Part shown: positions 1 to 64,000 of the stretch, piece after piece
Position numbering within the stretch: the first letter of the stretch is position 1
Layout of the letters: the number at the start of each line of letters is the position of its first letter
Assembly (NCBI GenBank): GCA_951406725.2
Contig: OX597824.1
Location: 48,174,001-48,238,000 of the forward strand
Direction of reading: 5' to 3'
DNA: 64,000 bases
Source of the DNA: Octopus vulgaris
Taxonomy: Eukaryota
The notes under the pieces: model-generated
Database searches by the model: none
What the model was told of the DNA's origin: nothing
Seen by the model: only the letters and a program-made list of their open reading frames with translations
Position numbers and translations under genes: made by a program

Positions 1-611
1 TACTAACATGCTCTCTTATCATCAATCATATTTTCTGTAATTCCATCATTCTATTTATGCTGCTTTTTTTTCTATTTATTCTCCACACTAATAACCTATA
101 CATAGTTATTACTAGTTCTTTTCTATTACTCACTCCTCTAACATCTCACTCCTATCACTGTTTTCTTCCTCACTCACTCTTCCCTTCCTTCTCTACTTTC
201 ACTGTCTTGGCTATGTTTACCTTGGAAGGTAGACAATAGAGTAGAGAGAAATCTTTAGTTCTACAGGAGACAAAGGAACCTCTCTAGTGCTGGTGCCATA
301 AAAAAAATGCAGCCAATACCTCTCAGTAAGTGGCTGATAAATGAACAGAGACAGTAATAAGTAAAAAAGGGACTCTTTAATCTTGTCATGAACATGACAA
401 CTTCTCTTGCACTGGTGACAATGAAATGCATCCAGAACAGCCTGTTGGTTATGTTAGGAAGGGTGTTGAGCCTTTGAAACAATGTCAAAAGCAGAACATG
501 ACTAAGACATGATTTATTGACCAGTCTAGGAAGGCAATAACCCTAAATAAGAACTGCCTAGAAGCACATGGCATGTGCATCCAGTATGGAAAGAGGACAT
601 TCACACGTAGC

Positions 612-814
612 TGTATCCTGCCCAAATATTCTACGTGTATTATGTTCAAACTGGCCAGATTTGGCCTCTCATATCTATCTTACAATGTCATTCTAAAAAT
701 AAACAATCACATCATCACAATCTTGAAGCTTCAAGATAATGCATAATTAATTCGAAAGAACGTGAATGAAAAAGTGTTACATTTGACAGAATAATCTGAA
801 TGCTAAAGGGTTAG
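612..814 (+). mobile_element. TTAA-type (piggyBac-like) MITE family 1, 5'-degenerate copy
   Basis: Body ...ATATTCTAC..TTATGTTCAAACTGGCCAGAT...TACAATGTCATTCTAAAAAT... ending AATCTGAATGCTAAAGGGTTAG; same sequence as copies at 4244, 25719 and 27440. Confidence 0.75.
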
Positions 815-2186
815 ATGATAATGAATTAAGCTCCTTAACAGCCAATGTGGAATACTGAACAATGTTGAAGTAAATGTCTTCTACACAAGCACCTTTATTG
901 CTAGACAGAAGGACCATTAAATGCCTAAAGTATCATTGTTTGGAACAATACTAGCTACTGGATTTGATTTGTTAATTCTTTTGAATTCACAATCTGCTTA
1001 ATCTCAAAGACAAGTAGTAGCAATTCATCTCTACTTTTGAAAAGCACCCAATACCAATTTCAGACACATAAGCAAAGCCTCAAGTGAAGTTCATTGCCTA
1101 CAAGACTAAAGGTAAAAAGATTCAAATAAGAGATAAGTTGATAAATCTGGTAACTCACCAAAGCAATTTTAATGCAATCTTATCTGGAAAAAAAAAAACA
1201 AAACTATGATAGAAAGAGAGGGCAAGAGTATAAAGTATAAAAAGCAATATGTTTCAAAAGCTCACAGTTTAGAGGTAAAATGCATCTTTTATAGAAACCA
1301 TTAAGAATTTCTTTAAATCGATAACCTACATCACAAAGAGAAAAAGCAACCTCCAAAAATTTTAAATATATTTTATCACATATTTCATTGTTGTTTAAAG
1401 TGAATATTATGACTGTGTTCCAATAAATAACTACTAGAAGTTTTGGTTAAACAGTCTGTAAATAACTGTAAAGTGTGTTTTCAAACACAGTTTTTTGTTT
1501 TCCTACTGGGTTTATGGAAAACAACAGGTCACATGAGAATACATATATGCTCTGGCCTGTTCATCATGATGATGAACTACTTTTTCTATCTACTTCTGCA
1601 GTCTTTCCATTATAGCTAAGATGGAATTAATTTGTCTTTTTTTTTTCTCTTGTCTTCATCTATCTTCTTGTAGACAATATTTAGGTAATCAGAATGCAAA
1701 TGAATGGCTATGATGCCAACAAAATTCCTTACACATTGGTCTATTTCTTTGTTGTCACTAAAGTTTGACTTACAACAAATATGGTCAACTATAAGTTTAT
1801 ACAACTATAGTAAGTACTAGTCAAGTATAGTATTATAATGAACTGTTAGTCACTTGCTATATTACGTCATACAACATATATAAATATCCATTTATAAATA
1901 TTGTAAAACCAGTTTAGTACATTTTCTTTCTGGAGATGGTCTTATAAATAAACTTTTGGTATGAACTGTAGTTGTAAGTAGGGTTATGGAATTGGCAAAC
2001 AAAACCTTGGCCTTTAACTCATCAATTTATGGTGCCATTGAATCCTCTATTTGTAATTAGACTAATCATATTTCTTATATTGATTAAAACCACAAAACAT
2101 ACATAACCAATATGAATAATCAGACAATGTTTTAGCACCACTAACTTGTCTGGGTTAAATGAAAATAACAATACTGAGTGTTTTTT

Positions 2187-2390
2187 TTTTAACCTGCCTG
2201 AGACCATTCCAAGTTCTATAAACTTACTGTTTTAAAGTGGTCTAAATCATAATCTTCCATCAAAATTTTATGCTAAGTTATTCCTGATCCCAGCTTAATG
2301 AAGTTAATTTACTAAATTCTTCATTATTTAAAAAATTATTTGAAATAAAGGCAGTTTATAATAACAGAAGTATGGTTACACAGTGTTAGT
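2187..2390 (+). mobile_element. TTAA-type MITE family 2, old copy
   Basis: AATCTTCCATCAAAATTT...ACTAAATTCTTCATTATTT shared with 14950, 20200, 28801 and (reverse) 27211 and 29891. Confidence 0.6.
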
Positions 2391-4243
2391 TATGTTTATT
2401 AAGGAATTTACAAACAATTTATCCCTACTAAATTTATGAAAGAAACATTGTATCTATAAAATAAGAGTTAAACCATGAGTCCAAATCCAAGCTTTATTAA
2501 TTTTGTTCTAAGAAAGAAATTTGCTTTTACTAGATATTCCTTGGTAGAAACCCTTAAATCTGATTGGACTATTTTCAGTGTAGAAAACAGTCAAATTAAT
2601 ATTTGTGAAGAGGAAATTTTAACACATTGTATAACAATTTATATTTAGTCCACAGCCAGTTAACTTTTTTTTATCAACTACCACTCTACTAACTTCGGTT
2701 TTAAGTCCAACGTTCAGCCTGTTTCATAGATCCAACCTTTATCAATCATAGAGCTAGAGTAATAATCCACAGTCAGTTCCTTAATGTGTGTAACTTAAAA
2801 ACTTAGAATGTTTAATATTTTCAGCATTTTAGTATGAACTTTTGTTTATATGGTTAGAAAATGAATTTTCAGACAAATATTAGACCCAAGTAATGATGGA
2901 AATCTATTACCAAGTTAATTTGTATTACTAAAATCACTTTAGTTGACAATACTGTACAGTATGTCCTTATTTGGAAAATATGAAATAAATATGTATATAG
3001 ATTACACAAAGTTGAAATGCTGCTCTTTCCCCTATACACAGAAAAATCATCAACATACAGAGATCCTTGAGCTTATTTCCTAAAGCCTAGGACATAATGT
3101 TTATATTTTTAGGCCAAATAAGGTATATTCCAAAATAGGAGTCAATTTAGATCAGGATGACATCAACTGGTAAATAGTAGCAATAGCATAGGAAAGTATT
3201 TATAGCAGCAACAGCAGGTAGTAATTTTAGCATCTATTGTTTGTTGAATACAGTATTATATACATAAAATTATTACATTCCCCTCCCCACAACAAAAATA
3301 TAAAACAACATAGTACATTATTACTGCCAGATCAATATCTTTCAATAGATATTTTAAAGTGAGTAGAGTGATGGAGTATAAAGTTCACAAGGAGTTCATT
3401 AGTAATGTTTGTTTGGGTGGTTGTGTAGGTGCTTTGCCAAGAGCCAGGGTAGATAAGTCAATGTGATTTTTAGGAATATTGGTATTTTAGTTGGAGCACA
3501 CTTATATCTATCTTCAGTTTTATATCTCCTGATGGAGTTCATTCCCTAACTGCTATGGTATGTTCTTAAACATTGAGAAAACAAATGTCAGCATTTGGGG
3601 CATTTGATTGCAATAGTTCAACTTCTTTGACTAAATGTTCATCCCTTAGAGATGTACCCCCTTAACAGATTCTTTCTACCTTAGGAAAGTCAGGTTGACT
3701 TACTCATCACTGCAACAGTTTCAGAGGAAAATTGAAGATATGTTCAAACAGTGTTGAGTTTGAAGGGTCACATAAAGTGTAAGGCATCCTATGTTGTGGT
3801 AGTAGGAGCAAAAGTAAATTTTTAAATAGATCCTAGGGCTCATGTCATGGTTTCCCGGATGGCAACAATATAACACTCATATCATCCACTTCCTAAAAGG
3901 TGTTATGAAAGCAATACAGATGTACCTGGAAGTTTATATCTACTATTATTCGGGGTCTTATTAAATTTCAAAACAACTTTTAATTTAGATATATTTTTCT
4001 CATGCTTCTCTTTGATTAAACCAGTTATGGTGACATCTTAAATAGGCATATATACCTACCAGCTCATTTTGAGGGGAAATGGAATTTGAAAAAAATCTCA
4101 TACAATGTCATTAGTTCCTTTAAAGTGTAACTCTGGAAAGATGAATAGAAAATACTTAAAAACATGTGTGAAGGTTGAAGAGCTGTTGAACTACAAGTTT
4201 TTCAGATTGTGGCCTACATTTCATACTAATTTTAGTAAATAAA

Positions 4244-4467
4244 CCATCTAACATTTAAACCAGCCATATCCAGCTCAAATATTCTACCTGTTTTATGTTG
4301 AAAGTGGCCAAATCCAGTCTCTCACACCCACCCTACAATGTTATTTTAAAAATAAACACTCACATCTTCAAAACCTTGAAGCTACAAAGTACTATGTGGT
4401 TAATTTTTTAAAATGTGGATAAATAAGCATTAGATTTGATAAATTAATCTGAATGCTAAAGGGTTAA
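4244..4467 (+). mobile_element. TTAA-type MITE family 1 inserted in the LTR element
   Basis: Body as other copies; right end AATGCTAAAGGG-TTAA. Confidence 0.8.
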
Positions 4468-4535
4468 ATTGAAGAAAGAATAATCCAAAAGGAAAGTCAA
4501 TTAAAATAAGGCTTTAATTTCCACTCTGCTGTTAA

Positions 4536-4568
4536 ACTGAAAAGTGGTGGTTTACAAGGGTATTTATA
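4536..4568 (-). promoter_or_regulatory. TATA box plus initiator within the putative 5' LTR
   Basis: Minus strand TATAAATA starts at 4568, exactly 30 nt before the A (4538) of TCAGTT; ATTAAA follows shortly downstream. Confidence 0.45.
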
Positions 4569-5134
4569 GCAGCAGTAGCAGATAGTAAATACAGCATCTG
4601 ATAAAGCTTCAACCATTTCTATTACATAACAGACTTATTTACATAAAATTACAAGTCTATCTCATATCCAGCTCAAGGGAATTATACAAATGAGTATTTA
4701 GTTTTACAATAAAAATTTTGTCTCAAAAACATTGATATGAAATTTAGCATGTTGCCTTTCTTCAACAACTTATACAAGCTGTCTCATATCTAGCTTGTAA
4801 TGCTTGTTCAGTCATGCTGAGATATGGCCAAGGGTCCCATTTATTTGCCTTTGGGTATACTGTTGTTCTACTATATCATAACAATAATCATTGGGGATAA
4901 AAATGATGAATTAAGTAAGCACTGTAGGAAATATTACTTGTTCTTTCCACAGAACACCAGAAATGTTAGTCTAAGCTGATAGCTAGATAAAACTCAGATT
5001 ATATTACTCATGTTCTCAGGAAAAGTATGAACATTGCAACATAACATTTTAACTCCATGAAAAATTGCAAACTCTCTTGGCTGCTGAAAAATAACAGCAA
5101 ACAAAATATTCTTGCATGACAAAATTTTTCTTTT

Positions 5135-5433
5135 TAGGAGTTCCCAACCATTTTTTATCTATGCACCCCTTTGATTGTTATTTTATTCTGGTGGCCCCGC
5201 CTCACTAGCTATTCAATGCTTAAAAAGTAGTTTTATAGAAACTTCTTTCAAAATTCCTATTTTGCTTTTCAAGAAGAAACATGTTTCTTGCAATACATAC
5301 ATCTAAAGCAAAATTTCTTCAGGGGCACCTTAAAATAATATTGTAGATCCGCAGTTTACTATTTTGTTGAGTGGACCCCCCAAAATCTTATATGGACCTT
5401 AGGGGCCACATAGACTCTGGTTGAGAACCACTG
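5135..5433. mobile_element. hAT (Charlie-like) non-autonomous MITE
   Basis: Ends TAGGAGTTCCCAACC ... GGTTGAGAACCACTG, matching the CAG(G/T)GGTTCTCAACC type of TIR; subterminal GGACCCC motifs; TSD not recognisable. Confidence 0.7.
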
Positions 5434-6894
5434 ATTTAATACAAATATTACTAAATATTTTTAATTGGGTTCACTAGTAAGTTTCAGTGAATTTATTTTT
5501 TGTTAAGAACTTTCTTCCTTTTGTATAAAAATAAAGGTAACTAGCCACTGAAGTCAAAATCGTGTCATATATTGAAAATAAATCAGCTCAAAAGTAATAA
5601 AATAAATGTAATTTTAGTATTTAACAATACTTTATTGTGGATTTATATGAAAAAAAAAAAAGTATGAAAAATCTTCAGGAGTCAGCTGTACCAGAAATAT
5701 AACAGAATTTCTCATGGCAAGGTATTATTGGAAAAGTAATTTAATATGGTACATAAAACAACACCTATAAGGAAATTCACAAACTTTCTGATATTATACA
5801 GAATGTTTCATTTTGATATACGCTATAACTTGGTGTATTCAATTATAAATAAAAATAACTGCACTCAGGGCAGAAGCCATGTGATTTGAGAAACTACTTT
5901 TATTGGACCTAGAAGGTTCTCTGAGCCAATTTTTTATGCAGGTAGTTACCATGATTACCAAAATGGAACATTACAAATAATATTTTTACTTTGGCGTATA
6001 AATAACACATGACACTGTCTATTAGTACAATTTGCCAAATTAACAGAGGAGGGAGAGAGAGAGAAAGAAAGAGAAGTTATTTGGATATCAACACCATCAG
6101 CCTTTTAATTGTTGATTTTTAAAAACTTGTATGGTTACATGGATCTTCATTAGTGTTTCTATTAGTTACCTTTTGCAAATTCCTCAAGAGCAACTATTTT
6201 ATTTCAACCCTTACCAGCTTCCAATTAGCCTATAGCCAGCATCATATTCATATTAGATCTCCAAGCAACCTATCAGTTTTCTCACCATCTTATACCTAAC
6301 ATATCACCAACGAATGTTAATTTACTCCAAATTCTTTTACATATCAAGTCATGCTCCACTCAGTTTTATCTAGCTACTGTCAATATCTCACACTCACACC
6401 CATACAGCATCATATTTTTACCTACATCCTACCTTTTTAAGCAAAAAAAAGAAAAAGAAAAAGCAGCCATTGCTAGTTTTAAAAGGCAGCAATTCCTTAA
6501 TCTATTTCTAATCCCTTTACATTGCAGATAGACTAATAGTTCCGTCTCCAGTACTGATTGCGTTGTCAAAGTAGCAATGTAAATAGTAATTTAAAGTACC
6601 AATAGCTGTTCAAATGGCTATAAAAAAAAGCTACTAACTTCAATTGTATGCACAAACACACATACTGATTTAAAGAGCATAACAAAAACAATTTGTTTTA
6701 TTTAAAAATCATAAATAGCAATTTTAGTTCTAAAGACATTTTCATCAATGAAGTTACATCTAAAAACCTAGAAATAGCTGGAAATAATTTTCAAAATGAC
6801 ATAAATCAGAGATTGATTAAAAATACAGATGACAGCTTTGAGAGCTTAGTTCAAATTTTGGTCTCTGTTCTTAGCTGAGGTTATCTTAGAATTC

Positions 6895-7322
6895 CTCATC
6901 TTCATTGTTTTAACTTTCCCATATTTGCATGGATTAGATAGAATTCACTGAGGCATATTTTATACAGCCTGTTGCTGACCCTAACCCGTTTTCTAGCAGT
7001 GTAATATCTCTTCACAATTGGAGATGTTTTCATAGATGATTGGGAATGAATGATACTGCTTGTATGACAGTGATGCTCATCTGCAACACCATGTGATGCC
7101 AAGACGAAGAGACACAAACAAACACACTTGATAGTATGTGGTAGTGTGTCTGCACACACACACAACAGGCTTTATTCAGTTTCCATTTACCAAATCTACT
7201 GACAAGGCTGTTGTAGGCTTAGAGGTAAAGTAGAAGACTTTAGCCCAAGGTGTCATGTAGTGGGACTGAACCTGATATCAAATAGTTGGGAAGCGGATGT
7301 CTTAACTCTATGGCTACGCAGG
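6895..7322 (-). mobile_element. tRNA-derived SINE (family A head) with RTE-like 3' tail
   Basis: Head/core ...GGTTCAGTCCCACT...GTAGATTTGGTAAATGGAAACTGAA; tail ...CCATGCAAATATGGGAAAGTTAAAACAATGA on the minus strand. Confidence 0.65.
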
Positions 7323-7679
7323 GAAGTGATGACAACAAGGCCCCATTCAAAAGTTCATCTATTATCTCACTTCACATATAATACAAGAAATATGACATCA
7401 TTTTAGTAACCATTTTCTATGCTAAAGCACCATATCACTATTATTTCAAGCTTGAGTCACATCACCTTTAAAATCTAAACTTCTGAGATCAGATATCTCT
7501 TTCTTTCTGGATATGCCTTTCTTGTTATTTTGAGAACATTTGGTGGAGGTGCTTTTCTACAGCAAGTAGAAGAAATTCACCACCACAAAGATGAAATGAA
7601 TGATTACAGATAAAGAACACATCACATATCTTTTTTTTTCTACTAAGATAAAAGACAAGAAATAATAATAATAATAATT

Positions 7680-7893
7680 AGCCTTTCTACTATAGGCACA
7701 AGGCCTGAAATTTTGGAGGAGGGGTCTAGGTGATTACATCAATCCCAGTGCATAACTGGTACTTAATTTAACAAGCCCAAGAGGATGAAAGGTAAAGTTG
7801 ACCCTGGCGGCATTTGAACTCAGAATGTAAAGACGGATGAAATACTGCTAAGCATTTTGCCAGCATGCTAATGATTCTACCAGCTCGCTACCT
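7680..7893 (-). mobile_element. Nin/Deu-domain SINE (family B)
   Basis: Minus strand GAGCTGGTAGAATCATTAGC...TTCTGAGTTCAAATG...CCTTTCATCC...TAAGTACCAG...GGCCTTGTGCCTATAGTAGAAAGG plus (ATT)n tail. Confidence 0.85.
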
Positions 7894-8460
7894 TAAATAA
7901 TAACAACAACAACAACAATAGTCATTACAGATGCTTGGGAAAAGAATATCACGACGTCACTGATTTAGAGTGGTAAGAACCTCTAAAAAAGACTGAAGGA
8001 TATTTTGTTGCTATGGCATCTTCTAGGTATTCAAGCATATTTTTCAAGTAGTAATTATATATCCATTACCTGTCTTGTTTAATTATGTTTACCTTTAGAT
8101 ATATGGTAATAGTTGATGTTTTCAATGCCAACTGGCAATAAATGGTCCAATAAATTGTAGATATGTAACACAAAAGGAAAATGTTAGGTACTTTAAAATA
8201 AACAACATAAAAGAAAGATAAAAATATATGACTTAGCAGCAGAAGCTTAAAGGATATTTGTAGAAAATATACAAAGAAGGAGAGTAGATAACATAAGACT
8301 TTGGAAAGCTCAGCATACAACAAAACCTAATCCTTGTTACTTCATAAAACAAAACATAAGGTGTGGATGTGTGGTAAAAAGTTTGCTTCCAACGACATGG
8401 TTCCAGGTTCAGTTTCACTGTGTGGCAGCTAGGGCAAATGTTTACTACAGTCTCCACTAG

Positions 8461-9100
8461 ATGTGTAATATCAGTGTGCGTACACGGCAGAGAGTAAGTA
8501 TCCTGAGAGAAAAGTTGGACATAAGAAGCAGCAGGTGTGGTGTGCAAGAGAGATGACTGTGCTGGTATGGTCATGTGATGTGTATGGATTAGGACAGCTG
8601 TGTGAAGAAGTGTCACACCCTAGCAGTTGAAGGAACCTGCAGAAGAGATCGACCCAGGAAAACATGGGATGAGGTGGTGAAGCATGACTGAGACCTTTGG
8701 AGATATGCTGTGCTTCAGAAGACATGGCAAACCAAGTGAGATTATAGTCGTGGCCGATGCCAGTGCCGCTTGACTGGCACCCATGCTGGTGGCATGTAAA
8801 AAACACCATTTAAGCATGGCTGATGCCAGTGGCACCTCACTGGCACCTGATGCCAGTGCCGCAAAATGCACCATTTGAGCATGACCAATGCCAGTGCTGT
8901 CCAACTGGCTCCTGTGCCAGTGGAATGTAAAAAGCACCCACTACACTCACAAAGTGGTTGGCATTAGGAAGGGCATCCAGCTGTAGACACCTTGTCAAAT
9001 CAGATTGGAGCTTGGTGCAGCCTCTCAGCCTACCAGTTCTCAGTCAAACCATCCAACCCATGCCAGCATGGAAAACAGACGCTAAACAGTGATGATGATG
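8461..9100 (+). mobile_element. RTE-clade LINE, 5'-truncated 3' end (C-terminal ORF relic plus 3' UTR)
   Basis: Frame from 8461 reads MCNISVRTRQRVSILREKLDI...R*LCWYGHVMCMD*DSCVKKC...GTCRRDRPRKTWDEVVKHD (RTE C-terminal LRW.GHV.R and GRP.K.W motifs); ends in a (GAT)n tail. Confidence 0.85.
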
Positions 9101-9128
9101 GGGGTGGTGCTCTAACATGGCTGCAGAG

Positions 9129-9226
9129 AAATTAATAATGTATAAATTATAATTTATGAAGAACTCTCACAGATTCTTTAAAATTTAATTTAACTGTCAG
9201 GCTTATGATTAAATAAAACAAAAAGA
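9129..9226. repeat. Duplicated segment, copy 1 (63-bp block inverted relative to copy 2)
   Basis: 9129-9191 is the near-exact reverse complement of 9895-9957; 9192 onward is a direct repeat of 9958 onward. Confidence 0.9.
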
Positions 9227-9894
9227 AATAAGTAAAAGATATCGTATAAGGGATTTTGTATATTAAGAAAACTGGCCAGATTTACTTCACAACCAGGTGG
9301 ATCTACATTTGATTCCATGGCACTAGAGTGTATTCTGCTAGAACGTTAGGTTGACCAATACCTTATGAGTGTAATTTAGTAGACGTAAACTATGAAGAAG
9401 GACGTCATACGTGTGTGTGTGTGTGTATATACATATAAAGAGTGGGGGGGAATAGATGTGTGTGCGTATATGAGTCTATGTCTGTGTTTATGTAACTACT
9501 AGTGTAATTGCACAAAGCTTAACTCAGTGATTCAACCAATATAGAGCAACAAAATAGTTATCAAACTAAAAGTAATAAGGTCTAGCACTGTTGTAATAGA
9601 CTGCCTTTGAACGTGGCAACATCCTAACATGGACAGAGTCCAATGGCTGAAGCTAGGAAAAAGCAAAAATTAAAGAAAATGAAAAATTGATGAATATTTT
9701 TAACTGCTTCCAACTGTAAAACAACACTTGCAATCAGTTTAAGTGAACTAATTAATCATACGATAAATTATTAAACCATATTATTTTTGTTTTTGAATAT
9801 TTGATTCTAAATCAAACTCTTTGCAGATCAAAAGTGTACAGAAAATGATTTTAATATAGGAATAGGCCTTGAGTTTAATAAATTAAACACTGAG

Positions 9895-9994
9895 AAATTA
9901 AATTTTAAAGAATCTGTGAGAATCGTTCATAAATTATAATTTATACATTATTAATTTAACTGTCAGGCTTATGATTAAATGAAAACAAAAAGAA
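9895..9994. repeat. Duplicated segment, copy 2
   Basis: See copy 1; shared direct part AACTGTCAGGCTTATGATTAAAT. Confidence 0.9.
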
Positions 9995-11341
9995 TCATAA
10001 ATTCTTCATCAGTGTGCAAGATTATTAAAGTTTATGAAATTTTTTGCTATCATTTGGCTCTGTACCATGGACAACAAACACAGATTTACTGCTAACACAA
10101 ACCTATTTCAAAAAGAGTACCATGTAACCTGAAGATAATAAATTTCATACATTATGCAACTATTATAGAATTATCCAAATAATATAACGCTTGAGAATTC
10201 ACTATAAAACTATAATTGTTATAGAATAGAAAATGTTACTGCTGCTATGTATAAAAAGTTAATGAGATAAAGCAATTATTAAAAAAATGTTTTGGTGATA
10301 ACTGCTCAAACGAAGTTGCAAATTAAGATTAAATTCCTGATTGGAATCATTCCATGTAACAACATTGCAGACTAAAAATAAGACAACTTCATACTTAAAA
10401 AAAAAGAGAAGCAAACTAAATAAATACAATTTAAGCATTCTAGTGATTGGTGGTGATAATGGTGAAGAGATTAAATATGCTGAGTAATTAAAAACTGAAA
10501 AATGAAACATGAATCAATACAGAAACTTTTCAGTTTAGAATTTGATCTTGAAGGCTAAGCATGAAAATGTAAAACTCAAAGTTTTTTTCACTGAATAGAA
10601 GGGAAGTTGGAAGTTGATGCTATGTGTTCAGTGTAAGGAATAGATACTCAAAAGGTGCAGTAGGATCTTTGGTAGGCTGACAGAAACATTATTTACAGAT
10701 ATTATAATATGCAAAGTGATCATTGTATAGTCACCTCTCTACTTGGCACAACACACTCTTTTCAAATTCGAGAAGTCTACAAGAAGTCCATCTCATTCAT
10801 ACACAATAATTTAAGATGAAAGGCAGCTGCAAATGCCCGAGGGAGATTGACTGACCAGAGTTATGAATGATTCCTAGCAATCCCTTGCAACTAAGACAAA
10901 CACCTGGGAAGTGGTCCACCACATCTTAGGAAATATTCTAGCTTAGTGGCATTTTGTTATTCTGTAAAAGAACCCTTGCACTGTCACTCAATCAAAGAAA
11001 CTTTAATAACTGTACTTGAAAATGTTAGATTGTCACTTCGGTTGTATACACACACACTCACACACATGTATGCATGTACACACACATTGTAAGGCATGAA
11101 ATAGCGTTTGACCCTCTGACCGATAACTAACAAGGAGTTGGCGACCTTCTGTGTCTGTTTTCCATTTGCGCACTTATATGATTTATGAACTTATATGTTT
11201 ATTTTGCTTAGATATAGTGATATAATCTGGTGTTAGAATTCAATAAACATATGCTTCAGAATAAAGCATTAGTTGAGTATAGAGCCTAACTTGAAATTAG
11301 ATAAATGACAAGATACAAAGAAATTATGTAATGAACTCCAT

Positions 11342-11424
11342 AAGCTTACAGCTGTTTCAGCTATAAAATGCAGTGCATTCAAAGATGAGTACATGTGCAT
11401 CATCTTATAGCTTCCTTGGAGCTC
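11342..11424 (-). ncRNA. Type-I minimal hammerhead ribozyme motif (PLE-type; core G5>A, probably inactive)
   Basis: Minus strand: stem I AGCT, core CCAAGGA, 12-bp stem II AGCTATAAGATG/CATTTTATAGCT, GAAAC-AGCT-GUA, stem I AGCT. Confidence 0.7.
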
Positions 11425-11500
11425 CAAGGAAGGTATAAGGAAATGAATAAGTGCTCTGCTCTGAGTGCACTGCATCTTCTAGCAGAAACAGCAGTAAGCT
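11420..11500 (+). ncRNA. Second, more decayed hammerhead motif in the right arm of the palindrome
   Basis: AGCT, CCAAGGA, poorly paired stem II, GAAAC-AGCA-GUA, AGCT. Confidence 0.5.
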
Positions 11501-11574
11501 ACTGAAGTTCATTACATAATTTCCTCTTCCCTTGTCATTTATTTAATTTTGTGTGTGTGTGTGTATGTGTGTGA

Positions 11575-11940
11575 GCATGTGCGGCAGTGTAGTAAAGAAA
11601 CTTGTTTTCCAACCATGTGATCTCAGGTTCAGTTCAAGTGTCTTGTATTATAGCCCTGAGCCAACCAAAGCCTTATGAGTGCGTTAGTGGGTTTGGTAGA
11701 TGGAGGTTGAAAGAAACCTGTCATAAATATATATCTATAAATGAATGTGTGTACTCTTGACATCACATGATACTTGTAAAATATGTAGTGTCGCACAAGC
11801 AAATTCATTTGTTTCCAGTCTTCCGTGAAAAACATGTCGAGCCATGGGAAATATTACATTGTTTGGAAATAAGTGATGGTTGGTATCATCCACTTGTAAA
11901 AAATTTGTTTCAGCTAAAAAGTAACCATTAAATGATGATG
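11575..11940 (+). mobile_element. tRNA-derived SINE (family A head) with RTE-like tail
   Basis: Head GGCAGTGTAGTAAAGAAACTTG...CAGGTTCAGTTC; core TTTGGTAGATGGAGGTTGAAAGAA; tail ending TTAAATGATGATG. Confidence 0.65.
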
Positions 11941-14282
11941 GCATAATGGACAAACACACACACATTATATATATATATATATATATATTTGCTGTTTAAG
12001 TAATTAAAGCTTTGTTAATGATATTGTTGTTGGAAATGATTTGTGCTTACACAGAACTAAAGTTTGTTTATGATATGAGCAGATAGCATGATTTTTTTTT
12101 TCTGCGACAGAATCAGTAAATAATTAGCAGTTTATTATTTTAAATGAGAACATTACATTCCCATTTAGATAAAACAGTTGGTGTTTATATATCACCATCT
12201 AGTCACTTAAAAATGAAACAGTTGATCAGTTTTTAATTGTTACTTGACAAAAAATGAAATGAAAGAAGAAAAAAGTAGGGTAAAATAAAATATTTTAAAT
12301 GAAAGGCTTGGCAGACAAACTTGTAAGGAATGTCCACCTACACAACACAGTAAAACATGAAATGGTTGACCTAATTTGTGAAAAAAAAAAAAATTTTTTT
12401 AATGACATGAAAGGTTTCTAGCAGTAAAGATGAAAGCAGGATTAAACCTAGAAAGCAAATTTCCAGGTAGCTTAAAACTAATTTCTTGCAAGTAGTTTAA
12501 ATTAATTGGAATTAACGAAGCATTCTAACTGTTTAATTTTAAAGTTATTGAAAATATATCAGCACAAACAAATAAAAAGTAAATCACTACACAGTTCACA
12601 TAAATGAACAGCTCTTAAATTTCCCCATATCTGAAAACTTTTGAGCTTCTCATAAACTTTGCTTTATAGCTGTCTGAATACTAGCATCCACAACTCAGAG
12701 CTGCAGTTTGGTTTGGTTTCAAAAGAAAATTGAAGGTATTAAACATTCTACATTAAATTATTTCTTTCATCGATTAAAAAGCAAAAGATTTCATGTTCTA
12801 ATATGTTATATGGATCTTTAATTTGGTTAGAAACAATTATATGTAAAACATTCAAAGCCAATACCCTACACCCTCTCCACAGATGTTAATAGTCTTAAAC
12901 TAGCTGCTTCTAATAAGCTCAAAAACCTATTTTATCTAAACATAGCTTCAAAAATATTAGAAAGAAATTTAGTTAAGCCTAAATATGAACATGAGATTTG
13001 TATGATATAATTTAAGTAGGTATCACAGTAGAGCTCTGCAGAATGGAGACAAGTAGTTTAACTATGAAAAAAATCCTTTTTGCTTGATCATTTTCATGTC
13101 AAAATACATAATTTGAGGACAATTAAATATTTGGAAGTACTGGATGTGAACTTTCTTATATACTTCTGATCAAAATCTTAAATATCGTGTCAGGTTCCCT
13201 CAGTCACCCTTGTATTTCAGACCATTCACAAAGTTTGAACCAGAATGAGGAATACTGTTCAGCAGCCAAAAGCAAAAACGGGACCATGTGCTGGAGCACT
13301 GTAACTTAATTTGTGTTGAAAATGATATAGTCACAAAGAAGACTTTTTTTGCTATATTTTGCAATAGAAATCAATGGGGGTAAAAAAGATAATTGTTATG
13401 AAATATAAAAGTGAAAATTTTATCATTGATTTTCACTTAGGAAAAAAAATTTCCTTCAAGATTTTTATACCATATGAAAGAAAAATTTCTTGCGAATTTG
13501 ATACAGCCATTACTAAATCTGGTAATGAGATGGTGTAAAAGTGCAAAGTCAATAAAAGGGGGGGGGGACCACAGCTGTTCTATAGGATTAGCACGTACTG
13601 ATGCTACTTGTCAAACTGACATATTCCCACATGGCAAGAGCTGAAACAGAACATGAATCCAAGGCTTCAAATATTGAGTTTGAGCCAAAATTAAAAAAAA
13701 AACAGACAAGCTAATTGAACAAATTTCTATGCAAAAATGGACTAAATTGAGCTACATAATAAGTCTTCTAGAGACAAAACTTAACATGGATTTGTCAATG
13801 TTGTTTATTCTCTTTCGCTGTTTTTTGTATGTGGTGTGCGAGGTCCAAATTTTACCTAGCAGATATTCTTGTACATGTAAATTTAATTTTACTTCAAGAA
13901 ATATTGGTCAAATTTTGCCCATAAAAACTATACTGTGCAAAGAATATTATTTTGTAGACTATTAAAGTCTGATGTGATTTTTTTTTTGTTGTTTTCTTCT
14001 AAATTTTGAATACAGATAATTTGTGATTGTGTATACATATTTGTCTTTTTTTCTCTCTCCTACAAGTTTGCTGTAAGTTACAGATGTTTTTAATGCAAAA
14101 GCAAGGAATTTTCACATTTTGCTTTTTTAAATCTAGGTCTACATGCAGTTCTGAGAAATGTACCAGGTGGTGATGGTATGTGCTAAAAACAACATCTAAA
14201 TCTTCTTTAAATCACACACCTTTTCATCTAAAATTTTTTCACTTTTTTTTCTTTCTATTTTTCAAAAGGACTTCTATTGATT

Positions 14283-14940
14283 TTAAGTGCATATTGCAAA
14301 AAGAAATTCGCCAAAATCAGTCTGGGTAGGGGGAAGACATGAATTTTCAAAAAAATTTTTTTCCTAAAAAGCTTCCTCCCATCCTTTACATGGCCATGGT
14401 GAAAAAAAATTGGGGAAATACTGGTCAAAATGGAAAAAATTCAACTTGTGTGGGTGTCCTGATCCAAAACTACCATTTATAGCCATTTTTAATGGTCCAT
14501 TACAATTATATTGAAATGGTGTCATGTCCTAAAATCAGAAGGGCTTATTTAGTTCTATACCTACAACAAATGTGCCAAGTACTTTTGGATTTAGTTAGGT
14601 CTGAAAGCATTGCAAACTTGACTGTTTCTTACAATGTAACAAAATAGGCTTTGCAACAAATATTTAAAAAAATTTCATTTCCAAGAACTTGAAAAAAAAA
14701 AGAGGCAACTACTATCCCATGGACAATATTAATTTGTGTAATTTGAAGATAATTATCACCTCAGTTTCAAAGACCATTAGGCAAGATTTCGACCAATTCA
14801 GTAACCATTCAAATTGTCATATTTCCTAAAATATTCATCCAAATTTCACAAATGAGGTATTAAAAAGTTTCTTTTGGATGCTCTCCAAGAAAAAAAAATA
14901 CAGTAAAAGTCAAATTTAAACATTTTCAAAAATTCATTTC
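14283..14940. mobile_element. Probable non-autonomous DNA transposon relic, unclassified
   Basis: Compositionally distinct block starting TTAAGTGCATATTGC with GAATTTTCAAAAAAATTT / TTTTCAAAAATTCA subterminal-type motifs; no clean TIR pair. Confidence 0.3.
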
Positions 14941-14949
14941 CTTCAGTGG

Positions 14950-15134
14950 TCAACCAGTCTGAAACTGTCCTTCATTCTAGGATACAAACTTCCTGCTTAA
15001 AAACAATTTAAATCAAAGCCTTCCATCAAAATTTCATGTTAATTTATGTTTCAAACACAGGCTCCCATCCATTTCAAAACTGATTGGAATAAAAGCAGTG
15101 CATTTCAACAGAAATATGGTCATATAAGGGTTAA
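14950..15134 (+). mobile_element. TTAA-type MITE family 2
   Basis: CCTTCCATCAAAATTTCATGTTAATTTATG...CATTTCAACAGAAATATGGT...AAGGGTTAA. Confidence 0.65.
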
Positions 15135-16429
15135 ATTCCTTTAAATGTATAATACTATTCACAATCTTTTACATTATCCACAAAGATGAATTTTAATCAC
15201 AAGTCTAATGTGGTATGAACTCTCTTGTTCCTGAATCATGCAACAATCATACAATTCCTGAATTAGTGAATACAAAACAATGATTATTTTGTTATAAATC
15301 TGAAAGATTTCTTTTCTAAAGAGCAGATGTATTTTTCACAAGTCAAACTGACAGTACTTTTTATATCACTGGTTCAATGCAGCTGCTGCTTAAACTTAAA
15401 CAACAGTTACCAAATAAAGAAACTAAAAAAGCAAGAGAAAAACTAATAATTTTCATTACAAAGGATGCTCTGCTAGAGTGAATGTGTCAAAACAATAAAA
15501 AGGACAAATAAAGCCACATCAATTAGAAAAACACACCACTTAAAGCAGTGCCACTCAAACCTCTACTTTTGTACACAAAATATCACATCCATTGTACAAT
15601 CAGAATCCACCCCATCACCATTCTTGTACAATGTCTATCTGAGAGGGTGCCAACTGCATTCAGCAAACTCATCTAATCTAGATAAGGATGAATAGATAGA
15701 TGGATGCTAAACCTGAATTAATGATAAATTTTCATCGTTCCTTTATGAAATGTTGACTGAATCAATCAACAATGACAATGCCTGAGTCCTTTAATAGAGC
15801 AGGTTTTGTGTGGGTACTGGCAAAGACTGAAAGGTTTTGTAAATTGACATTTTCATGTATTTTTAATCATAGTGCATTTGTAAAGTGATAAACCATTATT
15901 ATTAAACAGGATTGGTACCTATATCCTAACTACTCGATATCTCTGACAGTAGCATAACAAACATTAAAAGATACACTATAACAGCTGTTATATGAGTCGA
16001 GTACCTGAACATAACTTTCTAAAAAATGTTAATTATTCAGAGTGTGTGTGTGTGTGTGCACTTCATATTAACATCACATATTGAACCATTTTTTCAAAAA
16101 CAATGTGTGGCATTATGGTGGCACCTCAACTGCTGAGAACAGAGAACACAATTAACTGAAGGACAAAATAACAAGCAGAAAATATGAAATTCAAGCAAAA
16201 AAAAAAAACAATTAAGAACAATAATTAGCTAATTCATTTGATGTGTCTATATTATGTTGTTCAACCTGCTAGAAATAGTAGTCAGATCTCAATAACATAT
16301 CACCTTCTCTATAATGTTACCACTTGATATGAAAATTATGTATTAATGGAAAACCTCTATTAATGGCTGATGAGTGCTCAGCATTTAAAAACTGTTGTAA
16401 TACTTACATTTAATAAAATGATGTAGTGT

Positions 16430-16878
16430 GAAACGACCGTACCAAATTACACATACATATCTACATACATATATATACACATATTTTTATGTTTTATATC
16501 ACATAATCTCCGAAGAGGCCTTATGATATTTTTGTAAATGTCTCATTTATATCTATATATATATGACCTACCATAAAAGGCTAATATTGGTAAAATGAGA
16601 CATACTTATCTACATGGCCGAAACAGCTGTAAGATGTAATCTATACTTATATTTATATTTACTTATATTTATATTCTCTTTTATATATATTCTACTTATT
16701 ATACAACATTACTCTTTTATGTACACTTTTTATGTACATTCTTTTATGTACACTGATTTGTTCTGCTTTTTTATGTTTAACCCTACAGTCTCTTATGTGG
16801 TGGTTTAATAAAGTATGTGATTGAGTATTATCTGGTAATTGATATTTGATTTAGATGTATTTCTCCATTTTCTTATCT

Positions 16879-16880
<2 letters not shown>
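16430..16880 (+). mobile_element. Penelope-like element terminal repeat (pLTR) fragment abutting a (TA)n tract
   Basis: Contains a hammerhead motif, an AT-rich body and AATAAA near 16807, and ends in (TA)n. Confidence 0.55.
16501..16637 (+). ncRNA. Type-I minimal hammerhead ribozyme motif
   Basis: Stem I ATCT/AGAT; core CCGAAGA (16510-16516); stem II GGCC...GGCC with internal helix ATGTCTCATTT/AAATGAGACAT; GAAAC-AGCT-GUA (16620-16631). Confidence 0.7.
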
Positions 16881-16928
<48 letters not shown>

Positions 16929-17295
16929 CATATGTATATATATATATACATATACATATGTATATATATATATACATATACATATGTATATATATATATA
17001 CATATACATATGTATATATATATACATATATATATACATTTATATATATATACATATATATATATACATATATATATACATATATATATATGTATATATA
17101 TATATGTATATATATGTATGTATATATATATATATTTATATAATTATATATATGTATATATGTTTAATATACATGCATGTATATATATGTGTGTATATAT
17201 ATGTATATATATATGTATGTATATATATATATGTGTGTGTATATGTGTGTGTGTATATTTATATACACACACACACACATATATATACATATATA
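16881..17295. repeat. Compound (TA)n/(TATACA)n/(TATG)n microsatellite
   Basis: About 415 bp of TA-based simple repeat; source of the spurious YIYI ORFs. Confidence 0.95.
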
Positions 17296-18274
17296 AAATT
17301 ACAACATTATTGGATAAACTCTAAATTCCTTAGGTACATTAATTTATACAGCTGTATAGTTTGTTAAAACTTATCTGAATAGTAGTAGTGGACAGAATAC
17401 TATTCTTTTAAAGTAAGAATTTAGAGTCATGTAGGACATTATAGTTGTGTATCTCTCCACTGAAGTAAAAGCTATGCTGGAAGATAGCAAAAGCTATTTT
17501 CTACTGTAGCAGCCCAAAATCCCAATAGATAACATACACACATAGATAAACAATAAGCACACACATTTTAAAGATATTTCTGTCTAAATTAATGTAAAGC
17601 TAAATTGTATCTTCTTTGCATTAAGAATCAATATTTATTATATTCTCAATATATCAGTCTTTCCAATACCGAGAAGTGTTTCTACAGTCCTCCTCCCAAT
17701 CAACCTTACTACTTGGAAATGAAGCTGGTACCAGTTTCCATGTAGACAAGTGCAGTAATATAACAGCAATATATTGCACATCCATGCAATATATCAGAAA
17801 ACAATTTGTGTGAGTAGATTTGGTAGATGGAAACTGAAAGAAGCCTGCCATGTACATATACATATTTGTTTATGTGTGCCTTCCTCTTTCCCCCATGTAC
17901 ACTTGGCAACCAGGATTAGATTGTTTTATATTGCCATAACTTAGTAGTTTGGCAAAAAGAGATGAATAAAATATCAGTCTTAAAAATAAATGCTGGGTTT
18001 GATTTGTTTGACTAAACCCATAAAATGACGTCTCAGCATGGCTGCATAACTGAAATGAATAAAAGGTAAGAGATAACAGATTATTCTAATTTTATACCCA
18101 TTTTCTCATGCAACAAGTTGGTTGAATTTATATCATTGCAAGTTTTGAAATCTGTATTTACTCAAGTAATATATCACAAATAATACCCCCATACCTTTCT
18201 AGGACATTCTCAACTAAAGACATATTTTTCCTTTTAGCTAATATTCATCTCTCAAAAAAAAAACAAAAAAAGAC

Positions 18275-18510
18275 AAACTGACAGAATTGTTAGAGCATCA
18301 GGCAGAATGTTATGGAAAATTTCTTCTGACTCTTTGGGTTTCAAGTTCAAATCTCACTGAGGTCAACTTTGCTTTCCATCCTTTTAGAATTGATAAAAAA
18401 AAATTACCAATCCAAATCTGTGGATAAGCAAAACTGTAAGAATGTAAATAAAACCAGATGTCTTGCAGTATTTGTTCCAATTCTTTATGTTCTGAGTTCA
18501 AATCCAGCTA
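18275..18510 (+). mobile_element. Two tandem Nin-domain SINE (family B) fragments
   Basis: CAAGTTCAAATCTCACTGAGGTCAACTTTGCTTTCCATCC... followed by TTTATGTTCTGAGTTCAAATCC. Confidence 0.6.
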
Positions 18511-19265
18511 TGGCCTACTTGGATGCCCAGTTTAATATCATTACCCGATACCTTGGATGCCTTAAGTAAAATTCACCCCATTGCTGCATTCACTACAAGC
18601 TTCCAGTTTGCAGATACCCTCTCAAGAGTTTCAGATACCCTAAAAGCAGGTCTTGAAACAATGCTTTTTTTCCTGACTAAGAAACAAATAAACAAAAACT
18701 TTCACCTAAATACAATTTACATCACATTTTATCAACTAAACTATTAAATACATAAATATGATACAGCCCGTGAATATGCAATATTTTAAGTAAGTAGTTG
18801 CAATAGTAATGTAATAAATTTATGTTAATAACAGAAGCACATAAACTCAAATCTATCTGTACTGAACATTCATTGAGTAGCTAAGAAAAAAAAAAAAAAA
18901 AAAAAGCCAAAGAAAATTTAAATATTTAAAGTTTCAAAGAAAATTGTAGTTCTGCCTTGCATACAATTCATTAAGTTAACTTCTACCTACTCTTATCAAT
19001 TACTAGTAATTGGAACCAATTGAACAAATTGGCACATGATTAAATCTCAGTATTTTAAACAGAATACAAACAGCAACCATTAAATATTATCTTCATTAAC
19101 ACTATCATGAATTAAATGTTAGTTAGAAAAAAACTGAACAGTTCATTTTTAAACAATAGAAACTATGATACAATTCATTGATAATGGCGATGCTTTGAGA
19201 ATCTATGGTGATTTGTAGTTAAAACACATTTAATGAGGTTAAAATTAAATTAAAAGAAAAAGATA

Positions 19266-19467
19266 CTCTTTTTACTCTCTTACTTGTTTCAGTCATTTGA
19301 CTGCAGCCATGCTGGTGCACTGCCTCTAGGCGAGTAAATCGAACCCAGGACTTATTCTTTGTAAGCCTAGTACTTATTCTATCGGTCTCTTTTGCTGAAC
19401 TGCTAAGTTACAGGGATGCAAACACACCAGCATCGATTGTCAAGCGATGTTGGGGGGACAAACACAA

Positions 19468-19498
<31 letters not shown>

Positions 19499-19675
19499 CA
19501 TATATATATTTATAAGATGGGCTTCTTTCAGTTTCCATCTACCAAATCCACTCACAAGGCTTTGGTCAGCCCAAGGCTATAGAAGACACTTGCCCAAGAT
19601 ACCACGCAGTGGGACTGAACCTGGAACCATGTGGTTGGTAAGCTAGCTACTTACCACACAGCCACTCCTGCACCT
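19266..19675 (-). mobile_element. tRNA-derived SINE family A, near full length
   Basis: Minus strand GGTGCAGGAGTGGCTGTGTGGTAAG...GGTTCAGTCCCACTGCGTGG...GGATTTGGTAGATGGAAACTGAAAGAAG...(TA)n...AATGACTGAAACAAGTAAGAG. Confidence 0.9.
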
Positions 19676-19697
19676 ATAGATTTTTTTTTTATATATA

Positions 19698-20040
19698 TGG
19701 CTCCATGTTAAGAAGTTTGCTTCCAAGCCACATTGTTTCTAGTCCAGTACCACTGCATGGCACTTTGAGCAGCAAATGTCTTCTACTATAGCCCAGGGCC
19801 AATCAAAGCCTTGTGAGAGGATCTGGTAGATAGAAACTCAAAGAAGCCCACTGTATGTGTTTGTGTGCATCTTTGTGTCAGTAATCCACCACATGACAAC
19901 CGGTGCTTGTTTACATCTTCATAACTTGGAGGTTAAACAAAAAAGAAAAAAATCAATAGAATAAGTACCAGGATTCATAAATAAGTACTGGGGTTCAAGT
20001 AAAACCCTTCATGGCTCCAGGAAACAAGTGAAAGATAAAG
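19698..20040 (+). mobile_element. tRNA-derived SINE family A, older copy, head-to-head with the previous one
   Basis: TGGCTCCATGTTAAGAAGTTTGC...GGATCTGGTAGATAGAAACTCAAAGAAG...GAAACAAGTGAAAGA. Confidence 0.8.
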
Positions 20041-21639
20041 ATTGTTTTTTACATACTGATGGCATGAAGAGACGTTAGCACAAGTTTTAAAGATAGCTGG
20101 AGTTGAATGCACACAGTGTTTTGTTTTCAAATTTAAACCACGCAGGAGTTTATTATGCTTTCAAGAACAAGATGTTGCCCAATTTTATCAAGTTTGAACT
20201 TTGCTTTAAAGTGATTTAAATTAAAATCTTCCATCAAAATTTCACATTAATTTGTTTGAAATACCAGCTTCATAATGACAAAATAATTTACAAAATTCTT
20301 CATTATTTTAAAAATTAATTGAAAGAAAGGAAATGGATTTCAACAGAAATATGGTAATGAAAGTTCTAAGGATCTCATACTTCATTTAGCAAAAAAAAAA
20401 AAAAAAAAAAAAAATCAGATTTTATCATGTGGAAAAGATATAATGGAATTCAAGTTCAAATATGTCCACAGTTGTCTACTGAAAAAAGCATCTAAAGTAT
20501 TTTAGATATGTATGAAATGTAATTTAGGTCTAGACTGTTGATGAGAATAGATAGTGGGGTGAAAATATAAAAGTTTGTGATTGAAGATAGCTAACAAAAT
20601 AAGCAACCAATCAAAATTTCACTGTGTAGGGGATGGAAAAAAGAAAATTAGTTTGATAAATTTATCTTGCTTCTACTAGTGAATCAATTAAAAAAGATGA
20701 AAAAGACTTTAATGTACTCAAGACCGAAATTTTTATTTCTAAACTTATTTCCTGTTAAAAAAAAAAGCTTCCAAAAGAGAATGCATTTTTAAAAAGTTAT
20801 TCTCAATAGAAACTAACAAGAGAAAACTGTTCACTATACTTCAGAATTTTCACAAATTATTCACTATATGTTAGAAATTTATGCACAAAGTTCTAAGCTA
20901 ATTTTATAAGCTAACAACATCATAAAATGTGTTGAAAGCCATAGTGTTGCAGCTCTGAAATCATTCCTGAATCTTGTTTCACTATCTGATAAGAATTTTT
21001 AACTGGGCACATGGTCTGATAGTATGTAGATATTTGGTCCTTTATGATGCTATGATAGAATATAACATCTATCTATATGTATATATATCTTTTACTTGTT
21101 TTAGTCATCAGATTATGGTCATGCTGGGGCACAAATTAATTTTTCCCCCCCAACTCTAATGAAACAAAGAACAGCTTGGACATGCTTTCTTACAGATTGC
21201 AAATAAACAACACTGTTTGTATGAACTGTGATGCTTTGTTTATCATCAGTATACACATGTTAAGACAAAGGTAATTAGCCACAGTCATATATATATATAT
21301 ATGATGAGCTATTTTCTGTCGACCAAATTTCACCCACTAGGTATTGGTCAACCTGTGGCTATAGCAGAAAATACTAGCCACCAGTGTCCATGTAGCAGCA
21401 GTGAACTACATGGTCCTTGGTGAACTTCTTAACCAAAGTCATGGTTGCACTTTGTTGAATTATTTTTATTAACTGTATTTTTTTTTTTTTTAACAAGTTA
21501 ATCTGTACTGAACTGAAATTGGTCATCATTTATAATAGATTGTCAAATTAATTTGGAGTATTTTACATTGATTATTACTGAGTGAGCCAATATATTTTTA
21601 ATTTGTAAAAACAAAGTATGAAATGAAGAAGCTAAAAAA

Positions 21640-22022
21640 GTGCAGGTATAACTCTGATTAAGAAATTTGTTTACCAAATATGTGCTCAAGTTTCAGTTCC
21701 ACTGTGTGGCACCATGAGTGGTGTCTTCTACTATAGCCCTGTTCTGACCTAGGATTTGGTACAAAGAAACTGAAAAATGTTCACGTGCATGCATGTGTGT
21801 ACTTGCAATCATATGGAGACTGATTATGTGTGTGGTGTTACTGTTGACAGTTCTTCTGCCAACAAACCATCTGCTCCTTTCACACCTTCAAAACCACTTG
21901 GAGTGAGAGATCTCTAACATGAAAATCAGGTTAGCAACAAGAAAGGCATCCAGTTGTAAAACAATGCCTCTATAAGACATTTGTCCAATCCAGGCCAGCA
22001 TGGAAAAACAACTTTAAACAAC
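21640..22022 (+). mobile_element. SINE family A head with RTE-like tail, degenerate
   Basis: GTTTCAGTTCCACTGTGTGGC...GGATTTGGTACAAAG...GGCATCCAGTTGTAAA...GCCAGCATGGAAAAA. Confidence 0.6.
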
Positions 22023-23078
22023 AATAGTGTCATAAATACTCATATAAACTATATTAAACAATACTTTTCATTCAAATACATTCATTCAAAGATTATACTT
22101 AATGTGCTGCTTCACATGATAAAAAAAAAAAGCAAAATTATTAACATATTTTAAATATCTTTTAAAATTACATATTCTAATTCAAATGCCCACCAGCATA
22201 ATTAAAAATCTTTTTTTCTTCTTGTGTCTGATGACAGGAATGACAATGAGAGAAATCCTCCTCCACTTAGACTTAAGCATTAAGAGATTAACACATAAAA
22301 ATGTTACTGAAAATTGTCTCTATGCTAAAAAGTACAGAAATGATAGCAATTGAAATGTTAAGGTGTGTGTGTGTGTATGTATGTATATGTATGTGTGTGT
22401 ATATATATATGCATTTTGTTGTTTCAGGGTACATTTTGTTTTACATTAACTCAGTTAACCTAGACAAAGAATGTTGCCTAGTTAAATATTCCATTACATT
22501 TCTAAATATAACAACTTAGATGCTTTTAGATACAAGTCGTTACAGTAAAGATTATTATCTTGCTTCGTTTCAGTTTAGTGATAATGCTGTTGGATTCGTC
22601 CTCTTTTCAACTGATTAAAAATAGGAACAAAAACAGTTGGTACATATACCTTAAAAAAAAAAAAAAAATAGAGATAAGTTTATGAAATAAATTCATGAAA
22701 TATCTATTTTTCCCCACTAAAAGTCTGTTCTTTCCATTATATCATCATCTTATGCTAAATAATCTTGAATTATTAGCATTTTATACAGGCATAAATTTAT
22801 CTCTCATATACCAAATTTAGAATAGTCAAAATTGAGCACCAGTCCTATGTGGATCATTGTGATGCGTGGGAAGAAATAAAAACAAAAAAACTTTAGCACT
22901 GATGTCTTTTGGTAGTTACTGCCAGACACAGTTCTAATTACTTTTCAGGTTCATCTGAGCAGTGCTAAGAGGAGATTATTGTAGCTTCATAAAACAGTAA
23001 ATGCCACAAAGATGTAGTAGGAGCCTTTGCAATATCACACAAGAAGTAAACTCGCAGGAACGTGTGTGTGTATATTTT

Positions 23079-23215
23079 TAAGGTGATGAGAGCTGGCAGA
23101 ATTGTTAGCATACTGGGCAAAATGCTTGGTGGCATTTTGTCTGTCTTCACATTCTGAGTTCAAATTCTGCCAAAGTCAATTTTGCCTTTCATCCTTTCAG
23201 GTTGATAAAATAAGC
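23079..23215 (+). mobile_element. Nin-domain SINE (family B), 3'-truncated
   Basis: GAGCTGGCAGAATTGTTAGC...TTCTGAGTTCAAATTC...TTGCCTTTCATCCTTTCAGGTTGATAAA. Confidence 0.8.
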
Positions 23216-23793
23216 ACACACATGTGAATGAGAGAGAACAAGAAAGGGGGGGGGGGAGAAATATCTATTTGACCAAGGGTCCTGATAAAACAAAGTTTAA
23301 AATTCCTTCCAAGACATTAAACAGTACGGTGGAAAGGTTGGTTGGGTGGGTGTCTTAACTTTTTGCCAATGCTGGAGCAGAATATAAGAAAATATTATCT
23401 GGTATTAATTAAAATTTGGCTGTAGATTTGTTCTGTGTAAACCGGCCATGAAAAGAAGAAAGAGAGAAGAAAACTAAAGCAAATTATACTGTATTTAGGT
23501 ATTCTAAAAGCCAACAGAATAAGTACTTCTGGAATAAGTTTCAATTAATAAAGTATGTATTTTTTACATTTGCATTTGCAAAATGAATCCAGATTATTTT
23601 TTAATTACATACTATTTGGTACAAACACAATAATTATTTTTTTTAATGGTAACAGATGTGAAGAGTACAACCTTCACAAGAAAGGAGTGTATTTGTTTAA
23701 CATAAATGCGAAGGAAAATATTCATCAATGATAAACATTTACAGTATATAACATTCATGACAACACTTCGTTATATGGTTAAATGTCTGAATG

Positions 23794-23962
23794 AGTCATG
23801 AAAAATTGATTTCATAAAGGTTGAGTGGACCAGATGTCTAATCCTTTAACAAATCTATCCGCGCCCTAAAGTTTTCATGAAGGTTGCTGAAACCAGATGT
23901 CTAATTCTTCAACCGGTCTATCAAAAAATTCAAAACGTTGACAAAAAAGTTCAGCTTCCTAC
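23794..23962. repeat. 169-bp unclassified repeat, copy 1 (two internal ~63-bp-period units)
   Basis: Matches 25225-25393 with 4 transitions; internal AAGGTTG...ACCAGATGTCTAAT.CTT.AAC occurs twice. Confidence 0.9.
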
Positions 23963-25224
23963 TAAATAATTGTTACATGTGCAAATCAAACAATTCTTTT
24001 GCAATATTGCAGCTACAGAATACAAATGATTATTTTTCTCTCCATGGACAGAAGAAGTCGGACCTAATAGAGCAGTTTCAATCTTTTGTAACCACAAGAG
24101 CAAAGAGAGACACATACAACAGTCTTCCATACAGTTCCATCTACCAAATTCACTCACAAGGTATTGACTGGCTATGAGCTATTGTAGAAGAAACTTGCCC
24201 AAAGTGCCACGTAGTAAGATTGAACCCAAAACTGTATGGTTCCAAAGAGCTTCTTAACCACACAGCCTTGCCTGAATTGGAATAAATTGCTTCAAAGTAC
24301 TATTTATGCAAATTGAAGTAATTGGTTGAGTAAACTTACTACCTTTAGTGAATATAACCAGTAGTTATATTTCTTTCTGTGTGTATACCAAATGATATTC
24401 TTTCTCTATTGAGAATCAAATGAGATTTGAAACCAGTCAGGTAGATTAACTTTTCTCCCCTGAGGGAGAAAGCAAAAGACATTTGTTTAGAATTGTTACA
24501 ATACAGCGATGGCTCCAACACATTACTAATAACAGTTTACCTTACATCACACAAGAGATACAGCAGAAAATGAACGCTGTCTATTGCTTAATTATGAAAC
24601 TATTTGTTGCCTTTCGAGGAAATGTCCTGCCATTTAGTAATTAAAATAAATGAAAATAGTAAAGAAATCCTATTTGGATGACATGGTGACTGACTGGTAA
24701 AGATGTTAAAGTTTAAATCCTGATACAATCACGGTATAGTGTCTATGAAAATGACAATCATTGATGATCTATCATGAAAATAGACTTAATATCACTTTGT
24801 GGGATTATGGTGTTAAAGAAGATATTGAACTTTGAACAACCCTGTTTCAATGTACAAATTTACAAATCTATCTAAATTAATGTTAAAAATATAAACCAAC
24901 CTAAGAGATAAAGACTCCATCTGAAAACAAGATTTTAAAACTGCTTTAGAAACTTTCTCTAATCCCTGAAAACTAGATAAATAACTTTGCCAAATACCAT
25001 GGCTTAGAGGCTTTTAAATGTAAGTCACACTGTAAAGAAGTAGTTTGCAAAAATTAACATAGTGTTAGCTCATTAATTCTAGCATTCTGATTGGTTTTAA
25101 TTTTGTGATAATATGAAATTGGTCCCCTTTTCAATTGATTATAAATGAAAACAAAAAGAGCAACACCTTAAGAAACTTTTGTCTAAGTTATCCCATCTCT
25201 TTATAATTTCATCTCTTTTCTGAA

Positions 25225-25393
25225 AGTCATGAAAAATTGATTTCATAAAGGTTGAGTGGACCAGATGTCTAATCCTTCAACAAATCTATCCGCGCCCCAA
25301 AGTTTTCATGAAGGTTGCTGAAACCAGATGTCTAATTCTTCAACCGGTTTATCAAAAAATTCAAAACATTGACAAAAAAGTTCAGCTTCCTAC
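25225..25393. repeat. 169-bp unclassified repeat, copy 2
   Basis: Direct repeat of 23794-23962. Confidence 0.9.
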
Positions 25394-25718
25394 ATGATTT
25401 GTCATGTTCATTGGAGTTTCTTATCTTGAGTATTATTTATGAATTAACTAATACATATTCAAAACATAATTCAAACAATTGGAGACAACTGCATACATTC
25501 TTGAAGCAAGTGTTTTATAATTAATTACACTAATTAAAACAACCCAATAGATTGTAAAGTTAGAGTACTAACTATTTCCCAGTTATTTCAACTGAAGCAA
25601 GTACTTTTATGACCATAAAAGTAAAATACAAAGTAAGGTTTTTAAATAACAACCTTTAATCAGAAATTCTTCAAACACTATTTCATTAAAATTTGATATC
25701 AAAAGTCAAATAAATCAC

Positions 25719-25938
25719 TTAACTCTTAATATTTAAACTAGCCACATCTGGCTCAAAATTCTATCTTTATGTTCAAAGTGGCCAGATCTGGCTTCTCACA
25801 CCTAGCCTACAAGTCATTCTAAAAATAAGTGCACAACATCAAAATCTCAAAGCTACAAGATAATATGTGATAAATTCAAAACAATGTGAATAAATAAGCA
25901 TTATATATGACAGAGTAACCTGAATGCTTAAAGGTTAA
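25719..25938 (+). mobile_element. TTAA-type MITE family 1
   Basis: TTAACTCTTAATATTTAAAC...CTGAATGCTTAAAGG-TTAA; TTAA on both sides. Confidence 0.8.
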
Positions 25939-27210
25939 GTCATGGCTAACAAATAAAAACCCTGCTGCAAGTATTGTAGAGTGGAACCTTGGAATCTCAA
26001 TACATCAAAAACTGCATAAGAAAATAATCTGTTTAAAAATAGAAAACTTTTTCTTATTACTCTGTCAGGAATTCATTTTTTGCTGAAATTATTCTTTTTG
26101 TAGGTAATTTCTGTTAATCTTACAATTTGCAATGTGTTTTAACTATTCCAAACCATATGTTTTGCACAGATACTCAATGTGAAGGTTAATAAAACATAAG
26201 AATTATAACTACAACACTTTTATTGAAGCCTTCATGTAATCATTGTTATAAGCCAAACAAATACCAGCTTACATGCTGACACTTTTATAGTTAGACCTCA
26301 ATTATCTTAACCAGATGGACAGGGAATATTTTGTTCAGATAACCAATCTGATCATAAACAGAGGAAGCCATTTGAACATTAAGTAAAAAAAGAAGAAAAA
26401 AAACTGCCTGTAGAGTTTTATGTCATTTAATTGCTAAACTGTTATAAGCTGTAATTTTTGATGCCTTTCACCACAATCTAGATGCTGTAAAATCTTCCTT
26501 TTCAGTCTGATTATTAATGGTGTTCATGCACATGGTAACAGCAACAAACTGGAAGGCTTCTAACAAAAACTTGGAACAAAATTGCAGAGTGAATAAAAAT
26601 ACTGCTGATTTTGCTATGCTTTTAAATTCTTCAGTATGTTAGATAAAAATTATTTCAACCCAGATCATACCAGCAAACTGACTGGTACATGGTACTATTG
26701 TAATTCTAACCAAAAGACCAATGTTAGAAAAACTTTTTTGATATTCTTCAATATTCTGAATTCACTCTTAATCATTGTAAATAAAGGACAAAATGATAGT
26801 ATAGCACCACTATTATTCATGAATTCAGATAACAAACACTATGGCTAATTAAATATTCATACAACATTGAGATTCTGTTTTGACAATCTGAAATTCAGAT
26901 AACCAAGATTTGACTGCACATCTAAACAATTAAGTCTGTAATTATTTCAGATCCTGTGTTTATATTAATGAATTATATCAAATTTCATAGCAAGATCTTT
27001 TCTTTGTGACTGATACTCATAGTAGTATCTTTGACAAGTGGTAATTCCACTGAAGCATCACAAAAGCAGAAGCCCCACTTTCAACAGACCTTCACAATCA
27101 ACTGTTCTTTAAATATCTGTAGAAAACACTGTTTGAAAGGATGTAAATACACATTTACCATTCAGGGATTAGTGAAATACCAGAAAGAAATGAAATACTT
27201 ATTCAGTTCT

Positions 27211-27439
27211 TTAACCCTTTTGTTACTGTATTTATTTTGAGATGCTCTGTGTTTCTTTCAATTACTTTGAATATAACAAAGAATTTAGTAAAATAACTTA
27301 GTTATCATTCAACAAGTGTTAGGAACATAAATTGTGACTAAGGTTTGGTAGAAGATTTTAATTCAAAACTTATGAAAACAAGACATTTGTACTACAAAGC
27401 CAGTGGCGGTTTCAGCCAGGTTGGTAACGAAAGGGTTAA
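27211..27439 (-). mobile_element. TTAA-type MITE family 2, well-preserved copy
   Basis: TTAA-CCCTTTTGTTAC ... GTAACGAAAGGG-TTAA inverted termini with TTAA TSD. Confidence 0.85.
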
Positions 27440-27648
27440 CTCTTTAGCATTCATATTATTCTGTCAAAAGTAAAGCTTGTTTATTCGCATGTTTTGAATT
27501 AATTATGCATCATCTTGCAGCTTTAAGATTTTGATGAGGTAACTTAAGCTTTAGAATGAAATTGTAGGGTTAGTGTGAGAAACAAGATCTAGCCAGTTTG
27601 AACATAAAACAGGTATGGATATGGCTGGTTTAAATGCTAAAGGGTTAA
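27436..27648 (-). mobile_element. TTAA-type MITE family 1, sharing a TTAA with the previous MITE
   Basis: TTAA-CTCTTTAGCATT ... AATGCTAAAGGG-TTAA. Confidence 0.85.
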
Positions 27649-28800
27649 CTAGTTGATATCCAGTAACTGTTCTTGTCAGTTACCATTTCAGAGTCTAGTA
27701 AGGGAGCTGTCAAACAGAGTTTGTGAGACAACAAACACTGAATAGACAATCCCAAATGTTATGTGAAAGATTTAATTATCAATTAGTCTGCCTTAGGATA
27801 AACTACAATAGAAGAGAGACAACATGACCATGTCAATTGATTAAAAAATAAAAAGGAATCCAATCCTTGTGCAAATGATAGGAAGATCAAATAAAAGTAT
27901 GCAGCTGTAATACTGATTACCTTACCTACAATCCAGCAATGCTATCTATCTATATGCATGCAGGCATGTATGTATGTATGTACACATTCATGGCATGGCC
28001 ATCTCTGGTTAACAGGTTCCCTTTCTTACTATGTGTTTCCAGTTCAATCTCACTGTACATGATCACAGGTGTTCTCTACTATATAACCCTAGTCCTAGGC
28101 AATTTAAAGCCTTGTGAGTGGATATGGTAGACAGAAACTGAAAGAAGCTCATTGTGGTGTGTGTGTGCCTGTTTACATTTGTACTTTTCTGAAAATAGCT
28201 AAACTGCAAGCAGTGATGAATTTCATTTCTCCATCAATAAATTGTCTTTGTGGAATAAGCAATCCCTTACTTGAAAAACAGATAAGAGCTAGCATCAGGA
28301 AGGACATTCAGCTATAAAACAATGCCTCAATAATATTTATATTGTTCTTTCACAAATATTTCTCTCATTGCTCATGCTTTGGAGAAGGCATGAAACCCAA
28401 TTCTAACCCTATAAATGCATTGATAAAAACACAAGAGCTTTATTCCATAAGTTTAGCCTCAAATGTACAGCAGCTGTAAATATCATGACAGTTAATTGAA
28501 GTTTAAGTAATGGTGAAAAGTTGTAAACATTATTTCAGATGATTTGGCTATAAACATAATTTTGGATGTTGCTAATTCTTTAAATTACTGAGTTAATTGA
28601 TATGGAATAAGAAATTATAATGGAGGTAATACATCTGAGATTGGAATTTTAATTAAGATACCAAATTACATTTAATTTCTTTCCTTATATTATTGACTCT
28701 TATAGCAATTGTGTCATGGCACCCACTACAACACTCTGTTTATCATTCATCTTGCTATATATTTTCTCAAAGGGAACTTCAGTTTGCTTAACTTTTTATC

Positions 28801-29014
28801 TGACCCTTTTGATATCAACCTGCCTGAAATTGCTCCTGGTTCTATGAAACAAACTTCCTGTTTAAAATAATCTAAATTAAAACTTTCCATTAAATTTCAT
28901 GCTAATTTGTGTTTCAAACACAATTTTAATAAAGGCAAAGTTATTTTATTAAATTCTTCGTTATTTTCAAAATTAACTGAATCAAAGGCAGAAAAATGAC
29001 AACAAAAGGGTTAA
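28801..29014 (+). mobile_element. TTAA-type MITE family 2
   Basis: CCCTTTTGATATCAACCTGCCTG...CAACAAAAGGG-TTAA. Confidence 0.75.
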
Positions 29015-29890
29015 AATACTTAAGAATAGATCAAAAGGTTAGATTTTAGAATTTCATTAAGTTTTATGTTTACACTAAATAAAAAAAAACACTCAAAAAA
29101 ATTGCCAAAGCAAACCTCAAACAAAATGTAGCTGATATGAAATCAACTCATTATAGAACTTAGCAGAATATTATTATATTTTAAAATAAACAAACAGAGA
29201 ATCTCATAAACATGTTCAGTAAGCTGAGTGCAGCTGATTTTAGATTCCTGGTTGTAGTCATTTCCATTACTAATATCTTTGGAAACAACAAGCAAATTTG
29301 TTTGGTCTCCTCTATATAACCTTGCATCTATATATGAAATCACTAGGAAAATAAAGTGGTATAAATTGAAAGAGTAAACATGTTCAAAATGTGTTTGGTA
29401 GTGGTAACATAAGTTCCCTTGCTTTGTTATTAACCTTATGATATAACTATGATTAAATTATTAGTGGTGATGATGATGATATTTCCATCAATTTTGAATT
29501 TATTTCTGGTGAGGTAGATATCAACTGAATTTGAAACTGGAATCTAGATAAATTTCATCAAAGATACACAAAAGTATTTAGTTAAAAGCTGTAACTTTAA
29601 CAGCAAATTCCCAACAAGTTACAATTGTAGAAACGTTGTTTTACTATATAGTAAAATACGTACTTTGTTTTCTCAACATGTATGTTAACTTTTGTTTGAT
29701 AGGCTTACAAATTGAGATAGTTGCTCAAGGCTCTTCTTAATCGCTAAAATGACAGTAGCACCTAGATAGACTAAAGTAGTAGAGAGTTTTGATTTTCAGT
29801 TGAATCATTTCACTTCAGTTGTGAATACTGGATGTAAGGAATGGGCTATGCCATGTTAACTCACTTTTAATATCCTTAAAAATTATATAT

Positions 29891-30110
29891 ATTAACCATT
29901 TTGTTGCCATATTTCTATTGAAATTCATTGGCTTTGTATCATTTATTTTTGAAAATAAAGAATTTAGTAAAATAGCTAGGCCATTGTTAAGCTAGTGCTT
30001 GGGGCCTAAATTTACATGAAATTCTTAAGGTTATAATTAGTTATCTTTAAAAGAGGAAGTTTGCATTACAAAACCAGGGGCCTGTTTGAGCAGGTTAATG
30101 ACCCAATAAG
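29891..30110 (-). mobile_element. TTAA-type MITE family 2, old copy
   Basis: TTAACCATTTTGTTGCCATATTTC...GAATTTAGTAAAATA...AGCAGGTT. Confidence 0.65.
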
Positions 30111-31078
30111 GATTTCTTGGTATGTTTCTTTTTCTGGTTTCAAGAACCTTAACTAGTCATTGTAATTCATACTGCCATTAGAAAACAACTATCATGTATG
30201 TAAATACCAACACTAGAATATCAAAGATATGTCAGAACATAAAAATGAAGAGAGAATAAATTAGTAACACTAAAAGAAGTGAATAGATCATCAGTCATTT
30301 ACTGATTTAGACATTCACCAAATTTATCAGAAAACAACTGTCATTAACCTTAAATGTTGCATTTTGTCTTTCAGCTTTAGACTTAAAAAGAACACAAAGT
30401 GAAAGGGAGATAAACCTAATTTAAATGTTAATAAATGCATGTTTATATGCTATTATGTATTTTTTTATATATCATCTTAATACATAGAAGTGAATGTTTA
30501 TGTGCCTTATATACCAGCAAGTGTAACATACAGATATTTGTATGTTTTGTGTAAAATTCTTCTAAAACAAAACGAAATGAAAAAAAATCCCAACTAGATT
30601 AAGATATAATAATATAAAGAAAAAATAGAAAGTTATATGTTTATATTTAAGTACTAAACCAATTATATGCTAGTTTGGTCTAAGTAACTTTTATATTTGG
30701 TCTGTGATAAAAGGAACAGAATGTTTGCTTCTCTTCAAATCAGACTGCTTTTGGTGATGCTTGACAAGACACTGAGTACAGGATGAGGGTTGATCTTGAG
30801 GCAGGTAGCTATTTCACCGGCAACTAATTTCAAGCAAGTTTTTATCTCATTGATCAATGGAAACCCAAAAGTTGGATGTAGAGTTCTCCTAGTTCAGTTC
30901 GTTAAGTTCATTTGCAAAGTATACTTATCTTAAATTTTCACTTTGCAGCATCTTAAACAAGATTTAAACAAAAGCAGTCAGTATACACAAACAGTTGCCA
31001 CGTAATGATCATAGCTTATTCATAATACCTTTATGGCATAATAGATTCAAACTTTTGAAACAGACAAATTTACTTGAA

Positions 31079-31243
31079 TTAAACCCTTTAGCATTTAAAG
31101 TGGCAATATCCAGTGAAAATATTCTACTCATTTTATATTTATATTAGGCAGATCCAGCTGCTCACACCTACCCTACAATGTTGTTCAAAAAGTAAACAAT
31201 CAGATCATAGAAATTTCAAAGTTACAAGATAATATAGGGTTAC
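31079..31243 (+). mobile_element. TTAA-type MITE family 1, truncated
   Basis: CCCTTTAGCATTTAAAG...CTCACACCTACCCTACAATG...TACAAGATAAT. Confidence 0.7.
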
Positions 31244-31659
31244 ATTTAGTATGTTTCAAGTTGTAAGTCACATTTTTGTATATCTAGGTACCAAAAATGT
31301 TGTATGGAGATACATTTTTCAAGGAGAGGTCAAAGATTATCTAACTTTTCCCTTTAACTTGGGTAAGGCCTGACACTGCTGCTAGTTCTTAATTTATGCT
31401 TCAACATAAGTGAACAAATAAAAAAAAAAATTAAAATAAGGGTTTAAGAAAATGCTGCTAATAAATTAAGAGCCATTGCTTACATTCAAACTAATACCTG
31501 TTGATAATCATTCTCTTTTATCATGTATTCCTTTACATTTGGATGGATTTCACAAATTTGGACAGCTAAAAAGAAGGAATAGGAGCAGGTGTTATGAAGC
31601 AGCTGCAAACTCTTAATCTAAACCATTCAGTTGTAAAATGGCAAATATATGTTACATGT

Positions 31660-32083
31660 ACAGGAATGGCAGTGTAGTTAAAGAAGTTTACTTTTTAACC
31701 ACATGGTTTCTGGTTCAGTTCTATGTTGTGATAGTCTGGATATAGTAGACTATAGTCCTAGGTTGACCAAAACCTTGGTGGATTTACTAGATGGAAACTG
31801 AAAAATGCTTATTGTATGTGTATATATGTATATGCGTTTGCATGTATGCTTGTGTCTCATCACCTGACATTACATGATAGTAGTAAGTACGCATCATTTT
31901 TCCAAGGTGTGTCATTCATTTCTAATCTCCATGTTCAATAAAGGGGAAATATGACCTTATTTGGAAACAGATGAGTGTTGGCGACAGATTGAGGGAAGGG
32001 CACCTTGCCATAGAAAATCTGCCTTGACAAATTCCATCCTACCCATGTAGGCATTGAAAAATGGACATTAAAACAATGATGAT
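31660..32083 (+). mobile_element. SINE family A head with RTE-like tail
   Basis: GGAATGGCAGTGTAGTTAAAG...TAGATGGAAACTG...GGAAGGGCACC...CCCATGTAGGCATTGAAAAATGGACATTAAAACAATGATGAT. Confidence 0.7.
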
Positions 32084-32576
32084 AGCTTATATAATTTTGT
32101 TGCAGGATTTTAACTCTAGACCTAAGAATGAAGAAGTTTAACAATATCCTATTATTGAACTTCTTATGCAAACTGAAAATCATGCAAATCTCTGACTACA
32201 ACTTCAACAAGAAGTGTATTTAGATCATTTTTCCAATAAATCTATCATTTGCTAATATCCGTTTAAAGATCATTATCTATGCTGGCATAAGTTATGGCAT
32301 CCCAATTATGTATCCTATTACAAGTCATATTTGCTAAACACCAATTGACTTCATCTGCAGTTTTCTTCAAATTTATATATTTTTTCTAGCATACTCATCC
32401 CTTTATATTACATATCCATACCATTACTTTAATACCAATATTTTTGTTTCTATATTAACTGCATCAAATTCAGAAAAATGCACCAAAATGTTTGAGTAAA
32501 TACACTACTATACCATATCTCAAAATTGTATGTCCTCACACAAAGGATACTAAGAGACCTTTCTCAAATTCTTCTT

Positions 32577-32760
32577 TTAACTCTTTAGTATTTAAACTGG
32601 CCAAATCCAGCCAAAATATTCTGTTTTATGTTCAAAACAACCTAATTGGGTCTCTTGCACCTATGGTACAATGTTATTAAAAATATATACAATCATATCA
32701 TCAAAATCTTGAAAGTACAAGATAATGCCTGATTAATTCAAAACAATTTAATCTGAATTG
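32577..32760 (+). mobile_element. TTAA-type MITE family 1, degenerate
   Basis: TTAACTCTTTAGTATTTAAACTGGCC...GATAATGCCTGATTAATTCAAAAC. Confidence 0.7.
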
Positions 32761-34812
32761 CAAGGTTTCTTTTTTAGCTTTTTCCTTTGTTTACTGTCAT
32801 GTCATACACATCAGGCTTGATGTATGTATCAGCGTCAACCTTTTCATACATCTTTTACTAAAATTTACACATACTTTCAAGAAAAGCATTAATTTCATAA
32901 ACTTTTCTTTCCTCCATCAACCACGAAACTTAACATTTCTGTTTTCACTAACACTTCTACAGAACCATCAGAAAATCTTTGACAGTTTTTTTTAAAAATC
33001 TATTGCTAAAAGACTGATAAACCATAAATGGTGCAAACAAAAGTTTTTTCAATCTTTTGTATAGAGTATACTGAACAATTTTGGTTAACTCCTGTTTTAA
33101 GTTCAGATAATTTCAACTTTACCTTTTGTCATTCCAGGGTCAAAATCAATATCATGCATTTAGAGCAGTCTATTATACTTCCTTTCTTACAAATGTGTAG
33201 CCTTGTGCCAAAATAAATCGATATTAAAAGTCAAGAGCAGGTGTCTTGTCTCAAAGCTTCCATATCAAATTACATGTCAGTTGTTCTAAAAATTTTGACC
33301 ATATAAAGAACTCACAGTGGGAAAGGAGATGGGGGTGGAAATTGTTATATTATAAAGCTATAGAAGATATATGAATGAAATACTGCTTCTATTGGAGACA
33401 ATTGTGTGAACGCTGAAGCAGGCAGATATTGCAGCAATTAAAACAATGTGTCAATTGAAAATAGAACATAAAAGAACACTGAGATCAGTGATATTAATTC
33501 AAATTAAATAAAATCAATGATTTCACATGATTTACTATATTAGAAAACAAAAAAACAGAAGCAGTTGTACACAAACTCTGAACAGATTAACATGTTGCTA
33601 TGAAAAACAGATTATGCTATAAAATAGTTGGATATGAATTGATAAATAGAAAAAGGTTTAATATGTATCTATGGAGTGTGTATTTATGAGGGGAGTGTAC
33701 ACCCCCATCCAAACACACATGTATGCATGTACTAATGCGTATGCATGAGATGGAAGGGAACAGCTATTTTCCTACCCCTAGTGAAGATGGGAAAACCTGT
33801 TATGCAGGTTATATTGAACAACCAACTAGTTACATAAAAGAAAAAAAAACCTGAAGTTAATTTAGACATAATATAGCTAAGAAAAAAAACAAACAAAAAC
33901 CTACCTAATCAATAGACATTTAGATAAAGGATATTTCATTCCTGCAATAACAATAGCACAATATATCTCATTTCAGCAACTTTTCCACAATTAATGATGA
34001 AAATTAACAGTTACCACTAGTAGGATTTTTACAAAAGACAAAAAGTAATTACAAACTTTTAGTGGTTTTTAAAAAAAAATTGCAATTACACTGTCTAAGA
34101 CAAGGAAATGTTTTTGACAATTTAGTCCTATGAAATTAACCATCTACATATATATCATCATCACTTAACATGTTTTCCATGATGGCATGGGTTAGACAGT
34201 TTGACTGGAGCTGGTAAGGCTAGAAACCATACCAGGCTCCACTGCCATGGTTTCTATGACTGGTTGCCAGTACTTTTAATGTGACACCAGCACAAATGCC
34301 TTTTTAAGTAGTACCAGCACTGGTATCAATTTTGTTGTGGTGGACAGGTCTTCTTGAATACAATATGTTGGCATAGATATAAAATTATTTAACATTAGGC
34401 TACTATGTTGATATAGCTTGGACAGTTTGATAGGGTCTGATGAGTTGGAGGACTACATCATGCTCCAATGTCTACTTTGTCATGGTTTCTACATCTGGGC
34501 GCTCTTCACAATATAAATCCCTTTATAGAGCATACTGGGCATTGTCTTCATGGCTCCAGTACAAGTGATGAGTGCTTTGTAAGTTGCAAGGCTAAGGCTC
34601 TAAAGAGATCTCATTTAACAGAGAGAGAACAGGAAAATGGACAATAAATGGTCTCTGATAGACAGAGGAGGGAAAGCTACAGAAGAGAAGAGCAGAAAGA
34701 AAAGGGATTGATGTCAAGGTTGAAAAAAAAATGGAGGGATAAATTTGTAAAGGTGATAAGGTAGGTTATGTAAAGGGGGAGGTTAAAAGTTATCCTGTAT
34801 ATATATGTGTGT

Positions 34813-35018
34813 GTGGAAGGCACATGGCTCAGTGGTTATAGTACTGGGCTTACAATTGCAAGATTGTGAGTTCGATTCCCAGACTGGGGTATATGCTGCA
34901 TTCTTGAACTGCATCAGCCTTTGTCTTTCCCTTGGACAACATCAGTGATATGGAGAGGGGAGACTGGTATGCACGAGCAATTGCTGGTCTTCACAAACAA
35001 CCTTGCCCAGACTTGTGC
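34813..35018 (+). mobile_element. tRNA-derived SINE family C, internally deleted
   Basis: Box A TGGCTCAGTGG and box B GAGTTCGATTCCC; body CCCTTGGACAACATC...TGCTGGTCTTC shared with 50490 and 42363. Confidence 0.8.
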
Positions 35019-35019
35019 C

Positions 35020-35185
35020 ACATGTTAATCGTTAGCAATTTTCTTCCTATCTTTCTGAAGAAGTGCGTTGCTTGAAACATTAAACCATCTTTCTCTCTTT
35101 CCCTGAGCGTCTGCTAATACTTTACATGTACCACATCCTGGCGTTATTGCTTTTTGTGTTTGTTGTTCTTTGTTTGGATTTACTA
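35020..35185 (+). mobile_element. Probable PLE terminal-repeat fragment with a decayed hammerhead motif
   Basis: CTGAAGAA-GTGC-GTT-GCTT-GAAAC-ATTA at 35055-35082; ends in (TA)n(GA)n. Confidence 0.45.
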
Positions 35186-35199
35186 TATATATATATATA

Positions 35200-35235
<36 letters not shown>

Positions 35236-35545
35236 CATGTAATGACATGCTTTTCTCAGATTATTTTCTTTTTCCTTCTATCCCTTTTCTTCATTTCTCT
35301 ATCTAATGAACAGCCATGCTTGAAATATCACACTCCATCATTTTTCCATATTAAACTTTCTCTGAGCATCAATCTTCACTGTGTATGGCCTTTTCACTTT
35401 CGTTGTTTTTCCTGTTTTTGTTTTGCCTTATATATATACACACACACACGCGCATATACACTCAAGAGAAGACAATTCACTGTCCTATGTCACTATTACC
35501 TTGCTGTCATGTTTCAGCAAATTATTGTTTTAGTAAAAAGAATAT

Positions 35546-35987
35546 TAAAAGTGGCCATAAGCAATACTTTTTGCTTCATATACTGTTTCTATCTTGAACA
35601 GAGATTTTCTAACAGACTAGCTTCCTAGTTACAAAATCAGTGACTGTATGACACTGTTTTCTATATGTTACAAGCGAGGTAAATGGCTGCCATGCCTGGC
35701 AATGAGTACCCACCACTGAGGAGGTCTGATGCAGATCGAAACCACATGGTCTGGAGGTCTTGAAGCTAGGGTGGCAGGAGTTATCTCTCACTTGCAATAC
35801 ATATTGGGTGGGACAAAATGCACTGAATGAACTAGCTGGAGGAGAGGTCTTCTTAGGGTTAACTGACAGTATTGTCAGCTCTTAGATGACAGCCACAATA
35901 AAGTAGCTATAGGCAATACATTTTGGTTTGTATACTGCTTTTATCTCAAACAGAGGTTTTCTGATAAGCTTCCTAGTTACAAAATCA
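35546..35987 (+). repeat. Diverged ~90-bp direct repeats (35546-35639 and 35899-35987) flanking a ~260-bp GC-richer insert
   Basis: Both copies end AGCTTCCTAGTTACAAAATCA and share GCAATAC..TTT..TATACTG..T.TATCT..AACAGAG.TTTTCT. Confidence 0.75.
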
Positions 35988-36049
35988 ATATCAAAATATT
36001 TTCTTGATAATTTCTTCTAAATATGAATTGCATCAAAAACACAAATATT

Positions 36050-36470
36050 TATAAAAATGTTTGTGATTCTTGCATTAAGTATATCTAGTTCTTGTCAGCA
36101 ATTGGGATTCAAATTGACATAGATTTCATCAAAACAATTGAACTAGTCATCTCAGGATTGCTTCAAATAATAATTATTATTCTCGAGAATTCTAATCTAA
36201 AAGTTCTATGGCATACATTCTATTTGTTTTTTCTGCATTGATGATTTCCTTTGAATATTCAATTTCCATTGATGAACTGACAAGCTATCATTCAAAGAAT
36301 TCCTTGAGTTCTCTAAAAATCAATTCCCTTTCAAACATTGGTATTTTGTAAATAAATTGTTTATTTGACAACAGCCCAAATCTGTTAGATAGAACCTCAA
36401 TGAACCTTGCTTTAAATTCCCAGCTCTTTAACACCATCATTGAAATATTTTCTTTGAAAAAGTAACCCAC
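36050..36470 (-). mobile_element. Possible old LINE ORF2 linker relic
   Basis: EFKARFIEVLSNRFGLL resembles the NRF..L motif between the LINE endonuclease and RT; many stops follow. Confidence 0.3.
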
Positions 36471-36637
36471 CTTGATTAGTTTTCAATAGATCATACTAGA
36501 AATTTAACATGGGCTTCACTATTTGGCACAACATCACTACCTATCAAGACACTGCAGTCTTACCTATCAAGGGGAATGGGAACAGAAAAAATATACAGAA
36601 GATAAAAAAAAAAATCTTATATCAAAGCAAATTCCAC

Positions 36638-36853
36638 TCAACCCTTTAGCATTTAGATTACTTTATCAAATGTTATGTTTATTTATTCAAATTGTTTTGA
36701 ATTAATCATGTATCATCATGTAGTTTTGAGATTCAAATAGTGTGTATTTTTAGAATGATATTATAGGGCAGGTGCAAGAGGCCAGAACTTGCAAGTTTGA
36801 ACATAAAACAGCTAGAATATTTTGGCTGAATATGGCCAGTTTAAATACTAAAG
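36638..36853 (-). mobile_element. TTAA-type MITE family 1
   Basis: ACCCTTTAGCATTTAGATTAC...TTTGAACATAAAACAG...GTTTAAATACTAAAG. Confidence 0.75.
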
Positions 36854-36937
36854 TAGAGAAACAAGTTAAATTTCCTCAGTATTATTAAAACTGTTGCATT
36901 TATAAATTTTCTTCTACATATTATAATAGCAATAATT

Positions 36938-37155
36938 AGGGTGGCAAGCAGGCAAAATTGTTAGCATGCTGGACAAAATGCTTAGTGGTATTTCATCTGT
37001 CTTTATGTTCTGAGTTCAAATTCTGTTGAGGTCTACTTTGCCTTTCATCCTTTTGAGGTTGATAAAATAAGTACCTGTCAGGTACTGAGGTTGATGTAAT
37101 TGACTAGCCCCACTTCCCCCAAAATTTCAGGTCTTGTATCTATTGTAGAAAGAAT
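36938..37155 (+). mobile_element. Nin-domain SINE (family B)
   Basis: GGCAAAATTGTTAGC...TTTGCCTTTCATCCTTTTGAGGTTGATAAAATAAGTACC...GTAGAAAGAATT. Confidence 0.85.
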
Positions 37156-37811
37156 TGTTATAGTAATAATTATTTTCTAAAGTCCTATAACTTAGTTCTT
37201 ATGCTCGTCATCTATGTTAAGAAAACTGATATGATTTATAAAAAAATATTTTCTACTAGAATATTCTTTTATATATTTCAGGAATAATTATAGAGTTAAT
37301 CTTATTGATATGTATTCAAAATAACATTCTACAATAAACAAAACACAATCCAGTAGACTGTGAAAAATGATGTTAATTTAAAAAAAAAAACTTTGTTGTT
37401 TGGGGAAAAGAAAATGTAACCTCATTAAAAACAACTAGTCAAGCACATAACCCAGCTGTTTCATTCACAATGGTCAAATTGTGAATTATTGGAAGTTAAC
37501 AAATTATCACTGACACTTGCTACATACAATGCCAAATTTTACTAGATTTCTATCATGGTATATGAAGGTAGTGGATTACACCACAGTTGGTAGAGTTATG
37601 AATAAAATGCCTTATGGGATTTATTCAAGTTCCTTCTGTTCTGAATTAAAATCTCACCTGGGAGCTGTCATTGCTGTTTGTTCATCCACAGTCAGTAAGA
37701 TATTAGTGAAATACTAGGATTGAGATGTTTGGCCATACTCTGCCCCGATCCCAAATCATTTCCAGTTATGTTCTTATATTAGAGATCATCATCATTATTA
37801 TTATTATTAAT

Positions 37812-38525
37812 AAGGTGGTGAGCTGGCAGAAATGTTAGCATACTAGGCAAAATGCTAAGTGGTATTTCATCTGTCTTTATGTTCTAAGTTCAAATTTCGC
37901 TGAGGTTGACTTTGCCTTTCATCCTTTCGGGGTCGATAAATTAAGTACCAGTTGTGTACTGGCATCAATCTAATCGACTGGCCCCCATCCCAAAAGTTTT
38001 GGGCCTTGTGCCTAGAGTAGAAAAGATTATTAATATTATTATTAAGGCTGTGAGCTGGCAGAATCATTAGCAGACCAAGTAAAATATTTAGTGGCATTTC
38101 ATCCGTCTTTTGAGTTCAGATTCCATCAAGGTTGACTTTGCCATTCATCCTTTCAGGTTTGATAAAATAAGTACCAGTTGAGCACTGGGTTTGATTTACT
38201 AGACTTACACCCTCCCCCAAACGTGCTGGCCTTGTGCCAAAATTTGAAATTATTATTATTATTCTTAGGATGGGGAAGTGACAAGATGGTGGATCAGTTG
38301 AATTATTAGAGCATTGAACAAAATGTCTTGCTCTATTCATTCTGGCTCTTCAAATTGAGTGCAAATCCCAGAGTTAACTTTGCCCTACATCCTTCTGAAG
38401 TTGATAAAACAAAGTACCAAACCCAGAAATGTAAATTAGCAGAATCCTCTGAGTTTTGGCCAAAATGCCTTGCAACATTTGAGGATCTTTACATTCTGAG
38501 TTAATGTTGCCCTTCATCCTTTACA
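37812..38525 (+). mobile_element. Chain of about four head-to-tail Nin-domain SINEs (family B)
   Basis: Copies start at about 37812, 38044, 38270 and 38435; the first has GCCTTTCATCCTTTCGGGGTCGATAAATTAAGTACCAG intact; the first three are preceded by (ATT)n. Confidence 0.85.
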
Positions 38526-38759
38526 TTCCAAGTTCATGTGTGACAACACTGATGCCAAGCTGTATCAGCCATTGTCTATCTCTTAAAATACATTGGTAGT
38601 GTGGAGAGGGAAGAATTTATTGTATAGGAAGTTTCTAGTGTTCTATAAAGTTAAAGTGAAACTTCTACAACTTAAGATTTCAGTTGATATACTAAATATG
38701 CTTTGTGAATAATTTGTTATCTCAAGAGCATATTTCGAAGTAAAGTAACTCAACTGTAA

Positions 38760-39384
38760 AATGTCATGAGAAAAGTGGAGAAGACACCGAGGAGAAAAAT
38801 TAATGGTACAGCTTTTTTTTTCTCTTGGTATACAACTCATAGTGCAGCTTTTCAAATCAACCTGTACTATTTTTGAAACATCTAAGAAAAGAGAGAATTG
38901 CATTTTCAACCATATTTTTCTGAAGAGTCAGAAAATATCCACAGGGAATGATTAGTTACTTAAGGTTCATTCTTTACAGTATTATTGTAACATTTGTATT
39001 AGTTTATAAGATTTCAGCCAAGAAGAAGTGTGTTCACCAAGACTGCTCCACTTTTTCCCAGTCTTTGTGACCGATTCGATCAATTGCTAACAAGAAGTTC
39101 AATTAGTTCCTGGCTAACTATATTGGGAGCATTGCTGAAAGGGAGACTAGCTGACATTCTCCTAATATCATAGCTTCAGTGGAGGTTACCATTGCCCAAG
39201 TGATGTCAGAAATGAATAAGGACCACTTAGTGCAGGCATATCAATGATTTGGTCAGGCATTGAAGCAGTCAATGAGCTTATCAAGAACATATACACAAAT
39301 TATTATCAAAATACATTTGGTTTTAGCTAGATTAGAGTTGTTTTATTAAACTACCAAATATGTTCTGAAATACCTCTTGCACCC

Positions 39385-39386
<2 letters not shown>
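38760..39386 (+). mobile_element. Tc1/mariner-superfamily transposon relic (C-terminal transposase plus right TIR)
   Basis: 39125-39280 reads GSIAERETS*HSPNIIASVEVTIAQVMSEMNKDHLVQAYQ*F / SGIEAVNE; ends CTTGCACCCTG next to (TA)n; left boundary uncertain. Confidence 0.7.
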
Positions 39387-39446
<60 letters not shown>

Positions 39447-40925
39447 ATACTAAGTGATCAGTACAGATGCTCTCACCAGCTAGTCTTCAGGAAAAGGTCA
39501 AATGAATTCTTTGCTGAGAAACTAGCTGCAATGAACAATTGCATTCATGTGCATTTCATGTGCTCCAATGAATTTTATTTGTTTGGACAAGCCCTAACTG
39601 GAGGCAAGGGGTTAAATGATCATTTGAAATAAATGAATGGTAAGAAAATATTGTCTAACAGTCACGTGAACAACTTTACTGATGATTCCTGTTTTATAGT
39701 CAATGGAATTCTTGCAGTAAAATTATAAAATGGGTGTCTCATTAAAAATACAATATAATGCTAACATTTGGCACAAAAAGGTTACCCAAATAAATAAATC
39801 AACAATAGAAGAGTACATTTAGAGCTATTTATGTATTTGGATGTTAAACTTTGAGGTGTGTATTTTGAGTGCTGCTCACTCACCAAAGATGGTAAATTTT
39901 CTATAATAATTCTGCTTTTATATGATAGAATTTGGTCATAATTTGTTTTCAAATTAAATGACACACACTACAAAAAGAAAAAAAAGAAAAAAAGTTAATT
40001 TGAAGTCATATGTACAGAAACAGCCTTAAGCTTGTATATTTAATTTTGAGCAAACTTTATATCAAAGCAGTAGATTTTTCAGCATAACAGTGCACTCTGT
40101 GACAACAATTGCTAGACACCATAAATTAATAAGTGGTTATTTAAGAAAAGATTGTGATTACCTTAAGGGTAAGCTTAAATTTTGACTCAATACAAGTTGG
40201 CACACTGAATTTAAAGAACAAAATAGACATATCCATAGCATCCAACCTAAAATCAACCGAAAACTGTGAAAGGCATGAGAGAAACAAGTAAATATGGATG
40301 GAATTTATTGGTAAACACACACACACAAAAAAAAAGAAAAAATCTAGGATATGAAATGTTTTAGAATACATAGAACAGAGTTATTCCAAACTGCATTGAA
40401 GCCCATTAGTTGAAATAGGACCCAAATATATCACTTAATAACCTATTTTTAATCATAAAAAAATAAAAACATTTCAGCAGTGAATGAAATGTTATTGGGT
40501 AAAATAATACACTTCCTCTCATGCAGTAATCAATCAAAGATTTTTATCTGAATACAGATTTTGGCAATAATTTAATACAATGTCAGAGAGTTTAATTACA
40601 TGTTTTTTTTTTAAAACTTTATAACATAAAAAAGTATAGCAGGCACTCCAAAACACTAGGGTGTGGTTAATTTATTGACTGGTAGCTCAATACGATTCAA
40701 TTTTTCTTTTAGCATGGTAAATTACATCACACTGTCAGGAGGCACTAATCTTAATGGTTGATAGTAAAAAGAATGTTTTGCATTTTCTAGAAAAATAAAT
40801 GCTGAACATTTATTGACATATACTAGTTAAATAAAAAATAGAGTTGTACAGAAAAATATAGTTCCTTGATAAATGTTAACAAGACTTTTAACTAACAAGG
40901 GGCTTCTTTCTTTTTCCCAGTTATC

Positions 40926-41135
40926 AGTGAGCTGGCAGAATAGTTACTGTGTTGGGCAAAATGCTTGGCAGCATTTTTGTTAGTCTCTATGTTCTAAGTT
41001 CAATTTCCACCGAGGCTGACTTTGCCTTTCATCCTTTTGGGGCTGATAAAATAAGAAACCAGTGGAGCACTGGGGTCAATGTAGTTGACTTAACTCCTCC
41101 CACAAAATTACTGGTCTCGAGCCAAAATTTGAAAT
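40926..41135 (+). mobile_element. Nin-domain SINE (family B)
   Basis: GAGCTGGCAGAATAG...GACTTTGCCTTTCATCCTTTTGGGGCTGATAAA...CCAAAATTTGAAA. Confidence 0.85.
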
Positions 41136-41939
41136 CATTATTTCACAGTTCTATTTCATGTATTTTAAATAACAAGCAGCCATGGCTGTGCAGTTAAGCT
41201 CGTTTTCTCAACTATGTGGTTTCAGGTTTTGTATCACTGTGCAGTAACTCAAGCAAATGTTTTTTATTGTAGTCCTGTTGATTTCAAAACCAGCTTTGAT
41301 CTAGGTCCAGGGATCTGAGTAGCCACATAAATTTACATCTACCAAGCATTCATTTATACCAGTTTGCTTTATGGCTACAGCACATAAGCAAATGAGCAGA
41401 GAATTTATGCCAGTTGAAAACTTTTTATTACTTTTGCCTTCACTGAATCTTTGAGTTTTGTTTTCGTATTAAAATCTGAAGTTTGTTAGCATTGTTGGAT
41501 CAATTTCCAACAACAATTCTTACTTAAGAAGTGCTTCTGTTGGTTTACTTACAAATTGCTGCAATGCAGCTGTGTCAATGTCTCTGGAATGGTATTAACT
41601 ACAAGGTGAATAGTTGAAAATGTGGATTACTATGACCTAGTCAAGTCTTGAATCAATATCTAGTTCGCAAGTGTATGATATTTACTGTTGACATTGCAAC
41701 TAGCAGAAAATTTCCTCATTGAACATCTGTGATTGGTGAGCAAGGTTGGCTTCTGTCCGTGATGTGGTGGAACCAGCTCAACTTACTCTGGGCAAGTGCC
41801 AACTAGTGTACAAATATATACACACATGCATACATACATGCACACTCAGTAGTATAAATACATGCACACATACATATGCATATATACATATTGAGATACA
41901 TATGCATATATTCATACAAAGGAAATGAACAGCAGATGA

Positions 41940-42350
41940 TTGGTTTGTGAAGTGCAGTCAGCAAAGTGAGAGTTAGCAATTAATATAACAAATATGCAGA
42001 TTAGGGACCACCAGGATTCAGTTTTCAGCCCCCTCCTGTTCATTGCATTCCTCCAGATTTTAAGAGTTTTAGACCAGCTCTCCTTGGGGACTTCTCTAAG
42101 CTGATGACTTGAAAATATAGAAGATATATACAGAAAGAGATGAAATTCTAGAAATGGAAGTAAAATCAAGAAAAGCAAGGTCTCACAGTAAACTTAGGAG
42201 AGACTTGAATTTTGGTTAGGAAAACAAACAGAACCATGCTACCACCAGGGAAATAGCCATGTCTGATATGCAGAAAAAGGAGTAAGGTTGAAATTCCATA
42301 CAGGATACCCAGTGTAAATTATAGATACACAAGAGATATACTGAGATCAC
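41940..42350 (+). mobile_element. RTE-clade LINE reverse-transcriptase relic
   Basis: Decayed motifs HQDSVFSPLLF (HQGSVLSPLLF), PWGLL*ADDL (YADD), GLTVNL and a Cys-rich PC.ICRK...QCKL*IHKR segment, with stops and frameshifts. Confidence 0.8.
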
Positions 42351-42362
42351 ACATAAGCTAAT

Positions 42363-42695
42363 GGGTAAAGAACCCCTTCGGTCATGAATGACCATGGGAT
42401 TGCACCTAGAAAATTACCCTCCAAGGCACAAATCCAGGCAAGGTTCATCATGGAAGACCAGCAGTTGCCCATGGATACTAGCCTCCTCTCTCCACATCAC
42501 CGATGTTATCCAAGGGAAAGACAAAGGCCAATACGGCTTGGCACCAGTGATGCTGCAACTCATTTTTACAGTTAAGTGAACTGGAGCAACATGAAATGAA
42601 ATGTCTTGCTCAAGAACACAACACACAGTCCAGTTCAGGAATCAAACTCACTACTTCATGATTGTGTCCCCCGACACTAACTATTGACCCATATG
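42363..42695 (-). mobile_element. tRNA-derived SINE family C
   Basis: Reverse complement of the 50490-50827 copy (CCCTTGGATAACATCGG, GGTGCAATCCCATGGTCATTC). Confidence 0.85.
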
Positions 42696-43784
42696 CTGAG
42701 AAAGATTTTTATATGCAGCAGATGTTCAGGAGCAGTAAACACCCATGAAATAGATTCCTTCCCTATACCCAAGAGGTTCCTTTCACAGTGGATAGCTTTT
42801 GTTACCTAGGAGACCTAATTAGTAGTGGAAGTGATTGTTCTAAAAACATACTAGTTAGAGTAAAAAGATAGGGAAAAGTTCAGGAAGCTTGTGCTCTTCA
42901 TAATAACAAAGTAGTTGTTGTTAGAAAGTTGTTCGTAAAGTAGTAGTTGTTAGAAAGGGCATCCTGCCATAAAGGTCATGCTGAAAATGAAACATATCAG
43001 CTGTAGTACTCATCAAGAGCAGTGACTTCAAATAAGAACTGGCTAGAACTGTGATGACCTTTCCAACCCATACTAGTATGGAAAGAGAATATAAAAATGA
43101 TACATCAATAAACACACACACATCTGTGCATATTGCAGATTTGATCTTTTAATAAAGCAGCTTCATTAGTGATATGGGAAAAGTGAAGTTCCTTTGCTAA
43201 AATATTAAATCTGTAAGCTATAGATATTTGCTCTACAATTAATTAATATTGTTTCCACTTTGGATTTCTGATCTCCTTGATCTTTGATTCAAGAAATTTT
43301 CTGATTAGTCAGTTACTTTCTATTGCAATATTGTAATTTTGTATTTCCACAGAATATGTTACAGTAATGTGCAGCAGATTTTTGTCTTTTTTGCTCTTTA
43401 TATTACCATTATAATCATTATTTTGGATGGTGGTTGCAGTGAGGCTGGGGTATTTAAGTGACATGTTTGAATTACATTTTCATTTTTATATATTTTTATA
43501 CTATGCACACATCCACACACACAAAGTTCCTACTTTATAAATACAAAAAAAAAAAAAAAAAGAAAGAACTTACCCTATCATGTTTTCAGAAAGTAACACA
43601 GAGCATAGAGCAAGTGGATACTTGCACAGAGTAAATGCACACAAGGGACATGTTATTGATAAGGTCACAGTGTGTTAGAAAAAAGCTTTGAGAAACTAAA
43701 TAACTGATTAATTAGTTAATTCAGAATAGAATGAGTGAAATACAACCAGTGCATGTGCTTTATTGACAATTTCCAAACTACTAT

Positions 43785-43921
43785 GTGGCTGTATGGGCTT
43801 CCCAATCATGTGGTCTTGTGTTTAGTTCCACTGTGTGGCACCTTGGAGAAATGTCTTCTATTATAACCCAGAGCTGACATTGAGAATAGATTTGTCATAC
43901 AGAAACTGAAAGAAGCTTGTC

Positions 43922-44009
<88 letters not shown>

Positions 44010-44182
44010 CCCATCACCGCTTGACAACCAGTGTTGATTTGTTTACACCCCCATGACATTATGATAGAAAAAAAAAGAGACTGACAAAATAAGTGTCAGA
44101 CTTAAAAAAAAACCCAAGTATTGAGGTAGATTTATTTGACTAAACCCCTCAAGAAGGTGGTACCTCAGTACAGCTGCAGTCT
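43785..44182 (+). mobile_element. SINE family A with expanded internal (TA)n(TG)n
   Basis: GTTCCACTGTGTGGCACCTTGG...GAAACTGAAAGAAG...CTTGACAACCAGTG...CTGCAGTC. Confidence 0.75.
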
Positions 44183-44324
44183 ATATATATATGGCCTGCT
44201 CGCTCAGCCAGCGGGGTGGCACCATTCAAAGGCTAAAACAATGTGAACATATTGTGACCAGCGATGTGTAACAACATCTGATGGTCTGGTCGGTCACGTG
44301 ATATATATATATATATATATATAA

Positions 44325-44700
44325 AATCATGATCATTTTTACGTCCATTTTCCATGCTGGCATTGGTTGGATGGTTCGACTGGAGTCTGGAAACTGACCT
44401 GGCAATGTTTCTACAGCATGATGCCCTTCCTAATGCCAACCACCCCGAGTGTGTAGAGGGTGCTTTTTACATGCCACTGGCACAAGAGCCCAAGGAGCTG
44501 GCATCGACCACGATCGGATGGTGTTTTTTATGTGCCACTAGCACAGATGCCAGTCAAGGCAGCACTGGCATCAGCCACATTCGGATGGAGCTTTTCACGT
44601 GCTACTGGCATGGGTCTCACAACTACAATTTCCATTTGATTTGATTTTTATATCGCTGATGATGTACTTGACTCAATAGGTCTCCTCAAGCACCAGGTGA
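44325..44700 (-). mobile_element. RTE LINE 3' UTR-related repeat
   Basis: Reverse complement of the 8750-9100 region (TTTTCCATGCTGGCAT, GATGCCCTTCCTAATGCCAACCAC, GGTGCTTTTTACATGCCACTGGCAC). Confidence 0.75.
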
Positions 44701-44730
44701 CTTTTGGCCAACCTTGTGTGTGTGTGTGTG

Positions 44731-44784
<54 letters not shown>

Positions 44785-45160
44785 TAGAAGCTAGTACCAA
44801 TGTCATAAAAAAAAATGATAGTTTTTGACATATGACCCGATTGGTAAATTTCTTATCTAAAGCTTCACACTTATTTTAATTGTAAAATCATATCAATAAT
44901 TTGAAAAAGTGATAGTGCATGTCATGCTGAAAATGATGGGTTACAATAGTATATAAGCATGTAGGCAATTGTACCATCAAGGATGACAACTTTTTGGCTT
45001 ACCATACTTTTACCTGTTCACTGAACAGTTTAATGACAGTAATAAAAATTTAATTAAAAACAATGATCTATATTTAGAAGAATATTTTAATTTTTACAAA
45101 ATACTGAAAGCTTTATATGTAATTATCAGTATTCCATAAGTTCTTTTATCACAATATTCA

Positions 45161-45425
45161 TAGGTACAGGTTGGCTGTATGCTTGCCAACCACAAGATTT
45201 TGGGTTCAGTTTCACAGCATAGCACTTTGGGCAAGTGTCTTCTCCTATAGCCTCAAGCCTACCAAAGCCTTGTGAGTGGATATGGTAGACGGAAACTAAA
45301 AGAAGCCCAGTGTGTATTTATACATGTGTGTCTTAATCACTGCTTGACAACCAGCGTTGGTTTATGTCCATCCTCGAAAACTTAGTGATGCAACAAAAGA
45401 GACCAATAGAATAAGTACCAGACTT
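45161..45425 (+). mobile_element. SINE family A, 3'-truncated
   Basis: GGGCAAGTGTCTTCTCCTATAGCC...GTGAGTGGATATGGTAGACGGAAACT...AGAATAAGTACCA. Confidence 0.8.
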
Positions 45426-47675
45426 CCAGCATATTAAGTTTGTTTCACTCTCTACTTAAAAACAAACATAATGTTAATACCTCTTACTTCAAGCCATCCT
45501 TATGTTCAGTTTTCTCATCCATTCTTTTCCATGTTTGCCCCCTCTGTAGAGTGATGAATAACTCATCCTTCCACTATTATACTTCCTTGTTACCCACACT
45601 CTGTTGCCATTTGACAACCCCCGCTTCTACTCTGTTTTGTTTGTATGGTAGTAAATAAATAAATACACATTGCTAATTATCATGTGTGTATGAGCATGTG
45701 AATGTGTGTTGTCTCTCTTTATTCTCATAAATTGCTAGTTTGATAAGCAGAAACTGATAAAATATCAGACTGAAGAAGTAAATTCTGAAGTCATTATGAT
45801 TGACTAAGCTCTTGAACATGGTACCTTAACATGTTCACAGTCCATAGCTGAAATGAAAGTTTCCTTGGCCTTGTGCTGTAGCACCTGACACTATGCTCTT
45901 TTTATCATTAATATTGTTTTATTGCTGAAAAGATAGCCAGAAAATATAACATATATCTGAAGTCAGCAATTTGTAATAAAATCTTTGATAAAATTATACA
46001 TTATTTAAAAAAATAAAAATCACTTAATGAAGCCGATAATGATAAGCATTAATAATAAAATGAAAGTATGATTACCATGTAAAATTCAAAAGTAAATCTT
46101 TGATACTATAATCAAAGTTCAATTATACTCAATTATACTTAAGATAATCAATATTACTTGGGCTACTGAAAAATACAAGTTAAGCAATAACTGAAAATCA
46201 CTGCATATTCATCATCATCATCATCATTTTATGACCCCTATTCATGCTGGTATGGGTTAGACAGATCTCACTGTGGCAGGTTGAAGGGACCTTATCTTGC
46301 TCAGGTTTCATTTTGGCTTAATTTCTACAGCTGAATGTCCTTAATACCAACAGTTTTACAGAGTTTACTAGATGCTTCTTTCATGCCATGAGAAGCAGCC
46401 ATGTCCTCATTTCAACTAAACAGACATCATAACCCTGTGTCTCTGCATGTTCATTTACCTCTTTACAGAGTTAGAAGCATGAGTGATGGAAGTATAAATG
46501 CTAATAACGAAAGGGAGTGTGACTGTGGGATGAAGGACAGGAGTACTTAGCATTCTTGAGTTAAGTTCAAATATTCAAGGTAATATGATTGAGATGGCAA
46601 AAGGGACAGAAGTCTGTGATCCAAGGGATAAAGTGATGACAGAGGGATACAGCAGCCCAGCATGTTCTTTAATTCATTATTTTGTTTGTAAATGTAATGT
46701 CTGCTTTTTCCATGCTATGTTATTGAAGCACTGATCTACAGCTAGATGCCCTTGTCTGTTTTCAATAGAGATATGTAAAAACCCTTGTCTGTTTTTAAGA
46801 AGCAAATGAATTATCGACAGGCAAAATGCCAATAAACACAGTGCAAATGTCATGACTTTTCAAAAAGTGAGCAGTAGGTGTAAGCAAACAAAATAAACAC
46901 ACATATATGATGGGCTTCTTCAGTTTCTGTCTGCCAAATCCACTCAGAAAGCTTTGGGTGGCCTAGAGCACAAAAACATTTGCATAAAGTGTATGGCAGT
47001 GGGACTGAGCTTGAAGCTATATGGTTGAGAAGTGAACTTCTTAACCACACAGCCTTGCTTGCAACTGTGTGGGAGAAAAAGTAGTAGTATTAAAGAAATG
47101 AAGCAAAAAATATATTTTAAAGTCTCTACCCCGTCTTCAGGCAGAAATAAATGAAAACATCACAGTAATTTATTTGATACAAAGACCAAAGGGAAGTGAG
47201 AATGCATGGTCATTAATTACAGTTTTGTGATTTGAATCCGTATAAAGAGGAGGAGGAAGAGACAATTACTGACTGTGGTGTTGTTGGGAGTCACATAACC
47301 TCTCATTTAGTTATAAACATCTTATATAATTACACTAGAAACTAGAGACTATTGTGGAGTTTATAACAGTGAAAAGAACAAAGTACAAAAGGTATGGCAT
47401 AGCAATGAATGACAAAATTCAATATCTGTACACATTCAGTGGAAATATGAATTAAATTTCTATACTGAAGGCCAAACAAGATCAAGATGTACCTTAACAT
47501 AATATTGCCCTATGCTGTGATCATTTGTCAACTGATAGAGATATGTAAAACAACTACTATCAAAATGCACCTGAATTAGCAAAGACACCTATCATTATAT
47601 TACAGAAATATATGCTATCAGTTTGTGTTACACCAGTTTATAAACAGTTGAAAACCGCCTCATCATCAATATTTT

Positions 47676-47904
47676 CTAACCTTTTAGCATTGAAATTAAG
47701 GTTGAATGTTGAATGTGAAACTTATTTATTCATTTTGATTAGAATTAATCATGCATTATTTTGTACCTTCATGATTTCTATGATATGATTATTTTTAGAA
47801 TGACAATTTGGCGTTGGTGTGAGAGACTGGATCTGGCCAGTTTGAACATATCACAGGTAGAATATTTGGGCGAGACATAGCCAGCTTAAATGCTAAATGG
47901 TTAA
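47676..47904 (-). mobile_element. TTAA-type MITE family 1
   Basis: TAACCTTTTAGCATT...GGATCTGGCCAGTTTGAACATA...AAATGCTAAATGG-TTAA. Confidence 0.75.
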
Positions 47905-48844
47905 AGTTAACAGTTCCATGCTTTCCTGGGTCAGATGAGACTAAGCCAGAGCAGAGGCTTCTAAGGATGGATGTATTTTGTAATGCTAACTCACCTGTTT
48001 CCATGCAGACAGTAAATAGCCTCAACATGGTTAGATTGAAAACTGGAAACAAACAACACTATTTGATTGAGCCTTTTGTTTATACAGATCATATAACATA
48101 TCAAGATATGTCACGAAGCCTGAACATGCTTTTGCAGTGAACTGTAAGCAAACAATGCTTCTATTTAAAACCAGTGAATACATGTAAAGATGAGGGTAAA
48201 TAGGAACTCATACATATGAGGTTCTTCAGTCTGTCTACCAGTTTCACTAACAAGGTATTACTCAACTCTGGACTATAGCAAAGGACACTTGCCAACAGCT
48301 TCCACACAGTGAGATCACACCTAATAATACACATAAATTTGTGTGGTTAAAAAGATGGATTAGTAACAGTTCTAAGTTTGGTACAAAGCAGCAGCTTGAC
48401 TATATACAGATAAGCCATGTGAGTGGATTTGATAGATGGAAACTGAAAGAAGCCCATGATATACCAGGTTTAAAAATAATAAGTATTGGAGTGAACTTGT
48501 TGGACTAAATCCTTCAAGGCAGTGCCCCACTATGGCTGTAGTCGAAAGACTGAAACAAGATCGTGTGTATATATATATATATATATATACCAAATAATAA
48601 CACAGAAAATTTTTTAACACATCTTTAATGATTCGTTAGAATTTTTTAACTAAATCCAATTTACGGTATGATCGTCGTGAAACCTGGATTTTCTACACCT
48701 GAGGAATTCTGGCATTAGCCTGGAACCTAACAGTGCTGATAACCCAGTATCTGGGTTGGGTGTTTCTCTGGAAATACGCTAACTTTACACACTATCAGGA
48801 CCTTAGACTTTTGCTCCATACTGAATATACACTTCATATGTATG

Positions 48845-48875
<31 letters not shown>

Positions 48876-49391
48876 CAGGCTGACTAAAGCCTTGTGAGTG
48901 GATTTCGTAGGGGGAAACTGAAAGAAGCCGTGTGTGTGTGTGTGTGTATATATATATATGTATTTGTGTCTGAGCTTGCCCCCCCCCATCGTTTGACACC
49001 GATGTTGGTGTGTTTATGTTCCCATAACTTAGTGGTTCAACAAGGGTCAATTTGTTCAACTAAAGGTGGTGCTCCAGCATGGCCACACTCAAATGACTGA
49101 AACAAATAAAAGAATATATACACACACACGTGTGCACACATACACATTAGCAAATGCAGGTCATGATATATAAAGCCTCCTAGTCATGGATAGGTGGCTT
49201 TCCTCCTAGACCTGCTTAATCATGGCTGACTCAAGCTAAACAACAACAATTAAAACTTCTAAGCAACAAGGATTCCTCTATGTGAGAAGTCCCCAACCTT
49301 CTGCTGTAATTTACACTCATCAATACATATGCAAATACATTTAAAGAATTTCTAAACAAAAAGACCAAAATACAAAAAGAACAGAACCAAC

Positions 49392-49742
49392 AAGCATGAC
49401 TGTGTGGTTAGAATCTTGCTTTTCAACCAAATGGTTCTTGGTTCAATTCCACTGTATGACATTTTGGGCAAGTATTTTCTACTATAGACTCAGGCTGACA
49501 GTGGCTTTGGTAGACAGAAACAGAAAGAAACCCATATGTGTAAATATTATCCTCCACCACTGCTTGACAAATGGTGTTGGTGTCTACATCCCTAAAACTT
49601 AGTGGTTCAGCTTGAGTGACCAATAGAATAAGTATCAGGCTTAAAAAGAAAATAAATACTGGGGTCAATTAGTGCAACTAAACTCCACTGAGGCAGTACC
49701 CTGATATAGCTGCAATCTAATGACTGAAAAAAGTAAAAGATA
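49392..49742 (+). mobile_element. SINE family A
   Basis: ATGACTGTGTGGTTAG...TTTGGTAGACAGAAAC...AATGACTGAAAAAAGTAAAAGA. Confidence 0.8.
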
Positions 49743-50024
49743 AATCACCAATTTATTTATTGAGTTAGTTTTGGCTAACATTAACTGAAGCCTAACATTT
49801 GATCAATAACAGCCATGATTGTAATAGCGCTTATCTCATGATGAATATTATTATTCTAGAATTTTAACTCAGAAATTTCTTTGAACAGGATTTAATGTTT
49901 TAAAATAATATTTGATCTTTTAGTAATCATAATAATGCTTGGCATTTGAAGCATAGTTGCTTGTTTTTTAGTTATTCAGTGAAATAGCAAAGCCAGGGCT
50001 GTCACATTTGTTATGGCAGTAACA

Positions 50025-50295
50025 AATCAACCCCAGTACTTTTTTTTATGTTTGGTTGAACTGCTAAGTTACAGGGATTCAAACAAACCAACCCCACTAA
50101 TTAAGTGAAAATGGAGGAAGGGGCAAACACACACACACACACTCACCAGTATGATGGGCTTCTTTTAGTTTCCATCTACCGAATCCACTCACAAGGCTTT
50201 TGGTTTGCTTGGGGCTACAGTAGAAGAGACTTGCCCAAGGTGCCACACAGTGGGAGTAAACCTGGAACCATGTGGTTGGTAAGCAAACTTCTTAA
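50025..50295 (-). mobile_element. SINE family A, degenerate
   Basis: TTTCCATCTACCGAATCCACTCACAAGGC...CCTGGAACCATGTGGTTGG. Confidence 0.8.
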
Positions 50296-50489
50296 CACAC
50301 ATTCACAACTAGTACAAAATCAAAACCTTTTACATTTTAGAGTTTCGTTTTAATATGGTTTATTGGATTACTTGAAAATTCATTTATAAAGTAATTAGCA
50401 TATTTAAAATCAATAGCTTACAGATGGAAAATGTGCTAAGTGAATTAGATTGAAATGTACAGTATATTTCTGATTTTATATTCATGATG

Positions 50490-50827
50490 AAGGTACAAGG
50501 CTCAGTGGCTAGAGTGTCGGGCTCACAATCAAGAGGTAGTGTATTTGATTTCTGGACCAGCCTGTGTATTGTGTTCTTGAGCAAGACACTTCATTTCATA
50601 TTGCTCCAGTTCACTCAGCTATGGAAATGAGTTGTGACATCACAGGTGCCAAGCTGTACCGGCTTTTACCTTTCCCTTGGATAACATTGGCGGTGTGGAA
50701 AGGGGAGGCTGGTATGCATAGGTAACTGCTGGTCTTCCATAAACAATCTTACCCAGACTTGTACTGTGGAGGCACTTTCTGGGTGCAATCCCATGGTCAT
50801 TCCTGATCGAAGGGGGCCTTCACCCTT
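50490..50827 (+). mobile_element. tRNA-derived SINE family C, near full length
   Basis: GGCTCAGTGGCTAGAG...TTGTGTTCTTGAGCAAGACAC...CCATGGTCATTCCTGATCGAAGGGGG. Confidence 0.85.
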
Positions 50828-52412
50828 TTATATCATTCATTTACATCACATATATCACAAGTCACAACTATACATAGAAAATGAGTGCAGTTCTCAGTTT
50901 ACTGACTCAATGACTCCCCCCGCTACTGCTTTGCTCCAAATCAGTGTTTATATCTGTCTTGTATCATTTACTTGGTCTTATTTAGTGATCATTTCTCAAG
51001 GTGAATATAGCTTAAGTACAAATACATAAAATGGGCCAACTGTGGTTTAAAACAAACACAGTTGCTACAAAACACAAATTGTATTAAGCAGGAGCCATTT
51101 TAAAAGATGAATAAGATTACATAAATGAAAGGGCATTCATTTTGTCACCTTCAACTAAAATCTCTGGAAGCTCTAATCAAAGGTAGCCTAGACTGATCCT
51201 GAGATTATGGCTCAGAGAACATGAAACCTTAAGGAAATATTTTTTCCCCTCCTTTCTAAAGACCATAAAGAAAGAGCTTTCTATATGATTTTTTTATCTT
51301 ACAATAACAACATCCTGTTAAGCAAGTTAAGCAGTTGCAGTCGTTTGCGAGAAAAGATTGTATTATTTTGCACAAAAGCTTAGGAATATTGCCTGAAAGT
51401 AATATACGATTAGAATTAAAAATTAATACAGCAAACAATAGAAGTTATATTTCAATACGTGCATAAGATCAATAAACACTAAGTCATCCATTCTGCCTTT
51501 TTTAAATATCTCTGATAAGAAAGCATGAATCAACAATCTATTAAAGACAAAGATGAACTAGAAAACCTTAATTGTTGGCTCAGTAAATAGATCTAATATA
51601 GCTCTAATTTACAAACATATTTCAAAGAAATATTGTCCATAGGCATATTTTTACAATCGACTTTCTAACAATGAAGTGGCCATGTGAAAGAAGGATGATA
51701 CAACATATACTAAAGAGGGAGTTAACTATATACTAAAAGCTGAAAATTTTCAATCAGTGTAGACATATATCATTGGGTTTGAAATAGAAAAGGAGTTAAG
51801 CTAAATACAAAATGTGAGAAAAAAATTAATTTTAATTCCACTGAAAATATGATTGAATATAAAGCAGAGTAAAATGTTATTTTGAACATTCAAGTTTAAT
51901 TTTATTTACATTTCATGGAAACCTCTGTAATTTCACTGGTCAAAGAATTTTAAACCATCATTACATGATGGGAATTGACATTTTCTTCATTACTACTTAG
52001 AGGTCAGACACAGTCCTTAGATAATTAGGACAAATAGACCAGCACTGTTTCCTGGTCTCTTGTTCTGAAAGTTCTTACAATCCATCCAGCCAGTTGCCTA
52101 CATGTTGCCATTGATATGTACATGAAATGATATGTCAGTGCTCACATTTACAACCAGGTTACAAACTGGTTGCGACATTGGCTGGGGTTGCAATCCCTTG
52201 CGATCCAGTGTATTTTGGCTGCAATATATTTTATTAATGGGTTGAGGAGGTTTTGAAATTTAACATTAATTTGATGATGATGATAATGATGAATTTGCAT
52301 GTTGTTATCTTTATCTCATATATTGCATTTAAATCTTATTGCAGGTAAATAGTGGTCAGTAAATATTGACCACTATGTAATATATATACATACACACACA
52401 CATACATACATG

Positions 52413-54450
52413 CAAGCATCCCCTGCATTACAGCTACCTCAGGTTATGGGATCTCATGGTTATGGAAATCAGTGAAATATGATCGCTAATTTCAGGATAT
52501 GGTCTGTCATTATGCCTTTATGAAAGGCTCAGAAAATTTAAGCAATTTAAAAACTATCCTTTCTTCTCAGCCAAATGGCTGCTTTCTGGCATTGTAACCA
52601 AGATCAAAGTATAGTTAACAATCTGAAAACTATAATCATATAAATACATGTATTTCATCAACACCAATACAACCACCACTAAAACCTATACAACTACCAT
52701 CATCACCAATCCACCAATACCTAAAGGAACAACAACAACATGAAGAAGATAAGCAGCTCAATTTAAAATAAAAGATATAAGATAATGTGGTAGCCTAGTA
52801 TATTTTAAAAGTTGAAATGTTTTTTGATCTTAGGTCAATGAGGATCGACTTGAGACTAAGCAGCAACAATGCAATTAACAAGAATAATAAAACCTCTGCC
52901 ATTAGCAACAATACTCTCACCACTGCAAATATCAACACCAAAACCAAAAGAGCCAACGGCACCGCCACAACCAACCCACAAGTAATTGACAACAATAATA
53001 GTATCAGATTGATAGAAATGTCTTTAGCTATGTATGTTATATGTCAACACAATGGTGTGTGTTTGTGTGTGAAAGTAGTGTGGAATTTTAAGGTGTTAAG
53101 CCAACAAGGGGCATAATACCCATAAACCTGGTAATCATTCAGTTAAATGTAATCATACAGTATCTCCTCCCACCTCACTTCTTCACCTTTTCATTTCCAT
53201 ACTTCTGGAGCTATTTTTTTTTATTACATATGTTTTTGATAATATTCACAGCAGCTGCTGTTGGATTTATCTATAATTCAAGATGTCTGGAAAGACGCCA
53301 TCAAGTGGAACAGAAGATAGTAGTGCGAAAAGAAACAGTAAAAGGATTACACAGGATATTAAACTCAAGGTTTTAAAAAAGGTTGATGCTGGAGGAAGAG
53401 TCAGCCACATTGCCAAAACACTAAAGCTTGCAACATCTTCAGTTAGAACAATACATGACAATAGAAAGAAAATTAATTAGAATGCTTGGACTTATTTTTT
53501 CATAGATCTAAAGTGAGAAGCACATTAGTGTATAAATTAAGGGTCAAGCTCAGCATAGACTTGAGCACTATGGTAATTTAAAAAAAATACAGTTTATATG
53601 ATTTGTATGATGATTTGCAAAAAAAAAAAAAAAGGGAAGATGTAACTTCTAATGAAAAACCATTTCTGGCCAGTAAAAGCTAGCTTGAAAGGTTTAAAAA
53701 GCACTTAAATTCTCACAATGTGAAAATGACTGGTGAAGCTGCCAGTGTTGATACAGGAGGCATCTACAATTTATTCTGAGCAGCTGAAGAAAATGACTGC
53801 CAAAGAAGATTATACACCAGAACAAATACAAAATAATGATGAAATTGCACTTTTCTGGAAGTACATGCCCACTACAACTTTTATTTCTTGACAAGAAAAA
53901 TCAACACCAAAAATTGTCCGACATTTCTACAAGAAAGAAATGCTGTTGGTGATATGAAAATAAAGTCTCTATATAAAGATCACTCTGAAAAATCCAAGGG
54001 CTTTCAAGGGTTATGCAAAGTTTAATCTACCTCTGATTTAACACTCAAATAAGGATTAGATGACTAGGAACCTTTCTAAAGAATGGTTTACAAATATCTT
54101 TGTGTCTTGCTGTGGAAAAGTATAGTGTCACACACAATATTTCCAACAAAGCATTGCACTTTTTAGACAAAGCATCAAGTCAACCAGTGAACTTAAATGG
54201 GCTTTCTCATAATGTGAGAGTAGAATATATCCCCAAGAATACTTCTTTGATCCAGTTAATGGATCAAGGTATGACAATTTCCAGGTATATTATCTGAGAA
54301 CTTTCAAACAATTTATAAAAGCAAATTAATAGGGAGGATAAATGTACAGTAAGAGATGAAGTTTAACAAAATAGATGCTGTGGTTAACACAACCGAGTGA
54401 TGAGAGAAAGTGAAATCCTCAACTTGAAATGGCATTTGCAAAATATGGCC
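52413..54450 (+). mobile_element. Tigger/pogo (TIGD1-like) DNA transposon relic; transposase pseudogene at about 53283-54450
   Basis: HTH-psq-like KRITQDIKLKVLKKVDAGGRVSHIAKTLKLATSSVRTI; FLASKS*LERFKK; HNVKMTGEAASVD; YTPEQIQNNDEIALFWKYMP; ENPRAFKG; LHFLDKASSQP; LIQLMDQG; decayed left end CAAGCATCCCC...GGTTATGG repeats. Confidence 0.9.
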
Positions 54451-54515
54451 ATCCCCCCAGTAATTTAACTACTACTTCTCATTCAGAAAACAGAACATAC
54501 CCTATTATATTATGA

Positions 54516-54903
54516 TTCTCATTTTACTCGTTTCAGTCATTTGACTGCGGCTATGCTGGAGCACCGCCTTTAGTCGAGCAACTCGACCCCGGGACTTATT
54601 CTTTTTGTAAGCCCAGTACTTATTCTATCCGTCTCTTTTTGCCGAACCGCTAAGTGTTGGGGACATAAACACACCAGCATCGGTTGTCAAGCAATGCTAG
54701 GGGAACAAACACACACACATACATATATATACATATATACGACAGGCTTCTTTCAGTTTCCATCTACCAAATCCACTCACAAGGCATTGGTTGGCCCGGG
54801 GCTATAGCAGAAGACACTTGCCCAAGATGCCACGCAGTGGGACTGAACCCGGAACCATGTGGTTGGTTAGCAAGCTACTTACCACACAGCCACTCCTGTG
54901 CCT
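54516..54903 (-). mobile_element. SINE family A, young full-length copy
   Basis: Retains CpGs (AAGGCGGTGCTCCAGC, GTCGAGTTGCTCGAC, CCACTGCGTGGC). Confidence 0.9.
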
Positions 54904-55299
54904 ATATATATATTTCTCTTCCAATGTTTTTATGCTTACATATAATACTATGTATGTTTGTTATTTTCATGCATAAAAATGGTAATATTGCTTGATCTGG
55001 TAGAACACATCACACTTTATGACATAAAATTCAATGGGAAAATTAATTTCGTGCTCTACAGCTCCAAGCCAATCAACACCTTGTGGATCTGATAGATGGA
55101 AATTCAAAGAAACCCATAACATGTGTGTTTATGTATGTCTCCTTGTCTTGACAACTTGACATACAAGCAGTGTCATTCATTTCAAATATATTGTACAAAC
55201 ATCTCTAGCAATGGGGAAATATAACCTTGTCTAGAAACAGTGTGAGGGTTGGCAACAGGAAAATCTGCTTCAATGATCTCTGTCCAACCCATGCAAGCA

Positions 55300-55970
55300 T
55301 GAAAAAAATGCGCGTTAAAACAATGATGATGTGTGTGTATATATGTATGTGTATATATATACACACACATACATACAGGCGGTATGTTATTGTGTATAAA
55401 ATGGCAAACTCGAAACCGTTTTTGCATGAGGCCTTGAAGGCAAAAACTAAAAATTTTAAAGCTTCACAGAAGATATTTGCGTGATTCATCCAAGAGGAGT
55501 TCCACGTTGTGTAACAAATAGATGATCAAAGGAACCTCTAAAAAAACCCCTACAAGACCTAGATTTAAAATTCACAGGCAGAACGTTATATAGCTGAACT
55601 AACGATAACATGGTGTAGAACACAATACAGTATCAATATGGTGCTATTACCAAAGAACCTGATTCCTTCCTTACTCCAGCAGAGTCGACTAAAATTTGCT
55701 GATAGCAGCAGCAGCATCATATGTAAAAATAGTTAATACACAATAAATCTCCCCTACTTGTCGTAATTATGATGAGAGGTGGAGGTCAACAGGAATTTTT
55801 AAACAATATTTAAGCTGAAGAAGCAAGGATCTTCTATAAATCCCAAAATACATTACAAGAGGCGAACCTCACACGACAAAAAGAGATAGAAGCAAAAGAA
55901 TATATAAGATCCCCAGCATTTGGCAACGAGTTAAAAAGAACTGGTAATTCTAAGAATGAATAATTATAAT

Positions 55971-56022
<52 letters not shown>

Positions 56023-57271
56023 CGTGAGAAACAGAAAGGGAAAAAAACAATATTCTCCATAGAAGCGGAATAGGTCAGGAAGAAAATGGTTTGATCTGCG
56101 GCATAATGCAATACGACAAAAGCACCAAACACTTTTCTACTGTTCTCCTCCTCCGCATTAAACACAGAATTGCATCATTTTTAGCAGCTCAGTAAACATA
56201 TCCAGAGAGAAAGCTTTCCGAGATGAAGCGGAATCGAAAATTCCAACACAGAAAACCATTTCCTCCCTACCAAGACATTATATATTATTATTTATATATC
56301 TTCCCACGTTCACTTTTAGAAAGGCTTTCTTAGTGTTAACGAGTAAAAATAACAAGACGTGGGGATTAATATTTGTTAAAATAACGAAATGAAAGTGAAA
56401 ATGTAGGATATCAACAAAGAAATTGGTGCGAAATACAACAGTAGAGTACAAAGATGGTGGAATGCTAGAAACGATAGATGTATGTGCGTGTGTGTTTGTG
56501 TATATTTCTCTCTCTCACACACACACACACATATATATATATATTACACACACACGCATACACACGTGTTAGTGTGTGTGTATAAATATATATACATACA
56601 TGCTATTTAACGTTGTCGAAGAAAGGAGATTTAAAATAATAAATTGGAACAGAAAGAAAAGCTAGAGTAAAATTTCAAGTTGCCTTTGGAAGGCCATTAA
56701 TTAATGACATACACACATCCAAAATGTATTGGATTCTGACAGTAAATCGGAGTAATTTAAGGCAACAAGGAATTTCTAGGTTTTCACACGCACACGCACT
56801 CGAGTTAAATTCCCACTCAGAGTTTTAGCTTGTAAGACTGATCCGAGTGCAACATTGTTCAGGAGTAACATCTACATATACACAAGAAATATTCCGACAA
56901 AGAATCAAAGTGTACACACACACACACGAAAATCATTTTCAATTAGGTTATTTAAAACGTCATTATTGAGATAATTTATTTTGTGCGTATGCGTGTGTCT
57001 GTACATCTATCTATCTTCTACACACTGAACATACACACACATTATTAATGACAAGGAAAAACGGAATGAGAAAGTGTTTTGTAATTGATGAAATAAAGAC
57101 TTGCTCACTTCACTCTTTTTGTTTGTCATAATAAAAACTACGGCTATTTGGATTTTCAGATATGTTTGGTAAAACAATCTCCAGATTACTGTCTTATCTG
57201 ATAGCCAATACCTGTAGATGACCTTAATGAAGTAAACCCCTCGGTTCATACCGAAATTATATACACACACA

Positions 57272-57334
<63 letters not shown>

Positions 57335-58534
57335 ACAAGCCCTATTGAAATAGGGCCGAAAGTCCCTATTAAGCCCTGTGTATCAACATTGTAATGAAGC
57401 AGCTAAAAAGATTCTAAAATCTGTGTTGTTGCGGAAGCAATAGGTATAAAACTCTTCAACTGAACACCTACACAACTTTGCCTCTTAATTCACTGGAATA
57501 TCATTATTGTGGAGAGAAAGAAGAATTGACGAACGAGCAGAGAGCTGTCAGAAATATTAAAATAAATTTTGGGAAAGAAAACACGGGCTGACAATTTGCT
57601 TGGGCGAAAACACCAAAGAAATGATAGTTACGTCCATCTAGTTCCCAGACGTTGGGGATATAATTTAAAATCACTTGGTTTAATTAAAGGAATAGGAGAC
57701 GGAAAATGGGGTAAAATAATAAAAAAAAACCATTCAAGTGTAATCGGCTGATTCTTCAGACATTTATATGAGACATGGAATATTATTATTAGTTTGGAAA
57801 GGCGGGCTAACACCTCCACATACATACATAAATATATATACGAGCACACAAATATATATATATTCACACACATATGTATATATTGGTATTGACACAAATA
57901 CACACACGTTTATACAACAGACATGATTTATATACATCTCTATTACTAACTTGTAGAATCGGTGGATCGTCGTTAGCCGGAAGATTGGTGAAATAATGAG
58001 AAGATTTAAAGGAAAGGCAGAAGAAAAGTTATGAGCATGGAGAGAGAGAGAGAGAGGATTGTGAGAGGAAACAATAACTGGAGAGAGGCAGAAAGAGAGA
58101 GGGAGGGATGGAGAGATATGTAAAAAAAAAATAATGGTGGTAAACAAGACCTTCAATAAAATTAGAAAGAGACAGAGAAGGAATTGGTACATAGACATTT
58201 CTAAAAATAATTAAGAGACAAAAGAACACAGATGCGCGCATTATATACATACGTGTGTGTGTGTGCGTGCGCGCGCGCGAGTGTATAGATAGATAGATCG
58301 GAAACTAGGTTGCTGTTTTAACACCAGGTCATGAGCAAGATGCATGACGAATGGCCTTTCAACCGTGACCATCCTACATTTTTATTCTTCTGAAGCAGAC
58401 GGTATTCCAGAGCACATTATCTAACGTCATTTTCTTTCTTTTTTAGGGCGATAGACTTTGTAATATCAGGCAGATTTTGGTTTCTATTTCTAGCAAAGTG
58501 GGCACCAGCGTAGACGACATATTGACTCGATGCA

Positions 58535-58567
<33 letters not shown>

Positions 58568-59600
58568 TATACATATATAATCTGCTTTGTATAGAAAATA
58601 TAATTTATCTGTAAGAGTATAGTAGATATAGACATAATGGCACACACAACAACCAGTGGCAGCCATATTTCTACCATATCCCATTACTCACCCGGATCAG
58701 AGCTGCTTTCCTCTTACTATCCTCATCGCGTTCTCCATTTACTTATTATTATTATATGTGTGCGGTGTGTGAGCGATATTTCTTATTTATTATGTGCGAT
58801 GTGTGAGATATTCCTTACTTATTATTATGAGCGATTAGTGAGCTCTATTTCTTAATTATAGTATGGGCAATCTGCGAGACATTCTTTATTACATTTATAG
58901 ACATGACAGAATAGACAACAGCCAAATACGTGGGAATGAGAAAAAATATTAAAAGTAAACGAGGGATAAATAACATCAGTCTTGTAAGTAGAGAGAGATG
59001 ATGATGACAGTAATAATAATGGTTTCAAATTTTGATACAAGGCCAGCAATCTTAAGAGGAGGGGGCCAGTCGAACCATCGACCCCGGAGGAATGAAAGAC
59101 AAACACACACACACACACACATTACTTTTACCTGTTCTAGCTAGGGGTCGTGGCTTGATGGAGCACAACCACGGGAGTGATTTTTAATTCTTTTCATTTC
59201 TCTGAGAGTGGGGAACATTGCCACCCTCATTTCGGTTTCATGCCATGTCACAGGTCCATCTGGCATCTAAGACGTGTCTCTTGAAAATGTCCACAACTAT
59301 CACAGCAGATCTTTAAAACTTTCCGTTAATGTAGAAAAATGTGGGCTATTCATTGAAACTGAAGCTTTACAGCAGAGGGACGGTGGAACTTTTGGTACTA
59401 TGCAGTAGTGACAGTTTAAGGTTTGCTAATAAGAAACATCATTCCACCCATAAGTTTGTGGCTGGATCCCATAGGATCTTATATATATATAACACACACA
59501 TATACATATCAGTAACCACATAAATATACATATACACACATATACTACATGTCTATAGATATATACACAGTTGATGCGGAGATACGGGGACGAAAGAATG
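55300..59600. promoter_or_regulatory. CpG-retaining region, candidate promoter / 5' end of a host gene
   Basis: CpG visibly frequent here and rare in flanks (by eye); YY1-like AATATGGCTGCC at 58669-58658 (minus) and donor-like CGG|GTGAGT at 58692/58691 (minus). Confidence 0.4.
58739..58860 (+). repeat. Three degenerate ~35-40-bp tandem units
   Basis: CTTA.TTATTAT...GCG.T..GTGAG..ATT repeated three times. Confidence 0.6.
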
Positions 59601-61760
59601 AGGAAAAAAGAAATAATGGTGGAGTCGCTATGTACAACCACAAAGATGTCATGTCATTAATCTTGCTATCATATTCAAATGGTCTGTGACTCACAAATAA
59701 TAGTACACATAAAGCAAATTGATGTGATAATATGTATATTACATCATTCAAGGACTCCTTAAATCATAAAGGTAAATTTAAGGAAAACATTCGAATGATA
59801 AAAAAGGTACTAACGAAACTAAATCAACACATCTGTGGTGTGGTTTCAATTTACTCCTACATCAAATGGCTTAAAGGTGATGTAATCTCAGGAATGTCAT
59901 GCCAAGAGCAAAATCAAGCAAAAATACAACTTGATCACACTAAATTGATGCTCAAGGGAGACAATGTTGTGCCTGACCAAGAGCAACAACATCTTGGATC
60001 ATTGCTTTACTAATAACATGGAAGTTGTCCACAAAATGATTTTCTCATATAACTTAAACTAACAATGTATGGCCCAAATTAAATTGAAGATGTATATCAC
60101 ACAGGAAACACCTGAACCCTGTCCAGCATAAACTTGTACAAAGCTGATTGAAAATTAGTTCAATAAGAGATCCTAAAAGTTTTCCTGTGTAAGTCAATAC
60201 ATGCCATATTCATTAAATTTATCCCAAAGAACCAATACACACAAAAACATTATTTTCAGAGACAAGATAATCCTTATGAGAAAGAATAAAGATTCCAAAT
60301 CATTTAATTTAAGGGTTCGGAGTTGCACTTCCAAAAAAGTATTTTTAGAAATCAAAGAGAAAATCAGGCTCTCCTATGAAAAAGAAAGGAGGAAGAAAAA
60401 CAAACAAACAAGATAGCGGAAATATATAAGAAAACCCCAAGCCCTTGCACAAAAAAAAATCTGCTCTAGAGCTTTGCAGGAGAGTACCACTGAAGAAAAT
60501 TAACTGAAGACCTCGAAAGAATAAGTTAAATACAAAAACAACTCTAAATTGTAAAGATATGCAGCTAAACAAGCCTGAATAGTTCTTCAAAACTGCAGCT
60601 CTACACAGTGAAGAGGAATCCATTGATTGTGTAACATAAAAGAGGAGTATGTAATATTTGCTAATGATGAGATAAACTTGAACTTAGCAACAGACCCTAA
60701 TGCTTTGCCATCAATTCTTTTAAAGACATAAGAAGGCTCTAGCAAAGCAATAGCATATGCTGTTTCAAAGCTGTCTTGGATGTAGCACAGAATCTCAAGA
60801 AGTTAAAGAATGGTATGTGCCCTATCCATAAATGAAGGAAGTAGAACATGTTAGAAGTCATGGAACTATCTTTCTGATCTCATACATCAACAAAGTCATG
60901 GAACACATTGTCAGAAAGGAGCTGATCACAAAGAAAATGGCTTAAACATGCAGTACGGCTTCCATGCACAAATTAGCCTAACACAGCTCACTATAGCCTT
61001 ATGAATGGTAAGAAAGACAGCAGCACAATCAATATTTTGAGTCTGCCATAGCCTTTAATAAAGTTGATATGTCACAAGCTACATGACCTTGCCATAGTTG
61101 GAAAATTTGGTGAGTGACTGTCCCTGGGGAATTATCAATTCATTGCAGAGTCTCTCAGCACCCTGATAACGTAATGTTAGACAGACCTGAATCCAATTTA
61201 TAGAGAGTTGAAGAAAACAACATGCAGTTCAAAATTCTTTAAGTGTTCTGCCATCAGTCCACAGATTGCAATCTGAATACACAAGACCACAGGTTTTGCA
61301 ATCCTGGAATTACCATCAGTGTGTGATCTGGGTATCCACATGAATAATAGTGTTATACTGAGTACATATTTGTAAAATGGAAACGTGTGGGCAACTGGTT
61401 GGCTGGATTTTGAGATAATTCAGAACAAAAGAAGAAAACTATGTTGGTCCAGTAGAAAACATTGGTTGCTTCTGCTCTTAATTATAGACAACATAGCGTT
61501 AAACTAACAGCAGAGTTTCATGAAATTGAATGCTGTTACAAGAAGACTGTCCCAGTGCAATAGAAGAACTGAAGCTCTAATTCCCAGAGCAAAGATATAA
61601 AAGATATGCAGCGATATATATAGTAGGAAGCTCTTGAAGGGTCTAGCAACTAACTTGGGGATTGAAAGCCATATGGACTGAATGCCAATTTCCATTTAAA
61701 GTAAAGAAAAGTTAAGGTTTAAGAGAAGACATTTTAAATAGCCCACTAAAATACAAAGAT
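59570..61760 (+). mobile_element. CR1-like LINE ORF2 relic (endonuclease, RT and C-terminus)
   Basis: RNNGGVAMY; ATDPNALPSILLK (SAPGPDG-like); TIFLISYINKVMEHIVR; QYGF; AFNKVD; DLGIHM; QLVGWILR; KLLKGLATNLGIES; many stops and frameshifts. Confidence 0.85.
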
Positions 61761-61974
61761 ATACAAAGCAAAGATGTGGATATACTTTAAAAATACTTCA
61801 GTTTTTATCTGAGGCACCAGATGCACAAGCATCAAGGTAAAAATGAAAATGAGAGAAGTATTATCCAGTATCATCATTCATCAAAACTTAACAGAGAGAG
61901 AGAGAGCGGGGGTATGGAAATATTGATAATTACACCAATAGTGGTTATGAGATGTTCTTTTTCATTTCGCATGT

Positions 61975-62231
61975 GTATTTGGTAGACAGAAACTGAAAGA
62001 GCCCGTCATATATATATGTGTGTGTGTATATGTTTGTGTCTGTGTTTGTCCCCCTCAACAACGCTTGACAACGGATGCTGGTATGTTTACGTCCCCGTAA
62101 CTTAGCAGTTCGGCAAGAGACCGACAGAATAAGTACTAGGCTTACAAAGAATAAGTCCTAGGGTCGATTTGCTCGACTAAAGGCGGTGCTCCAGCATGGT
62201 CACAGTCAAATGACTGAAACAAGAGTAAAGA
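61975..62231 (+). mobile_element. SINE family A, 5'-truncated young copy
   Basis: TTTGGTAGACAGAAACTGAAAG...AAAGGCGGTGCTCCAGCATGG...TGACTGAAACAAGAGTAAAGAG. Confidence 0.85.
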
Positions 62232-62499
62232 GTGTGTGTATATATATATATATATGAGGAAGAGTTTGATGTAATGTGGAATTAATTTTCCCCATTCATT
62301 TCCGTATAATAAAATGATAATGTATTCTTATCAATTTTTGTGTTTTGGAAAAAATAACCACCACCAAAAAATACAAGGAACACAACCACTTTGATGCATG
62401 TAAACAATTTCTAAACATAGTACAATATGTATACATGAAAACAGTTGAAGATAAATAAGAATGTAATATTGTAATAGGTTATATTTTTACTACAAAAAA

Positions 62500-64000
62500 T
62501 GTTTGTGTGAGGGCTACTGGGAGGATGAGGGACACTATCTACTAATACTTCATCATCAACTTATCTAAAACTACTGTTTATGGTATATCATCTCTTTTTA
62601 CCACACAGTGATAGAAAGAAGCTTATTGTAAATTCCGTGTAATTTTTGCTATGTTCATGACTAGGATAATTGAGAAAAAACTTGCAGACCTATAAATGCC
62701 AACTCCTTGGCAATATTCTTTGCAGTTAATTTCAGTGGAGTTGGTGGAATTTCCTTATTCTCAACTTGCTTTGTCTATGGGACACTAGCAACTAAACCAT
62801 ATCATCCTCAATGACTTCTTTAAATCCATCCTCATTTGCAAGTATTACAATATCTTTTTTTTCCAAATCTGATGTAGACATTATGTGTATGGAAAGCTTG
62901 TAAAGCCACATATACAGTCTGGTCATATATTTTCCAAGCACCATTTTAAGTTTAGGGTTTCACTTCCTCCCATGATTCAGCAATGCTGTCCATAGCATCC
63001 ACTGAGTTGAACTTCCTCCAAAAGTTTCTTACAGTAGCTTTATTCTCCCATTTAACTGCTTTCATAAGTTATTAGAAAGTTCTCTGCTAATATGCATTGA
63101 AATGAGGTGTCACATCTTGATCCATTTGCTGGTGCAAATAAGTATTCATGAGGAAGCATTCTATCCTCACATTATTGGAAAACTCATTAAAGTTCACTGT
63201 GTAGCTTGGTACATTTGTTAAAAGGAGTAATGCTTTGTTGGAAATATGTGTGGCATTGTGTGACATTATACCTTCTTATAGCAGATCAAAAAATAATTGT
63301 AAACCACCCTCCAGAAAGGCATTTAGCTATATATACTTCCTTATTTGAACAGAAAAAGGGAGATTAAACTTTACACAATTCTCGAAAGCCCTTAGATTTT
63401 CAAAGTAATACTTAAATAGAGGATTTAATTTTGTATCACCAGCAGCATTTCCTCCCAGAAGAAGCACCGGATGATTTTTGGTGTTAGTTTTTTCTTCTTC
63501 AAGAAACAGAAATTCTAGCAGGTAATGCCTTTCCAGAAAAGTGCATTGTATATTTGCTCTGGTATGTAGCTCTCTTCTGCTGCTAAGGATAATTAGTAGC
63601 AGCCTTTGTATCAGCAGCAACTGTTTTATCAATCATTTTTGTGTTGTACAAATTCAAGTACTTCTTAAACCTTTAAAGCAAACCTTTACAAGCAAAAAAA
63701 AAATGGTTTTACATTAGAAGTTTTACCTAATATTTACTGCAAATTGTCATAAAGACTATTGTTTTGTTTTTCTTTAAATCACCATTATGACTATTGGTAA
63801 GAGATCCTTGATCTATACAGCCAGGAACTGTTCCATTTAAGTATGATATTAGATCTATGAAAAAATAAGTAGTAAAAGAAGCAGCTTCTACTTGACCTAA
63901 TTTTCTTTTCATTCTCATGTATTGTTCAAACTGTGAATGTTGTAAAGCTTTAAAGCTTTTGCAATCTAGTTGACATTTTTTCTCCTACATCAAACCTCTT
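62500..64000 (-). mobile_element. Second Tigger/pogo transposase relic, running off the window end
   Basis: LLLGGNAAGDTKLNPLFKYYFENLRAFENCVKFNLP; QQMDQDV; 63890-64000 aligns with 53375-53485 (e.g. AACAATACATGA). Confidence 0.9.

Follow-up and report, generated by a model that had tools for sequence, protein, structure and literature searches.

Metazoan Penelope-like elements (PLEs) carry minimal type-I hammerhead ribozymes in their terminal repeats, and these are reported to require a same-strand dimer, the monomers being without activity (Cervera and De la Pena 2014, PMC4209133). The same work describes opposite-strand minimal hammerheads 100-700 bp apart in PLEs and a truncated element with a second, opposite-strand motif at its 5' end. 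Head-to-head arrangements are also documented at the level of whole insertions: an adjacent inverted, 5'-truncated copy is found at the 5' end of PLEs (Craig et al. 2021, PMC8557442), and inverted repeats that face each other head to head, with a palindrome where they join, have been interpreted as products of self-priming (Arkhipova et al. 2013, PMC3846280). Mutations in the hammerhead core left PLE insertion in vitro unimpaired (PMC11167929). In Octopus vulgaris, PLEs of 190 families make up 6.83% of the genome, and ribozymes are not mentioned in the available part of that account (PMC13282606).

Here, we analyzed a palindrome located in a 64,000-nt stretch of the O. vulgaris genome (hereafter, the window; contig OX597824.1, positions 48,174,001 to 48,238,000). 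In our assessment, this palindrome probably consists of two decayed copies of a high-copy repeat that meet in head-to-head orientation at a self-complementary 4-mer common to both. A hammerhead-bearing PLE pseudo-LTR is the likely identity of the repeat, and the pair likely originated in a single insertion event. The coordinates of all features are collected in Table 1.

Table 1. Features of the palindrome and of its immediate surroundings (window coordinates; minus-strand features are given in reading direction where two ends are separated by a hyphen)
Feature	Position	Strand	Basis or remark
Whole zero-spacer palindrome, two 128-nt arms	11294..11549	.	foldback search, fold, self-alignment
Central self-complementary 4-mer AGCT, stem I 5' strand for both copies	11420..11423	.	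sequence; pattern scan
Left copy, type-I minimal-hammerhead motif	11343..11423	-	descriptor and pattern scan
Left copy, core box	11419-11413	-	A at position 5 is 11417
Left copy, stem II	11412-11401 with 11370-11359	-	pairing check
Left copy, GAAAC	11358-11354	-	pattern scan
Left copy, palindromic loop III	11353-11350	-	pattern scan
Left copy, GTA	11349-11347	-	predicted cut after 11347
Left copy, stem I 3' strand	11346-11343	-	pattern scan
Left copy, downstream part	11222..11342	-	paralogous contigs spanning 11222-11407, 11222-11375, 11228-11402
Right copy, more decayed motif	11420..11500	+	pattern scan and pairing check
Right copy, core box	11424-11430	+	A at position 5 is 11426
Right copy, GAAAC	11485-11489	+	pattern scan
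Right copy, non-palindromic loop	11490-11493	+	pattern scan
Right copy, GTA	11494-11496	+	pattern scan
Right copy, stem I 3' strand	11497-11500	+	pattern scan
AU-rich sequence 3' of right motif; copy stops at (TG)n run	11501..11549	+	sequence, alignment
Further repeated piece adjoining left copy	11073..11189	.	depth peak 540-1,800 vs 16.8 (run X2)
(TG)n run and separate very high-copy repeat bounding right copy, outside palindrome	11550..11900	+	depth up to 214,636 (run X2)

The arms (11294-11421 and 11422-11549) are 80% complementary along the 256 bp of the structure and meet without a spacer at AG|CT (11421/11422), the centre that had been proposed in the preliminary description of this DNA; the 204 bp (11320-11523) given there as the extent of the palindrome are only its inner part. 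Alignment of one arm to the other requires no gaps and contains 25 mismatches in 128 positions, 19 of these within the 102 positions that correspond to 11320-11523. The predicted RNA fold of 11300-11545 has a free energy of -126.3 kcal/mol (z -17.6), which none of 200 shuffled sequences equalled, and in the resulting hairpin, 108-110 of the 128 positions are paired, with the longest runs being 19 and 24. Long hairpins are not rare in the window, given that a second long foldback (339 nt, 71%) is present at 19518-19850, its two arms being inverted copies of a SINE-like repeat, another copy of which is found at ~11580-11730.

The two hammerhead motifs that were proposed to lie on opposite strands are unequally preserved. 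The left arm, read on the minus strand, is a type-I minimal hammerhead with one core mismatch and with stems I, II and III of 5, 12 and 3 bp, respectively, under a descriptor that accepts either C or U at position 4. When one mismatch was allowed and stems of at least 8 (II), 4 (I) and 3 (III) bp were required, thresholds that were set after the motif had been seen, no such motif was detected in 100 dinucleotide shuffles of the 64-kb window. The right arm, in contrast, fails the descriptor, with only 7 of the first 12 positions of stem II paired and a non-palindromic loop III. In both arms, the GAAA box (GAAAC) and the NUH cleavage triplet (GTA) are intact, and the CUGANGA core with G5 is absent, with A at position 5 and C at position 4. 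The general order of the motif (stem-I strand, core box, spacer, GAAAC-loop-GTA, stem-I strand) was nevertheless described correctly: this pattern, which was derived from the very observation it tests and counts two arms that are not independent, matches the window exactly twice, at 11343-11423 on the minus strand and at 11420-11500 on the plus strand, and is not found in any of the 100 shuffles. The 12-bp stem II of the minus-strand arm, with its single G-U pair, is present as well, but its outermost pair is private to this copy, because the letter at 11359 differs from that in the palindrome in 87-93% of the aligned depth in all four sequencing runs, and the other letter leaves an unpaired A on each side. 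Accordingly, GAAA is preceded by an extra A in the majority sequence of the family. Replacing the letters of the palindrome with those of the family majority, which cover the best 40 of 176 rows, repairs stem II in both arms, turning the G-U at 11367 into G-C and a mismatch at 11479 into a pair.

Hammerhead ancestry of the arms, as suggested from the outset, is thus supported both by the shuffles and by the repair of stem II. We consider it highly improbable that the resemblance to a hammerhead arose by coincidence in a family of ordinary, hairpin-rich repeats. Such a coincidence would accommodate the core box with its two deviations from CUGANGA, the additional A that precedes GAAA in the majority sequence, and the failure of Rfam to match the arms, as well as the predicted folding of the isolated arms, for which the ribozyme fold lies 13.5 (left) and 20.3 (right) kcal/mol above the free ensemble, so that the left arm on its own favours another fold; the same predicted gap is 3.1, 3.9 and 16.6 kcal/mol for three control motifs. 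It is, however, at odds with the fact that 100 shuffles of 64 kb did not yield such a motif, with the stem II repair in both arms, and with the intact-core motif at 16510, which has the same stem III.

Three hammerhead motifs in the window, at 16367, 16510 and 35716, have an intact core, compared to 0.06 expected. Two of these, 16367-16441 and 16510-16631, are type-I motifs on the plus strand, 143 nt apart, each with a very long loop II. The second combines a C4-G5 core with a palindromic stem III identical to that of the left arm and is predicted to be a better candidate for cleavage than the palindrome. The third, 35716-35751, also on the plus strand, is a compact motif with a stem II of 6 bp and a stem III of 3 bp; its top Rfam match is HH9 (18.5 bits, E 0.041), under the gathering score of 52. 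The comparison with hammerhead covariance models that had been proposed as a check turned out negative for the palindrome, with no Rfam hammerhead model matching either arm at E<=10. This is weak evidence because Rfam also missed two of the three intact-core motifs in the window, those near 16.4 kb.

A search of the window for further copies of the arms yielded none, with the sister motif at 16614 as the top match outside the palindrome (E 0.06). Scans of a viral and a metagenome collection for family members gave 0 matches each. Looser patterns gave 9, 17 and 3 matches, but none of these 29 has homology outside the motif, and stem II is missing from the 9 that have a core box, so we regard them as chance matches and rejected them. 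Among stop-free frames of at least 55 amino acids in the window, 240 of 246 were compared to Pfam, with six microsatellite frames left out; no family was detected at the cut-off, with six sub-threshold matches, and neither a reverse transcriptase nor a GIY-YIG domain was found in the scanned frames. A 51-codon stop-free frame on the minus strand (11272-11424) crosses the left hammerhead; we rejected it as a coding sequence, with no protein relative found and the frame closed in the right arm.

Contigs from four public runs were aligned to positions 10800-11960 at 80% likeness. The summed depth over the arm greatly exceeds that over single-copy flank, 25,162 vs 16.8 in run X2 and 91,313 vs 54.7 in run X14, and over 11346-11384, the depth ratio is ~1,500 (X2), ~1,670 (X14) and ~1,060 (X13). 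Summed depth is not a copy number, and therefore we read these values only as hundreds to thousands of arm copies. Toward the centre, the depth falls ~20- to 50-fold, to 1,352 and 533 in the two bins adjacent to it (X2). Paralogous contigs extend from ~11222 to 11407-11423 and then continue into unrelated sequence. The central 4-mer (11420-11423) is likely the microhomology at the junction, judging from the alignments; single-arm paralogs align up to 11421-11423. Among 32 listed contig pieces (11,108 more exist), the centre is bridged by at least 31 nt only in the locus itself (X2) and in its ortholog from organism D (X14), and one paralogous contig among the listed pieces (X14) passes the centre by 19 nt.

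The joints found in these contigs show that head-to-head pairing with variable junctions is a habit of the arm family. Pairs of a left arm and a right arm that meet head to head at other junctions account for at least 7 of the 15 listed joints (another 69 are outside the listing), with two more probable; the shorter side of these seven joints is 22-64 letters long. The remaining listed joints are two same-orientation jumps and four that concern the neighbouring repeat. One joint, represented by three contigs from X14, coincides with the point of symmetry in stem II, which is where snap-back priming would place it. The depth profile together with the variable junctions implies that the recurring mobile unit is the single arm rather than the whole palindrome.

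These observations bear directly on the suggestion, also made in the preliminary description, that the palindrome recurs as a MITE-like unit and might be a ribozyme cutting in both directions, which we now consider very doubtful. The zero-spacer symmetry is perfect, both motifs start at the centre, one paralogous contig (X14) does extend 19 nt beyond it, and some depth persists just to the right of it (533 vs 16.8). Against this stand the steep fall in depth toward the centre and the scarcity of bridging of at least 31 nt, which, among the 32 listed pieces and with the caveat that repeats fragment contigs, is confined to the locus and its ortholog. Among those pieces, the palindrome was not seen to recur with the same junction, and other pairs have other junctions. 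Moreover, the ends of the structure are unequal, no target-site duplication longer than 6 nt was found, and no whole unit is repeated among the listed pieces, which is not what a MITE or a palindromic DNA transposon would present; the ribozyme fold is also predicted to be excluded in read-through RNA.

The pair is asymmetric because the left copy reaches ~70 nt further out than the right one. PLE insertions are expected to show a one-sided tail of 30-40 bp, with or without a target-site duplication. Here, the right copy ends against a (TG)n run and a separate repeat, and alignment identified no continuation of it past 11551. The high-copy repeat within 11550-11900 is, we presume, SINE-like. 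On the left, the depth dips to 257 at 11190-11228 (X2), between the copy and the repeated piece at 11073-11189. With (CA)n at 11046-11087 on the left and (TG)n at 11550-11581 on the right, both sides end in TG repeats when followed outward from the centre. The window as a whole is rich in microsatellites, with 33% GC and a CpG observed/expected ratio of 0.22. Elsewhere in it, another dispersed repeat forms a 226-nt tandem pair (37794-38267), and a 177-nt stretch is duplicated locally with 97% identity (23786-23962 and 25219-25393).

Each arm matches a dispersed family, and its changes are mostly private. At 16 listed arm positions where many contigs differ from one arm, the mirror arm has the family letter in 13 cases; of the others, two have a non-family letter in both arms and one has three states. 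The divergence between the arms is 0.23 (Jukes-Cantor, JC). Taken together, the 13 of 16 mirror letters, the shared A5 and the gap-free alignment fit the copying of one template into two arms that subsequently decayed separately. By contrast, two different subfamily copies could have been inserted independently at the same site and met by chance at the 4-mer, but we give this very little credit. It would be compatible with the concentration of arm differences in loop II (10 mismatches in 23 nt; permutation p 0.083) and with the very different loop II letters of other copies. It leaves unaccounted for, however, the 128-nt gap-free alignment, the shared A5 along with two shared non-family letters, and a zero-spacer meeting at the identical position of the element.

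An intact ancestral core of the family is assumed here. Conversion of G5 into A by CpG decay is plausible, given the CpG ratio of the window and the C4-G5 core of the 16510 motif. Position 5 is outside the 40 rows for which family majority letters are available, and the arm or flank rows that were checked all reached a share of at least ~0.76 in some run; this hints that G5 does not dominate the family overwhelmingly, a hint weakened by the unstated rule of row ranking and by CpG decay itself, which lowers the G5 share.

The motif layout shares several features with the minimal type-I hammerheads of metazoan PLEs (PMC4209133), namely, a short stem I, an extra base after the core box, and the G10.1-C11.1 pair. 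With family letters, the left arm agrees with the published consensus in this extra base (between positions 9 and 10.1), in that pair and in the palindromic 15.2-16.2 plus loop III; further similarities are the long stem II, the AU-rich 3' flank and the loop III AGCU, which is also found in the D. willistoni motif. Unlike the motifs described there, both arms have C4 and A5, loop II is much longer, and the distance between the motifs is zero; the extra A that the family has before GAAA is present in only 1 of the 56 published motifs. With respect to genomic arrangement, the closest counterparts are insertions of endonuclease-bearing PLEs (PMC3846280, PMC8557442), with which the locus shares the head-to-head geometry, the junction palindrome, unequal outer ends, recurrent variable junctions and a microsatellite neighbourhood. 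The locus differs from those units in that no ORF lies between or beside the repeats, no target duplication was found, and the junction falls exactly on the stem-I strand common to both motifs. Hence the head-to-head or fold-back insertion of a PLE, one of the two origins suggested initially, is likely to be correct, on the strength of the recurrent variable-junction pairs, the minimal-hammerhead layout and the published precedent, and by this pattern and precedent, the family probably belongs to the PLEs.

The family might instead be a hammerhead-bearing non-autonomous repeat without a PLE ORF of its own, that is, a dispersed retrozyme monomer or a SINE-linked hammerhead, inverted by generic repair or by template switching at the 4-nt microhomology. 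We consider this distinctly unlikely, even though no ORF was linked to the family among the scanned frames of the window, and animal retrozymes, which also occur as monomers, have been proposed to derive from PLE terminal repeats as non-autonomous elements (bioRxiv 10.64898/2026.07.22.740005). Animal non-LTR retrozymes (Cervera and De la Pena 2020, PMC7229834) are similar to the arms in being short, non-coding, low-GC repeats with a type-I hammerhead, but they form tandem units of 150-450 bp with a canonical motif, whereas the copies examined here are non-tandem, minimal and inverted. No tandem array was found at the locus, the motif corresponds to the minimal PLE hammerhead, not to the canonical one of retrozymes, and frequent head-to-head pairs with variable junctions are a described trait of PLEs (PMC8557442, PMC3846280).

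Under the preferred reading, a head-to-head pair of PLE-derived copies, the palindrome could have originated as follows. Reverse transcription would have stopped at the outer edge of the hammerhead, where the self-complementary AGCT would have allowed self-priming or a microhomology-mediated join, producing the inverted partner. The arms would then have decayed neutrally to the present 20% difference. Any read-through RNA is predicted to form an imperfect hairpin of ~110 bp without cleavage, with editing of this hairpin by ADAR as a possible by-product.

Loss of ribozyme activity in this copy, which was suspected early on, is predicted on two grounds. Position 4 of the hammerhead core tolerates C. 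At position 5, both cores have A, and the G5A change abolished hammerhead cleavage (PMC4027429). Furthermore, the copies diverge from the centre, so that transcription reading through on either strand yields the antisense arm first; in such RNA, the ribozyme fold is predicted to be less stable than the hairpin ensemble by 52.4 (minus strand) and 59.7 (plus strand) kcal/mol. Because the hairpin prevails over the ribozyme fold by 52-60 kcal/mol, even restoring G5 is predicted not to yield a functional two-way cutter. Thus, no cleavage is predicted today, owing both to A5 in the two cores and to the folding of read-through RNA into the hairpin.

If transcribed, the hairpin would be a candidate ADAR substrate. 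In this respect, it resembles the hyper-edited Harbinger palindromes of frogs (Porath et al. 2017, PMC5625713), which similarly provide a hairpin of ~200-250 nt from one element, without an inverted neighbour; however, the Harbinger consensus is itself palindromic, whereas the octopus palindrome is a one-off pair, 80% matched, for which editing is conjectural. In run X5, which we guess to be RNA, exact contigs cover the flanks (10823-11262, 11583-11681 and 11652-11960), and none of the 8 listed contigs includes a long exact piece over the palindrome, a pattern that repeats, hairpin dropout or hyper-editing could each cause and that we do not take as evidence. The A>G and T>C counts in this run (16 and 9) resemble those of DNA runs.

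The locus predates the split from a relative with ~4.5% divergence. In the ortholog from organism D (run X14), 11338-11534 contains 3 differences in 197 positions, compared to 13 in 239 in the left flank (Fisher p 0.039, or p 0.34 when one cluster of 6 flank changes is omitted), and the 3 differences in the palindrome contrast with an expectation of 8.9 based on the share of shared words (P 0.023). This excess conservation, noticed after the fact in a single pair of contigs, runs weakly against pure neutrality and is best taken as a lead. Selection for the hairpin of one strand was rejected because G-U-type mismatches show no strand bias, 5 (plus) vs 7 (minus), p 0.77. We also rejected covariation as deduced from the short letters between joints, because the strand of those letters cannot be told. 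A tentative and rather unlikely possibility is that the hammerhead was already non-catalytic or atypical (A5 and the extra A) while the family expanded to about a thousand or more copies, its fold acting as a recognition and template-switch element and not as a ribozyme, and that this hairpin is now kept by selection as a dsRNA substrate in a transcribed region.

As most likely read, the palindrome is one more old head-to-head scar of a retroelement, an architecture described since 2013-2014. The arm family itself is apparently an undescribed, very abundant family of minimal hammerheads: among the matches listed, the literature on octopus and cephalopod hammerhead ribozymes contains no description of it (Repbase and Dfam being outside the scope of that search), and the stem-III motif, searched as text, had no literature match. 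If the family did spread with a dead core, this would provide genomic support for the in vitro observation that cleavage is not needed for PLE insertion (PMC11167929). More generally, insertions of this kind supply long hairpins directly, and in octopus such hairpins would contribute to the high editing load (PMC5625713).
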